Shown here one piece after another: positions 1 through 64,000 of a DNA stretch of 64,000 nt; positions within the stretch are counted from its first letter, which is position 1, and each line of letters starts with the position of its first letter. Source of the stretch: Motiliproteus sp. (lineage in GTDB: Bacteria > Pseudomonadota > Gammaproteobacteria > Pseudomonadales > Balneatricaceae). The position numbers and the translations under genes were made by a program. The notes beneath the pieces are model-generated. The model ran no database searches. It was given only the letters and a program-made list of their open reading frames with translations, and was not told where the DNA came from. The DNA lies in NCBI GenBank assembly GCA_048265065.1, contig JBLXCH010000004.1, positions 12,886 to 76,885 of the forward strand, read 5' to 3'.

Positions 1-2
1 TT

Positions 3-548
3 GATCGCCCATTTGCGGTAGGAGATTGGGTGCGTTCTCCCGATCAGGAAATCGAAGGTGTTGTTGAGTACATTGGCTGGCGTCAAACGCGGATTCGTAC
101 ATTTGATAAGCGACCGTTGTATGTGCCTAATGCCACCTTCACGAGCATCTCAGTTGAAAACCCTTCTCGTATGACGAACCGCCGTATCTATGAAACGGTC
201 AGTCTTAGGTATAGCGATGCTAAGGTCATGCAGCCTGTGGTTAATGCCGTGCGAGAGATGCTAAGAAAGCATCCTGATATCGACCATAATCAAACGTTGA
301 TCGTTCACTTTAATGCATTTAATAGCTCGTCTTTAGATTTCTTTGTTTACACTTTTACCAAAACGACAGATTGGGTGACGTTCCACAAAATCAAAGAAGA
401 CGTATTATTAAAGATTGTTGATATTGTGGAAAATCATGGAGCTGATTTCGCCTTCCCAACCAGTACTGTTCATTTGCCAGACTTTGAAGAGATGAAAGGT
501 TTAAATCTGTCTGCTGAAGATTCAAAAGCGATTAAAATTGAACCCTAG
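3..548 (+). CDS. MscS-family small-conductance mechanosensitive channel, C-terminal part (5' end outside window)
   Basis: Frame open from base 3 ([14 protein letters not shown]...[12 protein letters not shown]...YVPN...FAFPT), typical MscS beta and alpha-beta domains. Confidence 0.9.
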
Positions 549-560
549 TTTGTGGTTGTA

Positions 561-593
561 TAATCCTAGGTCAGCTAATTAGCCCTAGGATTA
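561..593. terminator. Inverted repeat after mscS (possible terminator or stabilising hairpin)
   Basis: TAATCCTAGG...CCTAGGATTA arms enclosing GCTAATTAGC; no U-tract. Confidence 0.45.
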
Positions 594-960
594 ATGGCTA
601 AGACTTATTGCAAAGGCTTTAATTGTTATGGCGTACAACTGTAGGGTTTTAGGTGATCGCTCCTGAATAACCTGAAATCTATAAACTGGAATACAGTTTA
701 GTCTTTCAGTGGGTTTGAATGACACTCTCTTCTCTAGCCTGCTCATCAACGCCAGTATCTTTTCCTGCCTGCCTTTAATTGATAAGAGCTTACTGATCTT
801 ATTGATTTTTCCTCGTGTCGTTTGTGTCATTAAATTACTGGTGTTTTCTGTTTACTCTTAGTGTTGCGTTGGCCACGTATTGTCGGCTAGGGCGGTGAGT
901 TAAAAGAGCTTTCTTGATAGCTGCTAGTCTGGTGACATTTCGTTGTGTTATTTCCGCTTT

Positions 961-1020
961 CTATCGGCATAAAAACGTTGGGTATAAAACTATCGCCATA
1001 AAAACTATAGGCATAAAAAA
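961..1020. repeat. Degenerate 14-15 bp tandem repeat, about 4 copies
   Basis: ctatcggcataaaaa / cgttgggtataaaa / ctatcgccataaaaa / ctataggcataaaaaa. Confidence 0.7.
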
Positions 1021-1043
1021 ACCCGGCTAAAAGCCGGGTTTTT
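1015..1043 (-). terminator. Intrinsic terminator of pntAB (bidirectional shape)
   Basis: A-run, ACCCGGCT-AAA-AGCCGGGT, T-run. Confidence 0.9.
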
Positions 1044-1064
1044 AGAGCGATAAACTACTTAGGA

Positions 1065-2537
1065 TTAGCTAAGGTGCTTAAGTACGGTATCCATACTTTC
1101 TTTAGCATCACCAAACAACATGCGAGTGTTGTCTTTGTAGAATAGCGGGTTATCAACACCGGCGTAACCTGTGCTCATACCACGCTTAAGAACGACAGTC
1201 GTACCGCCATTCCAAGGTTCAAGAACCGGCATGCCAGCAATTGGGCTGCTTGGGTCTGTTTGAGCTGCTGGGTTAACGATATCGTTAGCACCAATAACAA
1301 CAGAAACGTCTACGTCTGGGAAATCTTCGTTGATTTCGTCCATTTCGAAAACGATGTCGTAAGGTACTTTTGCTTCAGCGAGCAGTACGTTCATGTGGCC
1401 AGGCATACGACCCGCAACAGGGTGGATACCGAAGCGTACATTAACGCCTTTTGCTTTAAGCTTTTTAGTGATTTCAAAAACCGTGTGTTGTGCTTGAGCA
1501 ACAGCCATACCATAACCTGGGATGATCATTACTTCTTTAGCATCAGCTAGCATGCCAGCAACTTCTTCTGCATCGATAGCAACCACTTCACCTTGAGGTT
1601 CTGCGCCGCCACCTGCTGCTGGAGCTGGCGCTGAATCGCCGCCGAAGCCGCCCATGATAACGCTCACGAATGAACGGTTCATTGCTTTACACATGATGTA
1701 AGAAAGGATCGCACCGGAGCTACCTACAAGCGCACCAACAACGATAAGTAGATCGTTGCCTAGCATGAAGCCCATTGCTGCTGCTGCCCAACCAGAGTAT
1801 GAGTTAAGCATTGATACAACAACTGGCATGTCTGCACCACCAATTGCACAAACCATGTGTACACCGAAAGCTAATGCGATCAAGGTCATCATGATAAGTG
1901 GGAACGTTCCGTCACCTGCCGCAGATTGCTCAACGTACATGCCACCGAAGTAGATCGCAGCAATCAACAAGCCAAGGTTTAAGAAGTGACGACCAGGAAG
2001 TTGCATTGGGCTACCGCTGATCTTCGCGCTGAGTTTCAAGTAAGCGCAAACAGAACCAGAGAACGTCATCGCACCGATCAAGATACCAATGTAGGTTTCT
2101 ACATCGTGGATCGTTTTCGCAACACCAACTAGTGGGTGGCTTGTGTCCATAGCGTTAGCATAACCAACGAAGACCGCAGCAGCACCAACTAAGCTGTGAA
2201 GGATGGCAACTAGCTCTGGCATTTCTGTCATCGCTACACGTTTTGCAAGGATCCAGCCGATCACGCCGCCTGCAACAATACCTAAGATCATAATGAACTG
2301 GTTATTGTCGACAAAGCCGATGATGGTGAATACCAACGCGATGCCCATACCGAGCATGCCGTAAAAGTTACCGCGTCGTGCTGTTTCCTGATGACCTAAG
2401 CCCGAAAGCGCTAGGATGAACAGTGCACTGGCTGCGATGTAAGCAACGGTATAAATTGGATCGATACCGTGTGCTCCAGCAGCGTTTGCTACTGCGGCAG
2501 TGGCTTCATTAGCCATAGTAGTAATTTCGTTAGACAT
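1065..2537 (-). CDS. pntB: NAD(P) transhydrogenase subunit beta
   Basis: [56 protein letters not shown]. Confidence 0.98.
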
Positions 2538-2549
2538 TTATATCAGCCC

Positions 2550-4091
2550 CTATTTTCTAAACATCATCAGCATGCGCTGGGTTACAGCAAAACCACCGAC
2601 AATGTTGATGCTGGTGATAAAGATGGCTAATGCAGCAAGGAGCATGACGCCAGTACTTTCGTTGGATACCTGTGTAAGTGCACCGATCACGATGATACTA
2701 CTGATCGCGTTAGTAACACTCATTAATGGTGTGTGTAGAGAGTGAGATACACCCCAGATCACCATGTAACCAATAAAGCATGAAAGTACGAATACGGTCA
2801 GGTGACCCATAAACTCTGGTGGAGCTACAGATCCAAGACCGAATAGAACGATACCGCTCAAAACGAGAGGGATCATCCATGCGTATGGGTTTGGCTTTTT
2901 CTCTTCTACAGGAGCAGCAGGTTCAACCTTCGCAGGTTCAACTTTTGGCGCTGCAGAAAGTTTTGGTGGAGGTGGTGGCCAAGAGATTTCGCCCTCTTTG
3001 GTCACTGTCGCGCCACGTACTACTTCATCTTCAAAGTTGTTAACCATTACGCCATCTTTATTTGGCGTCATGTCAGTTAACAAATGACGAAGGTTAGTCG
3101 AATAGAGTTGGCTTGCTTGTGCCGCTAAACGGCTTGGCAAGTCAGTGTAACCAATAAGCGTTACGCCATGCTTTTGCACAACTTCATTCTTAACGGTCAA
3201 TTTACAGTTACCGCCAGCTTCAGCTGCTAGGTCAACAATGACGCTACCAGGCTTCATGACTTTAACCATTTCTTCAGTGATTAGCTCTGGCGCTTCGCGA
3301 CCAGGAATCAATGCAGTCGTAATGATGATGTCTACTTCTTCGGCTTGTTCTGCGAAAAGCGCCATTTCAGCTTTAATGAACTCATCGCTCATCACTTTCG
3401 CGTAACCGCCTTCGCCAGCACCGTCGTCATCGCCGTCAAATTCCAACATAAGGAATTCGCCGTCCATTGACTCAACTTGCTCTTTAACTTCAGGGCGAGT
3501 ATCGAAGGCGCGAACGATTGCACCCATAGAACGTGCAGCACCGATAGCAGCTAGACCTGCTACACCAGCACCAATGACCAACACTTTAGCAGGTGGAACT
3601 TTACCCGCAGCAGTAATTTGACCGGTGAAGAAGCGACCAAAATGTTGTGAAGCTTCAACAACCGCGCGATAACCGGCGATGTTAGCCATGGAGCTAAGTG
3701 CATCCATTTTCTGAGCACGAGAAATACGTGGCACTGCGTCCATAGACATTGCAGTGATACCTTTTTCTTGCATCAGCTTAAGGCGAGCTTCGTTTTGAGC
3801 TGGAGACATAAAGCTGATCAACGTTTGACCGGCCTTCATCCACTCAATGTTTTCATCCGTTGCAGCACGGACCTTCATGATGATATCGCATGAAGTCCAT
3901 AACTCTTTCGGATCGCTAATAACATCAACACCGACTTCGGCATAAGACGCGTCGCTGAAGTTAGCTGCTTCACCAGCACCAGCTTCAATCGCAAGATCGT
4001 AGCCTAGCTTTTGAATCTGCTTGGCGACTTCAGGAGTTAACGCAACGCGCTTTTCTCCTTTGTCTATTTCCTTAGGAATACCAATACGCAT
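2550..4091 (-). CDS. pntA: NAD(P) transhydrogenase subunit alpha (unsplit)
   Basis: MRIGIPKE...[47 protein letters not shown]. Confidence 0.98.
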
Positions 4092-4241
4092 AACTAAAGT
4101 TCTCTTTGTGGATAGGTTGGACGTAAGACGGCAGCAACTAATCAGACAGCAAATGAGCTGCCCAGAAAGTTGTTGGAAGCCATACGGTTTCCCATCACTG
4201 GTTCTAACTTAATGAATTTAAATGGAAATCTTAAAAATCTG

Positions 4242-4258
4242 TTAGACAGTTGGTCTAA
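4242..4258. promoter_or_regulatory. Dyad upstream of pntA, candidate operator
   Basis: TTAGAC-AGTTG-GTCTAA perfect 6-bp arms about 150 bp upstream of the start. Confidence 0.4.
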
Positions 4259-4783
4259 AACGGCCCAATAAACTACCAATGAGATTGATAAAAGTCAATG
4301 TAATCAACCTAAAAGAGCAGGGGATCAAGCGCTGAGTTTGTTCGTTAAAAGCAATTCGAGACGGTAAAAAATCCCCTTTTCTGTGTAGCATTGAGGTCCA
4401 AAATAGTGGCGCCTGCACACATTATATATGGACTGATTAGCGTGAAAGTTAATATTGTTAGTGTTTGGGCAAGCAACCGTCGCCATAATATTTCAGTGAT
4501 AAATCTATTGAGTCGCTTGGCGCTCAAATTAAGTAGGGAGGTTTGTTAGGTAACCTTTGTAAGTAGGCTTACGCATCAATGATTTTATTTCCTGGCAAGC
4601 TTTCCGTGTTAATTAAGCATGGGTCTGCCAGCGTTTCTCATTAATCACCTTAGGCTCCAAGTCAAAAAGAATATATTATCTGCAGCCAGGTGGCTGAATT
4701 GGCTGTAGGAATAGTAAGGGCTAGCGGTAGTTTGGCGCGTAAAGCCTCAAGACACTTATTATAAACCACTCGAGAATGTACTC

Positions 4784-5572
4784 TTGTTTAAACATATTCC
4801 GCAGGATCAGCCATTACCAACACCCGCGTTGGCTCAAGAAATTTATCGCTGCTACGATGAATTCGGCGTGATTAGGGTATTGGAGGATAACTGTTTTCGT
4901 TATCTCGCTTTCGGCGACGGAGGAGAGCAAAGCTGTATCCGAATTGATACACCTACAGGCTTAGTGCACAACTACATAAAAGTCATGCTTATGGGGATGT
5001 GCTTTTTGCCGCAGGCTGCTCATTGTACGGTTATTGGTGTCGGTGCCGGATCTCTGGTTACTGGGCTTCAACAGTTTAATAATGCTTTGCTCATACAAGC
5101 GGTGGAACTACGAGCTGAAGTTCTCTGTGTTGCCAAGAAGTGGTTCAAGTTTAATCCGTCCGAGCAAGTTTCCGTTGTTATCTGTGATGCATTTGGCTAT
5201 CTATGCTCATCGCCTGCGATGACCGATGTGCTTTTTATTGATATTTATAATGATGATGGAATAGATGATGGCGTCAGTGATTATGAGTTTGTTGCTGATT
5301 GTTATGACGCGCTTAATGAAGGCGGGTTATTAGTCATGAATTTATGGAAAGAGTCAGGAGGTATTCACCGGCGTGTGCTCAAAAATATCCGACGTTATTT
5401 CTCACAAAATGTGAAAACTGTCACATTGGATGATGGCAATATTATCGTCTTTGCTAAAAAGTCGGGCGCAAAAATGCATTGCTTAAAAGGTGTGGAGAAG
5501 CTTGAACGTCTCAGTTTAATATCAACATTTAGTCCAGCGGATTTTGAATCCGCATTACAGGATTACCGGTAG
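4784..5572 (+). CDS. Spermidine synthase-like SAM-dependent methyltransferase-fold protein
   Basis: VIGVGAGSL motif I, AVELRAEV, DAFGYL, DVLFIDIY, GGLLVMNLW; TTG start. Confidence 0.75.
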   Translation: MFKHIPQDQPLPTPALAQEIYRCYDEFGVIRVLEDNCFRYLAFGDGGEQSCIRIDTPTGLVHNYIKVMLMGMCFLPQAAHCTVIGVGAGSLVTGLQQFNNALLIQAVELRAEVLCVAKKWFKFNPSEQVSVVICDAFGYLCSSPAMTDVLFIDIYNDDGIDDGVSDYEFVADCYDALNEGGLLVMNLWKESGGIHRRVLKNIRRYFSQNVKTVTLDDGNIIVFAKKSGAKMHCLKGVEKLERLSLISTFSPADFESALQDYR

Positions 5573-5668
5573 TTTGCAGGTTATCGTTTTCTTTTTTCTT
5601 TTTATAAGCAGCGGTAAGAAAAATGCCGGCGAAATGCCGGCAAATAAAGCGACGACCTACAATAAATG

Positions 5669-6085
5669 TTAACCAGTAGCACTCATTGAATCGGATGTGC
5701 GGCGTTTAAAACCAAGTACATGACGAGAGCGTAGGTGCCTGAGTAATTTGACTCTATAGACAGAACCGTCAAGGCTCATCGCTTGTTTGGATCTGACTAT
5801 TTCCCATTCTTCAAACTGACATTCATTTTTAAGGCGATGTTTGAAAGCATCAATGAAATTGGTGTGCTTTTCGATATCATCAGTGTTGACGACACCTTTC
5901 ATCAATAAGATTTCATCTGAAGCATTACAGTGGACTCTGGATTCAGCAAATTCAAACAGTGTGTCAGCGTAGCGGGGTTCAAAGCCGACGGGAATGTCGT
6001 ACATACTTTTACGGCAGGTGGCTAATGTCAGCTCATCTGCTGAGTTTTTAGTGACAAGTACGTAGGTGGTTACGTTCATGCTCAT
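5669..6085 (-). CDS. Hypothetical protein, 138 aa
   Basis: Only long ORF in the gap, RBS AAGGAG just upstream; family not recognised. Confidence 0.6.
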   Translation of the reverse strand: MSMNVTTYVLVTKNSADELTLATCRKSMYDIPVGFEPRYADTLFEFAESRVHCNASDEILLMKGVVNTDDIEKHTNFIDAFKHRLKNECQFEEWEIVRSKQAMSLDGSVYRVKLLRHLRSRHVLGFKRRTSDSMSATG

Positions 6086-6269
6086 ACTCCTTGTCTTATA
6101 CGGGTAACTGCATCCAGCAATTACAGATGTCTTCAGTATTGTATAAGTATGGGCGTAATGAGAGAAAATGGTAGGCGAGTTGGCTGAAAATTAATCAACG
6201 AACAATAGTAATCAATGTGTATAAATACAGTTGATAAATAACGGCGAGGAGCTACCCCGCCATGTAGTG

Positions 6270-6719
6270 TTAGCTAAGCACGTATTCGAAAATCTCAGCC
6301 ACTTGCTCTGGCGTTCGGCACACTGCATTGGCCGCCGCGTCAACTTCTTTAAGCGGGTGGTTTACGTCTTCATCATGAATAATGATCAGCGATTTATCTA
6401 ACGCCGCAGCAAAACCTGCGTCGAAAGCTGCATTCCACTGCTTGTATTGAGCACCAAAACGAACAACGACAACATCAGCGTCGAGGATGAGGTTTTTGGT
6501 ACGGATGCCATTTAAGTTAGCGCCCATACGGTCTTCCCAAAAACGGTTTGGTTCTTCCCCAAGGATGTTGACTGCACATTTGTCGCTGGCTTCGTGATCA
6601 GTGACTGGACTTGTGAAAATAATTGGCAATTCTTTTTCTTGGCAGCTGGCGATAATGCGCTCACGCCAGTCAGTGTGAATTTCACCTGATAGGTATACGA
6701 CCCATTCTTTGTGATGCAT
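6270..6719 (-). CDS. YtoQ family protein (nucleoside deoxyribosyltransferase-like fold)
   Basis: VYLSGEIHTDWRE, VVRFGAQYKQWNAAFDAG, HPLKEVDAAA. Confidence 0.9.
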   Translation of the reverse strand: MHHKEWVVYLSGEIHTDWRERIIASCQEKELPIIFTSPVTDHEASDKCAVNILGEEPNRFWEDRMGANLNGIRTKNLILDADVVVVRFGAQYKQWNAAFDAGFAAALDKSLIIIHDEDVNHPLKEVDAAANAVCRTPEQVAEIFEYVLS

Positions 6720-6893
6720 TTTGAAATCTCTCTATCTTTGTTTCTTAGTTACTAAATTCTGGATTACGAATTCATTCGGGCGGCATTGTAGCTGGAAATC
6801 AGATGTTTTTCAGGCGATTGTTCAAAAGTTAGTAAAAGGTCAGGGACTTGTCATGCCTAACCTTTGTGAAAAAATCTCAGAAAGCCCTTGTCA

Positions 6894-7358
6894 TTAAGGT
6901 TTGTTAAAAAACTTGCGGCCCAACAAATGATCGACTGAAAGTTTGCCGGGACCGAGTAACGCGACCATCAGTAACATGAACCCCCATAGCTGGTGGTCGT
7001 AAAATCCGCCATCCCAAATAGCTGGATAGGAAATTACGGCAATAATATTAAAGAGAAATAAAACGGCAGCGGCAGGTCGGCCAAGTAGACCTAACGCTAA
7101 TAATGGGGGCAATAGTAATTCTGTCGCTGTCCCCATGTATGCTGCAAGCTCAAAAGGTAATAGCGGGACGTTATATTCATATTCAAACAAAAATAAGGTG
7201 CTTTCCCAGTTGGCTATTTTTGCTTGTCCCGCTTTGAAAAAGGCCCAAGCGACAGTTAATCGAGCTAACAATAGAGCAAGAGGTAACAAAAAACGCTCTG
7301 CTTGGTGACTGAGGCATTGATATAGGTTGACGATTTTGCATGCGGCGTTCTTATTCAT
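6894..7358 (-). CDS. bufD: DoxX family membrane protein (BufD-like)
   Basis: LLARLTVAWAFFKAG, LFEYEY.VPLLP, GPGKLSVD; start moved to MNKNAA overlapping the DUF2063 stop. Confidence 0.85.
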   Translation of the reverse strand: MNKNAACKIVNLYQCLSHQAERFLLPLALLLARLTVAWAFFKAGQAKIANWESTLFLFEYEYNVPLLPFELAAYMGTATELLLPPLLALGLLGRPAAAVLFLFNIIAVISYPAIWDGGFYDHQLWGFMLLMVALLGPGKLSVDHLLGRKFFNKP

Positions 7359-8130
7359 AGGGTGACTCCTTCGCTTCATCGATAAAGCTGACAATAATGC
7401 GTTGTTGAATCCACAATTCTAAATAGACAGAAGCAGCTTCAGCGGTTGTTTCGGTCGTAGTTATTTGGGTAATGGTGCGCTGGTTTTCTAAAGCACCCAG
7501 TAATGCGGCTTGAGCTTCTGTGATTATTTCCATGGCAACGCTGTGATCAGGCTCTAGCCGGAAGAGCACAGTTTCTTGGGCCGTAAGGTCAATATTTTCA
7601 AAATCATTGTTGGTGACACCGCGCCAAATGGAGAGAGCTGCGCTGTTAAAGCGCTGCCACGCCATATTACGGTTAAGTGCGAAAACAATGTTCTCTTGCT
7701 CTATTGGGTTGAGTGTTTGTAAGTGCTCAAAAGGAAAAGGCTCAAAACGTTGAAACCGTCGATTACCTAAGCGATCTAGCTGCCACTCCAGAGCGGCTAC
7801 ATCTGTCAGGTAAGGCACTGTTGCAGCCGCTTCAAAGTTCGCAATAAAAAGGGGAAGATGTTGTCCGTAATGATCAAGCTGTGGGGATTTTGGCGGATTT
7901 GAGTCAATGTAGACGGAGGCAATGTGTGAGAAAAAATCATCGCCAACTAGTGCTAATGTAACGGGAAAAACAGCTTCTAAGTATTCTGTTAGGCTGACTC
8001 GGTAATTGTTTTTGTACACTTGGAGTAATTGCTCCATAGGCGCTGGCCCGATTAAGGCGTCATCAATAAAAGGGGTTGGACTTCCATTGATCGCCTCGGC
8101 GAATTGGCGCTGAAATTGGTCCGTATTCAT
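7351..8130 (-). CDS. bufC: DUF2063 partner / RRE-like protein (BufC/HvfC-like)
   Basis: Q..FAEAI, LQVYKNNYRVSLTEYLEAVFP.T.ALVG.DFF, YL.DVA.LEW; ATG at 8130 overlaps the DUF692 TGA (ATGA). Confidence 0.85.
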   Translation of the reverse strand: MNTDQFQRQFAEAINGSPTPFIDDALIGPAPMEQLLQVYKNNYRVSLTEYLEAVFPVTLALVGDDFFSHIASVYIDSNPPKSPQLDHYGQHLPLFIANFEAAATVPYLTDVAALEWQLDRLGNRRFQRFEPFPFEHLQTLNPIEQENIVFALNRNMAWQRFNSAALSIWRGVTNNDFENIDLTAQETVLFRLEPDHSVAMEIITEAQAALLGALENQRTITQITTTETTAEAASVYLELWIQQRIIVSFIDEAKESPYE

Positions 8131-8981
8131 GCCTGTACCTGCAATGGATCGCTGCTGCGGGATTGCCGTGTTTTGGCTTTGTCTGCCTCGTCCATCAGTA
8201 CACTTAAATCTGGAATATCGGTATCCCACTCAATCAGCGCAGGGGCTTCTGAGTATTGGCGAAAATGCTCAAATAACCTCCATACGGGGTCGCAGACACG
8301 TGAGCCATGGGTGTCGATGAGTATTTCACCGTTCTCTAATGGTTTGCGGGTAAAGCCGGCTAAATGGATTTCACTCACAGCGCGATGATTAATTTCTTGC
8401 AGGTAAGTTTCTGCGCTGTAACCGAGATTAACGCTGTTGACGTAAATATTGTTGAGGTCGAGCAATAGCTGGCAGCCAGTCCGTTCTTGCAGTGTATTGA
8501 GGAATGCCCATTCAGTGTAATCGGCCTCAGCGGCTAGCAGGTAGGTTGTTGGGTTCTCAATGAGAATAGGCTGCTGTAGCGTGTCCTGTACCTGAGATAC
8601 CTTGGCTGAAAATAAATCGAGCATTTCCTTGCTGTAAGGAATCGGTAGCAAGTCATTGAAGTATTGAGCGTTGTAGCTGCTCCAGCTGAGGTGCTCGGAA
8701 ACTAAACTCGGCTGATAATGGTTAATGAGGCTTTTAATACGCTGTAAATGATGACGGTTAATTGGATCGACTGATCCTAAAGAGAGACCAACCCCGTGAA
8801 ATGAAAGGGGGTAATATTGAGCAATTTCATCCAAACATTCACGAGAAAAACTATTTGGATCAAGGAAGTTTTCGCTATGGATTTCTAGCCAATCGATGTC
8901 AGGTCGTTGTTCGATAACTTGTCGATAATGCGGTGATCGAAGACCTATTCCGATTTGTTTGGCTTGAATACTCAGTTCCAT
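8127..8981 (-). CDS. bufB: DUF692 multinuclear non-heme iron oxidative enzyme (MNIO, BufB-like)
   Basis: IGIGLR, WLEIHSENF, FHGVGLSLGS, SEHLSW, IENP, LLLDLNNIYV, EIHLAG, IDTHG, IEWD. Confidence 0.95.
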   Translation of the reverse strand: MELSIQAKQIGIGLRSPHYRQVIEQRPDIDWLEIHSENFLDPNSFSRECLDEIAQYYPLSFHGVGLSLGSVDPINRHHLQRIKSLINHYQPSLVSEHLSWSSYNAQYFNDLLPIPYSKEMLDLFSAKVSQVQDTLQQPILIENPTTYLLAAEADYTEWAFLNTLQERTGCQLLLDLNNIYVNSVNLGYSAETYLQEINHRAVSEIHLAGFTRKPLENGEILIDTHGSRVCDPVWRLFEHFRQYSEAPALIEWDTDIPDLSVLMDEADKAKTRQSRSSDPLQVQA

Positions 8982-9062
8982 CGTCGCTTTCCTTTAAGGT
9001 TGGGTTGGCCGGTGCGGTTGCACCGAACCTACCCAGATGTAATACCAATGGTATAAACGTGC

Positions 9063-9320
9063 TTACATCTTTGCTGTTAAGCTACCGCCAGCAAGCTTTT
9101 CACACAGACCTTTAGGTAGTGCTACAAATGCATCACCTTGAGCGTCTTTCTTTGCAGTACCAGCACAAGAGCTGTTCTTCGTTGCGCAATCATTGTGGCC
9201 TGCTTTAGCAACGCCATAGCACTTCTCTTTTTCAGCAGCCATTGCTGGAGTAGCAACAGTTGCACCAAGAGCAATGATTCCAGAGATAGCAGCAGCGGCA
9301 GCGATGTGGTTCTTTTTCAT
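9063..9320 (-). CDS. bufA1: DUF2282 bufferin-type RiPP precursor with Sec signal peptide
   Basis: MKKNHIAAAAAISG...PAMA signal then EKCYGVAKAGHNDC..SSCAG...LPKGLCEKLAGG; 4 Cys; RBS AGGTGA favours ATG at 9320. Confidence 0.92.
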   Translation of the reverse strand: MKKNHIAAAAAISGIIALGATVATPAMAAEKEKCYGVAKAGHNDCATKNSSCAGTAKKDAQGDAFVALPKGLCEKLAGGSLTAKM

Positions 9321-9380
9321 TGTGTTCACCTATTACGTTGTGTGGGTTTGTTATGGCGCTTTGTTGCGCTCAGTAACTTA

Positions 9381-9407
9381 TACGTGGTGGTTTTCTAGGT
9401 AGATTCA
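9381..9407 (-). promoter_or_regulatory. Candidate ECF sigma promoter for the buf operon
   Basis: Minus strand TGAATC-N17-CGTA about 60 bp upstream of the bufA1 start; CGTA -10 is typical of several ECF groups. Confidence 0.5.
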
Positions 9408-9566
9408 GAAAACAGTGTTTTTTATTATTTATTGCTAAATAAGCCTAGCTTAATTCAAGCGAACTGCTTGCCTATTGGCGGCGAGTGAGTTCTAGGTGGA
9501 AGCATTAGGTAATGAGCGCAGCTGATATGCGTACATGAATAAGCTTGGTGGAAGCGGATAATAGAG

Positions 9567-9644
9567 GTGAGTAGTAAGAGTGAGTAGTAAGAGTGAGTAG
9601 TAAGAGCGAGTAGTAAGAGTGAGTAGTAAGGGTGAACAGTAGAA
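9567..9644. repeat. 13-bp tandem repeat GTGAGTAGTAAGA, 5 near-perfect copies plus 1 degenerate
   Basis: Units start at 9567, 9580, 9593, 9606, 9619, 9632. Confidence 0.95.
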
Positions 9645-9653
9645 ACAGGCAAT

Positions 9654-9680
9654 AAAAAGCCCAGCTTAACTGGGCTTTTT
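9654..9680 (-). terminator. Intrinsic terminator of the sigma/anti-sigma operon
   Basis: AAAAAGCCCAG-CTTAA-CTGGGCTTTTT. Confidence 0.9.
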
Positions 9681-9706
9681 GGAAAGCTTGCTAAATAGGT
9701 AGACGG

Positions 9707-10393
9707 TTAGAAGCGTATCCGCTTCCACTCTGTCCTATCGGATACTGGCCCCATTTGGTTTCCGCTTGGTGCACCTTCTGGACCTTCCATAGTGACAACG
9801 ATTTCACTTTCCATGAGTTTTTTCTTCCACTCAGGCTTAAGTTTCATTGTCCGTGTGACATTATCTCCGCCTGGCAAGAAGCCGAGGCTGATGGGTTCTT
9901 TTCCATCAATCATTAGCCAAGCTTCATAGACGGTGTTTTCAGGCATCTTTACCTCTTTGAGGCAGGTAATAGTTAGCTCCTCTTCTTTTAAGGAGGCGTT
10001 CATTACCCAGCCAGGGTCTTCTTTCTCATCTTTGATGAGTTGTACGTACATGTTGTCTGGTGTACTGAAAGGCTGGAACATCACGCCAATCGCTAATAAA
10101 AAGGCAAAAGACATTGCTGCCAGCGGCTGCCAGCTGAACCATGACCACTGGGGCTTAGGTTTAGTTGCTTTCTTAATAGTCGACCAAACGTGAGCAGGTG
10201 GCGAAACAGGAGTTAGACTTTCGTTAAGAACGTCTAGGTGCTCACGCCATTGTGCGACTTCATCTTGAGCATCTTGGCTAACCGCCAACAAAGACTCAAA
10301 ACGTGCTTTTTCAGTTTTGTCTAGAGTCCCCAGTACGTACTCTGCAGCCATTTGGTTACGCTGGTCTGGGTCGCTCAAATCGAACTCATGCAT
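9707..10393 (-). CDS. RskA-type anti-sigma factor
   Basis: N-terminal AAEYVLGTL anti-sigma domain, one TM helix, C-terminal YEAWL and VTMEGPEGAPSG..GPV. Confidence 0.85.
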   Translation of the reverse strand: MHEFDLSDPDQRNQMAAEYVLGTLDKTEKARFESLLAVSQDAQDEVAQWREHLDVLNESLTPVSPPAHVWSTIKKATKPKPQWSWFSWQPLAAMSFAFLLAIGVMFQPFSTPDNMYVQLIKDEKEDPGWVMNASLKEEELTITCLKEVKMPENTVYEAWLMIDGKEPISLGFLPGGDNVTRTMKLKPEWKKKLMESEIVVTMEGPEGAPSGNQMGPVSDRTEWKRIRF

Positions 10394-10944
10394 GTTTGCA
10401 ACCTCGCCAGTCCACGTCGAATCCAGGTTTTTACAGTGCCTAAGGCAATCTCTGTCTTATCAGAAACACCTTGATGACTTAGCCCATCAAAGTAAGCAAG
10501 CTCTATACATTGGCGTTGCTCTTGTGGGATTTCACCTAAACAACGATGAAGCTGCTTGGTGTCTTGCATGTGGCTAACCTGTTGTTCTTGACCGGCACTT
10601 CCATCTTCTAGTGTATCTAATGCGTCATCACCATCATGCAAATCGCTATGGCGGTTACGGCGCAGCATATCCAAAGCTTGGTTTCGCGTTATTGTATTCA
10701 TCCATGTTTTGGCTTTGGCTTTGGCGCAGTCGTAACTGCCTGCATTTCGCCAAACACTCATGTAAACCTGTTGAAGGCAATCTTCCGCGAGGCTCTGGTC
10801 TTTTAATATACGCAGGGCGACACTGAATAGATTCGATGATGTGAGTTCATAAAGAGATTGTAAGTCTTGATGACGATCTTGCGCGCAGCCTTGAAGAAGT
10901 CCGGCTAGCTTTAACTGCGTTTCGTCGCTGTTTGTATTCGTCAT
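10375..10944 (-). CDS. ECF sigma-70 factor, SigK-like
   Basis: LYELTSSNLFSVALRIL, AEDCLQQVYMSVW, WMNTITRNQALD, region 4 LGTVKTWIRRGL; overlaps the anti-sigma gene. Confidence 0.93.
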   Translation of the reverse strand: MTNTNSDETQLKLAGLLQGCAQDRHQDLQSLYELTSSNLFSVALRILKDQSLAEDCLQQVYMSVWRNAGSYDCAKAKAKTWMNTITRNQALDMLRRNRHSDLHDGDDALDTLEDGSAGQEQQVSHMQDTKQLHRCLGEIPQEQRQCIELAYFDGLSHQGVSDKTEIALGTVKTWIRRGLARLQTCMSSI

Positions 10945-11179
10945 AAATATTGGAACCTTGTGGCATCCTGACGGTGTTGAAAACTAATAATAATCGTCGG
11001 CGGCAAATGAGGGAAGCCTGCTTCGTATCGAGTCTATGAGTCGCAGAATTAAGGAAAGTTGCGGCTAACGGCTAAATACTACAAAACTAACAAGGAGTTA
11101 ACGAATAATCAGGTAAGCTGGAAGAAGAGGGAGGCTGGCTCGCTAGCTTGCCTGCCTCTGTATTTAACGATGCTTTGTC

Positions 11180-11368
11180 TTATTTTTGCTTCTGCTTTGC
11201 CACTTTACGCTTTAATGCAACCGCAGAGACAGCAACGATAGAAACTACGGCGAAAATGCTGAGCGCATGAATAGGATTGCTTAACCAGTGACTGTGATCA
11301 TGACCGGCGTGAGCAAGTGCTGCCGTTGAAGTAAAGCCAGTAAAAGCAGCCGTTAAAATACGTAACAT
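11180..11368 (-). CDS. Small His-rich membrane protein (signal peptide, HAGHDHSHW, TM helix, basic tail)
   Basis: 62 aa ORF with RBS GAGG; AALA|HAGHDHSHW cleavage pattern. Confidence 0.8.
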   Translation of the reverse strand: MLRILTAAFTGFTSTAALAHAGHDHSHWLSNPIHALSIFAVVSIVAVSAVALKRKVAKQKQK

Positions 11369-11419
11369 TTTCTATACCTCTGATTTTCTCACTGTCAAAG
11401 TGAGTGGAACAACAATTTT

Positions 11420-11500
11420 TAACTTCAATTTTTTAACTTTAATTTGTAACTACGGTTTGTAGCTTAAGTTTGTAGTTTAAGTTTGTAATTACAAATTTTG
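11420..11500. repeat. Degenerate 13-bp tandem array, about 6 copies
   Basis: taacttcaattttt / taactttaatttg / taactacggtttg / tagcttaagtttg / tagtttaagtttg / taattacaaattttg. Confidence 0.8.
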
Positions 11501-11692
11501 ACTAATCGTGAGTGACGGTACGGCGATAGGTATTGGTAATCCAGTCGTTGGCAATATAGCCATTGGTAATACAGAGCGCTAAAGCATAACTCATCAAAGG
11601 TAACGATAGTAATTAACTGCGACTCGGTTGGAAACCCCTTTTCTTAAAGCGCTTCCTATTCTTCGTAATTATACGTAGTCATTAAACCGCTT

Positions 11693-12301
11693 TTACCAGT
11701 CGATACCAGCTTGGGCTTTAATACCTGCTTTGAAAGCATGTTTGATATTTTTTACTTCGGAAACAGTATCTGCGAGTGCTTCAAGCTCATCCGGTAAAGG
11801 ACGTCCGGTGATGACCACGTGTTGATGTTCAGGACGATTTTTCAATAAAGTTAGTAACTCTTCTAATGGTAAATAATCAAACTTATACATATAAGTGATT
11901 TCATCTAGAATCACGAGATCAAAGTCAGGGTTGGTTAGCATGGTTTTTACATGCTCAAACGTTCCGGTTGCCGCCGTGGTATCGGCTTCGCGGTCTTGAG
12001 TGTTCCAGGTGAATCCTGTGCCCATGGTTTTGAACGTGACGTCAGGCAGCTTCGCAAAAAACTTTTCTTCGCCGGTTTCCCATTTCCCTTTAATAAATTG
12101 GACAATGCCGACTTTTTTGCCGTGGCCAAGTGCGCGAGCGACCATGCCAAATGCGGAGCTGCTTTTGCCTTTTCCTGTGCCGGTGAGGATTAACAGCACA
12201 CCGCGTTCAATTTTTGCGTCAGCAACTTGTTGATCAATTACATCTTTCTTTCGTTGCATGCGATTTTTGTGACGTTGGTTGCGATCTTCTGAATCACTCA
12301 C
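11693..12301 (-). CDS. cobO: Cob(I)yrinic acid a,c-diamide adenosyltransferase
   Basis: LTGTGKGKSSSAFG, VQFIKG, MGTGFTW, ILDE, VVITGR, KHAFKAGIKAQ.GID. Confidence 0.96.
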   Translation of the reverse strand: MSDSEDRNQRHKNRMQRKKDVIDQQVADAKIERGVLLILTGTGKGKSSSAFGMVARALGHGKKVGIVQFIKGKWETGEEKFFAKLPDVTFKTMGTGFTWNTQDREADTTAATGTFEHVKTMLTNPDFDLVILDEITYMYKFDYLPLEELLTLLKNRPEHQHVVITGRPLPDELEALADTVSEVKNIKHAFKAGIKAQAGIDW

Positions 12302-12329
12302 GTAATGTTCCTTTTTTTAATTTTTTACT

Positions 12330-13376
12330 CTATGGCTTACTGACTGTTTTATCGAGTGCTGTAGCAAGCGTTTGCATTTCTTTGGGTGTTGCGGGCAGTC
12401 CGAAGCGAATAAGTTGATGTTCTGGGAATGCGCGAACTAGAATCCCTTGCTCTCCTAAACGAGCATAGGTTTGTTCTGCTGATTCGACCCGAACTGTTTG
12501 AAAAAGTGCTGTACCCATCGCCGGTGCAGAAAAGTGTTTTGTTAGCACTAGTGCCAACTCTGTTGCAGTTTTTTTCAATAAAGTTACATTTTTTTGTTGC
12601 CACTCGTTATCCATGAAAGCCTGTTTAGCGACCCAGCGAGTAGGGGTGCTGAGTGTCCAAGGCCCGAGTGCGTGATCAATTTTTTTGAGTAAATCAGGTT
12701 CTGCGAAAACGGAGCCACAACGAACACCGGCTAACCCGAAAAACTTGCCAAGAGAGCGGAGTACGATCAGGTTTGGCTGAGGGCAAAAGGGCGTTAAGCT
12801 GAGTTCGGGCTGGGTATCAATAAAGGCTTCATCGACAATAAGCCATCCTCCTTTAGCTGACAAGGTTTCATGCCAGTCGAGCAGCTGTAACGGATCAACC
12901 GCTCGCCCTGTAGGGTTGTTTGGGTTGACGACAATCAGTACGTCTATGACATCTAAATCAATATTTTTTTCATCACATAGAATGGTCTTGTGTCCGGCCT
13001 TTTCCCACGCAAGTTCATGTTCATAATAGCTGGGTGAGAATAGGCCAATAGTTGAGAGTTGGGGGCGTAGAGCGGGTAAAAGTTGAATAACGGCTTGAGA
13101 GCCTGCTGTCATTAACAATTGATGACAGCCATAGTATTCTGCGGCGGCAACTTCCAGTCCATCATTATGTTCAGGTAGGCGTGCCCAGCACTGGGCAGGA
13201 ATGTCCTGAGGCTGCCACCCGTGTGGGTTAATTCCTGTGGATAGGTCTAGCCATTCTTCAGCTGGAATACGAAAGCGTTGGATAGCCTCCTGTAGACGGC
13301 CACCATGAAGGTGTCCTGCTGGCTGAAACGGAGGTTGAGTGACTAACTTATCCATCGGTGAAGCTTGCTTTATCAA
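12330..13376 (-). CDS. cobD: L-threonine-O-3-phosphate decarboxylase (CobD; CobC in Pseudomonas nomenclature); start may be ATG 13355
   Basis: HGGRL, WLDLSTGINP, VNPNNPTG, IVDEAF, LRSLGKFFGLAGVRCG. Confidence 0.92.
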   Translation of the reverse strand: MIKQASPMDKLVTQPPFQPAGHLHGGRLQEAIQRFRIPAEEWLDLSTGINPHGWQPQDIPAQCWARLPEHNDGLEVAAAEYYGCHQLLMTAGSQAVIQLLPALRPQLSTIGLFSPSYYEHELAWEKAGHKTILCDEKNIDLDVIDVLIVVNPNNPTGRAVDPLQLLDWHETLSAKGGWLIVDEAFIDTQPELSLTPFCPQPNLIVLRSLGKFFGLAGVRCGSVFAEPDLLKKIDHALGPWTLSTPTRWVAKQAFMDNEWQQKNVTLLKKTATELALVLTKHFSAPAMGTALFQTVRVESAEQTYARLGEQGILVRAFPEHQLIRFGLPATPKEMQTLATALDKTVSKP

Positions 13377-13457
13377 TATTCGCTGAGGGTGGTGTTATTT
13401 GTGTTTGTTTCGCTGCTGTGTTGATCGTAAAAGCTGATTCCTGACCATGCCTGCTGA

Positions 13458-14399
13458 TTAAAGTAACCATAGACATACTCCTTCAATTACGGCGGTTGCT
13501 CCTAACCAAGCAATAACCGCATGATTCACTAGGCTTGAGGCGCGCGGAATGTCTGCAGCTATAACATCGCGACCACAACCCAGGACAGTGCGTTGTTTGC
13601 GTACTCCGTGATAGATTGCATCACCACCCAGTTTGATGTTGAGGGCGCCAGCTCCCGTTGACATGATTACCCCACCGTTTGGGCTAGGGTAGTGTTTGGC
13701 TTGGTTTTTCCAACAGTTGAGAGCATCTTGTCGATGCCCTAGAAATGCTAAGCTGAGCGCCCCAAGGCGAGCGGGAATCCAGTTTAATAGGTCATCGAAT
13801 TTAGCCGCAGCCCAGCCGAAATTATTGTATCGTTCAGTCCTGTAGCCCCACATAGCATCAAGCGTGTTGCTCAAACGGTGTAGAAGCGCTAGAGGCAAGC
13901 CGCCAATGACAAACCAAAAAAGCGTCGCGAAACAGGCATCGTTGCTGTTTTCTAAAATAGACTCAACGGTGGCAGTGGTAACCTCTTTGCTGGACATGTC
14001 TGCTGTTTCTCTACTGACAATCATAGAGACGGCTTTTCGTGCCTCCGTTAAATCACCGATTTTTAATGGCCTATAAATGTTCATTGCGTGTTCGTGCAAG
14101 CTTTGCCGCCCAAGACAGAAGTAAAGCCCAATGATTTGTACGGTGACAGCTAGCGTTGTAGAGATATCGTCAATGCCACTAATTATGGCCTCCAGAATTA
14201 GAGCCGGGACTATGGTTAACGTGATCACTGCTATCACACCAACACTACGAGATTGAAGTGATGAGTGTTGCTTAAAGAGGTTGAGCAGCTGCTCTGTTTT
14301 ATTGGCAAACGTGCCGAAGTAAATTAGCGGGTGATGATTCTTGATCTCGCCGTAACGCCAGTCGAGTAGTACGGCCAACAGCATTGAGATAAAGGTCAT
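13458..14399 (-). CDS. cbiB: Adenosylcobinamide-phosphate synthase
   Basis: HPLIYFG, VSMIVSRET, ESILEN.ND, NTLDAMWGY, DDLLNWIPARL, SPNGG. Confidence 0.95.
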   Translation of the reverse strand: MTFISMLLAVLLDWRYGEIKNHHPLIYFGTFANKTEQLLNLFKQHSSLQSRSVGVIAVITLTIVPALILEAIISGIDDISTTLAVTVQIIGLYFCLGRQSLHEHAMNIYRPLKIGDLTEARKAVSMIVSRETADMSSKEVTTATVESILENSNDACFATLFWFVIGGLPLALLHRLSNTLDAMWGYRTERYNNFGWAAAKFDDLLNWIPARLGALSLAFLGHRQDALNCWKNQAKHYPSPNGGVIMSTGAGALNIKLGGDAIYHGVRKQRTVLGCGRDVIAADIPRASSLVNHAVIAWLGATAVIEGVCLWLL

Positions 14400-14474
14400 A
14401 TTCTTGATCGAGTGCGTAATAAGTAGAGCTCATCATACGCTTTGACTAGACAAATCTAAAGGGCAAGGTAGTCT

Positions 14475-14497
14475 AACGGCATTGAACGAATGCCGTT
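14475..14497. promoter_or_regulatory. Inverted repeat between divergent cbiB and cobQ
   Basis: AACGGCATT-GAACG-AATGCCGTT. Confidence 0.45.
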
Positions 14498-14528
14498 CCA
14501 CTAGTGATTCACTAAACAGAGAATTTTC

Positions 14529-16070
14529 TTGAAAAACCCTCATACATTGATGATACAAGGCGCCACATCCGATGCGGGGAAGAGTGCGTTGGTTACCGGT
14601 ATTTGTCGCTTACTGCAGCGCAATGGTTACCGTGTTGCACCGTTTAAACCGCAGAATATGGCATTAAATAGTGCAGTCACCATTGATGGTGGTGAAATAG
14701 GACGAGCGCAAGCGGTTCAGGCTCAAGCCAGTGGCATAGAGCCACATACAGACATGAACCCCATTTTACTTAAACCGAATACAGATACTGGTGCGCAGGT
14801 GATCATCAATGGGCATCCTGTCGGTGATATGGATGCTCGAAGTTATCATGCGTTTAAGCCCAAAGCGATGAGTGCTGTGTTGGCCGCGTATGAGCGATTG
14901 AAAAAAAACTACGACGTTGTGTTGGTTGAAGGTGCTGGGAGTCCCGCGGAAATTAACTTACGGGATAAAGATGTCGCAAATATGGGGTTTGCTGAAGCGA
15001 TTGATTGCCCCGTACTGATTATGGCTGATATTGATCGAGGCGGTGTCTTTGCTCATTTAGTCGGCACTTTGGAGTTGCTGAGTCAATCTGAGCAAGATCG
15101 CGTTCAAGGGTTTGTGATCAACAAATTTCGTGGTGATGTTGGATTACTAACGCCAGGTAATGATTGGCTCACGCAGAGAACAGGGAAACCTGTTGTTGGG
15201 GTTCTACCTTTTTTGAAAGGACTTTATTTAGAGGCTGAAGACGGGCTTTCACAGCAATGGAGTGGGGTTGAAAATCATCAGGCTGCAGAGGGCTCTGGTG
15301 CTCCAGAGAGTGATCAGCGGTTGAAGGTGGTTGTTCCTGTGCCGCCAAGAATTTCTAATCATACGGATTTTGATCCACTGCGTTTGCATCCATCCGTGGA
15401 TTTTTCCTTTGTGCGCCAGGGAGAAGCATTGCCGTCAGCTGACCTGATTATTTTGCCAGGCTCCAAAACGGTGAGTGCTGATTTGATCTGGCTTCGTGAA
15501 CAGGGGTGGGAGCAAGCAATTCAGAAGCATCTACGCTATGGCGGTAAGTTGTTAGGTATTTGCGGAGGTTTTCAAATGTTAGGCCAAGCGATTATAGACC
15601 CTGACAAAGTGGAAGGGGATCGCGAGTCTATACAAGGCTTAGGCTTGCTGGATTTTACCACGACACTCTATCCACAAAAGCAGTTACACCGAGTTGAAGG
15701 AACGCTGGCGTTAGATACCGCAGGCAAGTTGTCGCCTAGTGCCGTTATTGGTTACGAAATCCACGCAGGGCTGAGCAAAGGGAGAGCGCTTGATAAACCA
15801 TTGGTGCGGTTAAATGATAGAAATGATGGTGCTATTTCAGACGATTTACAGGTAGCGGGTACCTATTTGCACGGTATTTTTGAGGCGCCGGAAGCATGCG
15901 AAGCGTTGCTGGCTTGGGCAGGTCTGAGTAATAAAGCGCCAGTAATGGACTTTAATCGCATTCGAGAAGCGGGAATCAATACAATGGCTGATGCGGTTGA
16001 AGACTCTATCGGTTTGTCTATGTTGCTCAAGCTGTTGGCCATCGAGTCTATGCCCTCAAAAGCTCTTTAA
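14529..16070 (+). CDS. cobQ: Cobyric acid synthase
   Basis: [60 protein letters not shown]; TTG start. Confidence 0.97.
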
Positions 16071-16230
16071 ACCGTTTGGTATTCTGTTGGGGTATCAGCT
16101 AATAGATGATTTTCACTGTCAGCTCGCTATAATCACAGCCTTAGCGTAATTGTTATCAACGAAAGACGAGGTTACTGTCTTTTGCTTGATACTCATTTAA
16201 TGAATTATCAGTGTCGAGAGCTTAACTAAC

Positions 16231-17436
16231 GTGATTATCAAACCAAAGATCCGTGGCTTTATTTGTACAACTGCCCATCCTGTTGGCTGTGAAGCTAACG
16301 TTCAGCAGCAAATCGATTTCACTAAAAGCCAAGGTAAAATTGAAAACGGGCCTAAGAAAGTGTTAGTGGTTGGTGCTTCTAGTGGCTATGGGTTGTCATC
16401 TCGAATTGCTGCAGCTTTTGGAAGTGATGCGGCAACTATTGGTGTGTTTTTCGAAAAGCCTGGCACCGAAAAGCGTAATGGTACGGCTGGTTGGTATAAC
16501 TCGGCTGCATTTGATAAGGCTGCCAAAGCAGAAGGTTTGTATTCTAAAAGTTTAAATGGCGATGCCTTCTCTCATGAAGCTAAACAAAAGGCGATTGACC
16601 TTATCAAGGCTGACTTAGGTGAGATTGATATGCTCGTCTATTCGTTGGCGTCACCTGTTCGCAAAATGCCTGACACTGGAGAAGTCATCCGCTCGTGCCT
16701 TAAACCTATTGGCGAGCCATACAGCTCTACGGCGGTTGATACCAATAGCGATAAAATTATCGAAGCCTCTGTTGAGCCTGCCACTGAGCAAGAAATTAAA
16801 GACACTGTTACTGTGATGGGGGGCGAAGACTGGGAGCTTTGGGTTAAAGCCTTATCTGAAGCGGGTGTGTTGGCGAAAGGCTTCCGTACAGTTGCGTATA
16901 GTTACATCGGTACTGATATCACTTGGCCTATTTATTGGGATGGCGCTTTAGGTAAAGCGAAGATTGATGTTGATCGTGCAGCGAATGACCTTGACCAGCA
17001 GCTTAAAACAATTGATGGCGGCGCTAATGTTGCGGTACTTAAAAGCGTAGTAACACAAGCCAGCTCAGCAATTCCTGTCATGCCGTTGTACATTGCGATG
17101 TCGTTTAAGATTATGAAAGAGCAGGGTATACACGAAGGTTGTATGCAGCAGATTGACCGAATGTTTCGTACGCAGTTGTTTGCTGCGGATTCTGCGGCAA
17201 TTGAGACCGACGACGCTAATCGAATTCGTATGGATGATTGGGAGTTGCGTGATGAAGTACAAGATGCTTGCCGTGAAATTTGGCCGAAAGTGACCACGGA
17301 GAACTTACGTGATTTGACCGATTATCAAGGTTATAAAGATGAATTTCTTCGTTTGTTCGGCTTCGGCATAGAAGGTGTGAATTATGAAGAAGATGTGGCG
17401 ACAGTTGTAGACTTTGATGTTGAAGATATCGACTAA
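16231..17436 (+). CDS. fabV: Enoyl-ACP reductase FabV
   Basis: [44 protein letters not shown]. Confidence 0.97.
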
Positions 17437-17470
17437 GCAATTCTGAATGTAGTTAAGGTATTGTTATCGT

Positions 17471-17498
17471 AAAAGGCAGTCTTCGGGCTGCTTTTTTT
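17471..17498 (+). terminator. Intrinsic terminator of fabV
   Basis: GGCAGTC-TTCG-GGCTGCT followed by T-run. Confidence 0.85.
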
Positions 17499-17553
17499 AT
17501 GACTGTATATAATGAGGGTGCGGTAACAGGGGGTGAAAGAGAAAATTTAGGCG

Positions 17554-17580
17554 AAAAAAAAGCAAGCTAAAAAGCCTGCT
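17554..17580 (-). terminator. Intrinsic terminator of the csp gene
   Basis: Minus strand AGCAGGCT-TTTT-AGCTTGCT-T7. Confidence 0.8.
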
Positions 17581-17606
17581 CTTTTCTGTGTAACTTTAAT
17601 TAAGAA

Positions 17607-17816
17607 TTAAAGTACAACGATGTTCTCAGCTTGTGGACCCTTTTGGCCTTGAGTAACAGAAAACTGTACTGCTTGACCTTCGACCAAAGTTTTGAAACCA
17701 GAACCGCTGATAGCGCTAAAGTGAGCGAAAACGTCTGGACCAGACTCTTGCTCGATGAAACCAAAACCTTTAGCTTCGTTGAACCACTTAACGGTACCAG
17801 TAACTGTGTTTGACAT
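17607..17816 (-). CDS. Cold-shock protein, CspA family, 69 aa
   Basis: [15 protein letters not shown] (RNP1), DVFAHFSAI (RNP2), KGPQAENI; start moved to MSNTVTG. Confidence 0.97.
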
Positions 17817-18057
17817 AATAGTAAATCCTGTAAATAAAATTAATACGCCTTTCTGGGGCGAGAGTAGCAAAAAACAGACTTAATTTAGAAACTTACAGGA
17901 CGATGTACTACTAAAGTTGCAACGTAATGAAGATATAAATAACAGACTTAATTTTTAGCTGAAGCTGATAGTAACCTTTCAGTTTTCCCTTGTAAAGTAG
18001 TCTACGGAATTATTTTACACCTTATTGTTTTGATTATTTCCTTTTTATTTCAATATG

Positions 18058-18103
18058 TTCCAGTAAAGGGTCAGTTGCTTGTTTCCTTTACTGGAATTTT
18101 TTT
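18058..18103 (+). terminator. Hairpin with plus-strand U-tract between cydB and csp
   Basis: TTCCAGTAAAGG...CCTTTACTGGAA 12-bp stem then T7 on the plus strand. Confidence 0.65.
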
Positions 18104-18106
18104 CGA

Positions 18107-19105
18107 TCAATAGTACTTCAGATCAGTCGCTTTTCCCCAAAAAACACGATATAGAAATAGCGTGTAAGCCAGTATGACAGGTACCACAATAGCAGCACCG
18201 ACCAAGATGAACTTGAGTGATTCTGGCGCACTAGCAGCTTCCCAAATGGTGAGCTGGTTCGGCACGATATAAGGGTAAAAGCTAAAAGCTAGGCCTTGGA
18301 AACAGAAGAAGAATATAAATATCGCGGCAACAAAGGGAATCCAGCAGCCGAAGTCATTCTCCATTGGGATTTTTTTGAGTAATTGGTCGACCAGAAGAAA
18401 GAGCCCAAAGCACACAATAGGGATTGGCATTAGCACAATTGCGTTAGGCAAGCTCAACCATTTTTCAAAAACAATGGGGTTAGCAAGTGGGTTGACGATG
18501 CAAACGGCAAAAACGCCAAGCGCGAACAACCAGCCAGCTTTGCGCCCCCATGCGGCGGCTCTAATTTGCAGTTCACCTTCGGTTTTCAGTACCAACCACG
18601 CTGCGCCTATATAACTGTAAGCTGCAGTGACCGAAACTGCGCTTAAGCAGGCGAAAATATAAGCGTAAATGGTTTCGCTGAAGCCTACTACGTACATTCC
18701 AAGCATATAGCCTTGCGTTAGTGTGGCAATGAGGGAGCCAGCTTTAAATGCCTTATCCCAGCTTTCTCGATGTGTAACCACCGCTTTTGCACGGAAGTCG
18801 AAAGCCACGCCTCGCAGAATCAAACCGATGAGCATGAAAGCCGCAGGTAAATAGAGCTCTGCGAGTACTAAACTATGAGCGCTAGGAAATGCGATCAGCA
18901 TGACACCCACGGCGAGAACTAACCACGTTTCGTTGGCGTCCCAAAAAGGGCCGATAGAGGAGATCATTCGGTTGCGGTATTCTTCTGAGTCAGCGGGTAA
19001 TAGAATCCCTACACCTAAGTCATAACCGTCTAAAAGTGCGTAAATTAATATGGCAAATGCCATCAACCCAGCGAAAACTAGCGGTAACCAATGTGCTTCG
19101 TTCAT
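18107..19105 (-). CDS. cydB: Cytochrome bd (CIO-type) oxidase subunit II
   Basis: LDGYDLGVGIL, IGPFWDANETWLVL, ILRGVAFDFR, YTLFLYRVFWGK. Confidence 0.96.
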   Translation of the reverse strand: MNEAHWLPLVFAGLMAFAILIYALLDGYDLGVGILLPADSEEYRNRMISSIGPFWDANETWLVLAVGVMLIAFPSAHSLVLAELYLPAAFMLIGLILRGVAFDFRAKAVVTHRESWDKAFKAGSLIATLTQGYMLGMYVVGFSETIYAYIFACLSAVSVTAAYSYIGAAWLVLKTEGELQIRAAAWGRKAGWLFALGVFAVCIVNPLANPIVFEKWLSLPNAIVLMPIPIVCFGLFLLVDQLLKKIPMENDFGCWIPFVAAIFIFFFCFQGLAFSFYPYIVPNQLTIWEAASAPESLKFILVGAAIVVPVILAYTLFLYRVFWGKATDLKYY

Positions 19106-20487
19106 GCGGATCTCCCGTTAGTTGGTGCAGGTTCAATAGGTTTTAGGATAGCATCGGTTTCTTCAAACTCTTCTACCTCAACCGCTGTGCGTGACAACAC
19201 CAGAAGTGTATGGAGATAAGCCACAATAAGTCCGGCATACAGTAGCAAATACAGACTAAGTGAGATTGCAACGTTGCTGCTTGGTACTTGAGTTACTGCG
19301 TCACTGGTGCGCAATACACCGTAGACTAAAAATGGTTGTCGACCGATTTCTGTGACGTACCAACCTGCTAGCGTTGCGATCCAGCCAGAAAAAGTCATTC
19401 CGATCAAGATGTTTAAACCCAGCGGAGGAATTTCTCCTTTACGCCATAATTGGAAGCATGACCACCATGCTACTAATAGCATTAGCATGCCCATGCCTAC
19501 CATGATGCGGAATCCCCAAAATAAGGGAGCGACTGGGGGGCGATCACCTTCAAACTCCGTGACGCCTTTTATCTCACCTTCAATATCATGAGTGAGAATT
19601 AAACTTGCTACACCGGGCAAACCCACTGCGAACTTATTAGTTTGTGTTTCTTCATCTGGCAAGGCGAAGAGGAGGAGTGGAGCCCCCTTTTCTGTATGCC
19701 ACACCCCTTCAATCGCAGCGATTTTTTGAGGCTGGTGTTCCAATGTGTTTAGGCCGTGCATATCGCCGACAAAAATTTGGATAGGAATCAAAATTGCCGC
19801 CATAACCACACCGGTTTTTAAGGCAACGCGAGGGGCTTTTTTAGTGTCGCCTTTTTTAATTCGATAAGCTGACAAGCCCGCGACTAGAAACGAGGCGGTT
19901 AAGCCTGATGCAAGCAAAACATGGAATAGGCGATATGGCATAGAAGGGTTGAAGATAATCTCAAACCAGTCAACGGGGAAAGCGACACCATCACGCATTT
20001 CAAAACCAGTCGGTGTGTGCATCCACGAATTCAATGAGATGATCCAAAAAGCAGAGAGGGTGGTGCCTAATGCTACTAGTAGCGTTGATAGTGTGTGGAG
20101 CCAATTGGGGACGCGTTGGCTGCCAAACAGCATGATTCCAAGGAATGTCGCTTCAAGAAAAAAAGCCGTTAACACTTCGTAGCCCAATAATGGCCCTGCA
20201 ATGTTTCCTACCGTTTCCATAAAGCCTGGCCAGTTAGTACCAAACTGGAACGACATCGTGATGCCGCTAACCACACCTAAGGCAAATGTCAGAGCGAATA
20301 CCTTGACCCAAAAACGATACGCTCGCATCCATACAGGATGACCTGAAAAATCAGAACGAATTTTGAAATAACAGAGAATCCAACACATCGCGATGGAAAT
20401 AGTTGGGAACAAAATATGAAAGCTAATGTTTGCCGCAAATTGTATGCGTGACAATGCTAGCGTATCAGGTAAAACGGTTTCTAACAT
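19102..20487 (-). CDS. cydA: Cytochrome bd (CIO-type, short Q-loop) oxidase subunit I
   Basis: SRIQFA...FHILFP, FQFGTNW, FFLEATF, QPQKIAAIEG, GWYVTEIGRQP. Confidence 0.96.
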   Translation of the reverse strand: MLETVLPDTLALSRIQFAANISFHILFPTISIAMCWILCYFKIRSDFSGHPVWMRAYRFWVKVFALTFALGVVSGITMSFQFGTNWPGFMETVGNIAGPLLGYEVLTAFFLEATFLGIMLFGSQRVPNWLHTLSTLLVALGTTLSAFWIISLNSWMHTPTGFEMRDGVAFPVDWFEIIFNPSMPYRLFHVLLASGLTASFLVAGLSAYRIKKGDTKKAPRVALKTGVVMAAILIPIQIFVGDMHGLNTLEHQPQKIAAIEGVWHTEKGAPLLLFALPDEETQTNKFAVGLPGVASLILTHDIEGEIKGVTEFEGDRPPVAPLFWGFRIMVGMGMLMLLVAWWSCFQLWRKGEIPPLGLNILIGMTFSGWIATLAGWYVTEIGRQPFLVYGVLRTSDAVTQVPSSNVAISLSLYLLLYAGLIVAYLHTLLVLSRTAVEVEEFEETDAILKPIEPAPTNGRSA

Positions 20488-20562
20488 ATTTGCCTCCTGT
20501 AGAGAGCAATGCTGCTGTTAGCCAGTGTGGCTATTGTTAGTCGCTATCAAATTACAATAGCG

Positions 20563-21120
20563 TTACTTCTGAGAAGAGCCAGTGCTTAACAATTTATCTT
20601 TCATATCGAGCACTTTGCCGACGCCAGAACCGAGCCTCATTAATGTCGTTAGACGCTCTTGATCCATGCGTTGTAATTCGCTGCACCAGAACGTTACGTT
20701 CTCAAGTAAATCATGGATTTCTTTCATTTGTTCTTGGGCGTAAGCATCTTGTTCGTTTGATGGCGAATCCATGATTACACCTCTTAATAACGAAAGCGTT
20801 GGGTCAACTTCACGCTTACGACGTTCTTCGAATACTTTAGCGGCCATATCCCAAATAGAACCTGCGGCAGAGAAGTATTCTTTTCTATCACCGGCAAAGT
20901 GTTGTACTTGAATTAGTTGCCAAGATTGAAGCTCTTTTATCGCCATGCTGACATTACCTCGTGATATACAAAGCGCTTCTGCAATATCGACAGCAGGGAG
21001 AGGTTTTTCGTTCATTACCAGCAGGGCGTAGATTTGCCCAACCGTGCGGTTAAAGCCCCATTTGCTGCCCATCTCGCCAAAGTGACGGACAAAGCTCTCA
21101 ATCATTGGTGTCATTGTCAT
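20563..21120 (-). CDS. GbsR/MarR-family regulator (CydE-like)
   Basis: FVRHFGEMGSKWGFNRTVGQIYALL, SRGNVSMAIKEL, DRKEYF; directly upstream of cydA. Confidence 0.9.
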   Translation of the reverse strand: MTMTPMIESFVRHFGEMGSKWGFNRTVGQIYALLVMNEKPLPAVDIAEALCISRGNVSMAIKELQSWQLIQVQHFAGDRKEYFSAAGSIWDMAAKVFEERRKREVDPTLSLLRGVIMDSPSNEQDAYAQEQMKEIHDLLENVTFWCSELQRMDQERLTTLMRLGSGVGKVLDMKDKLLSTGSSQK

Positions 21121-21139
21121 AGGATAATTTTTACTGAAT

Positions 21140-21185
21140 TTTCAGAAATTTCTGAAACTTTAGAAGAAATGTTGCTTTTATGCAA
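21140..21185 (-). promoter_or_regulatory. Sigma70 promoter of the regulator-cydAB operon with a perfect 18-bp palindromic operator
   Basis: Minus strand TTGCAT-N17-TAAAGT; TTTCAGAAATTTCTGAAA at 21140-21157 over the start region. Confidence 0.75.
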
Positions 21186-21325
21186 GTACTAAGAAGGTTT
21201 AATAAAGGTCGTTGGGGCAGTACTAGTTATGCGATCGATCGTTGATCGTTCGTCGTTTACTTCACGATACACGGGTTCCGACCTTCGTCTCCTGCGCGGC
21301 AAGCAAGAATTAGCTTTGCTAAGAA

Positions 21326-21526
21326 TTAAGCGCTGGACTTATTAAAGCGTTTCAAGTGACTCGCATACTCAAAACCTGCCGTTTTTAATCGACTCTGCAG
21401 GGCTTCCCGATCTAGGTCCATGCCGAGACAGAGATCGTCTAGGTCAGCGAAGTCATTGCGCAGTTTCATGTTGACGATACTGAAAAGTAGATTGATATCC
21501 ATGGTTTCCATGTTGTTTATACTCAT
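21326..21526 (-). CDS. DUF4250 family small protein
   Basis: MD..LLFSIVNMKLRN.F..LDDLC. Confidence 0.85.
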   Translation of the reverse strand: MSINNMETMDINLLFSIVNMKLRNDFADLDDLCLGMDLDREALQSRLKTAGFEYASHLKRFNKSSA

Positions 21527-21726
21527 GCCGTAACGCCTCCTTCGATCTGTTTTGTGCGGTTTTCAAAGCCCTTCCATACTTTCTCATGAAAGTAGAAAGC
21601 GACTGTATTTATCGCGGGTTCAATTAGCGCTACGGTACCACCAATAATTAAGCTTCCGGTTAAAACGTAGGCCACAGTGAAGGCTACGGAAAAGTGCATA
21701 ATGGCAAAGGTAATAGTTTTGGTCAT
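21523..21726 (-). CDS. DUF2061 family small membrane protein
   Basis: KTITFAIMHFSVAFTVAY.LTGS...ALIEP.INTVAFYFHEKVW. Confidence 0.88.
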   Translation of the reverse strand: MTKTITFAIMHFSVAFTVAYVLTGSLIIGGTVALIEPAINTVAFYFHEKVWKGFENRTKQIEGGVTA

Positions 21727-22044
21727 GATGAACTCCTCGGTAATTTATAGTCTTTAATAGATAGTAATGATTCTTATTATCTTTTTTAAGTAAAATAAAT
21801 CACTTGAGCTAATAGTTTTCTACTATGGGCTAATGGGGGCTTAATCAGAGAAGGGAAAGTGCACGCTATAGCAGCTAAATACATCGTATGCCCCGTGCTG
21901 GTAGACGGATAGATAGTCTTCTTTCGTTAAATATATTTAATTGTGTGTTATATATAACAAATTAATCAGAGACGTTTTTAGGCATTTGCTTCCGAACGAC
22001 TATCATTCATAAAAATAATAAACACGCAGAGTGGTATTTGGTCT

Positions 22045-22995
22045 GTGAATATCGACCGTATTGATCTCAATTTACTAGTGTACTTTGATGTTTTGCTGAA
22101 GGAACGCAGTGTTACGCGCGCAGCAAATCAGTTAGGTATTAGTCAGCCGGCCATGAGTAACGGCCTGCGACGCCTCCGTACATTATTGGAAGACCCGTTG
22201 CTGGTGCGAACCAGTGAAGGGATGACGCCAACGGAGCGAGCTGTGGAGTTACAGCCGCTAGTGCATGACGCTCTGTCTCGGCTAGAAAAAGCCCTGCAGC
22301 CGCATTCACCTTTTGAAGCTTGTGATTCTGATAGTGTCTTCCGCATTGTGGCGAGTGATTACGCAGAATCGACCCTCTTACCTAAAGTACTGCGTGAGCT
22401 TCGTACGGTGGCTCCGCATATCACGTTGGATATCATCACCCCGAGCGACGTTGAGTTTGCCGATGTAGAGCAAGGTAAGGTCGATATGGTTATCAACCGT
22501 TTTGACACAATTCCTCAATCGTTTCACCAAAAAACACTGTGGGTAGATAGTTTCTCTTGTATTCTCAGTGCTGATAATGCGATTAAGGGAGAGTTCAATC
22601 TTGAGTCCTATCTAGCTTCTGATCATGTGTGGGTCAGCAAGACCGGGTGGGGCATTAGCGTTGGTATTAATCCGAAGGATGTGCAGCGGCTGGGTTGGGT
22701 CGATGAAGCCTTAATTAAAATGGGTAAAAAGCGCCGTATTCGCGTGTTCACACGACATTATCAAACCGCTACGATTATGGCTGAACAGAAAGATTTAATT
22801 GTCACCATCCCAACTCGTGCTGCTCAATTACAGTCCTTAAACCCTAATGTGGTGATCCTTCCCCCGCCTTTTGTGATCCCGCCGATCGAGTTAAAAATGG
22901 CGTGGAGCCCTTTGCTGCAACATAACCCTGGACACCAATGGTTGCGCCGTTTGATTGCTCAGGTTGCGGAAGATAACCAGCGCATCATCGAATAG
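22045..22995 (+). CDS. LysR-family transcriptional regulator
   Basis: IDLNLLVYFDVLLKERSVTRAA..LGISQPAMS..LRRLR HTH plus substrate-binding domain. Confidence 0.96.
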   Translation: MNIDRIDLNLLVYFDVLLKERSVTRAANQLGISQPAMSNGLRRLRTLLEDPLLVRTSEGMTPTERAVELQPLVHDALSRLEKALQPHSPFEACDSDSVFRIVASDYAESTLLPKVLRELRTVAPHITLDIITPSDVEFADVEQGKVDMVINRFDTIPQSFHQKTLWVDSFSCILSADNAIKGEFNLESYLASDHVWVSKTGWGISVGINPKDVQRLGWVDEALIKMGKKRRIRVFTRHYQTATIMAEQKDLIVTIPTRAAQLQSLNPNVVILPPPFVIPPIELKMAWSPLLQHNPGHQWLRRLIAQVAEDNQRIIE

Positions 22996-23237
22996 GCTTC
23001 TTGTACCACTTAAAGTTTGTTTTCTAACCTTATGTTTAAAAAGTTATCTACAGCCTTTCACTATTCATTGCCTGAATGGTAGGTATAAGGCTTTTGAATT
23101 ACCTAAGGCGCTCAGAGCCACTTACTATACCTCTGTAACTAAGGGGTCTTTAATCTGTAATACGGACTATTGTTTAGCCCCTTCTTAGAAACATGACTCA
23201 ATAATAATAAGAGTTACATAGCATAGAGGGTGGCAAG

Positions 23238-25418
23238 GTGACTGTACTTACTCAAATTGGTGGAATACGCGTTTCCAGTGAGTTGTATGATTTTATTAAT
23301 GAGGACGTGCTACCAGGAACGGGTATTGATCAATACTCATTTTGGGTGGGCTTTGCCAAAATAATTACCGATTTCACCCCGCGAAATCAGACGCTTTTAG
23401 AGAAACGTCAGCACTTGCAGGAGCAGATTAACCATTGGCATAAGGCTAACGGTGCAGGCGTTTTCAGCGAATACAAAGCATTCTTAAAAGACATCGGCTA
23501 TCTAGTTGAGTCGGGTGATGATTTTCTTGTTGGCACACAACATATTGACCCCGAAGTCGCAATTCAAGCGGGCCCACAGTTGGTGGTTCCCCTGACTAAT
23601 GCACGTTTTGCGTTGAATGCAGCGAATGCCCGCTGGGGAAGCCTATATGATGCACTATACGGCAGTGATGCCATTCCTCTTACCGGTGATTACCAACGAT
23701 CGAAAACCTTTAACCTTGTCCGAGGTGAGCGAGTTGCTGCGCTAGGTCGACAGTTTTTGGATGAACATTTCCCGCTGGCCACTGGTTCTCATGCGGGAAC
23801 TACTGGGTATGTCATTCGTGATGGGGAACTCAGCGCATTATTTAGTGATGATAATGATAGCGGCTTGCAGGATCCTTCCCAGTTGGTCGGTTTTCAAGGT
23901 GAGGCCGAAGCGCCTACAGCAGTATTGCTTAAACACAACCACCTGCATGTTGAAGTTCAGTTTGATAAAACCTGCCAAATGGGCAGTAATGATCGAGCTG
24001 GGATTAACGATATCGTGTTGGAAGCTGCATTAACCACCATCATCGATTTGGAAGACTCAATTGCTGCTGTTGATGCTGCGGATAAAGTTTTTGCGTATCG
24101 AAACTGGCTTGGTTTGATGAAAGGCAATTTAGAAGCGACCTTTACCAAAAATGGTAAGTCGCAATCTCGTTCACTTGCTGCAGACCGTCATTACCTTACT
24201 GGAAATGGCGAGAAAATATCACTTAAAGGACGCTCATTACTATTTATTCGTAATGTCGGATTGCTGATGAAGAACCCTGCGGTTCTGGATGAGGCTGGCG
24301 GTGAAGTCTATGAAGGTATCATGGATGCGGTGATTACCAGTCTGATTGCTATGCATGACCTGAAAGGCCATGGTCGCATTCAAGGGCAGCCTATTCGTAA
24401 CTCGGAAGCAGGCAGTATCTATATTGTTAAGCCAAAGCTGCATGGGCCTGAAGAAACCGCGTTCACTTGTGATCTGTTTACTCGTGTTGAGGGGCTTTTA
24501 GGCTTGCCGGTTAATACACTTAAAATCGGTATTATGGACGAAGAACGCCGTACGTCGGTAAACCTCCAGCCTTGTATTGCCGCTGCAAAAGACAGAGTCG
24601 CCTTTATCAATACCGGGTTTCTAGATCGTACCGGTGATGAAATTCACACCAGTATGTATGCGGGTGCGTTCGCCACTAAAAATCAACTGAAGTTGATGCC
24701 GTGGATCGATGCTTATGAAGATCGAAATGTTGATGTTGGCTTGAAATGTGGTCTCCAAGGGAAAGCGCAAATAGGTAAAGGAATGTGGGCTATGCCGGAC
24801 AACATGGCCGACATGATGGCAGCAAAAATAGCTCACCCTCAAGCAGGAGCCAATACCGCCTGGGTGCCTTCACCCACTGCGGCGACCTTACATGCCATGC
24901 ATTACCACGAGGTTGATGTTATCAGTGTGCAGCAAGGCTTACTTAATCGCCCGCTAGCCAGTGTCGATACTATATTAGAAATACCTTTACTCGGTGAGCA
25001 GCCGCTAACCGATGAAGAAATTCGTCTTGAATTAGATAACAACTGCCAAGGTATTTTGGGCTACGTAGTACGTTGGATCGATCAGGGTGTTGGCTGTTCG
25101 AAAGTGCCGAATATCAACGATGTTGGCTTGATGGAAGACCGCGCTACCTTGCGGATTTCTAACCAGCATATAGCCAACTGGTTACTGCATGGCGTTTGCA
25201 CTGAAGCTCAGGTTGTCGATAGCTTACAACGTATGGCAGCTGTGGTTGACCAACAAAATGCGGAGGACACAGACTACGTTCCAATGGCGCCAAGTTATCA
25301 AGGCCGAGCATTTCAAGCAGCCAGTGATTTGATTTTTAAAGGCGCAGACCAACCCAATGGCTATACCGAACCGTTACTGCATGGGCACCGTCTAGCCGTT
25401 AAAGCAAATAAGTTATAG
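23238..25418 (+). CDS. glcB: Malate synthase G
   Basis: AGPQLVVP, ALNAANARWGSLYDALYG, RSLLFIRNVG, IYIVKPKLHG, FINTGFLDRTGDEIHT, LMEDRATLRIS. Confidence 0.98.
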   Translation: MTVLTQIGGIRVSSELYDFINEDVLPGTGIDQYSFWVGFAKIITDFTPRNQTLLEKRQHLQEQINHWHKANGAGVFSEYKAFLKDIGYLVESGDDFLVGTQHIDPEVAIQAGPQLVVPLTNARFALNAANARWGSLYDALYGSDAIPLTGDYQRSKTFNLVRGERVAALGRQFLDEHFPLATGSHAGTTGYVIRDGELSALFSDDNDSGLQDPSQLVGFQGEAEAPTAVLLKHNHLHVEVQFDKTCQMGSNDRAGINDIVLEAALTTIIDLEDSIAAVDAADKVFAYRNWLGLMKGNLEATFTKNGKSQSRSLAADRHYLTGNGEKISLKGRSLLFIRNVGLLMKNPAVLDEAGGEVYEGIMDAVITSLIAMHDLKGHGRIQGQPIRNSEAGSIYIVKPKLHGPEETAFTCDLFTRVEGLLGLPVNTLKIGIMDEERRTSVNLQPCIAAAKDRVAFINTGFLDRTGDEIHTSMYAGAFATKNQLKLMPWIDAYEDRNVDVGLKCGLQGKAQIGKGMWAMPDNMADMMAAKIAHPQAGANTAWVPSPTAATLHAMHYHEVDVISVQQGLLNRPLASVDTILEIPLLGEQPLTDEEIRLELDNNCQGILGYVVRWIDQGVGCSKVPNINDVGLMEDRATLRISNQHIANWLLHGVCTEAQVVDSLQRMAAVVDQQNAEDTDYVPMAPSYQGRAFQAASDLIFKGADQPNGYTEPLLHGHRLAVKANKL

Positions 25419-25496
25419 CTGGAGCTCAGTTGGGCGATTAGCAATCAAGCGACTAGTCGATAGTCAGACTGAAGTCGTTTGAGTCCAGTTGTTAGC

Positions 25497-25570
25497 AATA
25501 GGTAATAGGTAATAGGTAATAGAAGTAAGAAGTAGCAGTAGAAATAAGTAGCAGTAGAAATAAGCAGTAA
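25497..25570. repeat. Drifting microsatellite: (AATAGGT)x3 then (AGCAGTAGAAATAAG[T/C])x2
   Basis: Direct reading of 25497-25565, with degenerate flanks. Confidence 0.85.
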
Positions 25571-25631
25571 GCGATTAGAAGTTCAGGGCTAGCAGTTGAG
25601 CGCCTGCTAAATAGGCCCGCCTTTTTTACCC

Positions 25632-25669
25632 AAGCCTTTAACCAATATTGGTTAAAGGCTTTTTTTTTT
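25632..25669 (+). terminator. Strong intrinsic terminator of glcB
   Basis: Perfect 30-bp palindrome AAGCCTTTAACCAATATTGGTTAAAGGCTT followed by T-run. Confidence 0.92.
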
Positions 25670-25759
25670 GCTCATTCCTAGTGCGTTAGCATTAGCTGCT
25701 GTTTGGCAATGGTGCGCCTCAAATGGACGTAAGGGGCTTTCTTTAGGATGAATTCTAAC

Positions 25760-25772
25760 CAATCAATTGATT
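25760..25772 (-). promoter_or_regulatory. IHF-binding consensus
   Basis: Minus strand AATCAATTGATTG matches WATCAANNNNTTR, just upstream of the sigma54 site. Confidence 0.6.
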
Positions 25773-25791
25773 TCCATTGTTTTTTTTAACA

Positions 25792-25807
25792 TGGTACTTT
25801 ATTTGCT
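25792..25807 (+). promoter_or_regulatory. Sigma54 (-24/-12) promoter
   Basis: TGGTACTTTATTTGCT: GG and GC at the canonical spacing. Confidence 0.75.
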
Positions 25808-25859
25808 AAATCTTGTTGTCTGTACCCTTGATTGATAGGACAGCAACAATTTGTAAATA

Positions 25860-25982
25860 GAAAGCTAGGGTTCCGGTCAACGAGTGGTTATTTTGACTCG
25901 TTTGATGTCTGGTCCGAGAGCTTTCGACCTACCCCTTTCAGTGAAAGGCATGGGTTACACGGCGGGATAAAAGCCCGGGAGA
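25860..25982 (+). ncRNA. Guanidine-I (ykkC-yxkD) riboswitch
   Basis: GAAAGC-TAGGGTTCCG...CTGGTCCGAGA-GCTTTC P1; CGAC...ACACGGCGGGATAAAAGCCCGGGAG conserved 3' tail. Confidence 0.95.
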
Positions 25983-26042
25983 CTAGCTTGGCCACACAGC
26001 CAAGGGTACTCCGTGTAACTGAATGTAACTGAGAGGTTCCTC

Positions 26043-27083
26043 ATGAAACGCATATTAGCCTTAGCGCTTGCTCTTTCCTTTAGCTCCCTTTCTCATGCTG
26101 GCGACAGTTTTAAAGTTTGTTGGTCTATTTATGTCGGTTGGATGCCGTGGGCCTATGGTGCCGAACAAGGCATCGTTAAGAAATGGGGCGATAAGTACGG
26201 TATCGACATTGAAGTCGTACAAATCAACGATTACATCGAATCGATCAATCAATATTCTGCAGGCGAATTTGCTGCTTGCACGATGACTAATATGGATGCG
26301 TTAACTATTCCTGCGGCTGGGGGTGTAGATAGTACTGCATTGGTCGTTGGTGATTTTTCCAATGGTAACGATGGCGTTGTTCTTAAAGGTAAAAGCTCGT
26401 TGGCAGACATCAAAGGCCAAAACGTTAACTTGGTGGAGTTGAGTGTTTCCCATTATTTGTTAGCTCGCGGTTTAGAAACTGTTGGTCTGTCTGAGAAAGA
26501 TCTAACCGTAGTTAATACATCCGATGCTGACATGGTAGCCGTTTATGGTACGGATGATGTGACGGCGGTTTCAACGTGGAATCCATTGCTTAGCGAAATC
26601 GAGTCAATGCCTAACAGCACTAAGGTGTTTGATTCTTCACAAATTCCCGGTGAGATTATCGACTTACTCGTTATTAACACCAAAACCCTCGAAGAAAACC
26701 CTGATCTTGGTAAAGCTCTTGTCGGCGCATGGTATGAGATTATGGGCTTGATGGGTGGTACGGATGAAGCTGCGACTGCTGCGAAAACCTACATGGCGGA
26801 AGCCTCAGGCACTGATCTTGCTGGTTATGAAGCACAGCTTGCCAGTACAGAAATGTTTTATACCCCAGCAGAAGCATTAGCACTGACTAATAGCAAAGAC
26901 CTGCTAACCACTATGGAAAATGTCGCTAAGTTCTCGTTCAAACATGGTTTGTTAGGTGACGGCGCACCGGATGCAGGTTTCATTGGGATTGAAATGCCAT
27001 CGGGTACTTTCGGTGACGTGAGCAATATCAAACTTCGTTTTGATCCGACTTATATGCAGTTAGCTGAAGACGGCGCGCTCTAA
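26043..27083 (+). CDS. ABC transporter substrate-binding protein, urea carboxylase-associated family (likely guanidine)
   Basis: Signal peptide; WSIYVGWMPW, NDYIESINQY, TMTNMDAL, IPGEIIDL; riboswitch context. Confidence 0.9.
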   Translation: MKRILALALALSFSSLSHAGDSFKVCWSIYVGWMPWAYGAEQGIVKKWGDKYGIDIEVVQINDYIESINQYSAGEFAACTMTNMDALTIPAAGGVDSTALVVGDFSNGNDGVVLKGKSSLADIKGQNVNLVELSVSHYLLARGLETVGLSEKDLTVVNTSDADMVAVYGTDDVTAVSTWNPLLSEIESMPNSTKVFDSSQIPGEIIDLLVINTKTLEENPDLGKALVGAWYEIMGLMGGTDEAATAAKTYMAEASGTDLAGYEAQLASTEMFYTPAEALALTNSKDLLTTMENVAKFSFKHGLLGDGAPDAGFIGIEMPSGTFGDVSNIKLRFDPTYMQLAEDGAL

Positions 27084-27154
27084 GGTTAATTCAATCAGTA
27101 GATTGAGTTGATGCTCTGCGCATCATTTTCAAACAGACTATAGAGAAGGCGCTG

Positions 27155-27976
27155 ATGACAAAGTTGATCAATCGCGTACCGAGCCGGTCCACCGCGTGGT
27201 TTTTAGGATTATTACCTTTTGTGCTACTGATCGTTTTATATATGGTCGGTTCCGATGCTCGCCTTGAGGTAAATCCTAACGACAAACTGTTGCCGAGCTT
27301 TAGCCAAATTGCGGCAGGCTGGGAACGTATGGCGCTTATCCCTAGCAAGCGCACCGGTGATTATCCGTTTTGGCAAGATACTGCCAGCAGCTTGAGCCGG
27401 TTAGGCATGGGGGTGCTGATTGCCGCTGTAGTCGGACTGTTGCTCGGCATGGTTACGGGTGCATTGCCACTTTTCTCAGCGTCACTTTCACCGTTGCTCA
27501 CGGTGGTTTCGTTAATTCCCCCATTGGCTGTATTGCCAGTCTTGTTCATCGTCTTCGGTTTAGGTGAGTTATCAAAAGTGATGTTAATTGCGATTGGTAT
27601 CACGCCTTTTATTGCCCGTGATATTCAGCGACGGACGGCAGAAATTCCTCCTGAACAGCTCGTTAAAGCACAAACTTTAGGGGCAAACACCTCGCAAATA
27701 ATGATCCGCGTGTTATTGCCGCAGGTTATGCCAAAACTGATTGATGCGGTGCGGCTTTCCCTCGGTGCGGGCTGGCTGTTTTTGATTGCTGCCGAAGCGG
27801 TCGCTGCCACGGATGGTCTGGGTTATCGCATCTTTTTAGTCAGACGTTATATGGCCATGGATGTCATTCTGCCTTATGTGTGCTGGATTACATTGCTGGC
27901 TTTTATCATTGATTTTAGTTTGCGGATCACCAGTAAAAAGCTGTTTCCATGGCATGCGCAAGGAGGTAAAGGATGA
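27155..27976 (+). CDS. ABC transporter permease (NitT/TauT type)
   Basis: NPNDKLLPS, IPPLAVLP, EQLVKAQTLGA, GLGYRIFLVRRYMAMD. Confidence 0.92.
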   Translation: MTKLINRVPSRSTAWFLGLLPFVLLIVLYMVGSDARLEVNPNDKLLPSFSQIAAGWERMALIPSKRTGDYPFWQDTASSLSRLGMGVLIAAVVGLLLGMVTGALPLFSASLSPLLTVVSLIPPLAVLPVLFIVFGLGELSKVMLIAIGITPFIARDIQRRTAEIPPEQLVKAQTLGANTSQIMIRVLLPQVMPKLIDAVRLSLGAGWLFLIAAEAVAATDGLGYRIFLVRRYMAMDVILPYVCWITLLAFIIDFSLRITSKKLFPWHAQGGKG

Positions 27977-28797
27977 ACGAGCTATCACCTTTAAACCAAA
28001 ACTGCGATTCACCTGAGCCAATGATTCAAGTGAATAACGTCTGGAAACAATACGGCGATAACGTAATTTTAGAGCGTATGAACCTCACGGTGAATGAGGG
28101 TGAGTTCGTCACCTTAGTGGGTACCTCCGGTTGCGGTAAAAGCACTTTTCTTAACATGCTCTTGGGCACGGTTAACCCGTCCAAAGGCGAGATCCTCTTG
28201 GACGGAAAGCCCATACCGGATGAACCAGGTCCTGACCGTGGCATCGTGTTTCAGCAGTATTCTGTGTTCCCGCACATGACCGTTCTGGAGAATGTCATGG
28301 CAACGCGGGGTTTTGAACGTAAGGGGCTCACTGGGTACCTCTTCGGCAATGCGAAAAAAACCGCACGAGAAGAAGCAACAGCAATGTTGGATCAAGTGGG
28401 GTTAAGTCATGCCTTGGATAAATTTCCTGATGAACTTTCTGGTGGTATGCGCCAACGCTTAGCGATTGCGCAGGCGCTACTGGGTAAACCGAGAATTTTA
28501 TTATTGGATGAACCATTCGGTGCGCTTGATCCGGGTATTCGTGCAGACATGCACGATCTAGTGTTGACGCTTTGGAAGGAGCACAAACTCACCGTTTTTA
28601 TGGTCACCCATGACTTAAAAGAAGGTTTCTATTTGGGCACGCGGCTTTGGGTATTCGACAAGCTACGCCATGACCCACAAGCACCACAACGTTATGGTGC
28701 TGGCATTACTTATGATCTTTCTGTTGGGCAGATGGATCAATCCATTTATCACGATATTGATGACAGGCTCAGACCCGTTCCGGAGCCGTCTGTTTAA
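27973..28797 (+). CDS. ABC transporter ATP-binding protein
   Basis: GTSGCGKST, LSGGMRQR, LLLDEPFGALD, VTHD. Confidence 0.95.
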   Translation: MNELSPLNQNCDSPEPMIQVNNVWKQYGDNVILERMNLTVNEGEFVTLVGTSGCGKSTFLNMLLGTVNPSKGEILLDGKPIPDEPGPDRGIVFQQYSVFPHMTVLENVMATRGFERKGLTGYLFGNAKKTAREEATAMLDQVGLSHALDKFPDELSGGMRQRLAIAQALLGKPRILLLDEPFGALDPGIRADMHDLVLTLWKEHKLTVFMVTHDLKEGFYLGTRLWVFDKLRHDPQAPQRYGAGITYDLSVGQMDQSIYHDIDDRLRPVPEPSV

Positions 28798-28802
28798 TTT
28801 TT

Positions 28803-29543
28803 ATGGAGTCACTTATGAGTGAGTATATCCGTTCAATCGAGTATACGACTGAGATGAAATCAGGGTCTCATTGGTCGTTTATCGCACGTCGTGGCACAGT
28901 TTTACGCCTGACTGATGTTGATGGCGGTGCCAATGTAGGGATGTTGTTTTACAACCCGGAGAATTTGTTAGAGCGCTACAACGCGCCGGATACTTTGAAG
29001 TGCCAACATACCTTCAAGCTTACTAAGGGTAACTGTTTGTATTCTGATATGGGGCGTGTGTTCGCTTCTATTGTTGAAGACAGTTTAGGTTGGCACGAGA
29101 GTGCAGCGGGTAACTCTCATGCTTCTCATGTTGAGGCCAAGTGGGGCAAGCGCGATTATCAAAAAGACAGTAATAACTGGAAGCAAAACGGTCATGATTC
29201 TTTCCTTGTTGAGCTTGCAAAGTACGGCCTTGGTGCGGCGGACTTAGCGGCTAATTTAAACCTTTTCAGTAAAGTCTGTGTCGGCGATGACGGCAGTATG
29301 TCGTTGGATTCAGGCGCTAGCAAAAAGGGTGCTCATGTCGTGCTTAGGTTTGAAATGGATACCTTGGTGTTGATGCATACCTGTCCACATCCCTTGGATC
29401 AGTCTGAGCATTATCCCGAAAAAACAATTCAGCTTGAACTTGGTGTTGCAGAAACCGTGAAAGACGATGATTACTGCAAAAATTATCGTCCAGAAAATGG
29501 CCGTGGCTTTGCCAATAACGCGCTCTACCACATTGGCTTATAG
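28803..29543 (+). CDS. cgdA: DUF1989 protein, carboxyguanidine deiminase subunit A (A/B assignment by gene order)
   Basis: [44 protein letters not shown]. Confidence 0.85.
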
Positions 29544-29551
29544 GAGTTTAC

Positions 29552-30196
29552 GTGATGTTAAAAGAATCTATGTTAGTTCCAGAAAACGCAGTGAGTAGCA
29601 CCGTTGTGGGTGCTGGCGATTATTATATTGGCTTGCTGAAAGCGGGCGAGACATTCCGCATTTTAGACATGGAAGGTAACCAAGCGGCAGACACACTGTT
29701 CTTTAATGCCGCCAACCCTGCTGAGCGCTATAGCGCTTCGGATACCATTCGAGAGCAGGGGAATATCTATCTCACCGCAGGATCTGAACTGCGTTCGAAC
29801 GAGAATAACGTCATGCTAGAGATTGTTGCGGATACTTGCGGCCGTCATGACACCATTGGAGGCGCGTGTGCTACTGAAAGTAATACCGTGCGTTACGATC
29901 TAGAAAAACGCTGTATGCACGCTTGTCGTGATAGTTGGATGCTTGCCATCGAGGAGCACCCAGAGTTTGGCATCAAAAAGCGTGATATTGCTCACAACAT
30001 TAACTTTTTCATGAATGTTCCAGTCACTGAAGTAGGCGGCTTGACCTTCGAGGACGGGATTTCTGCGCCAGGTAAATACGTGGAATTTAAAGCTGTAATG
30101 GGTGTGGTGGTGTTGATTTCTAACTGCCCGCAGCTGAACAATCCTTGTAATGGCTATAATCCTACGCCGATTGAATGCCTGGTGTGGGCCGCGTAA
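29552..30196 (+). CDS. cgdB: DUF1989 protein, carboxyguanidine deiminase subunit B
   Basis: [51 protein letters not shown]. Confidence 0.85.
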
Positions 30197-30284
30197 TAGT
30201 CACGTTTCTATGACCTGCACTTTAAAGCAAAGCAACCTCAGTGGACGACCACTGTTGTATCCATCATTGGGACGGCCCGAATAG

Positions 30285-33200
30285 GTGAGTATGTTCTCCA
30301 AGGTATTAATTGCAAACAGGGGTGCCATAGCCACACGGATTATCCGCACGTTAAAAGCAATGAACATTACCGCGGTAGCGGTTTATGCGCAAAGTGATGC
30401 CGATAGTTTGCATGTCGCTCACGCCGATGAAGCCTTTTTGTTAGGTGAAGGCCCTGCTGCGAGCACGTATCTAAACGTGGATAAAATCATCGCTATCGCT
30501 AAACAATCGGGTGCGGGTGCTATCCATCCGGGCTATGGCTTCCTTAGTGAAAATGCGGATTTTGTTCGACGTTGTGAGGCCGAAGGGATAGCCTTTATTG
30601 GCCCTACGGCCGAGCAAATGGAGCTGTTTGGCTTAAAGCATAAAGCCCGAGAACTCGCAGCATTAGCGAACGTGCCTTTAACGCCGGGTACGGAATTGTT
30701 GTCCAGTTTGGATGAAGCGCTAAAAGAAGCTAATTCTATTGGTTATCCTGTGATGCTTAAAAGCACTGCAGGTGGTGGCGGTATTGGCATGCAATTGTGC
30801 CAAAGCCAAGCTGAATTGGAAGGTGCGTTCGATTCCGTTAAGCGCTTAGGGGCGAATAATTTTGCGGATGATAGCGTTTTTCTCGAAAAGTTCGTGGCTC
30901 GTGCTCGACATATCGAAGTACAAGTTTTTGGTGATGGTAAGGGTACTGCGATTGCCATTGGTGAGCGAGATTGCTCAAGTCAGCGGCGTAATCAAAAAGT
31001 GGTTGAGGAGTGTCCTGCACCGCATTTAACTGCTGCCGTTCGTCAACAGCTCCATCAAACCGCAGAAGCCTTACTGTCTTCGGTTAAGTATCGCAATGCC
31101 GGTACTGTTGAGTTTATCTATGATGCCGATTCAGGCGAGTTTTACTTTTTAGAGGTGAATACGCGCCTGCAAGTTGAGCACGGCGTGACAGAAGCCGTTT
31201 ATGGTGTCGACTTGGTGCAATGGATGGTTGAGCTAGCCGCTGGAAAAACCGTTGATCTTGTTGGCGAACAAAAGCAATTCTCGCCCGTTGGTCATGCGGT
31301 ACAAGTGCGTATTTATGCGGAAGATCCTTATCGTGATTTCCAGCCTAGCGCCGGGTTGCTAACGGAGGTGTTTTTCCCAACGGGTAATGATATTCGGATT
31401 GATCACTGGATTAGTTCGGGCATTGAAATTCCACCATTCTTTGATCCTATGCTTGCCAAGGTGATCGTGAAAGGTAAAGACCGCAGTGAAGCCTTTACCA
31501 AACTGCAATCGACACTTGATGACATTCGACTTTACGGTAGTGAAAGTAATCTGAGTTACCTGCAAGCGCTAACGCGTGATGCTGTGCTCTTAAGTGGGCA
31601 AGTTACCACGCGTTATTTGAATGATTTTAGTTTTACACCTTCACGGATTGATGTGATTCAAGGCGGTACTCAGACGACGATCCAAGATTATCCGGCACGA
31701 ACCGGTTACTGGGATGTGGGTGTCCCTCCATCAGGCCCGTTCGATAATTACTCGTTCCGTTTAGCGAATCGATTATTGAATAACGACGTCCATGCCGCAG
31801 GTCTAGAAATTACCATGCAAGGGCCGACATTGCGGTTCACAACGGCAACGCAAATTGTCCTTGCGGGTGCGGCAATTGAGGCGAAATTAGATGATCAGCC
31901 GGTTGATCACTGGCAGGTAATCAATGTAGCAGCAGGGCAGACATTACGTTTGGGGCGGATAACAGAGTCTGGTGTTCGTTCCTATCTTTGCGTGCTTGGA
32001 GGCATCCAATGTCCTGAGTATTTAGGTTCTCGTTCTACGTTCACCTTGGGTCAGTTTGGTGGTCATAATGGTCGTGCGCTCTGTGCTGGTGATGTACTTA
32101 AAATAAAACCTGAGTTACCAACAGTGACAGCTGCTCGCTTATCTACAGATTTGCTTCCCCGTATAGAAAATACGTGGCAACTCCGAGTGGTTTATGGTCC
32201 TCATGGTGCACCTGACTTTTTCACCGATGATGATGTCACGATGTTCTTCTCCCACGAATGGGAAGTGCATTACAACTCCAGCCGCACGGGTATACGCCTG
32301 ATTGGCCCCAAGCCTGAATGGGCGCGGGAAAACGGCGGTGAAGCGGGACTACATCCTTCTAACATACATGATAATGCCTATGCGTTTGGTACGGTGGATT
32401 TCACCGGCGATATGCCGGTTATTTTGGGGCCAGACGGACCATCGTTAGGTGGATTTGTTTGTCCTGCGACGGTGATCCATGCGGATCTATGGAAGCTTGG
32501 CCAGTTACGTGCCGGTGATAAAATACAGTTTGTTCCCGTGAGCGTTGAAGATGCAGTCTTATTAGAAAGCGCACAGCATCAACGAGTCAGTGCGCTTGAA
32601 TTTGTTACCCATGATTGCAGCCAAGCAGAACTCACCTCGCCGATTATTGAAACCCTTGATGCGGCTGAGTTTGGCGTTGATGTAGTTTATCGTGCCGCCG
32701 GCGACCACTTTCTTTTGGTGGAGTACGGCGAGCAGGTGTTGAATATCGCCTTACGTTTTCGTGCTCATGCGCTCATGCAGTGGTTGCAGCAAAACCCGAT
32801 TGTGGGTTTGCAAGAACTCACGCCAGGTATTCGTTCACTACAAGTTCATTATGATAGTCAAATGATTAGCTGTCGTGCGTTGGTCGACCGTCTGAAAATG
32901 GCCGAGCAAATTTTGTTAAGCCAGCTTCAAGATCTTCAAGTACCTTCGCGAATTGTGCATATTCCGTTGTCGTGGGATGACGAAGCTTGTCAGCTGGCGA
33001 TTGATAAATATGACCAATCCGTACGTAAAAACGCGCCTTGGTGTCCTAGCAACCTGGAATTTATTCGTCGTATTAATGGCTTGGACAGCATCGATGATGT
33101 GAAGGAGATTGTTTTCGGCGCATCATACTTGGTGATGGGGCTAGGTGATGTTTACCTCGGTGCTCCCGTGGCTACACCTGTAGATCCTCGCCACCGCTTA

Positions 33201-33887
33201 GTGACGACGAAATACAATCCTGCGCGCACATGGACGGCGGAAAACTCCGTTGGCATTGGCGGCTCTTACCTTTGTGTCTACGGCATGGAAGGGCCGGGGG
33301 GCTATCAGTTTGTCGGCCGTACATTACAAATGTGGAATCGCTATTCGCAAACGGCTGAATTCGAAAAACCGTGGCTGTTACGTTTCTTTGATCAAATTCG
33401 TTTTTATGAAGTGAGTAACGAAGAATTAACGGAAATTCGTAGCAACTTCCCTCAAGGCCGTTATCCATTAAAAATCGAAGAAAGTCACTTCTCGTTGTCA
33501 GAATACCAAAACTTCATTGAGGAGAATCTTGATGATATTAATGGCTTCCGTACAGCGCGTGAAAATGCCTTCGCTGCTGAATTAGCGGATTGGCATGCTA
33601 CGGGTCAATTTAAGTATGAAGTGGTGGAAGAAGAACAGGAGCAGTCAGAGGTTAGCTGGCCGAAAGAAAGTCAGGTGATCGATAGTCCGGTCTCTGGCAG
33701 TGTCTGGCAAACTGAGGTGACAGTAGGGCAGCAAGTTAAAGCAGGGGAGTGCTTGATGATATTAGAATCCATGAAAATGGAGGTGCCGGTCTTCGCCTTA
33801 GCCGACGGTACGGTTAGTCATGTATTGTTGACTAGTGGGCAGCGAGTCAGCGCCGGTCAAGCTTTAGTGGTGATTGAAGAGATATAG
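30285..33887 (+). CDS. uca: Urea/guanidine carboxylase (biotin carboxylase, carboxyltransferase, BCCP)
   Basis: [52 protein letters not shown] biotinyl-Lys. Confidence 0.97.
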
Positions 33888-33916
33888 TACAGGAGAAGTG
33901 TTGAGGAAGTGTTAAC

Positions 33917-33945
33917 AAAAAAGCCAGCGTAAACGCTGGCTTTTT
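33917..33945. terminator. Bidirectional intrinsic terminator (uca / HopJ-like gene)
   Basis: AAAAAAGCCAGCGT-AA-ACGCTGGCTTTTT. Confidence 0.9.
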
Positions 33946-33985
33946 ATAGAGAGGGTACCGACAGGCGCAAGCGTAATTTGAGCGC

Positions 33986-34330
33986 TTATTTTGGCGCTAG
34001 GGCAGCTCCTGAAAACTCAACTCCAGCCCAACCTTGCTGGATGAAATTACGAATATTTTGATGATCATCACCTTGAGGGTTTTGTAACACATCCACACGG
34101 TAGTAATCCCCAAAACACTGAAGAGCTTGGTCTTCAGTTAAATTATTCAATTTTGCAAATGCAAAAATTTTACATGAGCCGTTGTTCTGACCCGCTGCGT
34201 TTTGGGTATCACCATTGCTAAAAGCGGTTTCAGTAAAATCGTAATTGGCTTCAATTACGTCGATACAATCAGCAAAAGTAATAGACGTTGGATTGGTTTT
34301 TACGAGGTTAATAAAATCGCTCAGTGTCAT
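33986..34330 (-). CDS. HopJ-like family protein
   Basis: ITFADCIDVIE.NYDFT.TAF.NG, N.GSCKIFAFA, FGDYYR.DVL.NP.G.DHQNIRNF; start moved to MTLSDF. Confidence 0.88.
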   Translation of the reverse strand: MTLSDFINLVKTNPTSITFADCIDVIEANYDFTETAFSNGDTQNAAGQNNGSCKIFAFAKLNNLTEDQALQCFGDYYRVDVLQNPQGDDHQNIRNFIQQGWAGVEFSGAALAPK

Positions 34331-34434
34331 GGTGATCCTTAAAAAGATTGATAGCAATGTTGGGGGCAGTTGCTGAATAACTGTTGTCATTAGGCGGGGA
34401 AGTGTACCCTGTCGTAGTTGAAATTTTAAGGCAT

Positions 34435-34458
34435 AAAAAAGGGAGTCAGCTGACTCCC
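34435..34458 (-). terminator. Intrinsic terminator of the dienelactone hydrolase gene
   Basis: A6 then palindrome GGGAGTCAGCTGACTCCC. Confidence 0.8.
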
Positions 34459-34484
34459 GTTTGAAGGCTATAAAATGGGTGCAC

Positions 34485-35408
34485 TTAACTGAGGTGTTCT
34501 TTAAAGAAGGTGATAGTACGATCCCATGCTATGTCAGCTTGCTTCTCGTTGAAACGTGGCGTTGAGTAGTTATGGAAGCCGTGTCGAGTACCAGGATAAG
34601 TGTGCATAACAAAATGTTTGTTATGCTTTTCTAACGCGGTTTTATAGTCAGCCATTGTGGCGTTGACTCGTGGGTCTTCCTCGGCGTATTGGATCATCAT
34701 TGGCGCGGTAATTTTTTCCACACCAGCGGTGTCAGGAGCAGAACCATAATACGGAACACCTGCTTGTAAATCGCCGCCCATGGCAACAGCGAGTTTATTC
34801 ACCGTGCCCCCACCAAAACAGAAGCCTGTAGCGCCAAGCTTGCCGGTCGATAGTTTGTGCGATTTCAGGTAATAGGCGCTGTTGAGTAGATCGGTAAACA
34901 ACTTGCCTTGATCCAGTGATTTTTGCATGACCTTGCCATCATCGTCATTGCCAGGGTAACCGCCAACGGGGTAAAGACCGTCAGGTGCAAGGGCAAGAAA
35001 ACCTTCAACGGCTAAGCGGCGAGCTACATCTTCAATATAAGGGTTTAATCCGCGGTTCTCGTGGACGACTAAAACGGCAGGGAAAGGCCCATCTCCTTCA
35101 GGCTTAACCAAGTAGCCGCGCATGGTGCCTGAATTACCGCCTGGTGAGTCATATTCAACGTAGCTAGCTTTAATTCGTGGATCGGTAAATTCGACACTAT
35201 GCGCCTCGGCATAATCAGGAATTAGCGATTCAGCCATTGCAAGGCCGGAACCGCCGACCACAACCATCGCTGCTGCGCGATTTAAAAAATCGCGGCGATG
35301 CATGGCTGAGTGACAGTACTCGTCGTAGAGTTCGTAAATCTGTGGATCGATAGAGTCTTGGTCCTTAGCTGTATTGCTTGTGCTTACACTTACACTGTTC
35401 TTGCTCAT
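34485..35408 (-). CDS. Dienelactone hydrolase family protein (YghX-like) with twin-arginine-type leader
   Basis: LYDEYCH..MHRRDFL, VVHENRGLNPYIEDVARR, GFCFGG nucleophile, HGFHNYSTPR. Confidence 0.92.
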   Translation of the reverse strand: MSKNSVSVSTSNTAKDQDSIDPQIYELYDEYCHSAMHRRDFLNRAAAMVVVGGSGLAMAESLIPDYAEAHSVEFTDPRIKASYVEYDSPGGNSGTMRGYLVKPEGDGPFPAVLVVHENRGLNPYIEDVARRLAVEGFLALAPDGLYPVGGYPGNDDDGKVMQKSLDQGKLFTDLLNSAYYLKSHKLSTGKLGATGFCFGGGTVNKLAVAMGGDLQAGVPYYGSAPDTAGVEKITAPMMIQYAEEDPRVNATMADYKTALEKHNKHFVMHTYPGTRHGFHNYSTPRFNEKQADIAWDRTITFFKEHLS

Positions 35409-35524
35409 GGCTGGCCTACCTGGTTTCAGTTAATCCTTGTCAGTTTCATCGTGTTGAAACCGACGCTCGCAGATCACGCTAAATTAAATCGAATCTATTG
35501 ACTGGGCATGTTTTGCTGCCCATG

Positions 35525-36160
35525 TTAACTGACCTTTCCAAGGCGTAATTGTTCACGGATAGATAAGGTGTTTTTTTGTGAATGGTCCATGTTGGCGGCT
35601 TCTTTTTGACGATTGGACGGTGGCGTCACCATGGATTCTAGCGGCGGGTACTCTTCAAGAAGTCCATGAATAGCCCCTTTGGGTGAGAGTTGACTCGATT
35701 TGAGCTGAAAGCCGTGAGCGGTAAAACTGTAACGGTCTGCGTTGTTGAGGGTAAGGAAGGTTTCCAGCTTTGGTGGGTTTTGTGGGTCCATTTTACCGAG
35801 GGTAATGTGCGGACGAAAACGGTGGTGATCTAAGGTGACTCCCGCAATACGTTGCAGTTTTTGACGAACTTGTTGCTGCAGTCGTTCTAACGCAGGTGTA
35901 TTTTCTACACCGAGCCAAAGTGTGCCATTACGAAAACTACCGATCCCTTGGCAATGTATTTCTATGGGCTTAAAGGTAATTTCTGAGAGGGCGGCGTGAA
36001 TGTCTTCTAACTCAGAGGGGTTGGCATCGCCGATAAATGCGAGTGTTAGGTGGAATTGGTCAGAGTTACTCCAGCGCACACGAGGTATACCGAAGCAAAT
36101 GCTTGATAATCTCTCTTTCATCGGCTGGGGTAAATCAATGGCAGTGAACAGTCGCATCAT
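35525..36160 (-). CDS. thpR: RNA 2',3'-cyclic phosphodiesterase (2H family)
   Basis: MRLFTAIDLP, two HxT motifs (FHLTLAFIG, PHITLGK). Confidence 0.92.
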   Translation of the reverse strand: MMRLFTAIDLPQPMKERLSSICFGIPRVRWSNSDQFHLTLAFIGDANPSELEDIHAALSEITFKPIEIHCQGIGSFRNGTLWLGVENTPALERLQQQVRQKLQRIAGVTLDHHRFRPHITLGKMDPQNPPKLETFLTLNNADRYSFTAHGFQLKSSQLSPKGAIHGLLEEYPPLESMVTPPSNRQKEAANMDHSQKNTLSIREQLRLGKVS

Positions 36161-36199
36161 TAACTCCTGAAAGCAAAACCTTGATGCCTGTAGTATGTA

Positions 36200-36919
36200 T
36201 TAAATTTCTGCGCTTAGCTGCAATTTTGCAGAATGTTTTTTCAGCCATTGGTTGTGCGTTTTATAGTCGGGGCAAAATGTAGCGACTAGGGACCAAAATC
36301 GCGATGAATGATTGAGCTCTTTGAGGTGAGCAAGCTCGTGTATTAGCACGTAATCAATGACCGCTTCTGGGGCCATCATCAAACGGTTATTCAGTGTTAG
36401 TCGTCCAAAACGATCGCAACTTCCCCAACGGCTTTTATAGTCTCGAATTTTCAAGGAGTGTGGCTGCCATCCCGTTACCTCAGCCCATTGGGATAACCGT
36501 GGAGGTAAGTATTCTTCAGCCTGCTGCTGTAACCATGCAGCTACTAAGGGTTCGCACTGTTGCTGTATGTCTGTGCTATCACTGATCGGCAGATCAATGC
36601 ATAGCTCACCGGTATCTAGTTCAATATGAGCGCGATCGGTTTTGATAATGCTGAGTGGATAATCTTCGCCGAGGAAGGGGAATGTTTCACCGGTTTGGTA
36701 TAGGCGACGGTAACTGTTTTGGGCTTTCTCTTGGGCGCTTTCCCACGCTTGATTCATCCATTGTGCACGCTCTTTTATTAAGGTGTTAATGGCTTGTTGA
36801 GGTGTGCCTTTCGGAGCATAAACAGTGACACCCTCAGCAAAGACTTTGAAAGCGATACTGCCGCGGCGCTGAGTGTATTTGATGGTTAACGGCGCATTCA
36901 GCCCTAGAGAAGCGGTCAT
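36200..36919 (-). CDS. M48/YgjP (DUF45, SprT-like) zinc-metallopeptidase-domain protein
   Basis: KSRWGSC, LMMAPEAVIDYVLIHELAH, NHSSRFW. Confidence 0.92.
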   Translation of the reverse strand: MTASLGLNAPLTIKYTQRRGSIAFKVFAEGVTVYAPKGTPQQAINTLIKERAQWMNQAWESAQEKAQNSYRRLYQTGETFPFLGEDYPLSIIKTDRAHIELDTGELCIDLPISDSTDIQQQCEPLVAAWLQQQAEEYLPPRLSQWAEVTGWQPHSLKIRDYKSRWGSCDRFGRLTLNNRLMMAPEAVIDYVLIHELAHLKELNHSSRFWSLVATFCPDYKTHNQWLKKHSAKLQLSAEI

Positions 36920-36922
36920 TAC

Positions 36923-38239
36923 TTAAAGTGTTAACCTCAGATTTTGACTGATCTCGTCTATCAAACTGCCCGGTACGTTATGAGCCTTCGCCAGTGTTGG
37001 CCATGAGGCTACATGAGCAATGGTTTCATCAATCACCTGATTGATTTTTTTACGCTTAAAAAGAGGGCTTAGTTTCTCTAAAGAATAGAAATCGTCACGG
37101 GTGAAATTGTCTCGTTTACCGCTCAAACTCATCCAATGGCTGTTAACCCATGGGCTGCCAGGCTTGTAGCTGTAGGCAAGATCGTAAGCAGGTGACAATT
37201 CCCAGCGATTACCGCGAAGTATGAAAGCAAAGTTTTTGGCGTGGTCATCATGATTTCGAGCGATGATGTTAAATGTCATTCGGCGTAGCAGTTCTTCTGC
37301 GTCGAGGGCAGAGAGCTTAAGTTGACGTGCGGTATTAAAAAGCTCTGCATAGGAAAAACTGCCCGGCTTTTTAAAATCGACGTGAGCGATACCGGTCAGC
37401 GTTTGCAGATGGATTTTTTGATTACCCACTCGATCAAAACGCTGAGTAATAAAGTGCTGTCGCTCACCTTCTGCCAATAAGTGACAAGGCATCATGCTAA
37501 TACCGCAGGCTTTAGCCATTAGCGAGTAAACATATTCCATGGCACCAAAACCCATAGGATCACCAAATGTTTCTTGGTTTTGGTTGTGTTCACTAACGCC
37601 GTCAAATTTCATAAGGTAATGCGTGAAGTTATCGGGCACCTCTGTTTGGCCAGAACGAACTTCTGTAAAACTCTCATTAAAGGCTAAAACCGCTTTGGGT
37701 CTTGCACCCCCAGCACTCATTCCTACTGACAACAGCGCTAGCATTCCCTGTCGATCTTCCTGCCCTTTTGTATTGAGGCTAAGTGAAAACTGATGGCGTT
37801 TGTCGACAACATCTTGAGCAATATGCACTAAGGCCTCTACATCAATCGCCTGTGATGCGTTGAGATCTTTTAACCGTGTTGCAGGGCTGAATTCCAACGC
37901 GCCCATACCGCGTTTCCCTGTGTACTGTAATCGTTGCAGTGGCGTAATGTCTTTTGGGGATAGCCCTCTGCTTGCCACCCACGCGTTCAATACAGCGTTG
38001 CCAAAGTCGTCGGGCAAGGAGTCGGCAATTAAACCGGGTAAACCGCGAAATGTTTCTGGATTTAAGCTGGGAAAACTGTACACCTTTTGTGTCAGCGGCA
38101 TCGTTAAAGGGGCTAGCTCAATGCCTGTCTTGATGAACTCAGGTAAGTATTCAAAAGCGCCGATACGGGTTTGTGTATCAAAGCTCAGTGCACCCACAGC
38201 ATGATTTAAGTAATTGACACGGATGACTTCCATCACCAT
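36923..38239 (-). CDS. hipA: HipA-family Ser/Thr kinase toxin with N-terminal coupling domain
   Basis: SLPDDFGN, RGMGALEF, SAGGARPKA P-loop, LMKFDG, RFDR, NHDDHAKNF, LSPAYDL. Confidence 0.93.
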   Translation of the reverse strand: MVMEVIRVNYLNHAVGALSFDTQTRIGAFEYLPEFIKTGIELAPLTMPLTQKVYSFPSLNPETFRGLPGLIADSLPDDFGNAVLNAWVASRGLSPKDITPLQRLQYTGKRGMGALEFSPATRLKDLNASQAIDVEALVHIAQDVVDKRHQFSLSLNTKGQEDRQGMLALLSVGMSAGGARPKAVLAFNESFTEVRSGQTEVPDNFTHYLMKFDGVSEHNQNQETFGDPMGFGAMEYVYSLMAKACGISMMPCHLLAEGERQHFITQRFDRVGNQKIHLQTLTGIAHVDFKKPGSFSYAELFNTARQLKLSALDAEELLRRMTFNIIARNHDDHAKNFAFILRGNRWELSPAYDLAYSYKPGSPWVNSHWMSLSGKRDNFTRDDFYSLEKLSPLFKRKKINQVIDETIAHVASWPTLAKAHNVPGSLIDEISQNLRLTL

Positions 38240-38559
38240 TGAAGGTCATCCTCGCTGGACGTTTTACGAAGACCAGAGGCGCGCTGTCGGCGCTTGCCTT
38301 GAAGCTTTTCTAACTGTATTGGCGACAGCGGTTGTGGCGGGAGGAACATGTCTAAATGGTCTGTGAGCGCTAATGCCGATAAAATAGCCATCAAGGTTTC
38401 AAGTTGAGTTTTGCCTTTTTCTGCGTTGAGTACGGCTTTTCTCGAAACACCAGCAAGACTTGCTACCTCAGCTTGTGTAAGGTCGCTATTGAGTCGAGCT
38501 TGTTTAAGCCGCTCGCCAATGATTTCTGACAGCGCGACTGGCGATTTTTTGTTTTCCAT
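38233..38559 (-). CDS. hipB: XRE-family HTH antitoxin (HipB-like)
   Basis: IGERLKQARLN.DLTQ.EVA..AGVSR..V.N.EKG; overlaps the hipA start. Confidence 0.85.
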   Translation of the reverse strand: MENKKSPVALSEIIGERLKQARLNSDLTQAEVASLAGVSRKAVLNAEKGKTQLETLMAILSALALTDHLDMFLPPQPLSPIQLEKLQGKRRQRASGLRKTSSEDDLQW

Positions 38560-38743
38560 AAGGTTCTTTATATCGGATTTAATGGCTAAAAAATAGCATA
38601 AAATGCAAAATTTAGGATATTAATAATAAATAGCTTTCATATCGTAAAGTGCAAAAAAAGGAACTTTTTGTTGTTTTTAATGTATAAAGTCCTGATTATT
38701 GGATATTAAATTTTGTTTTTTTATGACAGGTTAGTGGTTAAGA

Positions 38744-39028
38744 ATGCTCAATTATTTACGAATATTCAGTTGGTTCTTATTTACCTTCGGCGTAGTGGGG
38801 TTTGTGACCGTGTTTTTAGGCTTTGCTCCGAAAATTGGTTCTGGTCCGGCTGCATTAGGTTTAATGGCTGTGCAAGCTATAGTCGGTGGAGGTATCGTCT
38901 ACGGATTCCGTTTATTGAAAGAAGAGCGTATTCCGAGAAAGGTCTTGCTATATGGGGGGTGGGCACTGGTGGTTGTGTTGATTATTGTCGGCCAAATATG
39001 GGTGAATAGCGCTGAGATAAATTTATAG
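38744..39028 (+). CDS. Hypothetical 3-TM membrane protein, 94 aa
   Basis: Three hydrophobic stretches; family not recognised. Confidence 0.65.
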   Translation: MLNYLRIFSWFLFTFGVVGFVTVFLGFAPKIGSGPAALGLMAVQAIVGGGIVYGFRLLKEERIPRKVLLYGGWALVVVLIIVGQIWVNSAEINL

Positions 39029-39035
39029 TTTGATC

Positions 39036-39066
39036 GATACAGGTTCGCCAAATACAGGTTCGACCA
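39036..39066. repeat. 15-bp direct duplication
   Basis: atacaggttcgccaa / atacaggttcgacca. Confidence 0.7.
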
Positions 39067-39184
39067 ATAAATTGCTCTACCGAGCCCGCTTCTTTTAAGC
39101 TGTTTTTCGATATTGACTAATAACTCGCGGTGACACTAAAACGCCGCCATTAAATTTTGATGTTTTACCAAAAGGAATAACACC

Positions 39185-39706
39185 GTGATCCATTTGCTAC
39201 TTGCCATCGGCATTATTTTAGCAATGATAATTAGTGTCCGTTTTTCGACGAAAATGATTAATCGATATGGCGAGAGTAAGTCGGTTAATTTGTATCGAGT
39301 GAAGTACATATCGAAAACCATCAACATCGCGTTGGTCGCGTTCTTCGTTATTTTGTTAATTAGTGTGTTGGGGTACCAGTCAACGCAGGTTTACTTCTTC
39401 TTATCATCTATCTTTGCCGTGATTGGGGTTGCGATGTTTGCTCAATGGTCAATTTTGAGCAACGTGACGGCCAGTTTAATTATCTTCTTCGGTTTTCCTT
39501 ATCGGGTCGGTGATAAGGTGGTGGTGATCGATAAGGATGCGGACGTTTCGGGTATTATTGAGGAAATCTCCTTATTTCATGTCTTAATACGCCGAGGTGA
39601 GGATGTGATCAGTTACCCGAACACGTTAATCTTGCAAAAGGGTGTGATTAAAAAAGGTTCGTTAGAAACGGTAGAAGAAGCGCCGACGGGGAATTTAGAC
39701 GAATAG
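39185..39706 (+). CDS. Short MscS-domain membrane protein
   Basis: IGVAMFAQWSILSNVTASLIIFFGFPYRVGD, YPNTLILQK; 173 aa. Confidence 0.85.
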   Translation: MIHLLLAIGIILAMIISVRFSTKMINRYGESKSVNLYRVKYISKTINIALVAFFVILLISVLGYQSTQVYFFLSSIFAVIGVAMFAQWSILSNVTASLIIFFGFPYRVGDKVVVIDKDADVSGIIEEISLFHVLIRRGEDVISYPNTLILQKGVIKKGSLETVEEAPTGNLDE

Positions 39707-39716
39707 TTGTGAATAG

Positions 39717-39744
39717 AAGAGGCAATGTAGGTTGCCTCTTTTTT
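39717..39744 (+). terminator. Intrinsic terminator
   Basis: AAGAGGCAA-TGTAGG-TTGCCTCTT-TTTT. Confidence 0.85.
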
Positions 39745-39753
39745 GTTGGTAAC

Positions 39754-40095
39754 TTAGCCGCAGCACTTTTTGAATTTTTTACCGCTACCACAGCTGCACG
39801 GCTCGTTACGGGCTGGTGTTTTTTCAGTTTTCACTGACGCTACCTTGTTGAGTAGTATCGTGAGAGGCTCAATCGCCTCAACGGCATCGTCATTAGTGTC
39901 AATGGTGATATTGGCGAATAGCTGTTTTTCTTCCAATATTTTTTCGATTTCAGCTTTGCGATCTTCATTAGTAACTAACAGTTCCAACGGGTGTTTTTTA
40001 CTTCCAGATTTTGCGGCAGCTTTTGTTTCAAAGCCGTATTTGATGTGGCTTTGGCGTGCGTCTTGACGACCTTTGAAAAAGAATTTATCTGACAT
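39754..40095 (-). CDS. SEC-C motif protein (PBPRA1643-like family)
   Basis: MSDKFFFKGRQDAR N-terminus, C-terminal RNEPCSCGSGKKFKKCCG. Confidence 0.88.
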   Translation of the reverse strand: MSDKFFFKGRQDARQSHIKYGFETKAAAKSGSKKHPLELLVTNEDRKAEIEKILEEKQLFANITIDTNDDAVEAIEPLTILLNKVASVKTEKTPARNEPCSCGSGKKFKKCCG

Positions 40096-40191
40096 TGATG
40101 GCTCTCATATTGGGTGATGCTTGCTGTACTACTTGTCGTAATATTTGTCGTACTTAATTTACAGCATCGATAATTGGCGCTGTTTTTTGCC

Positions 40192-40275
40192 GAAACTGAA
40201 GTTGAAACTAAAAAGCCGAGACTAAAAAGTTAAGAGTAAAAACTAAACATGAGGCTAGGAAGTCAGAAGCTAAAG
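40192..40275. repeat. Degenerate 12-14 bp purine-rich tandem array
   Basis: gaaactgaagtt / gaaactaaaaagcc / gagactaaaaagtt / aagagtaaaaact. Confidence 0.6.
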
Positions 40276-40430
40276 AGACGAAACGAGCGCCAATGATACG
40301 GGGAAAGTAGTCATTGTGAAATGTGAAAAAGCTTTTTTGAAAATTGTGAGATACTAGGCGGCAAATGACTGCCTCAAACTGCTGTTATAAAGCGTCCCTC
40401 TTCAAATTTAATAACCTGTGAATGTTCATT

Positions 40431-40667
40431 ATGAAATTACTTGTCCGCAATCTTACTCGCTCTACAACAGAAGAAGAAATTCGTGATCTATTTGCTGCAT
40501 ACGGGGTGGTGAATGAGTGTGATCTAGTGCTCGATAAAGAAACCGGAAAATCAAAAGGGTTTGCTTTTGTGGTCATGCCTGATGCCAAAGCAGCTAAAAC
40601 AGCAATGTCAGAGCTGCATGAAAAACGAGTTGCTAAAAATAGAATCCGCGTGAAGTTAGCTAGCTAA
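40431..40667 (+). CDS. Single-RRM RNA-binding protein, 78 aa
   Basis: LLVRNL (RNP2), KSKGFAFV (RNP1); start moved to MKLLVR. Confidence 0.92.
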   Translation: MKLLVRNLTRSTTEEEIRDLFAAYGVVNECDLVLDKETGKSKGFAFVVMPDAKAAKTAMSELHEKRVAKNRIRVKLAS

Positions 40668-40701
40668 GAAAAGTAAACAATGCTGGGTAAAAGTTAAGAC
40701 T

Positions 40702-40725
40702 AAAAAGGCCCTAGAGGCCTTTTTT
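40702..40725. terminator. Bidirectional terminator overlapping the 3' end of the channel gene
   Basis: AAAAAGGCC-CTAGA-GGCCTTTTT, containing the minus-strand TAG. Confidence 0.8.
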
Positions 40726-41145
40726 CTTGGTGACGATTCGCTGCATTTCCAAATAAGTAAAAGAGGCCGACCAGGCAATAAGGACTAATCCTACTAAGGC
40801 TTCTGAACCTGCAATAAAACGAACATGGCCTACCGGAACTAAATCGCCGTATCCTAGCGTTGTGTAATTCACAAATGAGAAATACACGCAATCAAGCAGC
40901 TGGTAGGTGAACTCTCCTGAAATATCACCGACACCCCCGATTTTAAAGGTCAAAAAGTAGACTAGGCCAAAAATCCAAACCTCAATAACATGGATGAATA
41001 TGATCACTAGCATGCCTATGGGTAGCAACAAACGATGAGGCCAACGGCGTTTGAAGTGATGCTCCGATAAGTGTGTGAGCACTTCGTAATGGATAAGTAC
41101 CACTAATAAGATGGCAATAATCGTGCTGATGAGTACGGTTAACAT
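40711..41145 (-). CDS. Potassium channel family (Ion_trans_2) small protein
   Basis: YFSFVNYTTLGYGD selectivity filter between TM helices. Confidence 0.9.
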   Translation of the reverse strand: MLTVLISTIIAILLVVLIHYEVLTHLSEHHFKRRWPHRLLLPIGMLVIIFIHVIEVWIFGLVYFLTFKIGGVGDISGEFTYQLLDCVYFSFVNYTTLGYGDLVPVGHVRFIAGSEALVGLVLIAWSASFTYLEMQRIVTKKKGL

Positions 41146-41255
41146 AAGTCTGCGGCCATCCAGTCTTAATGATAAATTAAAAGTAATTGCTCAAGGTTTA
41201 CCTTTTAGGGCTAAAGCCATAATAACCATTTGTGATGAAAGAAAGCAGCTGCCTG

Positions 41256-41705
41256 TTATTGATTGCGTTCTGTGGAGCGTTTAGGTGTGTTTGAAAAATT
41301 ATAAGCATCGTTTGTTTGTAGTGCGCCAGATGCGGCAAGCCCGAGTAGTTTTCTAAATTTAGGGCATTCCATATGGCTAGGTGCTGAACATACGGCAGCA
41401 TGCCTTAATCCGTCTCGCATTGCTGTGAGCTGACGAATTGACTCATCCAGCTCGTCTGCTTTTTCATTGAGTTTGTCACGGTTGATAGTCAACTGGCCTT
41501 TTGTGCCTAACATTTCTGCAATTTCATTTAGGGAAAACCCCGCCGTTTGACCCAACGCTATCAGTGCGAGTTGCTCAATAATTCTAGGGCCAAAAACCCG
41601 GCGTAAACCACTTCTGCCGACGGACTGAATCAACCCTTTCTCTTCGTAATAACGAATAGTTGACGCAGGAACGCCTGTCTTTTTGACGACTTCAGAAATA
41701 TCCAT
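41256..41705 (-). CDS. MerR-family regulator
   Basis: MDISEV.KKTGVPASTIRYYEEKGLI; C-terminal C-X7-C (HAAVCSAPSHMECPKF). Confidence 0.93.
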   Translation of the reverse strand: MDISEVVKKTGVPASTIRYYEEKGLIQSVGRSGLRRVFGPRIIEQLALIALGQTAGFSLNEIAEMLGTKGQLTINRDKLNEKADELDESIRQLTAMRDGLRHAAVCSAPSHMECPKFRKLLGLAASGALQTNDAYNFSNTPKRSTERNQ

Positions 41706-41714
41706 AGGAAGCTA

Positions 41715-41745
41715 TTGACTTAAAGTTGACTTTAACTTGTAGGCT
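41715..41745 (+). promoter_or_regulatory. MerR-type promoter with 19-bp spacer and dyad operator
   Basis: TTGACT-N19-TAGGCT containing TTAAAGT-TG-ACTTTAA. Confidence 0.85.
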
Positions 41746-41783
41746 AGCAATGCAGTTCTGAAAAATCAATGTAGGAGGCAATT

Positions 41784-42272
41784 ATGAATCTGCTAATCAA
41801 TACGCTGCTTATCGGAGTAGGTGCAACCCTCGTGATGGATTGTTGGTCCGTTTTACGCAAAGTCTTGCTTGGCGTTGAGCCGCCAAACTGGGGGCTTGTT
41901 GGTCGCTGGGTATTTTATTTAGGGAAAGGGCGTTTTTTTCATGATTCGATAAAGCGCACAGAGCCTGTTGTCGGAGAAACAATGATCGGTTGGTGTACGC
42001 ATTACATTGTCGGCGTACTTTTTGCCCTATTGCTACTGTTGATCTATGGGAACACTTGGTTGAGCAATCCAACACTATTGCCCGCATTAATGGTTGGTTT
42101 GTGTACTGTGCTCGCGCCTTTTATGTTAATGCAGCCAGGCATGGGAGCAGGGGTAGCGTCATCAAGAAGCCCTAAGCCTTGGGCTGCAAGAAGCAATAGC
42201 ATAGTGGCGCATATGGTTTTTGGGCTGGGCCTGTATATAGCGGCCTTAGGGTTGCAAGCACTGCAAGGCTAA
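41784..42272 (+). CDS. DUF2938 membrane protein
   Basis: IGVGATLVMD.W, LVGRWV, GW..HY.VG, APFMLMQPGMG.G.ASS. Confidence 0.88.
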   Translation: MNLLINTLLIGVGATLVMDCWSVLRKVLLGVEPPNWGLVGRWVFYLGKGRFFHDSIKRTEPVVGETMIGWCTHYIVGVLFALLLLLIYGNTWLSNPTLLPALMVGLCTVLAPFMLMQPGMGAGVASSRSPKPWAARSNSIVAHMVFGLGLYIAALGLQALQG

Positions 42273-42311
42273 TCGCTGTTGTATCAATAGATTGAAGAAA
42301 ATTAGGAGAAA

Positions 42312-42539
42312 GTGATGTCAATTCCTGCTCGTTATGCACCGCTACTTTTTAGCGCGCTGTTGTCCGCTATTATGGTTTGTATCGTATCTGCGTTTGTTTT
42401 ACTGATATCTGGAGGGTTAGCGCAAAGTTTCCTAGAGAACTGGGTGAAAAGCTGTTTGACGACATGGCCAGTGGCGTTTCCGACGGTAGCTGTTGTTGCA
42501 CCTTTGGTGCGAAGGTTGGTGCAGCGGATTACTGCTTAG
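42312..42539 (+). CDS. DUF2798 small membrane protein
   Basis: LFSALLSAIMVCIVS, W.KS.L..WPVAFP. Confidence 0.85.
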   Translation: MMSIPARYAPLLFSALLSAIMVCIVSAFVLLISGGLAQSFLENWVKSCLTTWPVAFPTVAVVAPLVRRLVQRITA

Positions 42540-42616
42540 CGATTAGACAGGGTTCATTGAGTTTAAAAGAAAATGGAGAGCAGCCGGTACACTAATATAC
42601 CGGCTGTCATTCGTGA

Positions 42617-43282
42617 CTAACTGCTTGGTTGTTTAACTTTACGTAGGTAAGGCTTCACTGTTTCCCAACCGTCAGGATAAATATCTTTGGCGGCTTCGTT
42701 ACTAACACCCGGTACGATGATGACATCGTCGCCGTTCTGCCAGTTGGCTGGTGTTGCAACTTTGTGCTGTGCAGTTAACTGCATAGAGTCGATAACGCGA
42801 AGGATTTCGTTAAAGTTACGGCCAGTGGTCATTGGGTAAGTCATCATCATTTTGATGTTTTTGTCGGGCCCGATAACAAACACAGAACGTACTGTTGCGT
42901 TGGTCATTGCGGTACGGTTTTCCGCCGCTTCGTTTTCATCCGCTGGGAACATGTTGTACAGCTTAGCAACGTTTAAGTTGGTATCGGCGATAACTGGGTA
43001 AGACACAGAGCAGTTGCCGACTTCTTCTACGTCTTTCAACCATTCTTGGTGATCGGCTACAGGGTCGATGCTAATAGCAATGATCTTTGTATTACGTTGG
43101 GCGAATTCTGACTCGATACCTGCCATGTAGCCTAATTCGGTCGTACATACTGGGGTGAAATCTTTAGGGTGAGAAAACAATACCGCCCAGCTATCGCCGA
43201 TCCAGTCGTGGAAGTTAATCGTTCCTTGCGTGGTTTCTGCCGTAAAGTTCGGCGCTTGGTCATTGATACGTAGAGACATCAC
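42617..43282 (-). CDS. 1-Cys peroxiredoxin (Prx6 class)
   Basis: FSHPKDFTPVCTTELG, TVRSVFVIGPD, TGRNFNEILR, TPANW..G. Confidence 0.95.
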   Translation of the reverse strand: MMSLRINDQAPNFTAETTQGTINFHDWIGDSWAVLFSHPKDFTPVCTTELGYMAGIESEFAQRNTKIIAISIDPVADHQEWLKDVEEVGNCSVSYPVIADTNLNVAKLYNMFPADENEAAENRTAMTNATVRSVFVIGPDKNIKMMMTYPMTTGRNFNEILRVIDSMQLTAQHKVATPANWQNGDDVIIVPGVSNEAAKDIYPDGWETVKPYLRKVKQPSS

Positions 43283-43294
43283 AATATCCTTTAT

Positions 43295-43320
43295 AGTTAT
43301 GCTGGAGAGTTATGCTGGCT
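43295..43320. repeat. 13-bp direct duplication upstream of prx
   Basis: agttatgctggag / agttatgctggct. Confidence 0.7.
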
Positions 43321-43447
43321 TATTGCCTAATTATACGAAATAGCCAGTTATACGGAACAGCGAGTGTGAAGCAAAATACCGCCCTAGATCATACCGCTGC
43401 TAAGGCCTAAAATCTAAATGGGGGTGATTTCTGGAGAAACAAGCATA

Positions 43448-43918
43448 TTAAATCCAGCGTCGAACCCTTCTTTTATATTCGCTGTATTGGTCACCAAATA
43501 AAGCCGATAGTGCGGCTTCCTCTGGTTTTATTTGTAGGTGATTGATATAGAGAACGAAACCGCAGATTCCAAGGATTGTTAGCGGTGCTGATAGAAAACA
43601 CGCCCAAGCTGCGAGAAAGAGACAAGACCCTAGATACATTGGGTTGCGAGTAAACCGATAAATACCCTGAGTTACTAAACGAGTTGTGTTGTGCGGCGCT
43701 AAAGGGTTGATGGTGGTCTTGGCAGTAAAAAAGGTGATGAGGGCAATCAGGTCGAGCGCGAGTCCCAAGCCTGTTAAGAGTAACGCCAAAACCAATTGAT
43801 TGGAGTCGCCGAAGTTAAGGGTTGGTGTGAAAGGTGCTAGCAACCACATTAAAAAACCAAAGAGTAGAGCGACTAATGGCGGCGGAATTTTCTTTTCAAG
43901 ACAGGTCATGTTTATCAA
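43448..43918 (-). CDS. Isoprenylcysteine carboxyl methyltransferase (ICMT/PEMT) family membrane protein
   Basis: KIPPP, TTINP, LVTQGIYRFTRNPMYLG, EEAAL...FG..Y..Y...VRRWI. Confidence 0.9.
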   Translation of the reverse strand: MINMTCLEKKIPPPLVALLFGFLMWLLAPFTPTLNFGDSNQLVLALLLTGLGLALDLIALITFFTAKTTINPLAPHNTTRLVTQGIYRFTRNPMYLGSCLFLAAWACFLSAPLTILGICGFVLYINHLQIKPEEAALSALFGDQYSEYKRRVRRWI

Positions 43919-44072
43919 TTTATTAGCATCCTGCGTTGGTTTGAGGCGGTTAGGCTAACCTCGTTTTATCATTGATTTGGCATTTGTGGCCCAATAAATC
44001 TGTTATTAGGTTAAGATAACCTCCTGTTATTGCATCTGCATTCTTTTTCATCCAATAAGCTGTTTTGTCTCG

Positions 44073-44495
44073 ATGATGTTAATGATTAACGCCCATATTA
44101 GTATTCCCGAAAGTGAGGTTGAGATTACCTTTATCCGCGCTCAGGGTGCGGGTGGTCAAAATGTCAACAAGGTGTCTAGCGCGGTACATTTGCGGTTTGA
44201 TGTTGGCGCATCATCTTTGCCCAGTGTTTATAAAGAACGTATCTTGGCGACAAAAGACTCTCGCTTGAGTAAAGAGGGGGTGATGATTATTAAAGGGCAG
44301 CAGTTTCGTACTCAAGAAAAAAATCGTGAAGATGCGTTAAAACGTTTGGTCTCTTTTATTCAGGCCGCAGTCAAAGTGGATAAAACCCGAGTGGCCACAA
44401 AGCCAAGCTACAGCGCTCAGCGTAAGCGGGTTGAAAGCAAAACCAAACGTGGACAAGTGAAGCAGTTACGCGGCCGCGTTGATCACTCCTCCTAA
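44073..44495 (+). CDS. arfB: Alternative ribosome rescue peptidyl-tRNA hydrolase
   Basis: RAQGAGGQNVNKVSSAVHLRF, RTQEKNREDA, basic C-tail. Confidence 0.96.
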   Translation: MMLMINAHISIPESEVEITFIRAQGAGGQNVNKVSSAVHLRFDVGASSLPSVYKERILATKDSRLSKEGVMIIKGQQFRTQEKNREDALKRLVSFIQAAVKVDKTRVATKPSYSAQRKRVESKTKRGQVKQLRGRVDHSS

Positions 44496-44520
44496 TCGGT
44501 TAATTAGCTTTTTGGTTTAT

Positions 44521-46374
44521 CTAAGTTTCTAGCGTTTGTGCTAATTGCTGCAATCGATACATGCTTTGATAAATACCATCATGGTGCGTCATTAGTTCAT
44601 TGTGAGTACCAGATTCGGCCAGTTGCCCGTGGGATAACACCCAAATTTTGTCGGCTTGCTGAATTGTAGACAGACGATGGGCAACCACAACCATGGTGAC
44701 TTCACCCTGTAATGCTTTTAATGCTTGTTGAACCGCTTGTTCGGTTTCGCTATCGACGTTGGCTGTCGCTTCATCTAGCAACAAAATCTTCGGTTTGGCG
44801 GCTAATGCGCGAGCAATAACTAATTGTTGACGCTGGCCTGTTGATAGGCGAGTGCCACGCTCACCTAGCAAGGTAGCGTAACCATCGGACAAATCATCAA
44901 TATAGTCGCTTAGTCCTGCTGCTTTAGCTGCAGCTGCAATCGCGCTTTGGTTCAAATTGCGCCCCATGTCGATGTTTTCTGCAATGGTCGCCGCTAGAAT
45001 AAAAGGTTCTTGTGGAACGATAGCAATCCCTTGGTGAAGTGCTTGCTGGCTAAGGTGATGTAAAGGATGGTTATCAATGCTCAGCGAGCCTGTACTGGGC
45101 TGATAAAAATTTAAGAGCAGGCTTAATAACGTACTTTTACCACTGCCCGTGTGCCCAACAATGGCGTGAAACTCCCCTGCAGGGACTGAAATATCGAGAT
45201 TTTTAAGGACTGGTTTGTTTGCTTGGTAGGCAAAGCAGAGCTGCTCAATAGTAATTGTGCCTTGGCTGATTTCTGCACCTGTTACGCTGTTTTTCTCAAC
45301 GTTTTCATGCAGTAATTCATAGACACGATCACCGGCAACCATCGCCTGCTGATATAAATTGAAACGCTGAGTGATCTCTGCCACAGGGTCTGTAAAACGA
45401 CTGAGATAGCTTAAAAAAGCGTAGAGCACACCGATTTCCGCAATGCCTGACTGTAGTTGAATATCAAATACCAAAATAACCCCAACCAAAATGACAATGC
45501 TCAGCAGATCAATAGCCGGCCGAAGAAGCGCTGCGCTGGCCTTGATGGTGCGTCTTCTGGCGGCCCAATAGGCATGATTATATTGTTCGAACTCTTGAGT
45601 GAAGCGTTGTTGTTGAGCGGCCGCTTGGATAACGGCCATTCCAGAAATCGATTCGCTAATGCTGCCATTAATTTCAGAGCGATGCTGCTGGCTTTCTGCC
45701 ATAGGGGGACCGCTTAATCGTTGATACAGCATTATCACGCAAACAACTACGGGGATGAGGATTAAGCTAACCAGCATTAACTGAACATTCAGAAATGCCA
45801 TGGCGATGATGATGCCGATCAGCAAAATACTGTTAGCTAATACGACCGATAAAAACTGCACATAGAGGTTTTTGATTGCCTCGGTATCATTGGTGATACG
45901 ACTCACGAGTTGCCCCGTCAGGTGCTTATCAAAAAATTGCATGGGGAGCCGGATCACATGCTCAAAGGCTTGTTGTCGAATCGCTTTCACCGCATTTAGC
46001 GCTATCGTGCTAAACCTCAGCATTTGTTGATAGCGAATCCAGATCCCGACGTATTGAGTCACAATGTAAATGACTAAGAGTGTCACTAATGCACTCACGT
46101 CATAGTTTTTAGGCATTAGGTAATCATCAATGAATATCTTGGCCAAAATGGGGCCGGTCACATCTGCCGCAACTGCTAACACCAATAGGAGTAAGGCTTT
46201 AATGAGTAACGGTTTATCTTGATAAACATGGTTTAACAGCAACCGGAAGGTTTTGTTTTTGCTGCTTGTTGAAGCTGTGTTGCTAGGTTCTGTATTGCTA
46301 GATTCTGTATTGCTACGTTCTGTATTAGTAGTGTCAGAATCCGGTTTTGTTGGTGCAGTCGCATTGTCACTCAT
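44521..46374 (-). CDS. mdlB: MdlB-like multidrug ABC half-transporter
   Basis: TMD plus NBD: GHTGSGKST, LSTGQRQ, LLLDEATANVDSETE. Confidence 0.85.
   Translation of the reverse strand: MSDNATAPTKPDSDTTNTERSNTESSNTEPSNTASTSSKNKTFRLLLNHVYQDKPLLIKALLLLVLAVAADVTGPILAKIFIDDYLMPKNYDVSALVTLLVIYIVTQYVGIWIRYQQMLRFSTIALNAVKAIRQQAFEHVIRLPMQFFDKHLTGQLVSRITNDTEAIKNLYVQFLSVVLANSILLIGIIIAMAFLNVQLMLVSLILIPVVVCVIMLYQRLSGPPMAESQQHRSEINGSISESISGMAVIQAAAQQQRFTQEFEQYNHAYWAARRRTIKASAALLRPAIDLLSIVILVGVILVFDIQLQSGIAEIGVLYAFLSYLSRFTDPVAEITQRFNLYQQAMVAGDRVYELLHENVEKNSVTGAEISQGTITIEQLCFAYQANKPVLKNLDISVPAGEFHAIVGHTGSGKSTLLSLLLNFYQPSTGSLSIDNHPLHHLSQQALHQGIAIVPQEPFILAATIAENIDMGRNLNQSAIAAAAKAAGLSDYIDDLSDGYATLLGERGTRLSTGQRQQLVIARALAAKPKILLLDEATANVDSETEQAVQQALKALQGEVTMVVVAHRLSTIQQADKIWVLSHGQLAESGTHNELMTHHDGIYQSMYRLQQLAQTLET
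46275..46334 (-). repeat. In-frame 15-bp tandem repeat x4 at the mdlB 5' end
   Basis: ctgtgttgctaggtt / ctgtattgctagatt / ctgtattgctacgtt / ctgtattagtagtgt; encodes NTERS-NTESS-NTEPS-NTAS. Confidence 0.9.
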
Positions 46375-48227
46375 GGCTTTTGCTCCTGCGGTTTTTCAGA
46401 CGATACCGGTGTGCTGGCGTTTGAAGCGTCAGTTTGTGTCTCAATTAACTCTTCAACGTGCTCTAACTTTGCCTCTAACTGCTGGTATTGCCACATTCGT
46501 TGATACCAACCGTTGTGATCAAGGAGGTCGGAGTGAGTTCCTTGCTCGCTGATTTCACCCTGTTGCAGCACGGCGATGTGGTCGGCATGGCGAATGGCAG
46601 AAAGGCGATGGCTTACCATGATGCAAGCTTGGGTATGCTCAAGGTCAGAAAGTGCGGATTGTAAGTGGCTGAGAATGTGTTGTTCGGTGTTCACATCAAC
46701 CGCTGAAAGTGCATCATCGAGCACTAAAATGGGCGCTTTCGTTAGTAAGGCGCGGGCTATACAAAGGCGCTGTCGTTGTCCACCAGAAAGCGTTAAACCT
46801 CGCTCACCAACTAGCGTATCGTAACCTTGAGGGAAGGTTAGGATATCGTCATGAATACAGGCTAAACGGGCGGCTCGTTGAATGTCCTCGCGACTGGCCT
46901 TTGGGTCTGCAAGCGCGATGTTGTCTGCAATACTGATACTAAATAGAAATGGGTCTTGAGGCACGTAAGCGAAAAGGCGCCGATAAGCTGTGAGCTCGAA
47001 GTCTTGGATCGCTTGGCCTGAAAGAGTGATGTGCTCTTTTCTTGTTTCCCACTGCCGCATTAATAGCTGCAGCAACGTGGTTTTCCCGCTACCTGTAGGT
47101 CCGGTAATACCAATAACACTGCCTTTGGCTAAACTGAGATTAATGTGGTGAAGACAGTCTGTTTTTTGTTGAGGGTAAGCGTAAGTCAGGTTATTTATCT
47201 CAATTCTCAGAGCATTTTTTTCTGCATAAGTCGCAGGGTCTTGTTCCCCTGTGTTTTTGATGCTGTCAGGGATTTCCAGAATATGCTCGACACGTTTGTA
47301 CGCAGCATTACCGCGTTCGACAATATTTAATAACCAACCGAAGGCCCACATTGGCCAGATAAGTTCACCCATATAAAGAGTGAAAGAGGTGAGATTGCCC
47401 ACCGTTATTTCGTCATGAGCGATAAGCCAGCCACCAAACCCGAGCGCTAAGGCAAATGCGGTGGACATGCACAAAAAGATTGTTGGCTCGAATAAAGCTT
47501 CGGTCTTCGCTACTTTGTAGTTGCTCTTGGCGGTTTGGTCTGCAATGTCTTCAAAGGCAGCAGACTCTAGGTTTTCACGCCCCATCGCTTTTACCATTCG
47601 TATCCCTGAAAGGGTTTCCTGAGTTTTTTCATTTAAGCGGGAAAACTGTTCCAGAGAAGTGTGAAAGTGAGAGTGAAGTCGTTTGGAAATACGGTAGAAG
47701 CAATACCCCATCAACGGAAAGGGGAGTAATGCAATGGCAGATAGTCGCCAGTCAATGACAGCGAACATCATGATTAAAACCAAACAAAGTGTTAACGCAC
47801 CATCAAAACCGGTGAGTACGCCGTCACCCGCGGCTATTTCTACGGCATCAATGTCATTAGTGGCGCGAGCCATTAGATCGCCGGTGCTGTGCTGGCTAAA
47901 AAAGGCTTGGCCTTGGTGAGTAAGGCGTTGGTAGTAAGAAGAGCGAATTAAACTACCCAGCTTGTAAGACGTACCAAAAAGTAAAATTCGCCATACATAA
48001 CGAAAGCAATAAATGGCAAGGCCAAGGCCAATGAGTAATGCCAGTTTCCAGTAGAGCGGGGTATTGTGATCAGGGCGATCTTCAGCAATCAGTTGATCAA
48101 CGGTTTGCCCAACCAGCCAAGGAATGATCAAACTTAAAAAAGCGACAATGGCTAATAAACACAAAGCGACAAGGTAGGTGCCTTTATTGGCGCGGAAAAA
48201 CCAACCAAGTTGCAAGAAGATCGACAT
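46371..48227 (-). CDS. mdlA: MdlA-like multidrug ABC half-transporter
   Basis: STGDLMARATND, GPTGSGKTT, LSGGQRQR, LDDALSAVD; ATGA overlap with mdlB. Confidence 0.85.
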   Translation of the reverse strand: MSIFLQLGWFFRANKGTYLVALCLLAIVAFLSLIIPWLVGQTVDQLIAEDRPDHNTPLYWKLALLIGLGLAIYCFRYVWRILLFGTSYKLGSLIRSSYYQRLTHQGQAFFSQHSTGDLMARATNDIDAVEIAAGDGVLTGFDGALTLCLVLIMMFAVIDWRLSAIALLPFPLMGYCFYRISKRLHSHFHTSLEQFSRLNEKTQETLSGIRMVKAMGRENLESAAFEDIADQTAKSNYKVAKTEALFEPTIFLCMSTAFALALGFGGWLIAHDEITVGNLTSFTLYMGELIWPMWAFGWLLNIVERGNAAYKRVEHILEIPDSIKNTGEQDPATYAEKNALRIEINNLTYAYPQQKTDCLHHINLSLAKGSVIGITGPTGSGKTTLLQLLMRQWETRKEHITLSGQAIQDFELTAYRRLFAYVPQDPFLFSISIADNIALADPKASREDIQRAARLACIHDDILTFPQGYDTLVGERGLTLSGGQRQRLCIARALLTKAPILVLDDALSAVDVNTEQHILSHLQSALSDLEHTQACIMVSHRLSAIRHADHIAVLQQGEISEQGTHSDLLDHNGWYQRMWQYQQLEAKLEHVEELIETQTDASNASTPVSSEKPQEQKP

Positions 48228-48336
48228 GGTCTGCCTATTTAGAAAACCAGCATATTTAAAAAAACCAACATCACTGAGTTAAAGTCATGTTGGTTGCACG
48301 CGAAGAAGCCCAGATAAGTAGGCTTCAATAACTTAT

Positions 48337-48837
48337 TTAGTGTTGATGTCCGCCTGGGCCATGAACGTGACCGTGCTCGACTTCTTCATCAGAGGCGTCG
48401 CGCACATCGACAATTTCGATGCCAAAGGTTAAATCTTGGCCAGCTAGTGGATGATTGGTATCGATATCAACTGTTTTTAATCCCATCTTGATAACGATGC
48501 CTGGCATGATTTCACCGTCTTTTGTGAATTCAACCAAGGTGCCAGGCTCAACCCGACGCTTTATAGCTTCTTGGCCCGGTAGTTTCACGTTTTTAAGGGC
48601 GACTCGTTCTTTGGCATTATCGAAACGCTTACCATAGGCTTCTTCTGGTGTCAGGGTGACTTCGTAGCTGTCACCGGCTTGTTTACCTTCCATCGCTTTT
48701 GTTAGGCCTTTCAAAAAACCAGGGTGTCCGTGCAGGTAAACGGTTGGGTGTTCAGGTACAGAGCGCTCTAGCTCGATCCCTTGATCGTTTTTGAGTACGT
48801 AGTGAAAAGTCACAACTTTATTTTTACTGATTTCCAT
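48337..48837 (-). CDS. slyD: FKBP-type PPIase, SlyD family
   Basis: KVVTFHY.L, YLHG, PEEAYG, DTNHPLAG.DL.F, HGHVHGPGGHQH tail. Confidence 0.92.
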   Translation of the reverse strand: MEISKNKVVTFHYVLKNDQGIELERSVPEHPTVYLHGHPGFLKGLTKAMEGKQAGDSYEVTLTPEEAYGKRFDNAKERVALKNVKLPGQEAIKRRVEPGTLVEFTKDGEIMPGIVIKMGLKTVDIDTNHPLAGQDLTFGIEIVDVRDASDEEVEHGHVHGPGGHQH

Positions 48838-48887
48838 AAATAACCTAACTGGGAAAATAAACGAATGGAATGAAGTCGGTGGGTAAG

Positions 48888-49619
48888 TTAGGAGCTGGAC
48901 GACTCTATTTTGGTGATCACGAGTTCTGTCTTTTTCTTACCTTTGTCTTTTGTCTGCAGGTATTTAACCAGCAAATAATCATGTTCCTTTGAAAACCATA
49001 GCCAAGTTTCGCGATCGTTCTTATTACCGTAAAGTCGTTTAACTTTGATGGCATCAATAAGGCCAAGCTTGGTGTCAATTTGCTCTTCACCAATAATAAG
49101 AAAACGGTATATTTTCAGAACACCGCCGTCTGCAACCGCATACTCAAAAGTTTTTTTTAGCGGGTTCAGACTGCTTTTTTGCTGTTCTTTTAAATCGATC
49201 CGAAGCTGTAGCTGAAAGTTTAGTTTATCAAGAGTGCCTTCTTCTATTGAATAAGACCAAGGTTTACCTTCGACATCATTAGTCACTTTTTGGTTATTCC
49301 AATCAAACGCCAGTAGTGCATGCCGTTTGGAGCCGAAGGCTTTGCGCTGGTATTCATAACGTGCCGAGACGAGTTGATCTTTAGTGTTTGTGAACTCGCT
49401 GGTTTCTACAACGCTGGCAAAAAAGTTATCTGCGGTTTGGCTTAGCTGCCAATGATCGTCATTTAGCCGTTTTAGTTCGCGAACAGCATCAGCTGATACT
49501 GAGCCCAAGTCTGCATGGTAGTAGGCTTTAAAAGGTTCAACGTCTGCAGCGATAGCGTTAAGCGCGCATAGTGTAAATGGCAGTAATAACGAGGCGAATT
49601 TAAATGAGCGAAGAGCCAT
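48888..49619 (-). CDS. DUF3108 family exported protein
   Basis: Signal peptide; LDKLNFQLQLR.DL, GEEQI.T..G...A.KV.R, W......Y.LVK. Confidence 0.8.
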   Translation of the reverse strand: MALRSFKFASLLLPFTLCALNAIAADVEPFKAYYHADLGSVSADAVRELKRLNDDHWQLSQTADNFFASVVETSEFTNTKDQLVSARYEYQRKAFGSKRHALLAFDWNNQKVTNDVEGKPWSYSIEEGTLDKLNFQLQLRIDLKEQQKSSLNPLKKTFEYAVADGGVLKIYRFLIIGEEQIDTKLGLIDAIKVKRLYGNKNDRETWLWFSKEHDYLLVKYLQTKDKGKKKTELVITKIESSSS

Positions 49620-49622
49620 AAA

Positions 49623-50291
49623 TCATGACTCCCGCCTATCTAGCTGCAGCCCTGTGTTAGGTAACGGTGTGCCATCAAGCTGCGGCGTATTATCTTCGTA
49701 GCGCAGTCGGCCCTCGATGAACCACTTGACCGCTAACGGGTATATCAGGTGTTCTTCAGCTTGCACCCGAGAGGCAAGACTCTCAGCAGTATCGTTTGAC
49801 TTAACGTCAATGACCGCTTGGATAATTAACGGGCCGCCATCAAGTTCGTCAGTCACAAAATGAACGCTGACCCCGTGGGCTTTTTCGCCGTCATCAATAG
49901 CACGTTGGTGAGTATGTAAGCCTTTGTATTTAGGCAGCAGAGAAGGGTGAATATTGAGCATCCGTCCTTGATAGCGGCGCACAAAATCGCTGGTCAAAAT
50001 CCGCATAAACCCAGCTAATACGACGAGATCAGGTTGGTAGTCATCAATCTGTTTAATTAATGCGGCATCAAAGAGTTCACGGCTAGCAAAGTCTTTGTGG
50101 TCCAGCGTGTGTGCAGGAATCCCTTGATTCTCTGCACGCTCTAAACCTTTTACATTCGGACGATTGCTGATAACGGCGGCGATGTCAGCTTCGATATCGC
50201 CAGCGCTAATCGAGTCAATAATGGCTTGTAGATTACTTCCGCTGCCAGATATTAAAACGACAATTTTCGGAGCTTCTGGGGTTCCTTCCAT
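49623..50291 (-). CDS. purN: Phosphoribosylglycinamide formyltransferase
   Basis: LISGSGSNLQAI, LAGFMRIL, NIHPSLLP.Y.GL.TH, ELDGGP. Confidence 0.98.
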   Translation of the reverse strand: MEGTPEAPKIVVLISGSGSNLQAIIDSISAGDIEADIAAVISNRPNVKGLERAENQGIPAHTLDHKDFASRELFDAALIKQIDDYQPDLVVLAGFMRILTSDFVRRYQGRMLNIHPSLLPKYKGLHTHQRAIDDGEKAHGVSVHFVTDELDGGPLIIQAVIDVKSNDTAESLASRVQAEEHLIYPLAVKWFIEGRLRYEDNTPQLDGTPLPNTGLQLDRRES

Positions 50292-50295
50292 ATGC

Positions 50296-51351
50296 TTACT
50301 TTAGACCAACTAGTTCCACTTGTTCTTCTTCATCACCTAGTGGTTCGATTTGACCAAGCACAAAAGGTTCCTCGCCTTCAGCACGCAGAATAGAAAGGGC
50401 TTCTTCTACTTTCTCTTGAGGCACACTGATCACCATACCAACGCCACAGTTTAGTGTGCGGTACATCTCGCGTTCTTCAACATTGCCTTGTTCTTGAAGC
50501 CAGTTGAAAATAGCAGGGCGACTCCAAGCGGTTACGTCTATAACAGCTTTCGTGTTTTCAGGGAGAACACGAGGGATGTTCTCAAGTAAACCACCGCCAG
50601 TGATGTGAGAAAGCGCAGTAACTTCTGACTCTTTGATGAGCTTCAACAATGGTTTGACATAAATGCGGGTTGGCTGCATTAGCGCATCTGCTAAGGTACC
50701 GTCGCCAAAGGGCGCGTGAATATCAGCGCCACGAACATCAATGATTTTACGGATTAACGAATAGCCGTTGGAGTGTGGGCCTGAAGACGGTAAGCCAATG
50801 AGTACATCACCGGTTTGTACTTTTGAACCATCTAAAATCTCGTCTTTTTCGACAATGCCCACACAGAAACCCGCGAGGTCGTAATCTTCGCCGTCATACA
50901 TGCCTGGCATTTCTGCGGTTTCACCACCGACCAAAGCACATCCCGATAGCTCGCACCCTTCGCCGATGCCGTTAACAACGTCTGCTGCAATATCGACATT
51001 CAACTGGCCAGTGGCGTAGTAATCGAGGAAGAAAAGCGGTTCTGCACCAGCCACGACCAAGTCGTTGACGCACATTGCAACGAGATCGATACCGATTTTA
51101 TCGTGCTTGTTGAGATCCATTGCGAGGCGAAGCTTCGTGCCTACACCATCAGTGCCTGATACTAATACAGGTTTTTTGTAACCTTCTGGAATCTCACAGA
51201 GCGCGCCAAAACCACCAAGGCCGGCCATAACTTCTGGGCGACGAGTGCGTTTGGCGACACCTTTAATGCGATCTACCAGTGCGTTTCCGGCGTCAATGTC
51301 GACACCAGCATCTTTATAACTGATGGATGAGGTATTGGCGTCTGTGGTCAT
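50296..51351 (-). CDS. purM: Phosphoribosylformylglycinamidine cyclo-ligase
   Basis: [44 protein letters not shown]. Confidence 0.98.
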
Positions 51352-51571
51352 ATTTTGTGTATCTCTTAAGCACGTAAAATTAGCGGTGAATTCTAGCAGG
51401 TTGTCGAGGATAGAGCCATGAGAAGAGCACCTGCAAATACTCAGAATTTAAATAAAATGTGGAAATGGGATCAGAGCAATGAATGTCGGTTGATCTCCGT
51501 GTATGATGCTTTCAAACCATTCTTTATAGATCGGCGTAAGGCTCATTAACGCGAGCTTTGCGACAATAGAT

Positions 51572-52690
51572 TTGGAGACACTCTGCTTGAAAACAGCAAG
51601 ATATCAATCTCTTAGTTTTAAGTGCTTAACAATAATGTTGAGTGTTTTTCTGTTTGCTAGTGTCGCGAAAGCGTCGAAGGTGGCTGATTTATACACAGCG
51701 GAGGTTTTGGTCGCGGAGCAATCGGTGACGGTGGCGCCTAGTGTCGCACGTCAAGCCCTCGAACAAGTGTTGGTCAAAGTCACCGGGCGTCGTGACGTAT
51801 TGAACTTCCCTCGCTTACAGCCACTACTTTCCGATCCGCTTCCTCTAATTCTCAAATACAGTTATGTGGCTACTAATACGCCGATTACTGACGCGCAGGG
51901 ACACGAACTACTAGCGCAGCGTTTAGTGGTGGAATTTAGCCAAGGATTATTAGACCAGAAACTTCGTGAGTTAGCCGTTCGCCCATTAGGTAATAATCGA
52001 CCTGGTGTGTTGGTGTGGTTAGTGGAAGAAAAAGGCGGCGACCGCGAATACCTCGGTTTAGAAGATGACCCAGTGGTGCTTAACGCACTACGTGCTGCTG
52101 CTGCAGGCCGCGGTTTGCCAGTGTTTCGCCCGTTACTCGACATTGAAGACACGACCGCCTTGCCGGTGAGTGATAGTTGGGGCTTTTTCACAGACAGCAT
52201 TCGTAGCGCGTCAAAGCGTTACCAACCAGACTCTATTCTTGTCGGACGCCTTTTTTCTCAATCAGGACAATGGCGAACACAGTGGTTACTGTTATGGGGA
52301 AATGACGTTACACAGTTTTCTGGACAAGGCACTCGTTTAAGAGATCAGATGACTAATGCGGTGAACTCGGTGGCAGATAAGCTATTTGCAGACTTTGTTC
52401 GACCTTCAATGGGCTCGTCAGAAGATGGTTATTTAGTTGAAGTTGAGGGCGTTTCGCACCTTGGAGATTACTTTCAGATTACGGATTTCTTAAAAGACCT
52501 TCCTGCGATTGAGAGTGTGATAATAGAAGCGGTCAATGCCGATCAGTTGCTATTAAGAGTGAATGTAGCCGGCACCATCGAGCAACTTAAACGATCATTG
52601 AGCTTGAACCAGCGGCTGTTACCGGAACAGGTACTTGATGCACAAGGGAGCGTTTCAGCGACTGCGTTACGTTATCGCTGGCAAGGATAG
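51572..52690 (+). CDS. DUF2066 family exported protein
   Basis: LY.AEV.V, AL..VLVKVTG, RP.VLVWL; usual position divergent from purM; exact start uncertain. Confidence 0.8.
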   Translation: METLCLKTARYQSLSFKCLTIMLSVFLFASVAKASKVADLYTAEVLVAEQSVTVAPSVARQALEQVLVKVTGRRDVLNFPRLQPLLSDPLPLILKYSYVATNTPITDAQGHELLAQRLVVEFSQGLLDQKLRELAVRPLGNNRPGVLVWLVEEKGGDREYLGLEDDPVVLNALRAAAAGRGLPVFRPLLDIEDTTALPVSDSWGFFTDSIRSASKRYQPDSILVGRLFSQSGQWRTQWLLLWGNDVTQFSGQGTRLRDQMTNAVNSVADKLFADFVRPSMGSSEDGYLVEVEGVSHLGDYFQITDFLKDLPAIESVIIEAVNADQLLLRVNVAGTIEQLKRSLSLNQRLLPEQVLDAQGSVSATALRYRWQG

Positions 52691-52693
52691 TCT

Positions 52694-53806
52694 ATGAGTG
52701 ATTCACAACGCTGGTTTATACTTTGCGTATTCCTCATTTTTGGCGCGTTAGTCTATTTATTAGAGCCTATTCTTTTTCCATTTCTATGCGGGTTTCTGCT
52801 GGCTTATTTGTGGGACCCTGTCGCTGATAGACTAGAAGCCAAAGGCTGTAGCCGAACGTTGGCCGTGGTTATTGTCTTTACGCTATTTACGATTGTGCTT
52901 GCCCTTCTTTTATTCTTATTGATTCCTATGCTTGGTCGTCAGTTTGATGCTTTTGGGCAACGGATTCCTTTGTTTTTTGATCGCTTAGACACGGTAGTGT
53001 TTCCTTGGATGGAGTCTACGCTGGGCGTTGACCCGCGTTCTTTGGATCTGCAGAAAATCAGGGATGTACTGCAAGACCATTGGCGTCAAAGCGGCAATAT
53101 TGCGACTCAAATTATTACCAAAACATCAGCGTCCGGTCTTGCGTTAATGGGTTGGTTGGCAAATCTGGTGCTGATTCCTGTTGTTCTTTTTTATCTTTTG
53201 CGTGACTGGGACATTATGATTGCCAAGATTAAAAGCTTACTGCCTTTGAATATCGAGCCGAAAGTTAGCCGTTGGGCGAAAGAATGCGACGACGTGCTTG
53301 GTGCTTTTATCAAAGGGCAGTTGCTGGTGATGGTGTGCTTGGGTGTTGTCTATTCTATCGGTCTGACATTTATCGGCCTTGATGTCGCCTTGCTCATTGG
53401 TATGTTGGCCGGTTTAGCCAGTATTGTTCCATATATGGGTTTTATTGTCGGTATCATTGCTGCTGCCATCGCGGCTTATATGCAATTCCATGATGTATTT
53501 CATCTGTTATTAGTGCTGGGCGTATTTGGTGTTGGTCAAATGCTTGAAGGCATGGTGCTTACCCCATTGCTGGTTGGTGATAAAATTGGACTGCACCCTG
53601 TGGCTGTAATCTTTGCTGTGATGGCGGGCGGGCAGCTCTTCGGTTTTACCGGCGTCTTACTGGCTTTACCCATTGCCGCGATTATTATGGTGTTGTTACG
53701 TCACCTACATGAAGGCTATTTGATTAGTGGTATTTACACGGCGCCTCATCATCAAGCTAAGGCTGATGACATAGCAGGGCCTTCTCAAAACAATGATGCA
53801 GTTTAA
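52694..53806 (+). CDS. AI-2E family transporter (PerM-like)
   Basis: YL.DP..DRLE, FYLLRDW, L.P.LVGDKIGLHPV.VIFAV..GG.LFG. Confidence 0.92.
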   Translation: MSDSQRWFILCVFLIFGALVYLLEPILFPFLCGFLLAYLWDPVADRLEAKGCSRTLAVVIVFTLFTIVLALLLFLLIPMLGRQFDAFGQRIPLFFDRLDTVVFPWMESTLGVDPRSLDLQKIRDVLQDHWRQSGNIATQIITKTSASGLALMGWLANLVLIPVVLFYLLRDWDIMIAKIKSLLPLNIEPKVSRWAKECDDVLGAFIKGQLLVMVCLGVVYSIGLTFIGLDVALLIGMLAGLASIVPYMGFIVGIIAAAIAAYMQFHDVFHLLLVLGVFGVGQMLEGMVLTPLLVGDKIGLHPVAVIFAVMAGGQLFGFTGVLLALPIAAIIMVLLRHLHEGYLISGIYTAPHHQAKADDIAGPSQNNDAV

Positions 53807-53823
53807 ATAAAGAAAAACTTATT

Positions 53824-54582
53824 GTGATAGCCTCTTCTTTACCACCGCAATTACCGCTAAGTGTACGTCTTCGCGACGATGCGCGGTTTGATAATTTTAT
53901 TGATGATGGTAACGAGCCTGTGTTGATGGCGTTGCGGTCATTAGTATCTGATATCCCCCTAGATAACTTTATGTATTTGTGGGGTTCTCCTGGCGCAGGT
54001 TGCAGCCATTTGTTACAAGCAGCTTGCCAGCACTTTTCCGAGAATCATAGCGACCATGTTTGCAGTCGTGTTGCTGATGCTTCTTCAGAAAGCTATGGCC
54101 ATACCTTTTATTTGTCGGTGGCAGAAGTGATCGATCATGGCCCTGAGGTTTTAGAATCATTAGAGTCTGTCGACTTGCTTTGTATTGACGATATTCAGCT
54201 AATGGTCGGGCGAGAAGATTGGGAACAGGCGTTTTTCCATTTATTTAATCGTCTACGAGATCAAGGTAAGCGCCTCCTTGTAGCGGCTAAGCAAAGCCCT
54301 GCTGAACTTGATATTCAGTTGCCGGATTTACTGTCGCGACTTCGCTCTGGGCTTTGCTTCCAGTTACACAGCCTTTCTGACGAGAGTAAATGTGCAGCAT
54401 TAATGCAGCGAGCCAAACTCCGCGGCTTAGAACTTAATGAAGAGGCCGCACATTACGTACTCAGCCGACACCAGCGTGACACCGGAGCGTTGTTTGATGC
54501 ACTTGATTTGTTGGATGAAGCCTCGCTCACAGCCAAGCGCAAACTGACCATCCCTTTCATTAAATCCGTGTTTAACTGGTAA
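53824..54582 (+). CDS. hda: DnaA regulatory inactivator Hda
   Basis: PPQLPL clamp motif, YLWG..G.G.SHLLQAAC, LFNR, DL.SRL, LD.ASL..KRKLTIPF. Confidence 0.95.
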   Translation: MIASSLPPQLPLSVRLRDDARFDNFIDDGNEPVLMALRSLVSDIPLDNFMYLWGSPGAGCSHLLQAACQHFSENHSDHVCSRVADASSESYGHTFYLSVAEVIDHGPEVLESLESVDLLCIDDIQLMVGREDWEQAFFHLFNRLRDQGKRLLVAAKQSPAELDIQLPDLLSRLRSGLCFQLHSLSDESKCAALMQRAKLRGLELNEEAAHYVLSRHQRDTGALFDALDLLDEASLTAKRKLTIPFIKSVFNW

Positions 54583-54618
54583 ACGGATTCTATTTATACG
54601 TAACTAAGAGTTTTTGTT

Positions 54619-54828
54619 ATGAGCCGAACTGAGCGAGATTTCTTTCAGCGTACCGATGAAGATCAGCAAGCGTTTTTAACGCAAACATGGTGTGACCACT
54701 GTATGGCCGCCGATTTAGGGATGACCGACCCTCAAGAGTATGAAGAGGAAGGAGTGTTGGTTATTGAAGGGACGTGTAAAAAATGTGGTAACCCTGTAAC
54801 CACTGAACTGACAGATGATGAGCTGTAA
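54619..54828 (+). CDS. Small acidic zinc-ribbon-like protein, 69 aa
   Basis: WCDHC...CKKCG (two CxxC). Confidence 0.8.
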   Translation: MSRTERDFFQRTDEDQQAFLTQTWCDHCMAADLGMTDPQEYEEEGVLVIEGTCKKCGNPVTTELTDDEL

Positions 54829-54873
54829 TTACGCCACTGCTGATTTTCGACCGAATGAGAATAGAGAACGCCA

Positions 54874-55353
54874 ATGTTTACCTGTGAAATTGTTAACTAT
54901 CGCCACCCGCAACAGGCTAAAGATCTGATTAACTTACTTGATCACTATGCGCGAGATCCGATGGGTGGCGGTAAACCGATCACAAAGACGGTGCGTGAAA
55001 ACTTAGTCAATGAACTGGCACGTTTGCCCCATGCTTTTAGTGTAATGGTGTACGAAGGGGATAAAGCGGTCGCTTTGACGAACTGTTTTGAAGGGTTCTC
55101 AACATTTAAAGCGCAGCCGCTAATCAATATCCATGACGTTATGGTGCATAGTGATTACCGCGGTAAAGGATTAAGTAAAATACTGCTCGCGAAAGTGGAA
55201 GAAATTGCTAAAGCAAGAGGGTGTTGCAAGGTGACACTGGAAGTTCTAGAGGGTAATCATGCTGCGCAAAAAGCGTATCAGTCATTTGGTTTTGAAGGCT
55301 ACGAACTTGACCCTGCCAGTGGCAAGGCCATGTTCTGGCAAAAGATGCTCTAG
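54874..55353 (+). CDS. GNAT-family N-acetyltransferase
   Basis: LDHYARDPMGGG, CFEGFSTF, YRGKGLS, CCKVTLEVLEGN. Confidence 0.92.
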   Translation: MFTCEIVNYRHPQQAKDLINLLDHYARDPMGGGKPITKTVRENLVNELARLPHAFSVMVYEGDKAVALTNCFEGFSTFKAQPLINIHDVMVHSDYRGKGLSKILLAKVEEIAKARGCCKVTLEVLEGNHAAQKAYQSFGFEGYELDPASGKAMFWQKML

Positions 55354-55748
55354 TGAGTGGTTGTTGCAGCCTGGGCTTTCAGATCCTTACCGTACCAACG
55401 TACATAAAGCATGGCTGTGGTGAACAGCAGAATCGTTAATACCGACTCGCCCACACCAAAAATCATTTGTACCGGCGACATTGACCAAATAACTCCGCTG
55501 CAGAAATACACCAAAATCACAAAACATAACCATACGCAGGTGCGCTGCTTACCCATGAGCACGCCTGGGAGAAATAGCGCTAGTGGTATTACCTGAATCA
55601 ACGTAATGGTAATGGGGTTTGCTGTTGGCGGTGGTGATATAGCTAGTGTCCAGGCGCTGATAAAACCGATCAATACGATCAATAGAATTTGTGTTAACAG
55701 CAAAGCAATTTTTGCTTTACGAGCAAAAGGGGTCATAAGTGATTCCAA
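55350..55748 (-). CDS. DUF2069 membrane protein
   Basis: Four TM; PL.LFLPG, W.CFV.L.YF; usual neighbour of wrbA. Confidence 0.82.
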   Translation of the reverse strand: MESLMTPFARKAKIALLLTQILLIVLIGFISAWTLAISPPPTANPITITLIQVIPLALFLPGVLMGKQRTCVWLCFVILVYFCSGVIWSMSPVQMIFGVGESVLTILLFTTAMLYVRWYGKDLKAQAATTTH

Positions 55749-55843
55749 TTATTGATTCGGGCTATTCGCCTTTTAAACATCTGCTGAATGCTTTATGCGT
55801 CTAGGGTGCAGTATTATAACGTTGTCTGCCGGCTGATCACCAT

Positions 55844-56802
<959 letters not shown>

Positions 56803-56923
56803 AATATCAGTCGCTTAACTCGGGGAAACCTTAAGGGCAAACAACGCTCTTAGAGAATTACGCTATTTTGTTGCCAAATGAACCGCTATTCTAAACTGCA
56901 ACTACGCTGAGGCAAGGATTAAG

Positions 56924-58198
56924 ATGAATACACTTAGAAAAGACAATAATAAGGCCGAGTTTGGGTTGAATAACTTGAAGCTTGGCGTGCGTTTTGTCGT
57001 GTATTTATTCCGTCAGTTTTTAGCGAACAAAGGAGCGTTGAATGCTGCTGCATTAACGTACACCACTTTATTTGCGGTTGTTCCTTTGCTGACAGTCACT
57101 TACACAATGATCTCTTCGATACCTTCTTTCAATGAATTTGGTGTGCAGATAGAAGACCTGATTTTTGAGAACTTCATACCTACAACCGGCTCTGCAGTGC
57201 GAGGTCATTTATTAGAGTTTGCAACGCAAGCCCGTAGTTTAACCGCAGTGGGTATTGGCTTTTTGATCATTACAGCGTATTTGATGATCAAAACTATAGA
57301 GGCTGCTTTTAATCGCGTTTGGCGAATCCAACGATCCAGAAAAGGGGTTGCGAGCTTTCTCCTCTACTGGGCTGTTCTTAGCTTGGGTCCGTTGTTGCTC
57401 GGTCTAGGGTTTGCGCTGACTTCTTATATCGCCTCGCTCCCTTATATTAGTGATGCAACATCATTTGCAGGGCAGTTTGGTGCATTACGGTTGTTACCGA
57501 TTATTACCAGCGCAGCGGCATTTACGTTGTTGTATGCGGCGGTACCTAACTGCCATGTGCCGTTTCATCACGCGTTAGTCGGTGGTTTTGTTGTTGCCTT
57601 GATTTTTGAAGGTGCGAAACAAGGCTTTACGTTATTTGTTACGCAATTTCCTTCCTACCAACTTATTTATGGTGCTTTTGCTGCGGTTCCTCTCTTTTTG
57701 CTGTGGATTTATATTTCGTGGATTATTGTCTTGCTAGGTGCCGAACTGGTGAGAGCTATTTCTTACTTTCAAGAAGATGCTTATGAAAGCTCATCGAGAA
57801 AGTCTGGCTGGTTGTTACTCATTTTAGAAACGCTTTGGCTTAGTCACCGGGAAGGTCAGGCGGTAAGTAACAAAGTGTTGAAAAAAGGTTTTCCTCGGTT
57901 ATCAGCGGCAAATCGTGACGAATATATCCTTTTGCTGACAGAAGCCAAACTCATTGAGAAAACTCAAGAGGGCGATTTTGTACTCAATAAAGATCTTAAT
58001 CATTTACCGTTGATTGAGTTGTTCCACTATTTCCCTTGGCCATTACCGAAAAAAGTCACGCTGGTAGTTGATAGGCCGTGGTTAGCCCCGTTGAACGCTC
58101 AGCTTAAAGCTTTTGATGATAGTCGGGCCGCGCATTTTGAGCAGCCGCTTGCGGCGGTGTTTGCCGAGGATGAATCCTCAGCGTCTGCTGCGTCTTAG
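56924..58198 (+). CDS. YihY/BrkB family inner-membrane protein
   Basis: AAALTYTTLFAVVP, FN.VW, Y..IYGAFA.VP.FL.WIY.SW. Confidence 0.92.
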   Translation: MNTLRKDNNKAEFGLNNLKLGVRFVVYLFRQFLANKGALNAAALTYTTLFAVVPLLTVTYTMISSIPSFNEFGVQIEDLIFENFIPTTGSAVRGHLLEFATQARSLTAVGIGFLIITAYLMIKTIEAAFNRVWRIQRSRKGVASFLLYWAVLSLGPLLLGLGFALTSYIASLPYISDATSFAGQFGALRLLPIITSAAAFTLLYAAVPNCHVPFHHALVGGFVVALIFEGAKQGFTLFVTQFPSYQLIYGAFAAVPLFLLWIYISWIIVLLGAELVRAISYFQEDAYESSSRKSGWLLLILETLWLSHREGQAVSNKVLKKGFPRLSAANRDEYILLLTEAKLIEKTQEGDFVLNKDLNHLPLIELFHYFPWPLPKKVTLVVDRPWLAPLNAQLKAFDDSRAAHFEQPLAAVFAEDESSASAAS

Positions 58199-58755
58199 TC
58201 TTGATATCGACGCTGCGCAGCGTAAACCTTGTTAGGGTATTTCATTTTCCCGTAGCTGCCGTTATAGCGAGCTAAAGCTTCGGTGATATTGTTCTTCGAT
58301 CTTTTAAGATAATAACTAAGAATGGTACAGCCGTAGCGTAGGTTGGTGTCAATATCCATTAGGTTGTCTTTCGGACGGCCTATCTCTTTTTTCCAAAAAG
58401 GCATAATTTGCATTAGCCCTTGTGCACCGACAACAGAAATCGCGAAACGCTGAAATAAGCTTTCTGTATGAATAACGCCGAGAACTAAGTCTATGGGTAG
58501 GTTAGCCCGGTTGGCTTCTCTGTGTGCGACACGCAGAATATGGATACGCTCCTGATCATCTTCAATGTAGCGAGAAGTGCGGTTAGACATATCTGCTAAC
58601 CAGACTTGTGCGTCAAAGTGATCTTCAAAACTGGATGCTTCACCCGCGGCTTCTTTCAATAAAGCCAGCAATTCGGGGTCAATTTGTTCTGCCGCCCATG
58701 TTGAAGTGCACAAAGCTATCCAGAGGGTTAAGACGCTAAATATTCGTAGACTCAT
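58195..58755 (-). CDS. SLT-domain lytic transglycosylase
   Basis: VIHTES catalytic Glu, GAQGLMQIMP, NLRYG, ALARYNG. Confidence 0.92.
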   Translation of the reverse strand: MSLRIFSVLTLWIALCTSTWAAEQIDPELLALLKEAAGEASSFEDHFDAQVWLADMSNRTSRYIEDDQERIHILRVAHREANRANLPIDLVLGVIHTESLFQRFAISVVGAQGLMQIMPFWKKEIGRPKDNLMDIDTNLRYGCTILSYYLKRSKNNITEALARYNGSYGKMKYPNKVYAAQRRYQD

Positions 58756-58805
58756 TCTTTGTTGCCAATGACAAAGTTAGACCTACAGTTTACTGCCCTT
58801 AGAGC

Positions 58806-58833
58806 AAAAAAAAACGGGGAAGGCCCCGTTTTT
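58806..58833 (-). terminator. Intrinsic terminator of proS
   Basis: A-run, ACGGGG-AAGG-CCCCGT, T-run. Confidence 0.88.
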
Positions 58834-58882
58834 ATGTTCATTTGCGATAGGTCAGTGATTTCGATAAAAACCTATCGTTTAT

Positions 58883-60601
58883 TTAGCGACGGATATGGTT
58901 TTTTAGAAACTCAGAAATTCCATCTGCTGGAATGTCCTGACGGTCTTCATCGCGGCGCCCTTTATACTCTAAGGTGCCGTTCTTTAATCCGCGGTCACTG
59001 ATGACCACACGATGAGGAATGCCCATTAACTCCATATCTGCGAACTTCACCCCAGGGCGCTCTTTGCGATCATCAACAAGTACGTCGTAGCCAGCTTCAG
59101 TTAACTGGGCATACAGCGCTTCTGTGGTTTTATGTACATCGTCAAATTTTTCTGGGTTCAATGGAATCAGCGCAATATGGAAAGGGGCAATGGTATCAGG
59201 CCAGATTATCCCGTTCTCATCATGGTTTTGCTCGATTGCTGCGGCTACGACTCGGGTCACACCAATGCCGTAACAACCCATTTCCATGACGACTGCTTTG
59301 CCATTTTCATCAAGTACTTTTGCGTTTAGGGCTGCACTGTATTTATTGCCAAGCTGGAAAATATGGCCGACCTCTATACCGCGCTTAATAACAATGTGGC
59401 CGGTGCCGTCAGGGCTTGGATCACCTTCTACAACGTTACGAAGATCAGCAATGGCAGGTACAGCGAGATCGCGTTCCCAGTTAATACCGAAGTAATGCTT
59501 CCCATCGATATTTGCGCCCGCACTGAAGTCACTAGAGTGAGCTACGGTGCGATCAATAATACAAGGGATAGGCAAGTTGATTGGGCCAAGAGAACCTGGG
59601 CCTGCATTCAGTAGTTGGCGAATTTCTTCTTCAGTAGCCATGCGAAGAGGCTCAGCGACTTCTGCTAATTTTTCGGCTTTGATCTCGTTTAGCTCGTGGT
59701 CACCGCGGACAAGCAGGGCAACGAAATCAGCTTCGCTTTCTTCGGATGCAGCAACGATGAGGGTTTTCACTGTTTTTTCGATAGCTATATCAAACTGCTC
59801 AACCAGCTCTGCTATCGTTTTGGCGTTAGGGGTGTCTACGAGCGTCAATTCTTGGGTCGCAGCCGGTCTTGCGCCTATTGGCATCAATGCTTCTGCTGTT
59901 TCGATGTTAGCGGCGTAATCGCTGCTGTCGCTGAAGGCAATGTCGTCTTCGCCAGATTCTGCCAATACATGGAACTCGTGAGATGAGTTACCACCAATGC
60001 TGCCTGAGTCTGCCTGCACAGGTCTAAAGTCCAACCCTAAGCGGTCAAAAATACGAGTGTATGTGGCGTGCATTATTTCATAAGTCTGCTGCAGCGACTC
60101 TTCATTAATGTGGAAAGAGTAAGCATCCTTCATGATGAATTCACGGGAGCGCATGACACCAAAACGGGGACGAATTTCATCACGGAACTTAGTTTGTACC
60201 TGATAAAAATTAGCAGGGAGTTGGCGATAGCTGCTGAGCTCACGGCGAATTAGATCAGTGATGACTTCTTCATGGGTAGGGCCGATACAAAACGAACGGT
60301 TATGGCGGTCATTGACACGAAGTAGTTCTGGCCCATATTGTTCCCAACGTCCCGACTCTTCCCATAGTTCTGCGGGTTGGATGGCTGGCATCAGCACTTC
60401 TTGGCCACCGGCACGATCCATTTCTTCACGGATAATAGATTCGACTTTACGTAGTGTACGGAGACCCATCGGGAGCCATGTGTATAGTCCTGAAGCAAGT
60501 TTACGAATCATACCTGCACGAAGCATGAGCTGATGGCTGATGACCTCAGCATCGGCAGGTGTTTCTTTTAACGTTGCGATCAAGTACTGGCTGGCGCGCA
60601 T
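58883..60601 (-). CDS. proS: Prolyl-tRNA synthetase with editing insertion domain
   Basis: [48 protein letters not shown]. Confidence 0.99.
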
Positions 60602-60702
60602 GGGCTATAGACTCTTTATTATTTGTACACAGACAAATTATTTAAACGGTAAAAATGAATAAGGCGAACATTGTACGAAGGGTTAGTGGATGCAACAAGC
60701 CT

Positions 60703-61215
60703 TCACTGCGAGTTATGTCTATATTGTGCTTCAAGTTCTTGGAGTCGTTGTGCTAGCGCTTCTAATTGATGTTCATTAAATACGTCAATATGGTGTTGCT
60801 TTAAATGGGCGGAGGTGACTCCTTGACCTTCTACTAAGGTGTTAGAAAAGGTGCCGTCATAGGTTGCTTCATTACCGCATGAAGGGCTTTTCGATTTAAG
60901 TAAGGCAAGGCGAATTTTGTGCTTTTTGCAAAGTGCTACAGCGGCTTCGGCGCCAGCAATAAAAAAGTTGCTGACATCGTGGTTAGCGTTATTCAGCACC
61001 GGCACGCTTTGCTGCAATACCGCTAGGCCATCAGCGCCTTGTATTTCTGCAGGCGGGCGCGGGACCGGCAAGCCGCCAGCGACTTCTGGGCATAATGACA
61101 CAATGCGGTTTTGCGCTTTCCAACGTTGGAATAAGGGGTGTGTAAGTAGTGAGTGTTGTCCATCATAACGAACCTTTTCACCGAGCAAACACTGGCTTAC
61201 TAATATTTTTTCCAA
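60703..61215 (-). CDS. DUF523 / 2-thiouracil desulfurase-like Fe-S protein
   Basis: ILVSQCLLGE.VRYDG, CPEVAGGL.VPR, LKSKSPSCG, G.GVT. Confidence 0.9.
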   Translation of the reverse strand: MEKILVSQCLLGEKVRYDGQHSLLTHPLFQRWKAQNRIVSLCPEVAGGLPVPRPPAEIQGADGLAVLQQSVPVLNNANHDVSNFFIAGAEAAVALCKKHKIRLALLKSKSPSCGNEATYDGTFSNTLVEGQGVTSAHLKQHHIDVFNEHQLEALAQRLQELEAQYRHNSQ

Positions 61216-61259
61216 TTGGCCTCCTGGTGTTAAGACGCCCTCTACATAGCATGTTTAGG

Positions 61260-62273
61260 CTAAGGTGTTAACTCGCCCGCCAACGAGGTAGCCATTGCCA
61301 GCGTTATTGCATCGTTTTCTAGACCTAAACTAAAGAGGTGATGTAATTTGCAAAAGCAGCTCTCGAAAGTCATGTCTCTGCCGTTGATTACCCCTGTTTT
61401 TGCAAGTGCTGAACCTGTGGCATAACTACCTGGAGCTACGCCACCATAAGGGCATTGAGATAAGTTGACGATGACACATCCTTGTTGGATTTTTGCTTGA
61501 ATGAGGCGGAGAAACTCAGGATCTTGATCCGGTGCATTACCAACGCCGTAGGAGATTAATATAAAAGCATCCGCTGGATAGTCTAATTGATGCTTTAAAT
61601 ATTCAGCATCAATACCGGGGAATATCCTGATAGGCGCAACGCTATGCTTACCGTATTCCGGTAATTCGAATTTAGGTTCAGCACTAGGTTCGAAGGTGCC
61701 AAACTGACTCACTTCAACATTAATGCCGACTTTTCCAATCCATGGGTAATTAGGACTGTCAAAGGCGTCAAACCCTGTGGATTTTACTTTCATTGCTCTG
61801 TTACCACGCAATAGCAACCCGTTGAAATAAACACAAACTTCAGTGACTTGTAGTGAGCCAGCTAGATGAATCGCTGTCACTAAGTTGTCTTGCGCATCGT
61901 TGCGTAATTCGCTAAGAGGAATTTGTGAGCCGGTGACAATAATGGGCTTATTAAGGCCTTGCAGCATAAATGACAAGGCTGAAGCGGTATAGCCCAGCGT
62001 ATCGGTGCCGTGTAAAACGATAAAGCCATCATAATTATCGTAATTATGGGCAATTTTTTTAGCCACTACGGCCCAGTCTTTAGGTGTCGCGTTCGTGCTA
62101 TCGATCAGGTTATCAAGCTCTTCTAAATCATATTCCGGTAACGCAGAAGAAAGGTGCAAAGGAATTTTTTCGGCAATCAGCGACTGGAAGCCCCCCGATG
62201 GCACATAACCATCGTCGGATGCTTGCATGCCAATGGTGCCGCCTGTGTACAAAATATAAATGCGCTTTGTCAT
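61260..62273 (-). CDS. ansA: L-asparaginase type I
   Basis: YTGGTIGM, HGTDTLGYTAS, TGSQIP, FDAFDSPN, SQCPYG. Confidence 0.96.
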   Translation of the reverse strand: MTKRIYILYTGGTIGMQASDDGYVPSGGFQSLIAEKIPLHLSSALPEYDLEELDNLIDSTNATPKDWAVVAKKIAHNYDNYDGFIVLHGTDTLGYTASALSFMLQGLNKPIIVTGSQIPLSELRNDAQDNLVTAIHLAGSLQVTEVCVYFNGLLLRGNRAMKVKSTGFDAFDSPNYPWIGKVGINVEVSQFGTFEPSAEPKFELPEYGKHSVAPIRIFPGIDAEYLKHQLDYPADAFILISYGVGNAPDQDPEFLRLIQAKIQQGCVIVNLSQCPYGGVAPGSYATGSALAKTGVINGRDMTFESCFCKLHHLFSLGLENDAITLAMATSLAGELTP

Positions 62274-62441
62274 TGCTGAATACCTGATTTTTGCTTGTTA
62301 CTGATGATGGAAGCAATTCTTTGAGTAGGCAACAGTTATGGAAAAAGAAGTTAGTAAAAATGAAATTGATGATGAATATTTGGAACATTATAGGGGGTAG
62401 GGGATCTTAGGCAAGCAGCAATATAGCTTGCTTTAGAGCGA

Positions 62442-62461
62442 CAGGCGAAAAGATTCGCCTG
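62442..62461. terminator. Hairpin downstream of the 67-aa ORF
   Basis: CAGGCGAA-AAGA-TTCGCCTG; weak U-tract. Confidence 0.5.
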
Positions 62462-62498
62462 CCGGAAAAATCTGTGTGTTAAGTGAGAGGTCTGGAGC

Positions 62499-62702
62499 TT
62501 ATGTTAGCTCGACAGATTTCTCCATCACTTTGACATATTCTTCAGCGTCTTGTTGACTGCGTGCGAAATAAACAACGCGACTGAAGCGGCTGCTGATGGC
62601 CTGGTTGCTGTTCTTGAAACGATGTACCCAGTAACTATTTGGTCCTTTGTTCTCAATGGCATGACGGTGTTTTTGTACGGGTTCGGGTTCAATTGTGATC
62701 AT
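62499..62702 (-). CDS. Hypothetical small protein, 67 aa
   Basis: RBS GAGG before ATG 62702 (MITIEPEPVQ...); family not recognised. Confidence 0.6.
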   Translation of the reverse strand: MITIEPEPVQKHRHAIENKGPNSYWVHRFKNSNQAISSRFSRVVYFARSQQDAEEYVKVMEKSVELT

Positions 62703-63038
62703 TATAGCCTCGCTTTTAGATCGGTTTTTTAAGTTAACAAAATCTATTGTACAGATTGACAAAAGTATTTCTTTGATGCAGGTCACCTTGAAAAGACCCT
62801 GCATTCCTTAATGTTATCGTTACTAAGTTAGAAGAACTTAAGGGATAAAGTTCAAATAATTATAGTGATTAGGCAATTAGTGTTTTGAAAACAAGGAAGT
62901 TTGGTGTATTGAGCGATTTAAGCATCCGTAATTTGAGGGTTCGAAGGTTTGGGTATCAAGGTCAGGATCGGGATAGTTGTGTAGGGGGCGACTGAAGGTG
63001 ATGCGGTGATTCAGCGGTAGATATTTAATGACTAGGTA

Positions 63039-63998
63039 TTAACCGATATAAACCTTAGATGGGCGGTTAGTCATACGAGTTACCAGCTCATAGGGTATTG
63101 TGCCGCAAGCGTTAGCCACTTCCTTTAGCAAAATGTTTTTGCCCCAACACTCTACGGTGTCGCCAATTGAACAGTTTGGAAGCATGGTGACATCAACAGT
63201 GATCATATCCATCGATACTCGGCCCGCCAATGCACAGCGTTGCCCGTTAACCAAGATAGGCGTGCCGCTCGGCGCTTGTCTAGGATAACCGTCGCCATAG
63301 CCAACAGGGATTGTGGCAATACGTGTTGGCTTGTCGCAAGAAAAACTAGCGCCGTAGCCGACGGAATCACCGACTGCTACATCTCGAATAGCGATGACTT
63401 CAGACTGTAGAGTCATTGAAGGAACTAACTGGCGACTGTACTCATTTTCTTCTGCAAGTGGTGATGCGCCATAAAGCATCATGCCAGGACGAGTCCAGTC
63501 GTATTGTGCTTCGGGCCATGCGAGTAAACCTGGGGAGTTACACAGGCTTTTAGGGTATGGGTGGGCTAAAAGTTGATTGAAACAGTGGATTTGTTGCTTA
63601 GTGTGGTCTGACTCAGTCTCGTCTGCACAAGCAAAATGGCTCATGATGACTATTGCATGGTTTGGCTTGTGCAACGTGAGTGTATTTAACAGCGAGGGCA
63701 ATTGATTAGGCTGGAAGCCTAAGCGATGCATGCCTGTGTCGACTTTTATCCAAAAAGTAATCGGTGACTTAAAGGAATGAGCAAGCAACTGGTTGAATTG
63801 TTGGTCACTATGCAGGCAAACATCCAATTGAAGCGTGTCTATGCAGTCAAGTTCGCTAGGGTGAAAAAAACCTTCTAATAGGAGTATTTTGCTGTCGATT
63901 CCCGAATCTCGTAGAGCGACGGCTTCTTCAATACTAGCAACGGCATAACCGTCAGCAATGTTACTTAGTTTTTCAGCAACTTGCCGTGCACCATGGCC
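63039..63998 (-). CDS. alr: Alanine racemase (5' end outside window)
   Basis: Frame open to the window edge: GHGA..VA, WIKVDTGMHRLG, MSHFACAD, RPGMMLYG, GYGDGYPR, GRVSMD, TIPYEL. Confidence 0.97.
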   Translation of the reverse strand, partial: GHGARQVAEKLSNIADGYAVASIEEAVALRDSGIDSKILLLEGFFHPSELDCIDTLQLDVCLHSDQQFNQLLAHSFKSPITFWIKVDTGMHRLGFQPNQLPSLLNTLTLHKPNHAIVIMSHFACADETESDHTKQQIHCFNQLLAHPYPKSLCNSPGLLAWPEAQYDWTRPGMMLYGASPLAEENEYSRQLVPSMTLQSEVIAIRDVAVGDSVGYGASFSCDKPTRIATIPVGYGDGYPRQAPSGTPILVNGQRCALAGRVSMDMITVDVTMLPNCSIGDTVECWGKNILLKEVANACGTIPYELVTRMTNRPSKVYIG

Positions 63999-64000
63999 AT

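Follow-up and report, generated by a model that had tools for sequence, protein, structure and literature searches.

A probable DUF2282-type bufferin operon in a Motiliproteus-like marine gammaproteobacterium and its possible control by a SigK/RskA-type sigma/anti-sigma pair

Bufferins are also called captophorins, and their clusters commonly carry a DoxX gene that is not essential. Few RiPP families are larger: over 20,000 precursors have been catalogued, and about half of Pseudomonadota reference genomes carry bufferins (PMC13097082). In Caulobacter vibrioides the buf1 cluster (bufA1B1C1D1, CCNA_03363-03366) encodes a DUF2282 precursor that carries four Cys behind a Sec signal, followed by MNIO, DUF2063 and DoxX genes, of which the last, bufD, is dispensable; an ECF sigma/anti-sigma pair adjoins it. 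Conversion of the inner Cys of Buf1 to 5-thiooxazoles, a disulfide between the outer Cys, copper binding and a copper phenotype are established (PMC11626156), and 5-thiooxazole formation has been generalised over MNIO/DUF2063 clusters (PMC13097082). The Caulobacter regulon reaches methionine-sulfoxide repair through YedY/MsrP (PMC3511200).

Three other systems invite comparison. The EGKCG-repeat captophorins, oxazolin (H. influenzae hvf), gonophorin (N. gonorrhoeae) and fontiphorin, share an MNIO that works with a DUF2063 protein to install 5-thiooxazoles, as well as a DoxX gene and an association with copper, and are also under ECF control common with msrAB (PMC13097082, PMC7907618); the anti-sigma in these systems is a ZAS protein, which is small, cytoplasmic and zinc-binding. 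Methanobactin biosynthesis (MbnABC) likewise pairs an MNIO-fold enzyme with a partner protein to give Cys-derived copper ligands, but methanobactins carry oxazolone/thioamide groups and are secreted for copper acquisition, unlike a bufferin. Lastly, the M. tuberculosis SigK-RskA pair (ECF18/19) combines a Cys pair in the sigma factor with an anti-sigma that bears an RskA_C domain and a single transmembrane helix; in mycobacteria its regulon is mpt70/mpt83.

The window analysed here is a stretch of 64,000 nucleotides from a Motiliproteus genome, in which a four-gene cluster was found:

Positions 9063 to 9320, minus strand: bufA1, precursor of 85 aa (PF10048, 82.1 bits)
Positions 8127 to 8981, minus strand: bufB, MNIO (DUF692) maturase of 284 aa (PF05114, 333 bits)
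Positions 7351 to 8130, minus strand: bufC, DUF2063 (HvfC/BufC) partner of 259 aa (PF09836, 74.9 bits)
Positions 6894 to 7358, minus strand: bufD, DoxX-family membrane protein of 154 aa (PF07681, 49.6 bits)

A sequence-only reading had proposed a bufferin-type cluster with coupled stop/start overlaps. All four genes were found in the order and within the coordinates it gave, and the families it named were each matched by profile search, PF10048 (DUF2282) over its full length on BufA1 (E 2.8e-23, profile positions 1-53 of 53, cut-off 22.4 bits), and PF05114 (DUF692) and PF09836 (DUF2063) on the next two products. With such E-values, adjacency of the four genes on one strand rules out a chance arrangement. 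The overlaps hold for two of the three junctions: the bufC ATG overlaps the bufB stop as ATGA (8127-8130), and bufD, with a GAAGGAG ribosome-binding site 7 nt ahead of its ATG, starts within the last 8 nt of bufC. In contrast, bufA1 and bufB lie 81 nt apart (8982-9062).

Every sequence-level feature of Buf1 that was open to test is present, and the four-gene order is that of Caulobacter. The locus is thus very probably a functional bufA1BCD operon of the Buf1/DUF2282 type in a Motiliproteus-like marine gammaproteobacterium. That the cluster is instead a silent or non-functional accessory remnant in this organism would fit its patchy distribution (a close bufB in only 6 of 19 congeners) and the single precursor copy in the source genome where relatives have two or three. 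This seems very unlikely, since all four frames are intact, the catalytic and Cys residues are conserved, and so are the promoter, the ribosome-binding sites and the coupling overlaps. A BufB scan of genome contigs, from which records close to the source genome may have been missing, gave three loci, all distant (42-45% identity). Cultured congeners with the same locus include Motiliproteus coralliicola and Motiliproteus sp. MSK22-1.

BufB scores 358.9 bits on the NCBIfam equivalog model MNIO_BufB (NF050167, cut-off 310). Ten metal-ligand-like residues (H62, H97, E142, D175, N178, H206, D223, H225, E251 and D253) do not vary across 14 homologues at 31-100% identity, and we take their spacing to match that of the MbnB ligands. 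By motif, D253 is the counterpart of the catalytic base FonB-D249 (PMC13097082). Among solved structures, the DUF692 protein 3BWW is the closest to BufB in sequence. An HvfA/oxazolin-type identity was considered and rejected: BufB scores 231 on the HvfB model (cut-off 360) and the precursor is of the DUF2282 type, with none of the EGKCG repeats of which captophorin precursors of that group consist. A methanobactin identity was rejected on a score of 65.9 against 325 for the MbnB model TIGR04159.

PF09836 covers the N-terminal domain of BufC. A sequence search of BufC against solved structures gave no match, and the protein was matched at the level of fold instead. Its AlphaFold2 model (pLDDT 88.6, pTM 0.82) has as top Foldseek matches TglI (8HCI, 8HI7) and NGO1945 (3DEE), each with probability 1.00, both of them partner proteins of MNIO enzymes; MbnC is a weak fold match only. 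The modelled fold matches that of a DUF2063 partner with an RRE-like C-terminal domain. NCBI names close homologues HvfC/BufC, and BufC itself lies far under the cut-off of the NCBIfam HvfC model (20.8 against 142 bits). BufD, whose homologues are 149-150 aa long, scores 46 bits on the HvfX model (cut-off 80).

The start of bufA1 proposed in the sequence-only reading, the ATG at 9320, stands. An alternative GTG at 9329 was rejected, being part of the AGGTG ribosome-binding site that is kept together with the start codon in six genomes. The Sec signal and four Cys described there are likewise borne out. The signal peptide, read from the sequence as residues 1-28 (9237-9320), runs from MKKNH through a hydrophobic core to PAMA|AEKEK with predicted cleavage after A28, a residue kept in 99% of the best 120 homologues. 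The 57-residue core that follows (AEKEKC...SLTAKM; 68 residues in Caulobacter) holds the Cys at precursor positions 34, 45, 52 and 73, core positions 6, 17, 24 and 45. Each is kept in at least 99% of the best 120 homologues; in 118 of these the number of Cys is exactly four, and all four are invariant in a 43-sequence subset. The core without modification has a calculated monoisotopic mass of 5741.81 Da, which two thiooxazoles and one disulfide (-10 H) would lower to about 5731.73 Da; trypsin would be expected to leave the inner Cys on separate peptides, AGHNDCATK and NSSCAGTAK, unlike in Caulobacter. It has been supposed, and older names such as 'predicted integral membrane protein' still persist on homologues, that DUF2282 proteins are small membrane or signal-peptide proteins which stay unmodified and whose neighbour genes act on something else. 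We give this almost no weight, as direct biochemistry on family members has overturned it (PMC11626156, PMC13097082) and the cleavable signal is the only hydrophobic stretch of BufA1.

The mature peptide had been singled out as differing from the Caulobacter peptides, which is true but unremarkable. BufA1 has 1371 matches, the best 120 of them 65-92% identical and many carrying the NCBI name BufA1; homologues at 74-76% identity are labelled "BufA1 family periplasmic bufferin-type metallophore". The motif EKCYGVAxAGxNDCATxxSSCAGT...DAF...PKGLC is conserved among the best 120, and by sequence the core is typical of a marine gammaproteobacterial subgroup that is itself tightly conserved. Clusters of this subgroup in Oceanospirillum, Motilimonas, Vibrio, Agarivorans and Psychromonas have precursors 65-92% identical and the same bufA1BCD order, and some carry tandem precursor genes. 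The cluster type is ordinary and very common, and belongs to a large family that is already named. A sequence search of BufA1 against solved structures gave no match. Its AlphaFold2 model, which draws on a shallow alignment (43 sequences, 65-87% identity), is unreliable (pLDDT 46); it would place C34 in a strand (31-35) and C73 in a helix (73-76), the arrangement described for CysI (first strand) and CysIV (short helix) of Caulobacter BufA1.

We propose that BufA1 is made with its Sec signal and that, in the cytoplasm, the multi-iron oxidase BufB and the peptide-binding BufC would use O2 to convert core Cys17 and Cys24 to 5-thiooxazoles. The peptide would then be exported via Sec and cut after Ala28, core Cys6 and Cys45 would form a disulfide, and the folded 57-residue product would hold periplasmic copper through its thiooxazoles, with BufD as an accessory membrane protein. 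The chemistry is carried over by analogy with Caulobacter Buf1, and thiooxazole formation, export and copper binding at this locus are predicted from homology or position. Transcription would start from an ECF-type promoter read by a SigK-like sigma factor, restrained by a transmembrane RskA-like anti-sigma factor. The elements concerned lie upstream:

Positions 9379 to 9407, minus strand: predicted ECF-type bufA1 promoter (from motif conservation)
Positions 9707 to 10393, minus strand: RskA-type transmembrane anti-sigma factor of 228 aa (PF10099 RskA_C, 41.4 bits)
Positions 10375 to 10944, minus strand: SigK-like ECF sigma factor of 189 aa (Sigma70_r2 and r4_2 domains)

As in Caulobacter, then, a sigma/anti-sigma pair adjoins the cluster, and it does so in four of five cluster-bearing congeners; the families differ. 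In sequence, the solved structure nearest to the sigma factor is that of M. tuberculosis SigK (4NQW, E 4e-24). Cys134 and Cys184 of the sigma factor, both kept in five genomes, line up with a pair of SigK Cys separated by 50 residues, which is also the distance within the Cys133/183 redox pair. The anti-sigma gene overlaps the sigma gene by 19 nt and is conserved alongside it in four congeners. Its product has an RskA_C domain with one transmembrane helix; it matches PF10099 only, and not the PF06532 (DUF1109) profile of NrsF, the partner of SigF in Caulobacter. The Cys pair and the RskA_C domain together mark the two proteins as a SigK/RskA (ECF18/19) module, and the sigma factor falls under the cut-off of the NCBIfam SigK model (141 against 226 bits), so its exact ECF group was left unassigned. 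In the literature searched, this redox-switch ECF family is so far unreported with bufferins: work linking DUF2282 with ECF factors was found for Caulobacter SigF only, and neither RskA nor PF10099 was found in the text of the MNIO landscape paper or in those of its supplements that were searched.

The predicted promoter consists of a -35 element TGAATC (9402-9407), a 17-nt spacer and a -10 element CGTATA (9379-9384), and differs from the Caulobacter motif (GTAACC-N16-CGAA); transcription would be expected to begin 6-9 nt downstream of 9379. It is kept 5' of bufA1 in six congeneric genomes in which the surrounding DNA is unalignable. Oceanospirillum multiglobuliferum bufA1 has an upstream variant, TGAATC-N17-CGTAAT. 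The Oceanospirillum, Vibrio and Agarivorans clusters examined have no adjacent sigma/anti-sigma genes, and in the latter two genera the promoter motif is missing as well. From homology and position, the adjacent SigK-like sigma factor likely reads the bufA1 promoter.

The same motif precedes msrAB, which encodes a signal- or membrane-anchored protein, exactly in five sigma-carrying congeners and with one mismatch in a sixth; it was found 5' of msrAB in none of five congeners without the sigma gene. The chance of an exact match in 300 nt is about 3e-4, and the co-occurrence counts come from related congeners that are not independent of one another. Genome-wide, a relaxed motif gives 23 matches where about 20 are expected by chance, and only matches conserved in relatives were therefore accepted. 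msrAB passed this filter; a motif at msrP, seen in the source genome only, is a candidate. A weight matrix covering the full width of 11 promoter sites over-fitted the spacer, and its top additional match was rejected as a regulon member because it falls at or within a DUF2064 reading frame next to an assembly gap. With up to two mismatches allowed, no motif was found within 400 nt 5' of the sigma gene in five genomes, unlike in Caulobacter, from which the source genome also differs in that a second (Buf2) cluster was not found in it. Autoregulation of the sigma factor is thus not supported by sequence, and the link between sigma factor and motif is one of co-occurrence. On that evidence the SigK-like sigma appears to drive msrAB as well. 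We put at about even the chances that the bufferin operon of this lineage forms one arm of a SigK/RskA-type regulon that co-induces envelope methionine-sulfoxide repair through msrAB; as in Caulobacter, the regulon would reach methionine-sulfoxide repair, and bufA1BCD with msrAB would stand where mycobacteria have mpt70/mpt83.

Such a regulon bears on what the peptide is for. With the same chemistry, its main role might be defence of the envelope against oxidants and electrophiles (HOCl, H2O2, thiol stress) and not copper buffering, the thiooxazole peptide being one arm of a SigK/RskA redox regulon beside methionine-sulfoxide repair. Evidence pointing this way can be summarised as (i) the motif common to bufA1 and msrAB in sigma-carrying congeners, and at msrP in the source genome only; (ii) the Cys pair kept in the sigma factor, a redox switch in M. 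tuberculosis SigK (PMC7826278); (iii) the HOCl- or H2O2-induced ECF sigma of H. influenzae and Neisseria, which drives msrAB and a doxX/MNIO operon (PMC7907618); and (iv) a related MNIO/DUF2063 cluster in marine Microbulbifer, which is not induced by copper (PMC12538549). However, the phenotypes shown for DUF2282 bufferins are copper-related only (PMC11626156), and a MerR-family regulator directly 5' of bufA1 in Motiliproteus coralliicola hints at metal control. Copper itself oxidises the envelope, so the two roles are compatible. We regard oxidant defence as the main role as unlikely and retain copper buffering as the probable function of the operon.

The cluster itself adds little, as its peptide falls within a conserved marine subgroup already named by NCBI. 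The less familiar part is the likely SigK/RskA-type control, apparently common to msrAB. It offers a sharply defined candidate promoter and a sigma/anti-sigma family that differs from the pair studied in Caulobacter, and hence a reporter route to the inducing signal of marine bufferins (copper, oxidants or both), given that the related marine Microbulbifer cluster did not respond to copper (PMC12538549). If this control is real, at least three unrelated ECF/anti-sigma families would each have recruited 'bufferin plus Msr' independently: SigF/NrsF (Caulobacter), RpoE2/HrsE (Haemophilus, Neisseria) and SigK/RskA (here). This would suggest that the selected function is the shielding of envelope proteins from copper- or oxidant-driven damage, not copper storage as such.

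Three stem-loops accompany the operon:

Positions 6835 to 6865, minus strand: terminator-like stem-loop followed by UUUUAC, 29 nt 3' of the bufD stop
Positions 9354 to 9372, minus strand: small GC stem-loop (GCGC/GCGC) where the bufA1 leader is predicted to begin
Positions 9002 to 9034, minus strand: GC-rich stem-loop without a U-tract in the bufA1-bufB spacer (from fold energy)

The first is weak (z = -1.1 over 86 nt) and was missed by a consensus terminator scan that required a contiguous stem of at least 5 pairs, at least 3 of them G-C, a loop of 3-8 nt and at least 5 T in an 8-nt tail. Its terminal loop has 5 nt and is closed by a helix of 2 bp that sits behind 1-nt bulges, which excludes the loop range as the reason; the miss more likely reflects the contiguous-stem and T-tail requirements. 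A hairpin at the leader site is found in six of six genomes with differing stem sequences, and its function is one that we only infer. In the bufA1-bufB spacer, 85 nt (8982-9066) fold at -28.4 kcal/mol (z = -3.0; 2 of 200 shuffles as stable), and a GC hairpin of other sequence occupies the same site in five congeners. Judging from homology or position, this stem-loop 3' of bufA1 probably raises the precursor transcript over that of the enzymes.

Four neighbouring genes occupy 6894-9320 of the window, all on the minus strand, and a regulatory pair lies upstream of them.

9063-9320, minus strand: bufA1, precursor of 85 residues, PF10048 (DUF2282/BufA1), 82.1 bits over the full profile
8127-8981, minus strand: bufB, 284 residues, PF05114, 333 bits; NF050167 'MNIO family bufferin maturase', 358.9 bits against a cut-off of 310
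7351-8130, minus strand: bufC, 259 residues, PF09836 (DUF2063), 74.9 bits
6894-7358, minus strand: bufD, 154 residues, PF07681 (DoxX), 49.6 bits
9707-10393, minus strand: anti-sigma gene, one-pass transmembrane protein with an RskA_C domain (PF10099)
10375-10944, minus strand: ECF sigma gene of the pair directly upstream of bufA1, same strand

Family profiles thus recovered the order that the sequence-only reading had given: DUF2282 precursor, DUF692 MNIO, DUF2063 protein and DoxX protein. The coupled stop/start overlaps it described hold at two of the three junctions; bufB and bufC share ATGA, an 8-nt overlap joins bufC to bufD, where a GAAGGAG ribosome-binding site is present, and bufA1 is separated from bufB by 81 nt. 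Translation of bufA1 starts at the ATG at 9320; the GTG at 9329 sits within a conserved AGGTG ribosome-binding site. Folding of the bufA1-bufB spacer gives a GC-rich stem-loop with no U-tract (z = -3.0), and five congeners have a GC hairpin of different sequence at the same place. This element may be a partial terminator or an RNA-stabilising structure that favours the precursor transcript. Downstream of bufD is a further hairpin, terminator-like but weak.

BufA1 begins with MKKNH and a hydrophobic stretch that leads into PAMA|AEKEK, which we read as a Sec signal cut after Ala28; this would leave a core of 57 residues with cysteines at core positions 6, 17, 24 and 45. A database search returned 1371 matches, and exactly four cysteines are present in 118 of the best 120 (65-92% identity). 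Both the signal and the four cysteines had been proposed from the DNA, and the homologues bear out the cysteines. The alignment of the homologues has a near-invariant core, EKCYGVAxAGxNDCATxxSSCAGT..D.Q.DAF...PKGLC..GGS, with variation in the signal peptide and C-terminus. The family is large, already named and automatically annotated: many homologues (Oceanospirillum, Motilimonas, Agarivorans, Vibrio, Psychromonas) carry the NCBI/UniRef name 'BufA1 family periplasmic bufferin-type metallophore'. In a low-confidence AlphaFold2 model (pLDDT only 46), CysI falls on the first strand and CysIV on a short helix, as published for Caulobacter BufA1.

Among the NCBIfam profiles, BufB falls well under the cut-offs of the HvfB, ApyH, MbnB and ChrH models. 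Ten residues (H62, H97, E142, D175, N178, H206, D223, H225, E251, D253) are invariant in 14 BufB homologues of 31-100% identity, in a spacing that we take to fit the MbnB metal ligands. By its E-x-D motif, D253 is the counterpart of FonB D249, the catalytic base of that enzyme (PMC13097082). A sequence search of solved structures gave no match for BufC. Its AlphaFold2 model (pLDDT 88.6, pTM 0.82) has three top Foldseek matches, each at probability 1.00: TglI (8HCI, 8HI7), partner of the MNIO enzyme TglH, and NGO1945 (3DEE), a partner protein in gonophorin biosynthesis. Given the invariant residues and the fold matches, the enzyme pair looks intact.

Homology supports the earlier identification of a bufferin cluster, through (i) the NF050167 score of BufB, (ii) the full-length PF10048 match and (iii) the fold of BufC. 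By analogy with Caulobacter Buf1 (PMC11626156), we consider it highly probable that this is a Buf1-type system in both kind and chemistry. BufB and BufC would convert the two inner cysteines of BufA1 to 5-thiooxazoles, Sec would carry the modified peptide out, a disulfide would form between the outer cysteines and the folded bufferin would bind up copper in the periplasm. BufD would have an accessory role.

A sequence search of solved structures matched the sigma factor best to M. tuberculosis SigK (4NQW, E 4e-24). Cys134 and Cys184 of the sigma factor, kept in five congeners, align with two cysteines of SigK that are separated by 50 residues; Cys133 and Cys183, which form a redox-sensitive disulfide, have this spacing (PMC7509140, PMC7826278). 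The sigma/anti-sigma pair adjoins the cluster in four of the five congeners that have one. Motiliproteus coralliicola (G012) has three inserted genes between anti-sigma and bufA1 (locus L021, 3600-6770), which encode an EamA/DMT transporter, an MFS transporter and a MerR-family regulator; the H. influenzae RpoE2 regulon also includes a DMT transporter (PMC7907618).

A predicted ECF-type promoter, TGAATC-N17-CGTATA (window 9407-9379), precedes bufA1 in six of six genomes, followed each time by a small GC hairpin, in DNA that is otherwise unalignable. Oceanospirillum multiglobuliferum has TGAATC-N17-CGTAAT before bufA1 and a SigK/RskA-like pair (47% and 38% identity) on another contig. The motif is absent from the upstream regions examined at a Vibrio and an Agarivorans buf cluster, and, in the congener comparison, from upstream of the sigma gene. 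Two methionine sulfoxide reductase genes of the source genome (G000; contigs C80 and C6) carry related sites, 67-87 nt ahead of their start codons.

C80:5877-7031, minus strand: msrAB fusion gene, TGAATC-N17-CGTAA before the start, site conserved in sigma-carrying congeners
C6:2724-3740, minus strand: msrP, TGAATC-N17-CGTAA before the start, in G000 only, site not conserved

In sigma carriers the motif lies 54-124 nt before the signal- or membrane-anchored MsrA-MsrB fusion gene. Five carriers (G000, G004-G007) have the exact motif, and the sixth, G012, differs from it at a single position (TGCATC); it is missing upstream of msrAB in five congeners without the sigma gene (G001, G003, G008, G010, G011). 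Chance expectation of an exact motif in 300 nt is ~3e-4; the genomes are related, so these counts are not independent. In O. multiglobuliferum a stand-alone msrA (PMSR; L059, 3213-3827) lies divergently 1.2 kb upstream of bufA1, a further physical link of bufferin with Msr genes.

Such co-regulation would mirror Caulobacter SigF, whose targets include buf1, buf2 and a gene for YedY/MsrP (PMC3511200), and H. influenzae RpoE2 and Neisseria SigE, which drive msrAB and a doxX/MNIO operon (PMC7907618). The sigma/anti-sigma family here is a third one, with RskA_C in place of the NrsF/DUF1109 anti-sigma of Caulobacter (PMC3511200). RskA was not mentioned alongside bufferins in the MNIO landscape paper, its available supplements or the results of a literature search. 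The proposed SigK/RskA control shared with msrAB, suggested by comparative evidence, is the sole part that goes beyond the published descriptions we found, and would be a modest variant. The inducing signal could be copper, oxidants or both, in view of the SigK-type redox cysteines of the sigma factor, the apparent connection with msrAB and the lack of a copper response in a related marine cluster (PMC12538549).

A 13-nt unit, GAGTAGTAAGAGT, is repeated in tandem 6-7 times at 9556-9654, in the stretch that separates the end of the anti-sigma gene from the predicted promoter of bufA1, with no other occurrence in the source genome. Between cobO and the sigma gene, an ORF of 62 residues (11180-11368, minus strand) has a signal-like N-terminus, a His-rich HAGHDHSHW segment and a single transmembrane helix, and ends in a Lys-rich tail; it has no Pfam/NCBIfam match, and no counterpart was found when the syntenic loci in five congeners were compared. 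Upstream of the regulators (11693-16070) are the cobalamin genes cobO (by NCBIfam/tblastn), a CobD/CbiB gene and a cobQ-like amidotransferase gene, and beyond them genes for a fabV-like enoyl reductase, cytochrome bd oxidase, MarR, LysR and malate synthase G. None of these neighbours is copper-related.

The source genome (3.57-Mb draft, 189 contigs, 95.7% complete) has one DUF2282 gene and one MNIO gene. Close bufB genes (60-64% identity) occur in only 6 of 19 congeners; that of G005 is in a cluster at the syntenic site, flanked by cobO and ytoQ. The window has a single bufA1, and there are three tandem copies in G005 (L019, 6538-7466) and two each in G006 (L020) and an Agarivorans (L061, 5001-5567), all 78-84% identical to the window peptide.

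Follow-up and report, generated by a model that had tools for sequence, protein, structure and literature searches.

A SigK/RskA-type ECF pair as the likely regulator of a bufferin operon in a small clade of Motiliproteus-like Gammaproteobacteria

Among MNIO-made peptides, the bufferins form the largest group; they serve in copper protection, and SigF/NrsF is the only regulatory input that has been characterised for them. Described examples are buf1ABCD with sigF-nrsF (ECF16) from Caulobacter vibrioides, SMb20527-30 with rpoE7-ecfR7 from S. meliloti, and the rpoQ-rsqA-gig locus from C. metallidurans (PMC11626156, PMC3511200, PMC6180224). [quoted passage not shown] SigE of Neisseria (NMB2144/2145) and RpoE2-HrsE of H. 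influenzae control a DoxX/DUF692/DUF2063 (hvf, oxazolin) cluster under oxidant stress (PMC7907618), thereby placing an ECF pair other than SigF/NrsF on an MNIO peptide cluster, with a small cytoplasmic zinc-binding ZAS protein as the anti-sigma factor. A published survey of MNIO loci reported sigma domains at 23% of the loci, NrsF at 12% and nothing else above 5% (PMC12452194 Table S1), so about half of the sigma-linked MNIO clusters lack NrsF and have an unclassified anti-sigma factor. A further family comprises SigK-RskA from M. tuberculosis (4NQW; ECF19) and the proteobacterial ECF18 sigma factors, in which the sigma gene is followed by an overlapping gene for an RskA-type anti-sigma factor and the promoters are of the CGTA type with a spacer of 16-17 nt. 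The SigK regulon comprises mpt70/mpt83 and the sigK locus.

We analysed a 64,000-nucleotide stretch of a Motiliproteus sp. genome (hereafter the window), in which a sequence-only reading had proposed that a bufferin cluster is wired to a SigK/RskA-type pair instead of SigF/NrsF. The cluster lies on the minus strand in the order bufA-bufB-bufC-doxX. The first gene, bufA (9063-9320), encodes a DUF2282/BufA1 precursor (PF10048, E=2.8e-23) with a Sec signal peptide (…PAMA/AEKE) and a four-cysteine core. It is followed by bufB (8127-8981) for the MNIO (DUF692) bufferin maturase (NF050167 MNIO_BufB, 358.9 bits with a cut-off of 310; PF05114, E=1e-99), which is the sole MNIO gene of the genome. The start of bufC (7351-8130), encoding the DUF2063 partner protein (PF09836, E=6e-21), overlaps the bufB stop codon (ATGA), and bufD (6894-7379) encodes a DoxX-family membrane protein (PF07681, E=6e-13) with an uncertain start at ATG 7379 or 7358. 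With a BufA1 precursor, a BufB-type MNIO, and DUF2063 and DoxX proteins encoded in the same operon by genes that overlap or abut, this is by its gene content a standard Buf1 bufferin cluster with a predicted copper-binding secreted peptide.

Upstream of bufA, on the same strand, we found the sigma gene (10375-10944) coding for a 189-residue ECF sigma factor with Sigma70_r2 and Sigma70_r4_2 domains (Pfam). The top NCBIfam matches are PRK12537, PRK12514 and SigK PRK09646, each under its own cut-off (141 bits for the SigK model, with a cut-off of 226). The nearest solved structure is M. tuberculosis SigK (4NQW_A, E=4e-24), and we regard the protein as SigK-like on account of its two-domain ECF architecture and this closest PDB relative. 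Taxon and promoter, rather than group HMMs, are the basis on which we infer a placement in ECF18 over ECF19. Directly 3' of the sigma gene and overlapping it by 19 nt, as is typical for ECF18/19, lies an open reading frame for a 228-residue anti-sigma factor of the RskA type (9707-10393, minus strand), which has its own ribosome-binding site (GAGG, 8 nt 5' of the ATG). The protein matches RskA_C (PF10099) with 41.4 bits (cut-off 29.4, E=2e-10) and the NCBIfam anti-sigma model NF052375 with E=2e-23, under the cut-off; its N-terminus aligns weakly with the RskA chain 4NQW_B (E=0.07). In the AlphaFold (AF2) model (pLDDT 84.8), a helical N-domain is followed by one membrane helix (residues 89-105) and a C-terminal β-sandwich. 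In this layout, the membrane helix connects a cytoplasmic anti-sigma domain with an RskA_C β-sandwich in the periplasm.

The locus shares the four-gene cluster with the SigF/NrsF systems and, as far as can be read from the DNA, also the layout in which a neighbouring ECF pair drives the cluster from a dedicated promoter. The components of the input are different: a single-pass RskA_C protein takes the place of six-helix NrsF, an ECF18-like sigma factor with the cysteine pair of SigK that of ECF16, and a candidate TGAATC/CGTATA promoter that of the GTAACA/CGAA type. NrsF (PF06532) had no match in the whole genome, whereas the Caulobacter control was positive. The anti-sigma factor also differs from the cytoplasmic ZAS proteins of Neisseria and Haemophilus, being a membrane protein of the RskA type without a ZAS motif. 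With M. tuberculosis SigK-RskA and the proteobacterial ECF18 systems, the locus has in common the sigma homology, both cysteines, the overlapping downstream RskA-type gene and a predicted CGTA-type promoter with a spacer of similar length; the predicted target is, however, a RiPP metallophore operon instead of mpt70/mpt83 and the sigK locus.

The sequence-only reading had made its proposal dependent on the synteny of RskA-type pairs with DUF692 clusters. Such synteny exists: a SigK/RskA-type pair adjoins a Buf1 cluster in six loci, namely the window, L169, L004, L009 (Motiliproteus sp. MSK22-1), L170 and L005/L006, in either of two gene orders (sigma-rskA-bufA..D or bufA..D-sigma-rskA). The linked anti-sigma relatives are at least 51% identical to the RskA of the window, whereas those with 43% identity or less (L171, L007, L010, L008 and 78 others) show no linkage to buf genes. 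In a maximum-likelihood tree of the concatenated sigma and RskA sequences, the six linked pairs group together in a single clade (support 100/100), and the unlinked L171, L010 and L007 are its successive sisters, so that one gain suffices to account for the linkage. The predicted regulator swap is limited to marine Gammaproteobacteria of one small, Motiliproteus-like clade.

Beyond this clade we found the pairing to be rare. Among the 80 species-representative loci most similar to the RskA of the window, bufB was located within 8 kb in a single one, the Motiliproteus locus. We also sampled 80 MNIO loci out of 300 genomes of the same class. A DUF2282-like precursor was present in 36 of these 80 gammaproteobacterial loci and an ECF sigma factor within 2 kb in five, and none had an RskA-type neighbour. 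The anti-sigma factors identifiable at the five ECF loci were of the small ZAS type (two loci) or zf-HC2-like (one locus); a small ZAS-type anti-sigma factor occurs at the gammaproteobacterial Buf1 loci L134 and L146. A further set comprised 94 Pseudomonadota genomes that have RskA_C genes; 52 of them also carry MNIO genes (59 in total), and by coordinate comparison none of the 108 RskA_C genes lies within 50 kb of an MNIO gene on the same contig. These three counts led us to reject a general association between RskA and MNIO genes. No paper in the literature searched brings up RskA in connection with bufferin, MNIO, DUF692 or DUF2282, in agreement with the earlier remark that the pairing is not recognisable as described.

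On the minus strand, the sigma gene and rskA are followed by a strong intrinsic terminator (at about 9646-9680), which has a 12-bp stem including A-U pairs, followed by a U-tract. It folds with an energy of -20.3 kcal/mol (z=-4.2), a stability that none of 200 shuffled sequences reached. Next come 5.3 copies of a 13-nt tandem repeat (9567-9635; Tandem Repeats Finder score 124, 94% matches) and then TGAATC-N17-CGTATA (9379-9407, minus strand), a candidate ECF18-type promoter 58 nt 5' of the bufA ATG (9320), hereafter PbufA. The TGAATC-N17-CGTA element previously noticed just upstream of bufA1 is indeed there, as an exact match at 9381-9407 on the minus strand. It occurs once in the 64-kb window against 0.38 expected matches, and 28 of 100 shuffled windows contained at least one. 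The motif on its own is therefore not significant in the window, and its significance rests on conservation. In the six linked loci, each of the seven regions preceding a bufA gene contains the exact TGAATC-N17-CGTATA at a distance of 58-113 nt from the start codon, within spacers that cannot otherwise be aligned. TGCATCC-N16-CGTAT, the ECF18 consensus from the literature (PMC13492112 Table 4), precedes many of the other sigma genes that are paired with RskA. Compared with this consensus, PbufA has the same spacing and -10 element, and its -35 element deviates by one base (A for C). Since the motif of the other RskA-paired sigma factors is the ECF18 consensus and only one base away from PbufA, PbufA would be the right type of promoter for the adjacent sigma factor.

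The conserved linkage, the conserved promoter of the right type and the lack of an alternative regulator together make it very likely, as judged from the sequences, that the adjacent SigK/RskA-type pair controls the bufferin operon. One could argue that the adjacency is merely historical, bufA being read by another sigma factor, either housekeeping or a paralogue, while the neighbouring pair controls some other target. A second RskA-type pair, linked to a DUF3455 gene on contig C5, does exist in the genome; its operon has TGCATCC upstream, a similar -35 element, and the paralogue could in principle read PbufA. Moreover, the strict motif has four matches in the source genome against roughly two by chance (a rough estimate), and besides PbufA two intergenic ones lie upstream of unrelated genes. 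Yet the linkage has survived a rearrangement of the gene order within a single clade, and the A-variant of the -35 element (GAATC) is confined to bufA and the interior of the linked sigma gene. The motif is missing from the buf clusters of an unlinked sister genome (L172, L173), and this absence also led us to discard the idea that the regulatory link is older than the physical linkage. Finally, a search of the minus strand between rskA and bufA gave no sigma-70-like promoter. We therefore consider a merely historical adjacency very improbable. In Motiliproteus sp. MSK22-1, which also has four genomic matches to the strict motif, PbufA is the only intergenic one, and this distribution suggests a minimal regulon for the pair.

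The sequence-only reading also drew attention to two cysteines flanking region 4 of the sigma factor, Cys135 (HRCL) and Cys185 (QTCM), as counterparts of Cys133 and Cys183 of SigK. The ungapped alignment bears this out: the two residues pair with residues 150 and 200 of 4NQW_A, which correspond to Cys133 and Cys183 provided that the 204-residue chain starts with a tag that accounts for its 17 surplus residues. The further step, that the cysteines point to a thiol-redox or metal-sensitive circuit at this locus, did not find support. We found the pair in 81 of 83 sampled RskA-paired sigma factors regardless of their neighbours. It is a published hallmark of ECF18/ECF19, considered to be a second regulatory layer (PMC7826278), with a conservation of 94% and 56% in the two groups (PMC7509140). 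A family-wide and already published feature is no evidence for thiol-redox or metal sensing by this particular circuit.

The cysteines might nevertheless constitute the sensor themselves, through a thiol-disulfide switch or Cu(I) binding, so that a cytoplasmic redox or metal switch would operate with RskA in a structural role only. Apart from the exact alignment with SigK and the second regulatory layer ascribed to the pair, such a switch would fit the finding that in M. tuberculosis and Yersinia these cysteines are required for full SigK activity and affect the binding of RskA (PMC7509140). A pair that is conserved whatever the regulon cannot, however, explain the coupling to a copper peptide, and the residues distinguishing the buf-linked clade from its sisters are mostly in RskA, including the periplasmic Met150, Met214, Trp189 and Trp223. 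We hence deem a cysteine sensor unlikely; Cys135 and Cys185 may instead tune the binding between sigma and anti-sigma factor as in M. tuberculosis. As for the periplasmic domain of RskA, a metal site is not supported either. None of the clade-specific residues there is a conserved cysteine or histidine, Cys144 is not conserved in the alignment, and the fold search with the AF2 model returned only generic Ig/FnIII-like sandwiches, every E-value being above 0.005.

The sigma gene differs from its SigK/ECF18 relatives in having no cognate promoter upstream. No cognate motif was detected, with up to two mismatches allowed, within 300 nt 5' of the sigma gene in any of the six linked loci, and autoregulation through an upstream cognate promoter was accordingly dismissed for them. 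A second promoter-like element, cGAATC-N17-CGTATA (10807-10835, minus strand), is located inside the sigma reading frame at codons 37-46. The element is conserved in all six linked loci, its version in L169 ending with CGTATC, as does the one in the unlinked sister L171. It is probably a sigma-dependent promoter that transcribes rskA, as its pattern of conservation suggests. This layout has a precedent in E. coli, where rpoE contains a comparable promoter that serves rseA and depends on sigmaE.

The intragenic element might instead be no promoter, simply a by-product of the conserved LFSVALRIL segment and shared ancestry. It does encode a conserved helix of region 2.1, every carrier is a homologous gene, and part of the conservation is due to coding, since the element lies within a conserved protein segment. 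The codon choice is difficult to reconcile with this explanation. Synonymous differences occur throughout the carriers in the 17-nt spacer, whereas the codons that make up the hexamers, AAT-CTA and CGT-ATA (ATC in L169 and L171), are kept, even in L004 with its 58% GC content, where CTA makes up 2% of the leucine and ATA 8% of the isoleucine codons. The joint codon-choice probability of the element codons ranges from 5e-5 to 6e-3 per genome. Across the 83 RskA-paired sigma genes, two of the codons are each about threefold enriched: the arginine codon at the site is CGT in 34 of 53 genes (64%, background 19%), and the isoleucine codon is ATA in 24 of 40 (60%, background 18%). Furthermore, fewer of the genes with an upstream autoregulatory motif contain the element (3/17) than of those without one (31/66). 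A mere by-product of coding is on balance rather unlikely. Extending the promoter interpretation to the family, many ECF18/SigK-type sigma genes could carry an internal cognate promoter, kept through rare codons and serving the anti-sigma gene only, in replacement of upstream autoregulation, and the Motiliproteus-like clade would in addition have captured a bufferin operon, the only target outside the pair itself. We offer this generalisation tentatively, at somewhat short of an even chance.

For the locus itself, a swap of an ECF18/SigK-RskA module onto an ordinary Buf1 operon, including the control of PbufA and the internal rskA promoter, is likely the best explanation. The gene content, the homologies, the conserved linkage and promoter elements, the terminator and the lack of NrsF are read from the sequences themselves; that the sigma factor reads both promoters, the direction of the feedback and the signal are inferred. 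The single-pass RskA-type anti-sigma factor would hold the sigma factor at the inner membrane until a signal from the envelope causes its release, and the freed sigma factor would then transcribe bufABCD from PbufA. Copper or oxidant stress is plausibly that signal, an obvious guess by analogy from the cargo (PMC11626156, PMC7907618). Because the sigma-rskA operon ends in a terminator of its own and is not preceded by a cognate promoter, its expression is probably constitutive, presumably from a housekeeping promoter. The element inside the sigma gene would probably raise the transcription of rskA when the sigma factor is active, and the resulting circuit would be one of negative feedback without positive autoregulation.

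With hindsight, the central proposal of the sequence-only reading, a SigK/RskA pair in the place of SigF/NrsF, gains from the six-locus linkage, the conserved promoter and the absence of NrsF, and it loses its redox or metal component, which is not specific to this locus. Its premise that characterised bufferin loci are run by SigF/NrsF needs to be widened, as the Neisseria and Haemophilus systems with their ZAS proteins, and the NrsF-free half of the sigma-linked MNIO loci, show that this is not the only case. The control of a bufferin operon by an ECF pair is known already; what would be new is SigK/RskA as the input, a rare and lineage-restricted swap and no new type of system. Given the rarity of the pairing and the known general principle, its impact is moderate.

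By this account, one and the same cargo operon can be connected to another sensor module, here SigK/RskA. With a fully readable promoter and a very small predicted regulon, the locus would be a clear case in nature of one ECF module being exchanged for another. Should the intragenic promoter-like element prove real, it would stand for a feedback layout that has received too little attention in a large family of ECF sigma factors. The locus may also offer a handle on the signal of proteobacterial RskA-type anti-sigma factors, for which copper or copper-linked envelope damage would be the first candidate, provided that the cargo does buffer copper.

The ECF sigma gene carries within its own reading frame a sequence resembling the cognate promoter, cGAATC-N17-CGTATA (10807-10835, minus strand). 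The element recurs in the sigma genes of the five related loci in which the sigma/rskA pair adjoins a Buf1 cluster (L004 at 5559, L005 at 5559, L009 at 7559, L169 at 905 and L170 at 5559) and in the unlinked sister locus L171 (at 5562), with the copies of L169 and L171 ending in CGTATC instead of CGTATA. Rare codons preserve this intragenic sequence: among 83 RskA-paired sigma genes, CGT and ATA are each enriched approximately threefold at the two codons of the element, and its presence is anticorrelated with that of an upstream autoregulatory motif.

Elsewhere in the genome containing the window, the exact motif TGAATC-N17-CGTAT was found at two further intergenic sites, on contigs C14 (1692, plus strand) and C17 (9996, minus strand). 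One of the two lies 170 nt upstream of a gene for a sodium:solute-symporter-family protein, and the other precedes a DUF2064 gene by 70 nt, with a radical-SAM gene next in line; the sites may represent additional regulon members or chance occurrences. The same genome harbors a second, paralogous RskA-type module on contig C5 (49507-51383), composed of a DUF3455 protein, an ECF sigma of 182 residues with the Cys pair at the same positions as in the window sigma, and an RskA of 248 residues. TGCATCC is located upstream of its DUF3455 gene, where a CGTA -10 element is absent at the expected spacing.

Around the bufferin operon, a 13-nt tandem repeat (GTGAGTAGTAAGA; 9567-9635, 5.3 copies, 94% matches) separates the rskA terminator from the predicted bufA promoter. 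Immediately 3' of the DoxX gene resides a YtoQ-family nucleoside 2-deoxyribosyltransferase-like gene (6270-6719, minus strand), which has a counterpart in the same place in the closest relative (L169, 5017-5466), probably reflecting plain synteny. Flanked by the sigma gene on one side and by cobO-like cobalamin genes on the other, a 62-residue ORF (11180-11368, minus strand) encodes a signal-like N-terminus, a His-rich HAGHDHSHW stretch and one membrane helix; Pfam and NCBIfam searches returned no match, and in neither L004 nor L169 is the ORF kept beside the sigma gene.

Two other gammaproteobacterial Buf1 clusters (L134, 6355-10237; L146, 5071-9338) contain an ECF sigma with a ZAS anti-sigma of about 90 residues bearing H-x3-C-x2-C. 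This is the partner type found in Neisseria and Haemophilus, here joined to DUF2282-type bufferins.

Follow-up and report, generated by a model that had tools for sequence, protein, structure and literature searches.

The guanidine operon of this Motiliproteus sp. genome is probably controlled by an AND gate, in which a σ54 promoter with NtrC as its likely activator and IHF as a plausible helper is followed by a guanidine riboswitch, so that the operon would be expressed when nitrogen is low and guanidine is present. This two-input control by nitrogen limitation and guanidine had been proposed in a first-pass annotation of the same DNA, and it is supported here by the conservation of the promoter in orthologous loci. 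The model is built on the sequence elements that were observed, on their conservation and covariation, and on the presence of rpoN, ntrC and ihfA in the genome. All coordinates refer to the window, i.e. the whole stretch of 64,000 nucleotides that was analysed, and features lie on the plus strand unless stated otherwise.

A guanidine-I aptamer precedes an insulated guanidine operon

The operon comprises six genes (26043–33887), identified by NCBIfam matches above cut-off. It starts with the gene for a substrate-binding protein (26043–27083, TIGR03427, above cut-off), followed by genes for a permease (27155–27976) and an ATPase (27973–28797), both with NCBIfam matches, for the two "urea amidolyase-associated" proteins UAAP1 and UAAP2, which correspond to the carboxyguanidine deiminase CgdAB (28803–29543 and 29552–30196), and for a "urea" carboxylase of 1200 amino acids (30285–33887, NCBIfam match), which corresponds to guanidine carboxylase. 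The functional names CgdAB and guanidine carboxylase were taken from a guanidine literature review, and the predicted role of the operon is the import and assimilation of guanidine. Allophanate hydrolase, which is missing from the operon, is encoded outside the window at the end of another contig (G000:C41:24220–25836, 722.7 bits). It was rejected as a gene sharing an operon-type promoter, as the best σ54 site within approximately 1.2 kb upstream scored 7.6 bits, and no RF00442 aptamer was present in the same region of about 1.2 kb.

Upstream of the operon, an intergenic gap (25419–26042) separates it from the gene for malate synthase G (ORF 23238–25418). A terminator scan identified two hairpins 3' of the malate synthase G gene (25602–25616 and 25632–25661, the second followed by T10), and the predicted hairpins of the region 25602–25670 insulate the operon against read-through from malate synthase G. 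With two terminator hairpins upstream, the operon therefore requires a promoter of its own. Tandem short repeats, GGTAATA in three copies and AGTAGCAGTAGAAATAAG in two, lie at 25500–25580, after the stop codon of malate synthase G and ahead of its terminators.

An unmistakable guanidine-I aptamer had been called in the first-pass annotation, and cmscan with Rfam bore this out: the guanidine-I riboswitch model RF00442 scored 79.9 bits at 25854–25983 (gathering score 63, E 1.4e-12) over the full model (positions 1–107 of 107, not truncated). The aptamer is single-copy in the genome and lies 60 nt 5' of the TIGR03427 binding-protein gene, on the same strand as the transport and degradation genes. 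The motif ACAATTTG (25846–25853), which is repeated in many orthologous leaders, immediately precedes the segment matched by the Rfam aptamer model. The guanidine-I aptamer was missing in all 19 of the congeneric genomes inspected, and the nearest homologues of the binding protein (88% identity) were found in Neptuniibacter and Oleiphilus metagenome-assembled genomes. Because this distribution is patchy, the locus may have been acquired recently by horizontal transfer, and its enhancer may be poorly matched to the host.

The operon is preceded by a σ54 promoter element

The canonical -24/-12 element that had been reported at 25792–25807 was confirmed: TGGTACTTTATTTGCT is an exact match to TGGYAY-N5-TTGCW, and its GG (25793–25794) and GC (25805–25806) doublets are exactly 10 nt apart, as in TGGCAC-N5-TTGCW. 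The pattern occurred twice in the 64-kb window compared with 0.48 expected matches; the other match (1497–1512, minus strand) was rejected as a promoter, since it lies inside an ORF (1065–2537) and is most likely due to chance. A scan of the 3.57-Mb assembly with a σ54 position weight matrix, which was our own approximation of the published consensus, returned only 32 intergenic, correctly oriented matches of at least 12 bits. The best sites genome-wide preceded glnA (17.3 bits), rpoN, flgB and flgF. As these are well-known σ54 targets, the matrix behaves sensibly in Motiliproteus. With 16.4 bits, TGGTACTTTATTTGCT ranked joint third among the 32 sites; the glnA and rpoN sites scored higher and the flgB site the same. 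The genome encodes rpoN (516.5 bits), and a strong σ54-like element, TGGCACCTAGTTTGCT (17.2 bits; L002:1428–1443, corresponding to G000:C7:12411–12426), is located 27 nt 5' of the rpoN start codon, which suggests that rpoN is autoregulated.

The C of the -12 element is at 25806, and standard σ54 geometry, with initiation 12 nt past this base, therefore places the predicted transcription start at the G at 25818. A covarying RNA element of the leader (see below) begins at 25822, so that the transcript must start a few nucleotides past the -12 element, and the predicted start fits this independent constraint. Judged from the sequence evidence, the σ54 promoter is very likely real. We consider it highly improbable that the -24/-12 element is unused and that the riboswitch is the sole regulator of transcripts coming from an unrecognised σ70 promoter or from malate synthase G read-through. 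Both of these sources were rejected, given that a consensus scan of 25300–26150 revealed no σ70-like promoter and that two terminators lie upstream; weak σ70 promoters can escape simple consensus scans of this kind, but the position and orientation of the -24/-12 element are conserved across families while its surroundings are not, and the covarying leader element starts just 15 nt past it.

The σ54 promoter is conserved together with the aptamer

A search with the binding protein gave 80 loci. They represent many genera of the gammaproteobacteria, among them Neptuniibacter, Oleiphilus, Haliea, Porticoccus, Zhongshania, Cellvibrio, Alcanivorax, Marinobacter and Marinomonas, and nearly all of them had the aptamer upstream. 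Promoter statistics were obtained from 88 orthologous leaders by scoring -24/-12 elements in the 300 nt preceding the aptamer, with the antisense strand as control. The median best σ54 score over the 88 loci was 14.5 bits on the sense strand and 3.9 bits on the antisense strand; 73 loci (about 80%) reached 10 bits in the sense orientation compared with six (7%) in the antisense orientation, and a score of 14 bits was reached by 47 of 88 and 2 of 88 loci, respectively. The sense-strand sites were mostly located 50–90 nt before the aptamer, with a cluster at 54–90 nt before its CTAGGG core. In the nearest relatives, TGG and TTG of the -24/-12 element were invariant and the flanking DNA was variable. 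By these comparative criteria the -24/-12 element is a phylogenetic footprint and no chance match.

A class-wide sample of 300 genomes yielded 28 aptamer loci (26 new ones and two from the search among relatives), and 24 of them were preceded by a σ54 site scoring 11.8 bits or more. The genes behind these aptamers coded for binding proteins, CgdA-type proteins and, as judged by motif reading, proteins of the arginase-fold ureohydrolase type. Across the class, the predicted σ54 promoter and the guanidine-I aptamer form a conserved pair, and this layout is the rule and not an oddity. COG3665 genes have been computationally predicted to be σ54 regulated (PMC12316311).

Two further arrangements were observed in these collections. 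Four loci of other gammaproteobacteria in the class-wide sample (L101, L108, L113 and L117) carried a σ54 promoter and a guanidine-I leader before a gene coding for a protein of 397–405 amino acids with the arginase-fold motifs GGDHS, HFDRHADI and SFDIDSVD, which is probably a guanidinase-type ureohydrolase and not part of the carboxylase pathway. In L009 / L013 (G037:C21:16743–17508), two guanidine-I aptamers were arranged back to back on opposite strands, each of them with a σ54-like element of its own (13.7 and 17.3 bits).

NtrC is the likely activator

The NtrC consensus TGCACCA-N3-TGGTGCA, with 14 scored positions, is expected about 80–150 bp upstream of the promoter. Two degenerate NtrC-like sites were found in this region: site 1, TGCTCATTCCTAGTGCG (25669–25685), which is the best upstream match and agrees with the consensus at 9 of 14 positions, and site 2, TGTTTGGCAATGGTGCG (25700–25716), the right half of which is the TGGTGCG half-site (25710–25716) that the first-pass annotation had pointed out. 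With mismatches at 5 of 14 positions, the best 17-mer, TGCTCATTCCTAGTGCG, equalled the shuffled and coding controls and was thus no better than chance. The two sites are spaced 31 bp; the organism's own glnA enhancer consists of similarly degenerate sites with a spacing of 29 and 30 bp, and site 1 is similar to TGCTTTATTTTGATGCG of that enhancer. In the closest relatives, TGGTGC half-sites were aligned with site 2. Among the orthologs, for which the 190 nt upstream of the promoter were scanned at 83 loci together with coding controls, the best NtrC site had at most 3 of 14 mismatches at 35 of 83 loci compared with none of 83 controls, and at most 4 mismatches at 66 of 83 loci compared with 4 of 83 controls. 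These NtrC-type sites were of the form GCACC-N5-GGTGC, such as TGCACCAAAATGGTGA and GCACCGTTTTGGTGC.

Ten σ54 activators (PF00158) are encoded in the genome. The PF00158 scan placed all ten of them elsewhere and none on the contig of the operon, and a dedicated activator beside the operon was therefore rejected. A true ntrC gene (761 bits) is present and adjoins glnA. In Burkholderia cenocepacia H111, the "urea carboxylase" cluster I35_7283–7286 showed reduced expression in an ntrC mutant when nitrogen was limiting, and of the 150 genes most strongly regulated by NtrC, 95% were also regulated by σ54 (PMC5491218); ntrC-dependent induction of such an operon has been published only for this B. 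cenocepacia homologue. Taking homology and the resemblance to the organism's own glnA enhancer as a basis, NtrC is the likely activator at the promoter 25792–25807. That the σ54 promoter is real and yet answers to one of the nine other enhancer-binding proteins, perhaps transmitting a signal other than general nitrogen status, appears improbable to us: the chance-level match of the enhancer to the NtrC consensus, the number of activators in the genome and the absence of the locus from congeners, which may make it foreign, would all be compatible with such a protein, but at the equivalent position the orthologs have sites that clearly follow the NtrC consensus, the operon has no linked activator gene, the half-site spacing is like that of the glnA enhancer, and the homologous operon of B. 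cenocepacia is NtrC-dependent.

A candidate IHF site lies between enhancer and promoter

An IHF consensus had also been claimed at 25760–25772 and was found there: the core AATCAATTGATTG fits the IHF pattern WATCAANNNNTTR on the minus strand. An A8 tract (25780–25787) is located 7 nt upstream of the core on this strand, giving a candidate site that spans 25760–25787 (minus strand), and the arrangement of core and A-tract resembles the H' site of phage lambda. The core pattern on its own is weak, with 6 matches in the window compared with 3.8 expected; core plus A-tract was found at about five places in 3.57 Mb, among which this one alone is within 150 bp of a σ54 candidate. The centre of the site is approximately 52 nt before the predicted start, and ihfA is encoded in the genome (160 bits). 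When up to one mismatch was allowed, IHF-like sites were present at 26 of 84 orthologous loci compared with 7.7 expected (approximately 3.4-fold), and exact sites at 4 of 84 loci compared with 0.5 expected; among the closest relatives, the site was not conserved. The conservation of IHF sites in the orthologs is thus modest, which is supportive and not decisive, and the use of IHF at this promoter is plausible. NtrC and σ54 might also work without IHF, the WATCAA-N4-TTR match being fortuitous and the T8 tract a source of intrinsic curvature. This possibility, to which we give some weight although we hold it to be unlikely, would agree with a core pattern that is unenriched in the window, with the small number of orthologs having exact sites and with the lack of the site in the closest relatives; it is opposed by the rarity of core plus A-tract in the genome, by the location of the site exactly between enhancer and promoter, by the enrichment of near-exact sites in the orthologs and by the presence of ihfA.

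The leader RNA may adopt two alternative folds

The predicted leader is 225 nt long, and a terminator scan found no U-tract terminator between the aptamer and the binding-protein gene. The leader begins with a 5'-terminal hairpin (25818–25841), in which GTCT (25818–25821) pairs with GGAC (25838–25841) and which contains element A, GTACCCTTG (25822–25830). Behind the aptamer follow the local hairpin H (25987–26004, CTTGGC paired with GCCAAG); element A', CAAGGGTAC (26001–26009), which can pair with A in a long-range helix bracketing the aptamer; an anti-aptamer, CCGTGTAAC (26011–26019), which is fully complementary to GTTACACGG (25954–25962) of the aptamer; and the ribosome-binding site GAGAGG (26031–26036) in front of the ATG (26043–26045) of the binding-protein gene.

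The unconstrained minimum-energy fold (-76.5 kcal/mol) contained the anti-aptamer helix, the hairpin 25987–26004 and a tail helix formed by GGAG (25978–25981) and CTCC, and the ribosome-binding site was fully paired. When the Rfam aptamer pairs were enforced, which mimics the ligand-bound state, the fold (-62.9 kcal/mol) contained the helix GTACCCTTG:CAAGGGTAC, the anti-aptamer was single-stranded and the ribosome-binding site was largely free. Enforcing the aptamer costs 13.6 kcal/mol relative to the unconstrained fold, and the ON state must therefore rely on ligand and tertiary energy or on co-transcriptional kinetics. The A:A' and aptamer:anti-aptamer helices would cross, with only 1 nt between their 3' strands, from which we infer that they are mutually exclusive. 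The folding of the ribosome-binding site refers to this locus, as automatic start calls in the orthologs were unreliable and picked up in-frame upstream TTG or GTG codons.

Covariation of the A:A' helix was measured on an alignment of 32 sequences. Standard pairs were present in 75% of the cells, compared with 35–46% when the 3' partner was slid by 1–3 columns; compensatory changes were seen at 10 of 11 pairs, and 46 cells were changed on both sides compared with 15.7 ± 4.6 in shuffles. Variants of the helix in orthologs included GTACTCTTGGT:GCCAAGAGTGC, GAGGAATCAAATGGC:GCCATTTGATTCCTC, AGTATTTCTGGTTA:TAGCCAGGAATACT and GCACAAGAG:CTCTTGTGC. A test of cognate against non-cognate helices was diluted by shared helix sequences, and column-wise covariation counts were used instead. 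The competing leader hairpin, in which all four stem pairs covary, and the local hairpin H also showed covariation, and covariation in both folds is as expected if these are two alternative functional folds. Element A starts at a fixed distance of approximately 15 nt past the -12 element in most loci, A:A'-type pairing of the leader with downstream sequence was seen again in the class-wide sample, and GTGTAAC of the anti-aptamer recurs in orthologs. The A:A' helix, with which hairpin H and the tail helix compete, does not belong to the Rfam model, and the searched literature contained no mention of it.

We lean towards the view that the first approximately 25 nt of σ54-driven proteobacterial guanidine-I transcripts belong to the switch: a 5' hairpin would present an element that clamps onto a segment approximately 18 nt past the aptamer, so that the folded aptamer is bracketed, in competition with a fold of local hairpin and anti-aptamer that hides the ribosome-binding site. 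If true, a riboswitch class thought to be without a flanking helix would have a translational expression platform of three parts that has not been described before, and, given the fixed spacing of A and the -12 element, promoter and RNA switch would have evolved jointly as a single unit. Whereas the parts of the system were already known, the covarying leader clamp in the modelled aptamer-folded state is an additional new finding.

A model for two-input control of guanidine assimilation

In the proposed mechanism, the operon 26043–33887 would be transcribed from the σ54 promoter 25792–25807 with a start near 25818. The σ54 holoenzyme cannot open DNA alone and requires an enhancer-binding ATPase, here most likely phosphorylated NtrC, which would bind to the weak sites 25669–25685 and 25700–25716 and would be brought to the promoter through a DNA loop made by IHF at 25760–25787. 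Since σ54 needs activation by NtrC, transcription would start only under nitrogen limitation, and the 225-nt leader would then decide on the translation of the message. Without guanidine, the anti-aptamer (26011–26019) would invade the aptamer, the local hairpin and the tail helix would form, and the ribosome-binding site would be paired; with guanidine, the aptamer (25854–25983) would fold, A would clamp A', and the ribosome-binding site would be free. Four points of this model are predictions, namely where transcription starts, which protein activates it, whether IHF takes part and which of the folds represents the ON state.

Such wiring would put guanidine assimilation of marine gammaproteobacteria in the Ntr nitrogen-scavenging regulon, with a substrate check at the RNA level, and it would fit a role of guanidine as a nitrogen source in these bacteria, beyond mere detoxification. 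The class-wide layout of a σ54 promoter and a riboswitch would explain why "urea carboxylase" genes are listed as NtrC targets in transcriptomes, and it predicts that induction by guanidine fails in ammonium-rich media. Promoter and leader together would represent a compact natural two-input gate, and the conserved helix between leader and platform would offer a concrete mutable handle on terminator-less guanidine-I switches.

Comparison with known systems

Full-text searches of the literature revealed no relevant paper that joins a guanidine riboswitch or ykkC with σ54, NtrC or rpoN. The locus is an instance of a widespread proteobacterial variant, the nitrogen-gated guanidine riboswitch, which as far as we found has not been explicitly published. 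A comparable arrangement that has been demonstrated experimentally is the gdmH operon of Synechocystis sp. PCC 6803, in which an NtcA-activated promoter is followed by a guanidine-I riboswitch; as is proposed for the present locus, a global nitrogen regulator acts on initiation, an RF00442 element in the 5' untranslated region responds to guanidine, and a guanidine ABC importer is involved, which in Synechocystis is also under nitrogen control (PMC12704784). The two systems differ in their parts. Synechocystis uses NtcA at about -42 of a σ70-type promoter, the guanidinase GdmH and a riboswitch acting on transcription, whereas the Motiliproteus locus has a σ54 promoter with a remote enhancer and a predicted IHF site, the carboxylase/CgdAB pathway and a terminator-less leader.

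The likeness to the I35_7283–7286 cluster of B. cenocepacia is one of gene set, both consisting of a binding protein, UAAP-type proteins and a carboxylase; that cluster was read by the authors as serving urea utilisation, and a riboswitch was not discussed (PMC5491218). In Vreelandella boliviensis, the proteins of the operon were present at high levels on guanidine and hardly at all on ammonium, a comparison in which the two inputs are not separable.

Classical promoters that combine NtrC, IHF and σ54, such as glnHp2 and glnAp2 of Escherichia coli, have tandem NtrC sites approximately 100–150 bp upstream, an IHF bend between these sites and the promoter, and a GG-N10-GC element. The layout proposed here is the same as in glnHp2 and glnAp2, but its candidate enhancer sites fall far short of the consensus and the promoter is followed by a riboswitch. 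With the guanidine-I riboswitches (ykkC subtype 1) of Firmicutes and Dickeya dadantii, the locus shares the aptamer, the predicted ON-switch behaviour and the context of carboxylase and ABC transporter genes. The expression platform of those riboswitches is usually an intrinsic terminator, whereas here, in the absence of a U-tract, it would combine an anti-aptamer with a ribosome-binding site that can be paired and with a 5' element that pairs past the aptamer. In ykkC subtype 2 riboswitches (PRPP/ppGpp), a helix termed P0 flanks the aptamer as part of the expression platform, and this helix has been stated to be absent from guanidine aptamers (PMC6031431). Like P0, the A:A' helix would join sequences from either side of the aptamer; unlike P0, its strands do not adjoin the aptamer ends but are located approximately 24 nt before and approximately 18 nt after the aptamer, and the hairpin at the predicted transcript start contains the 5' strand of the helix.
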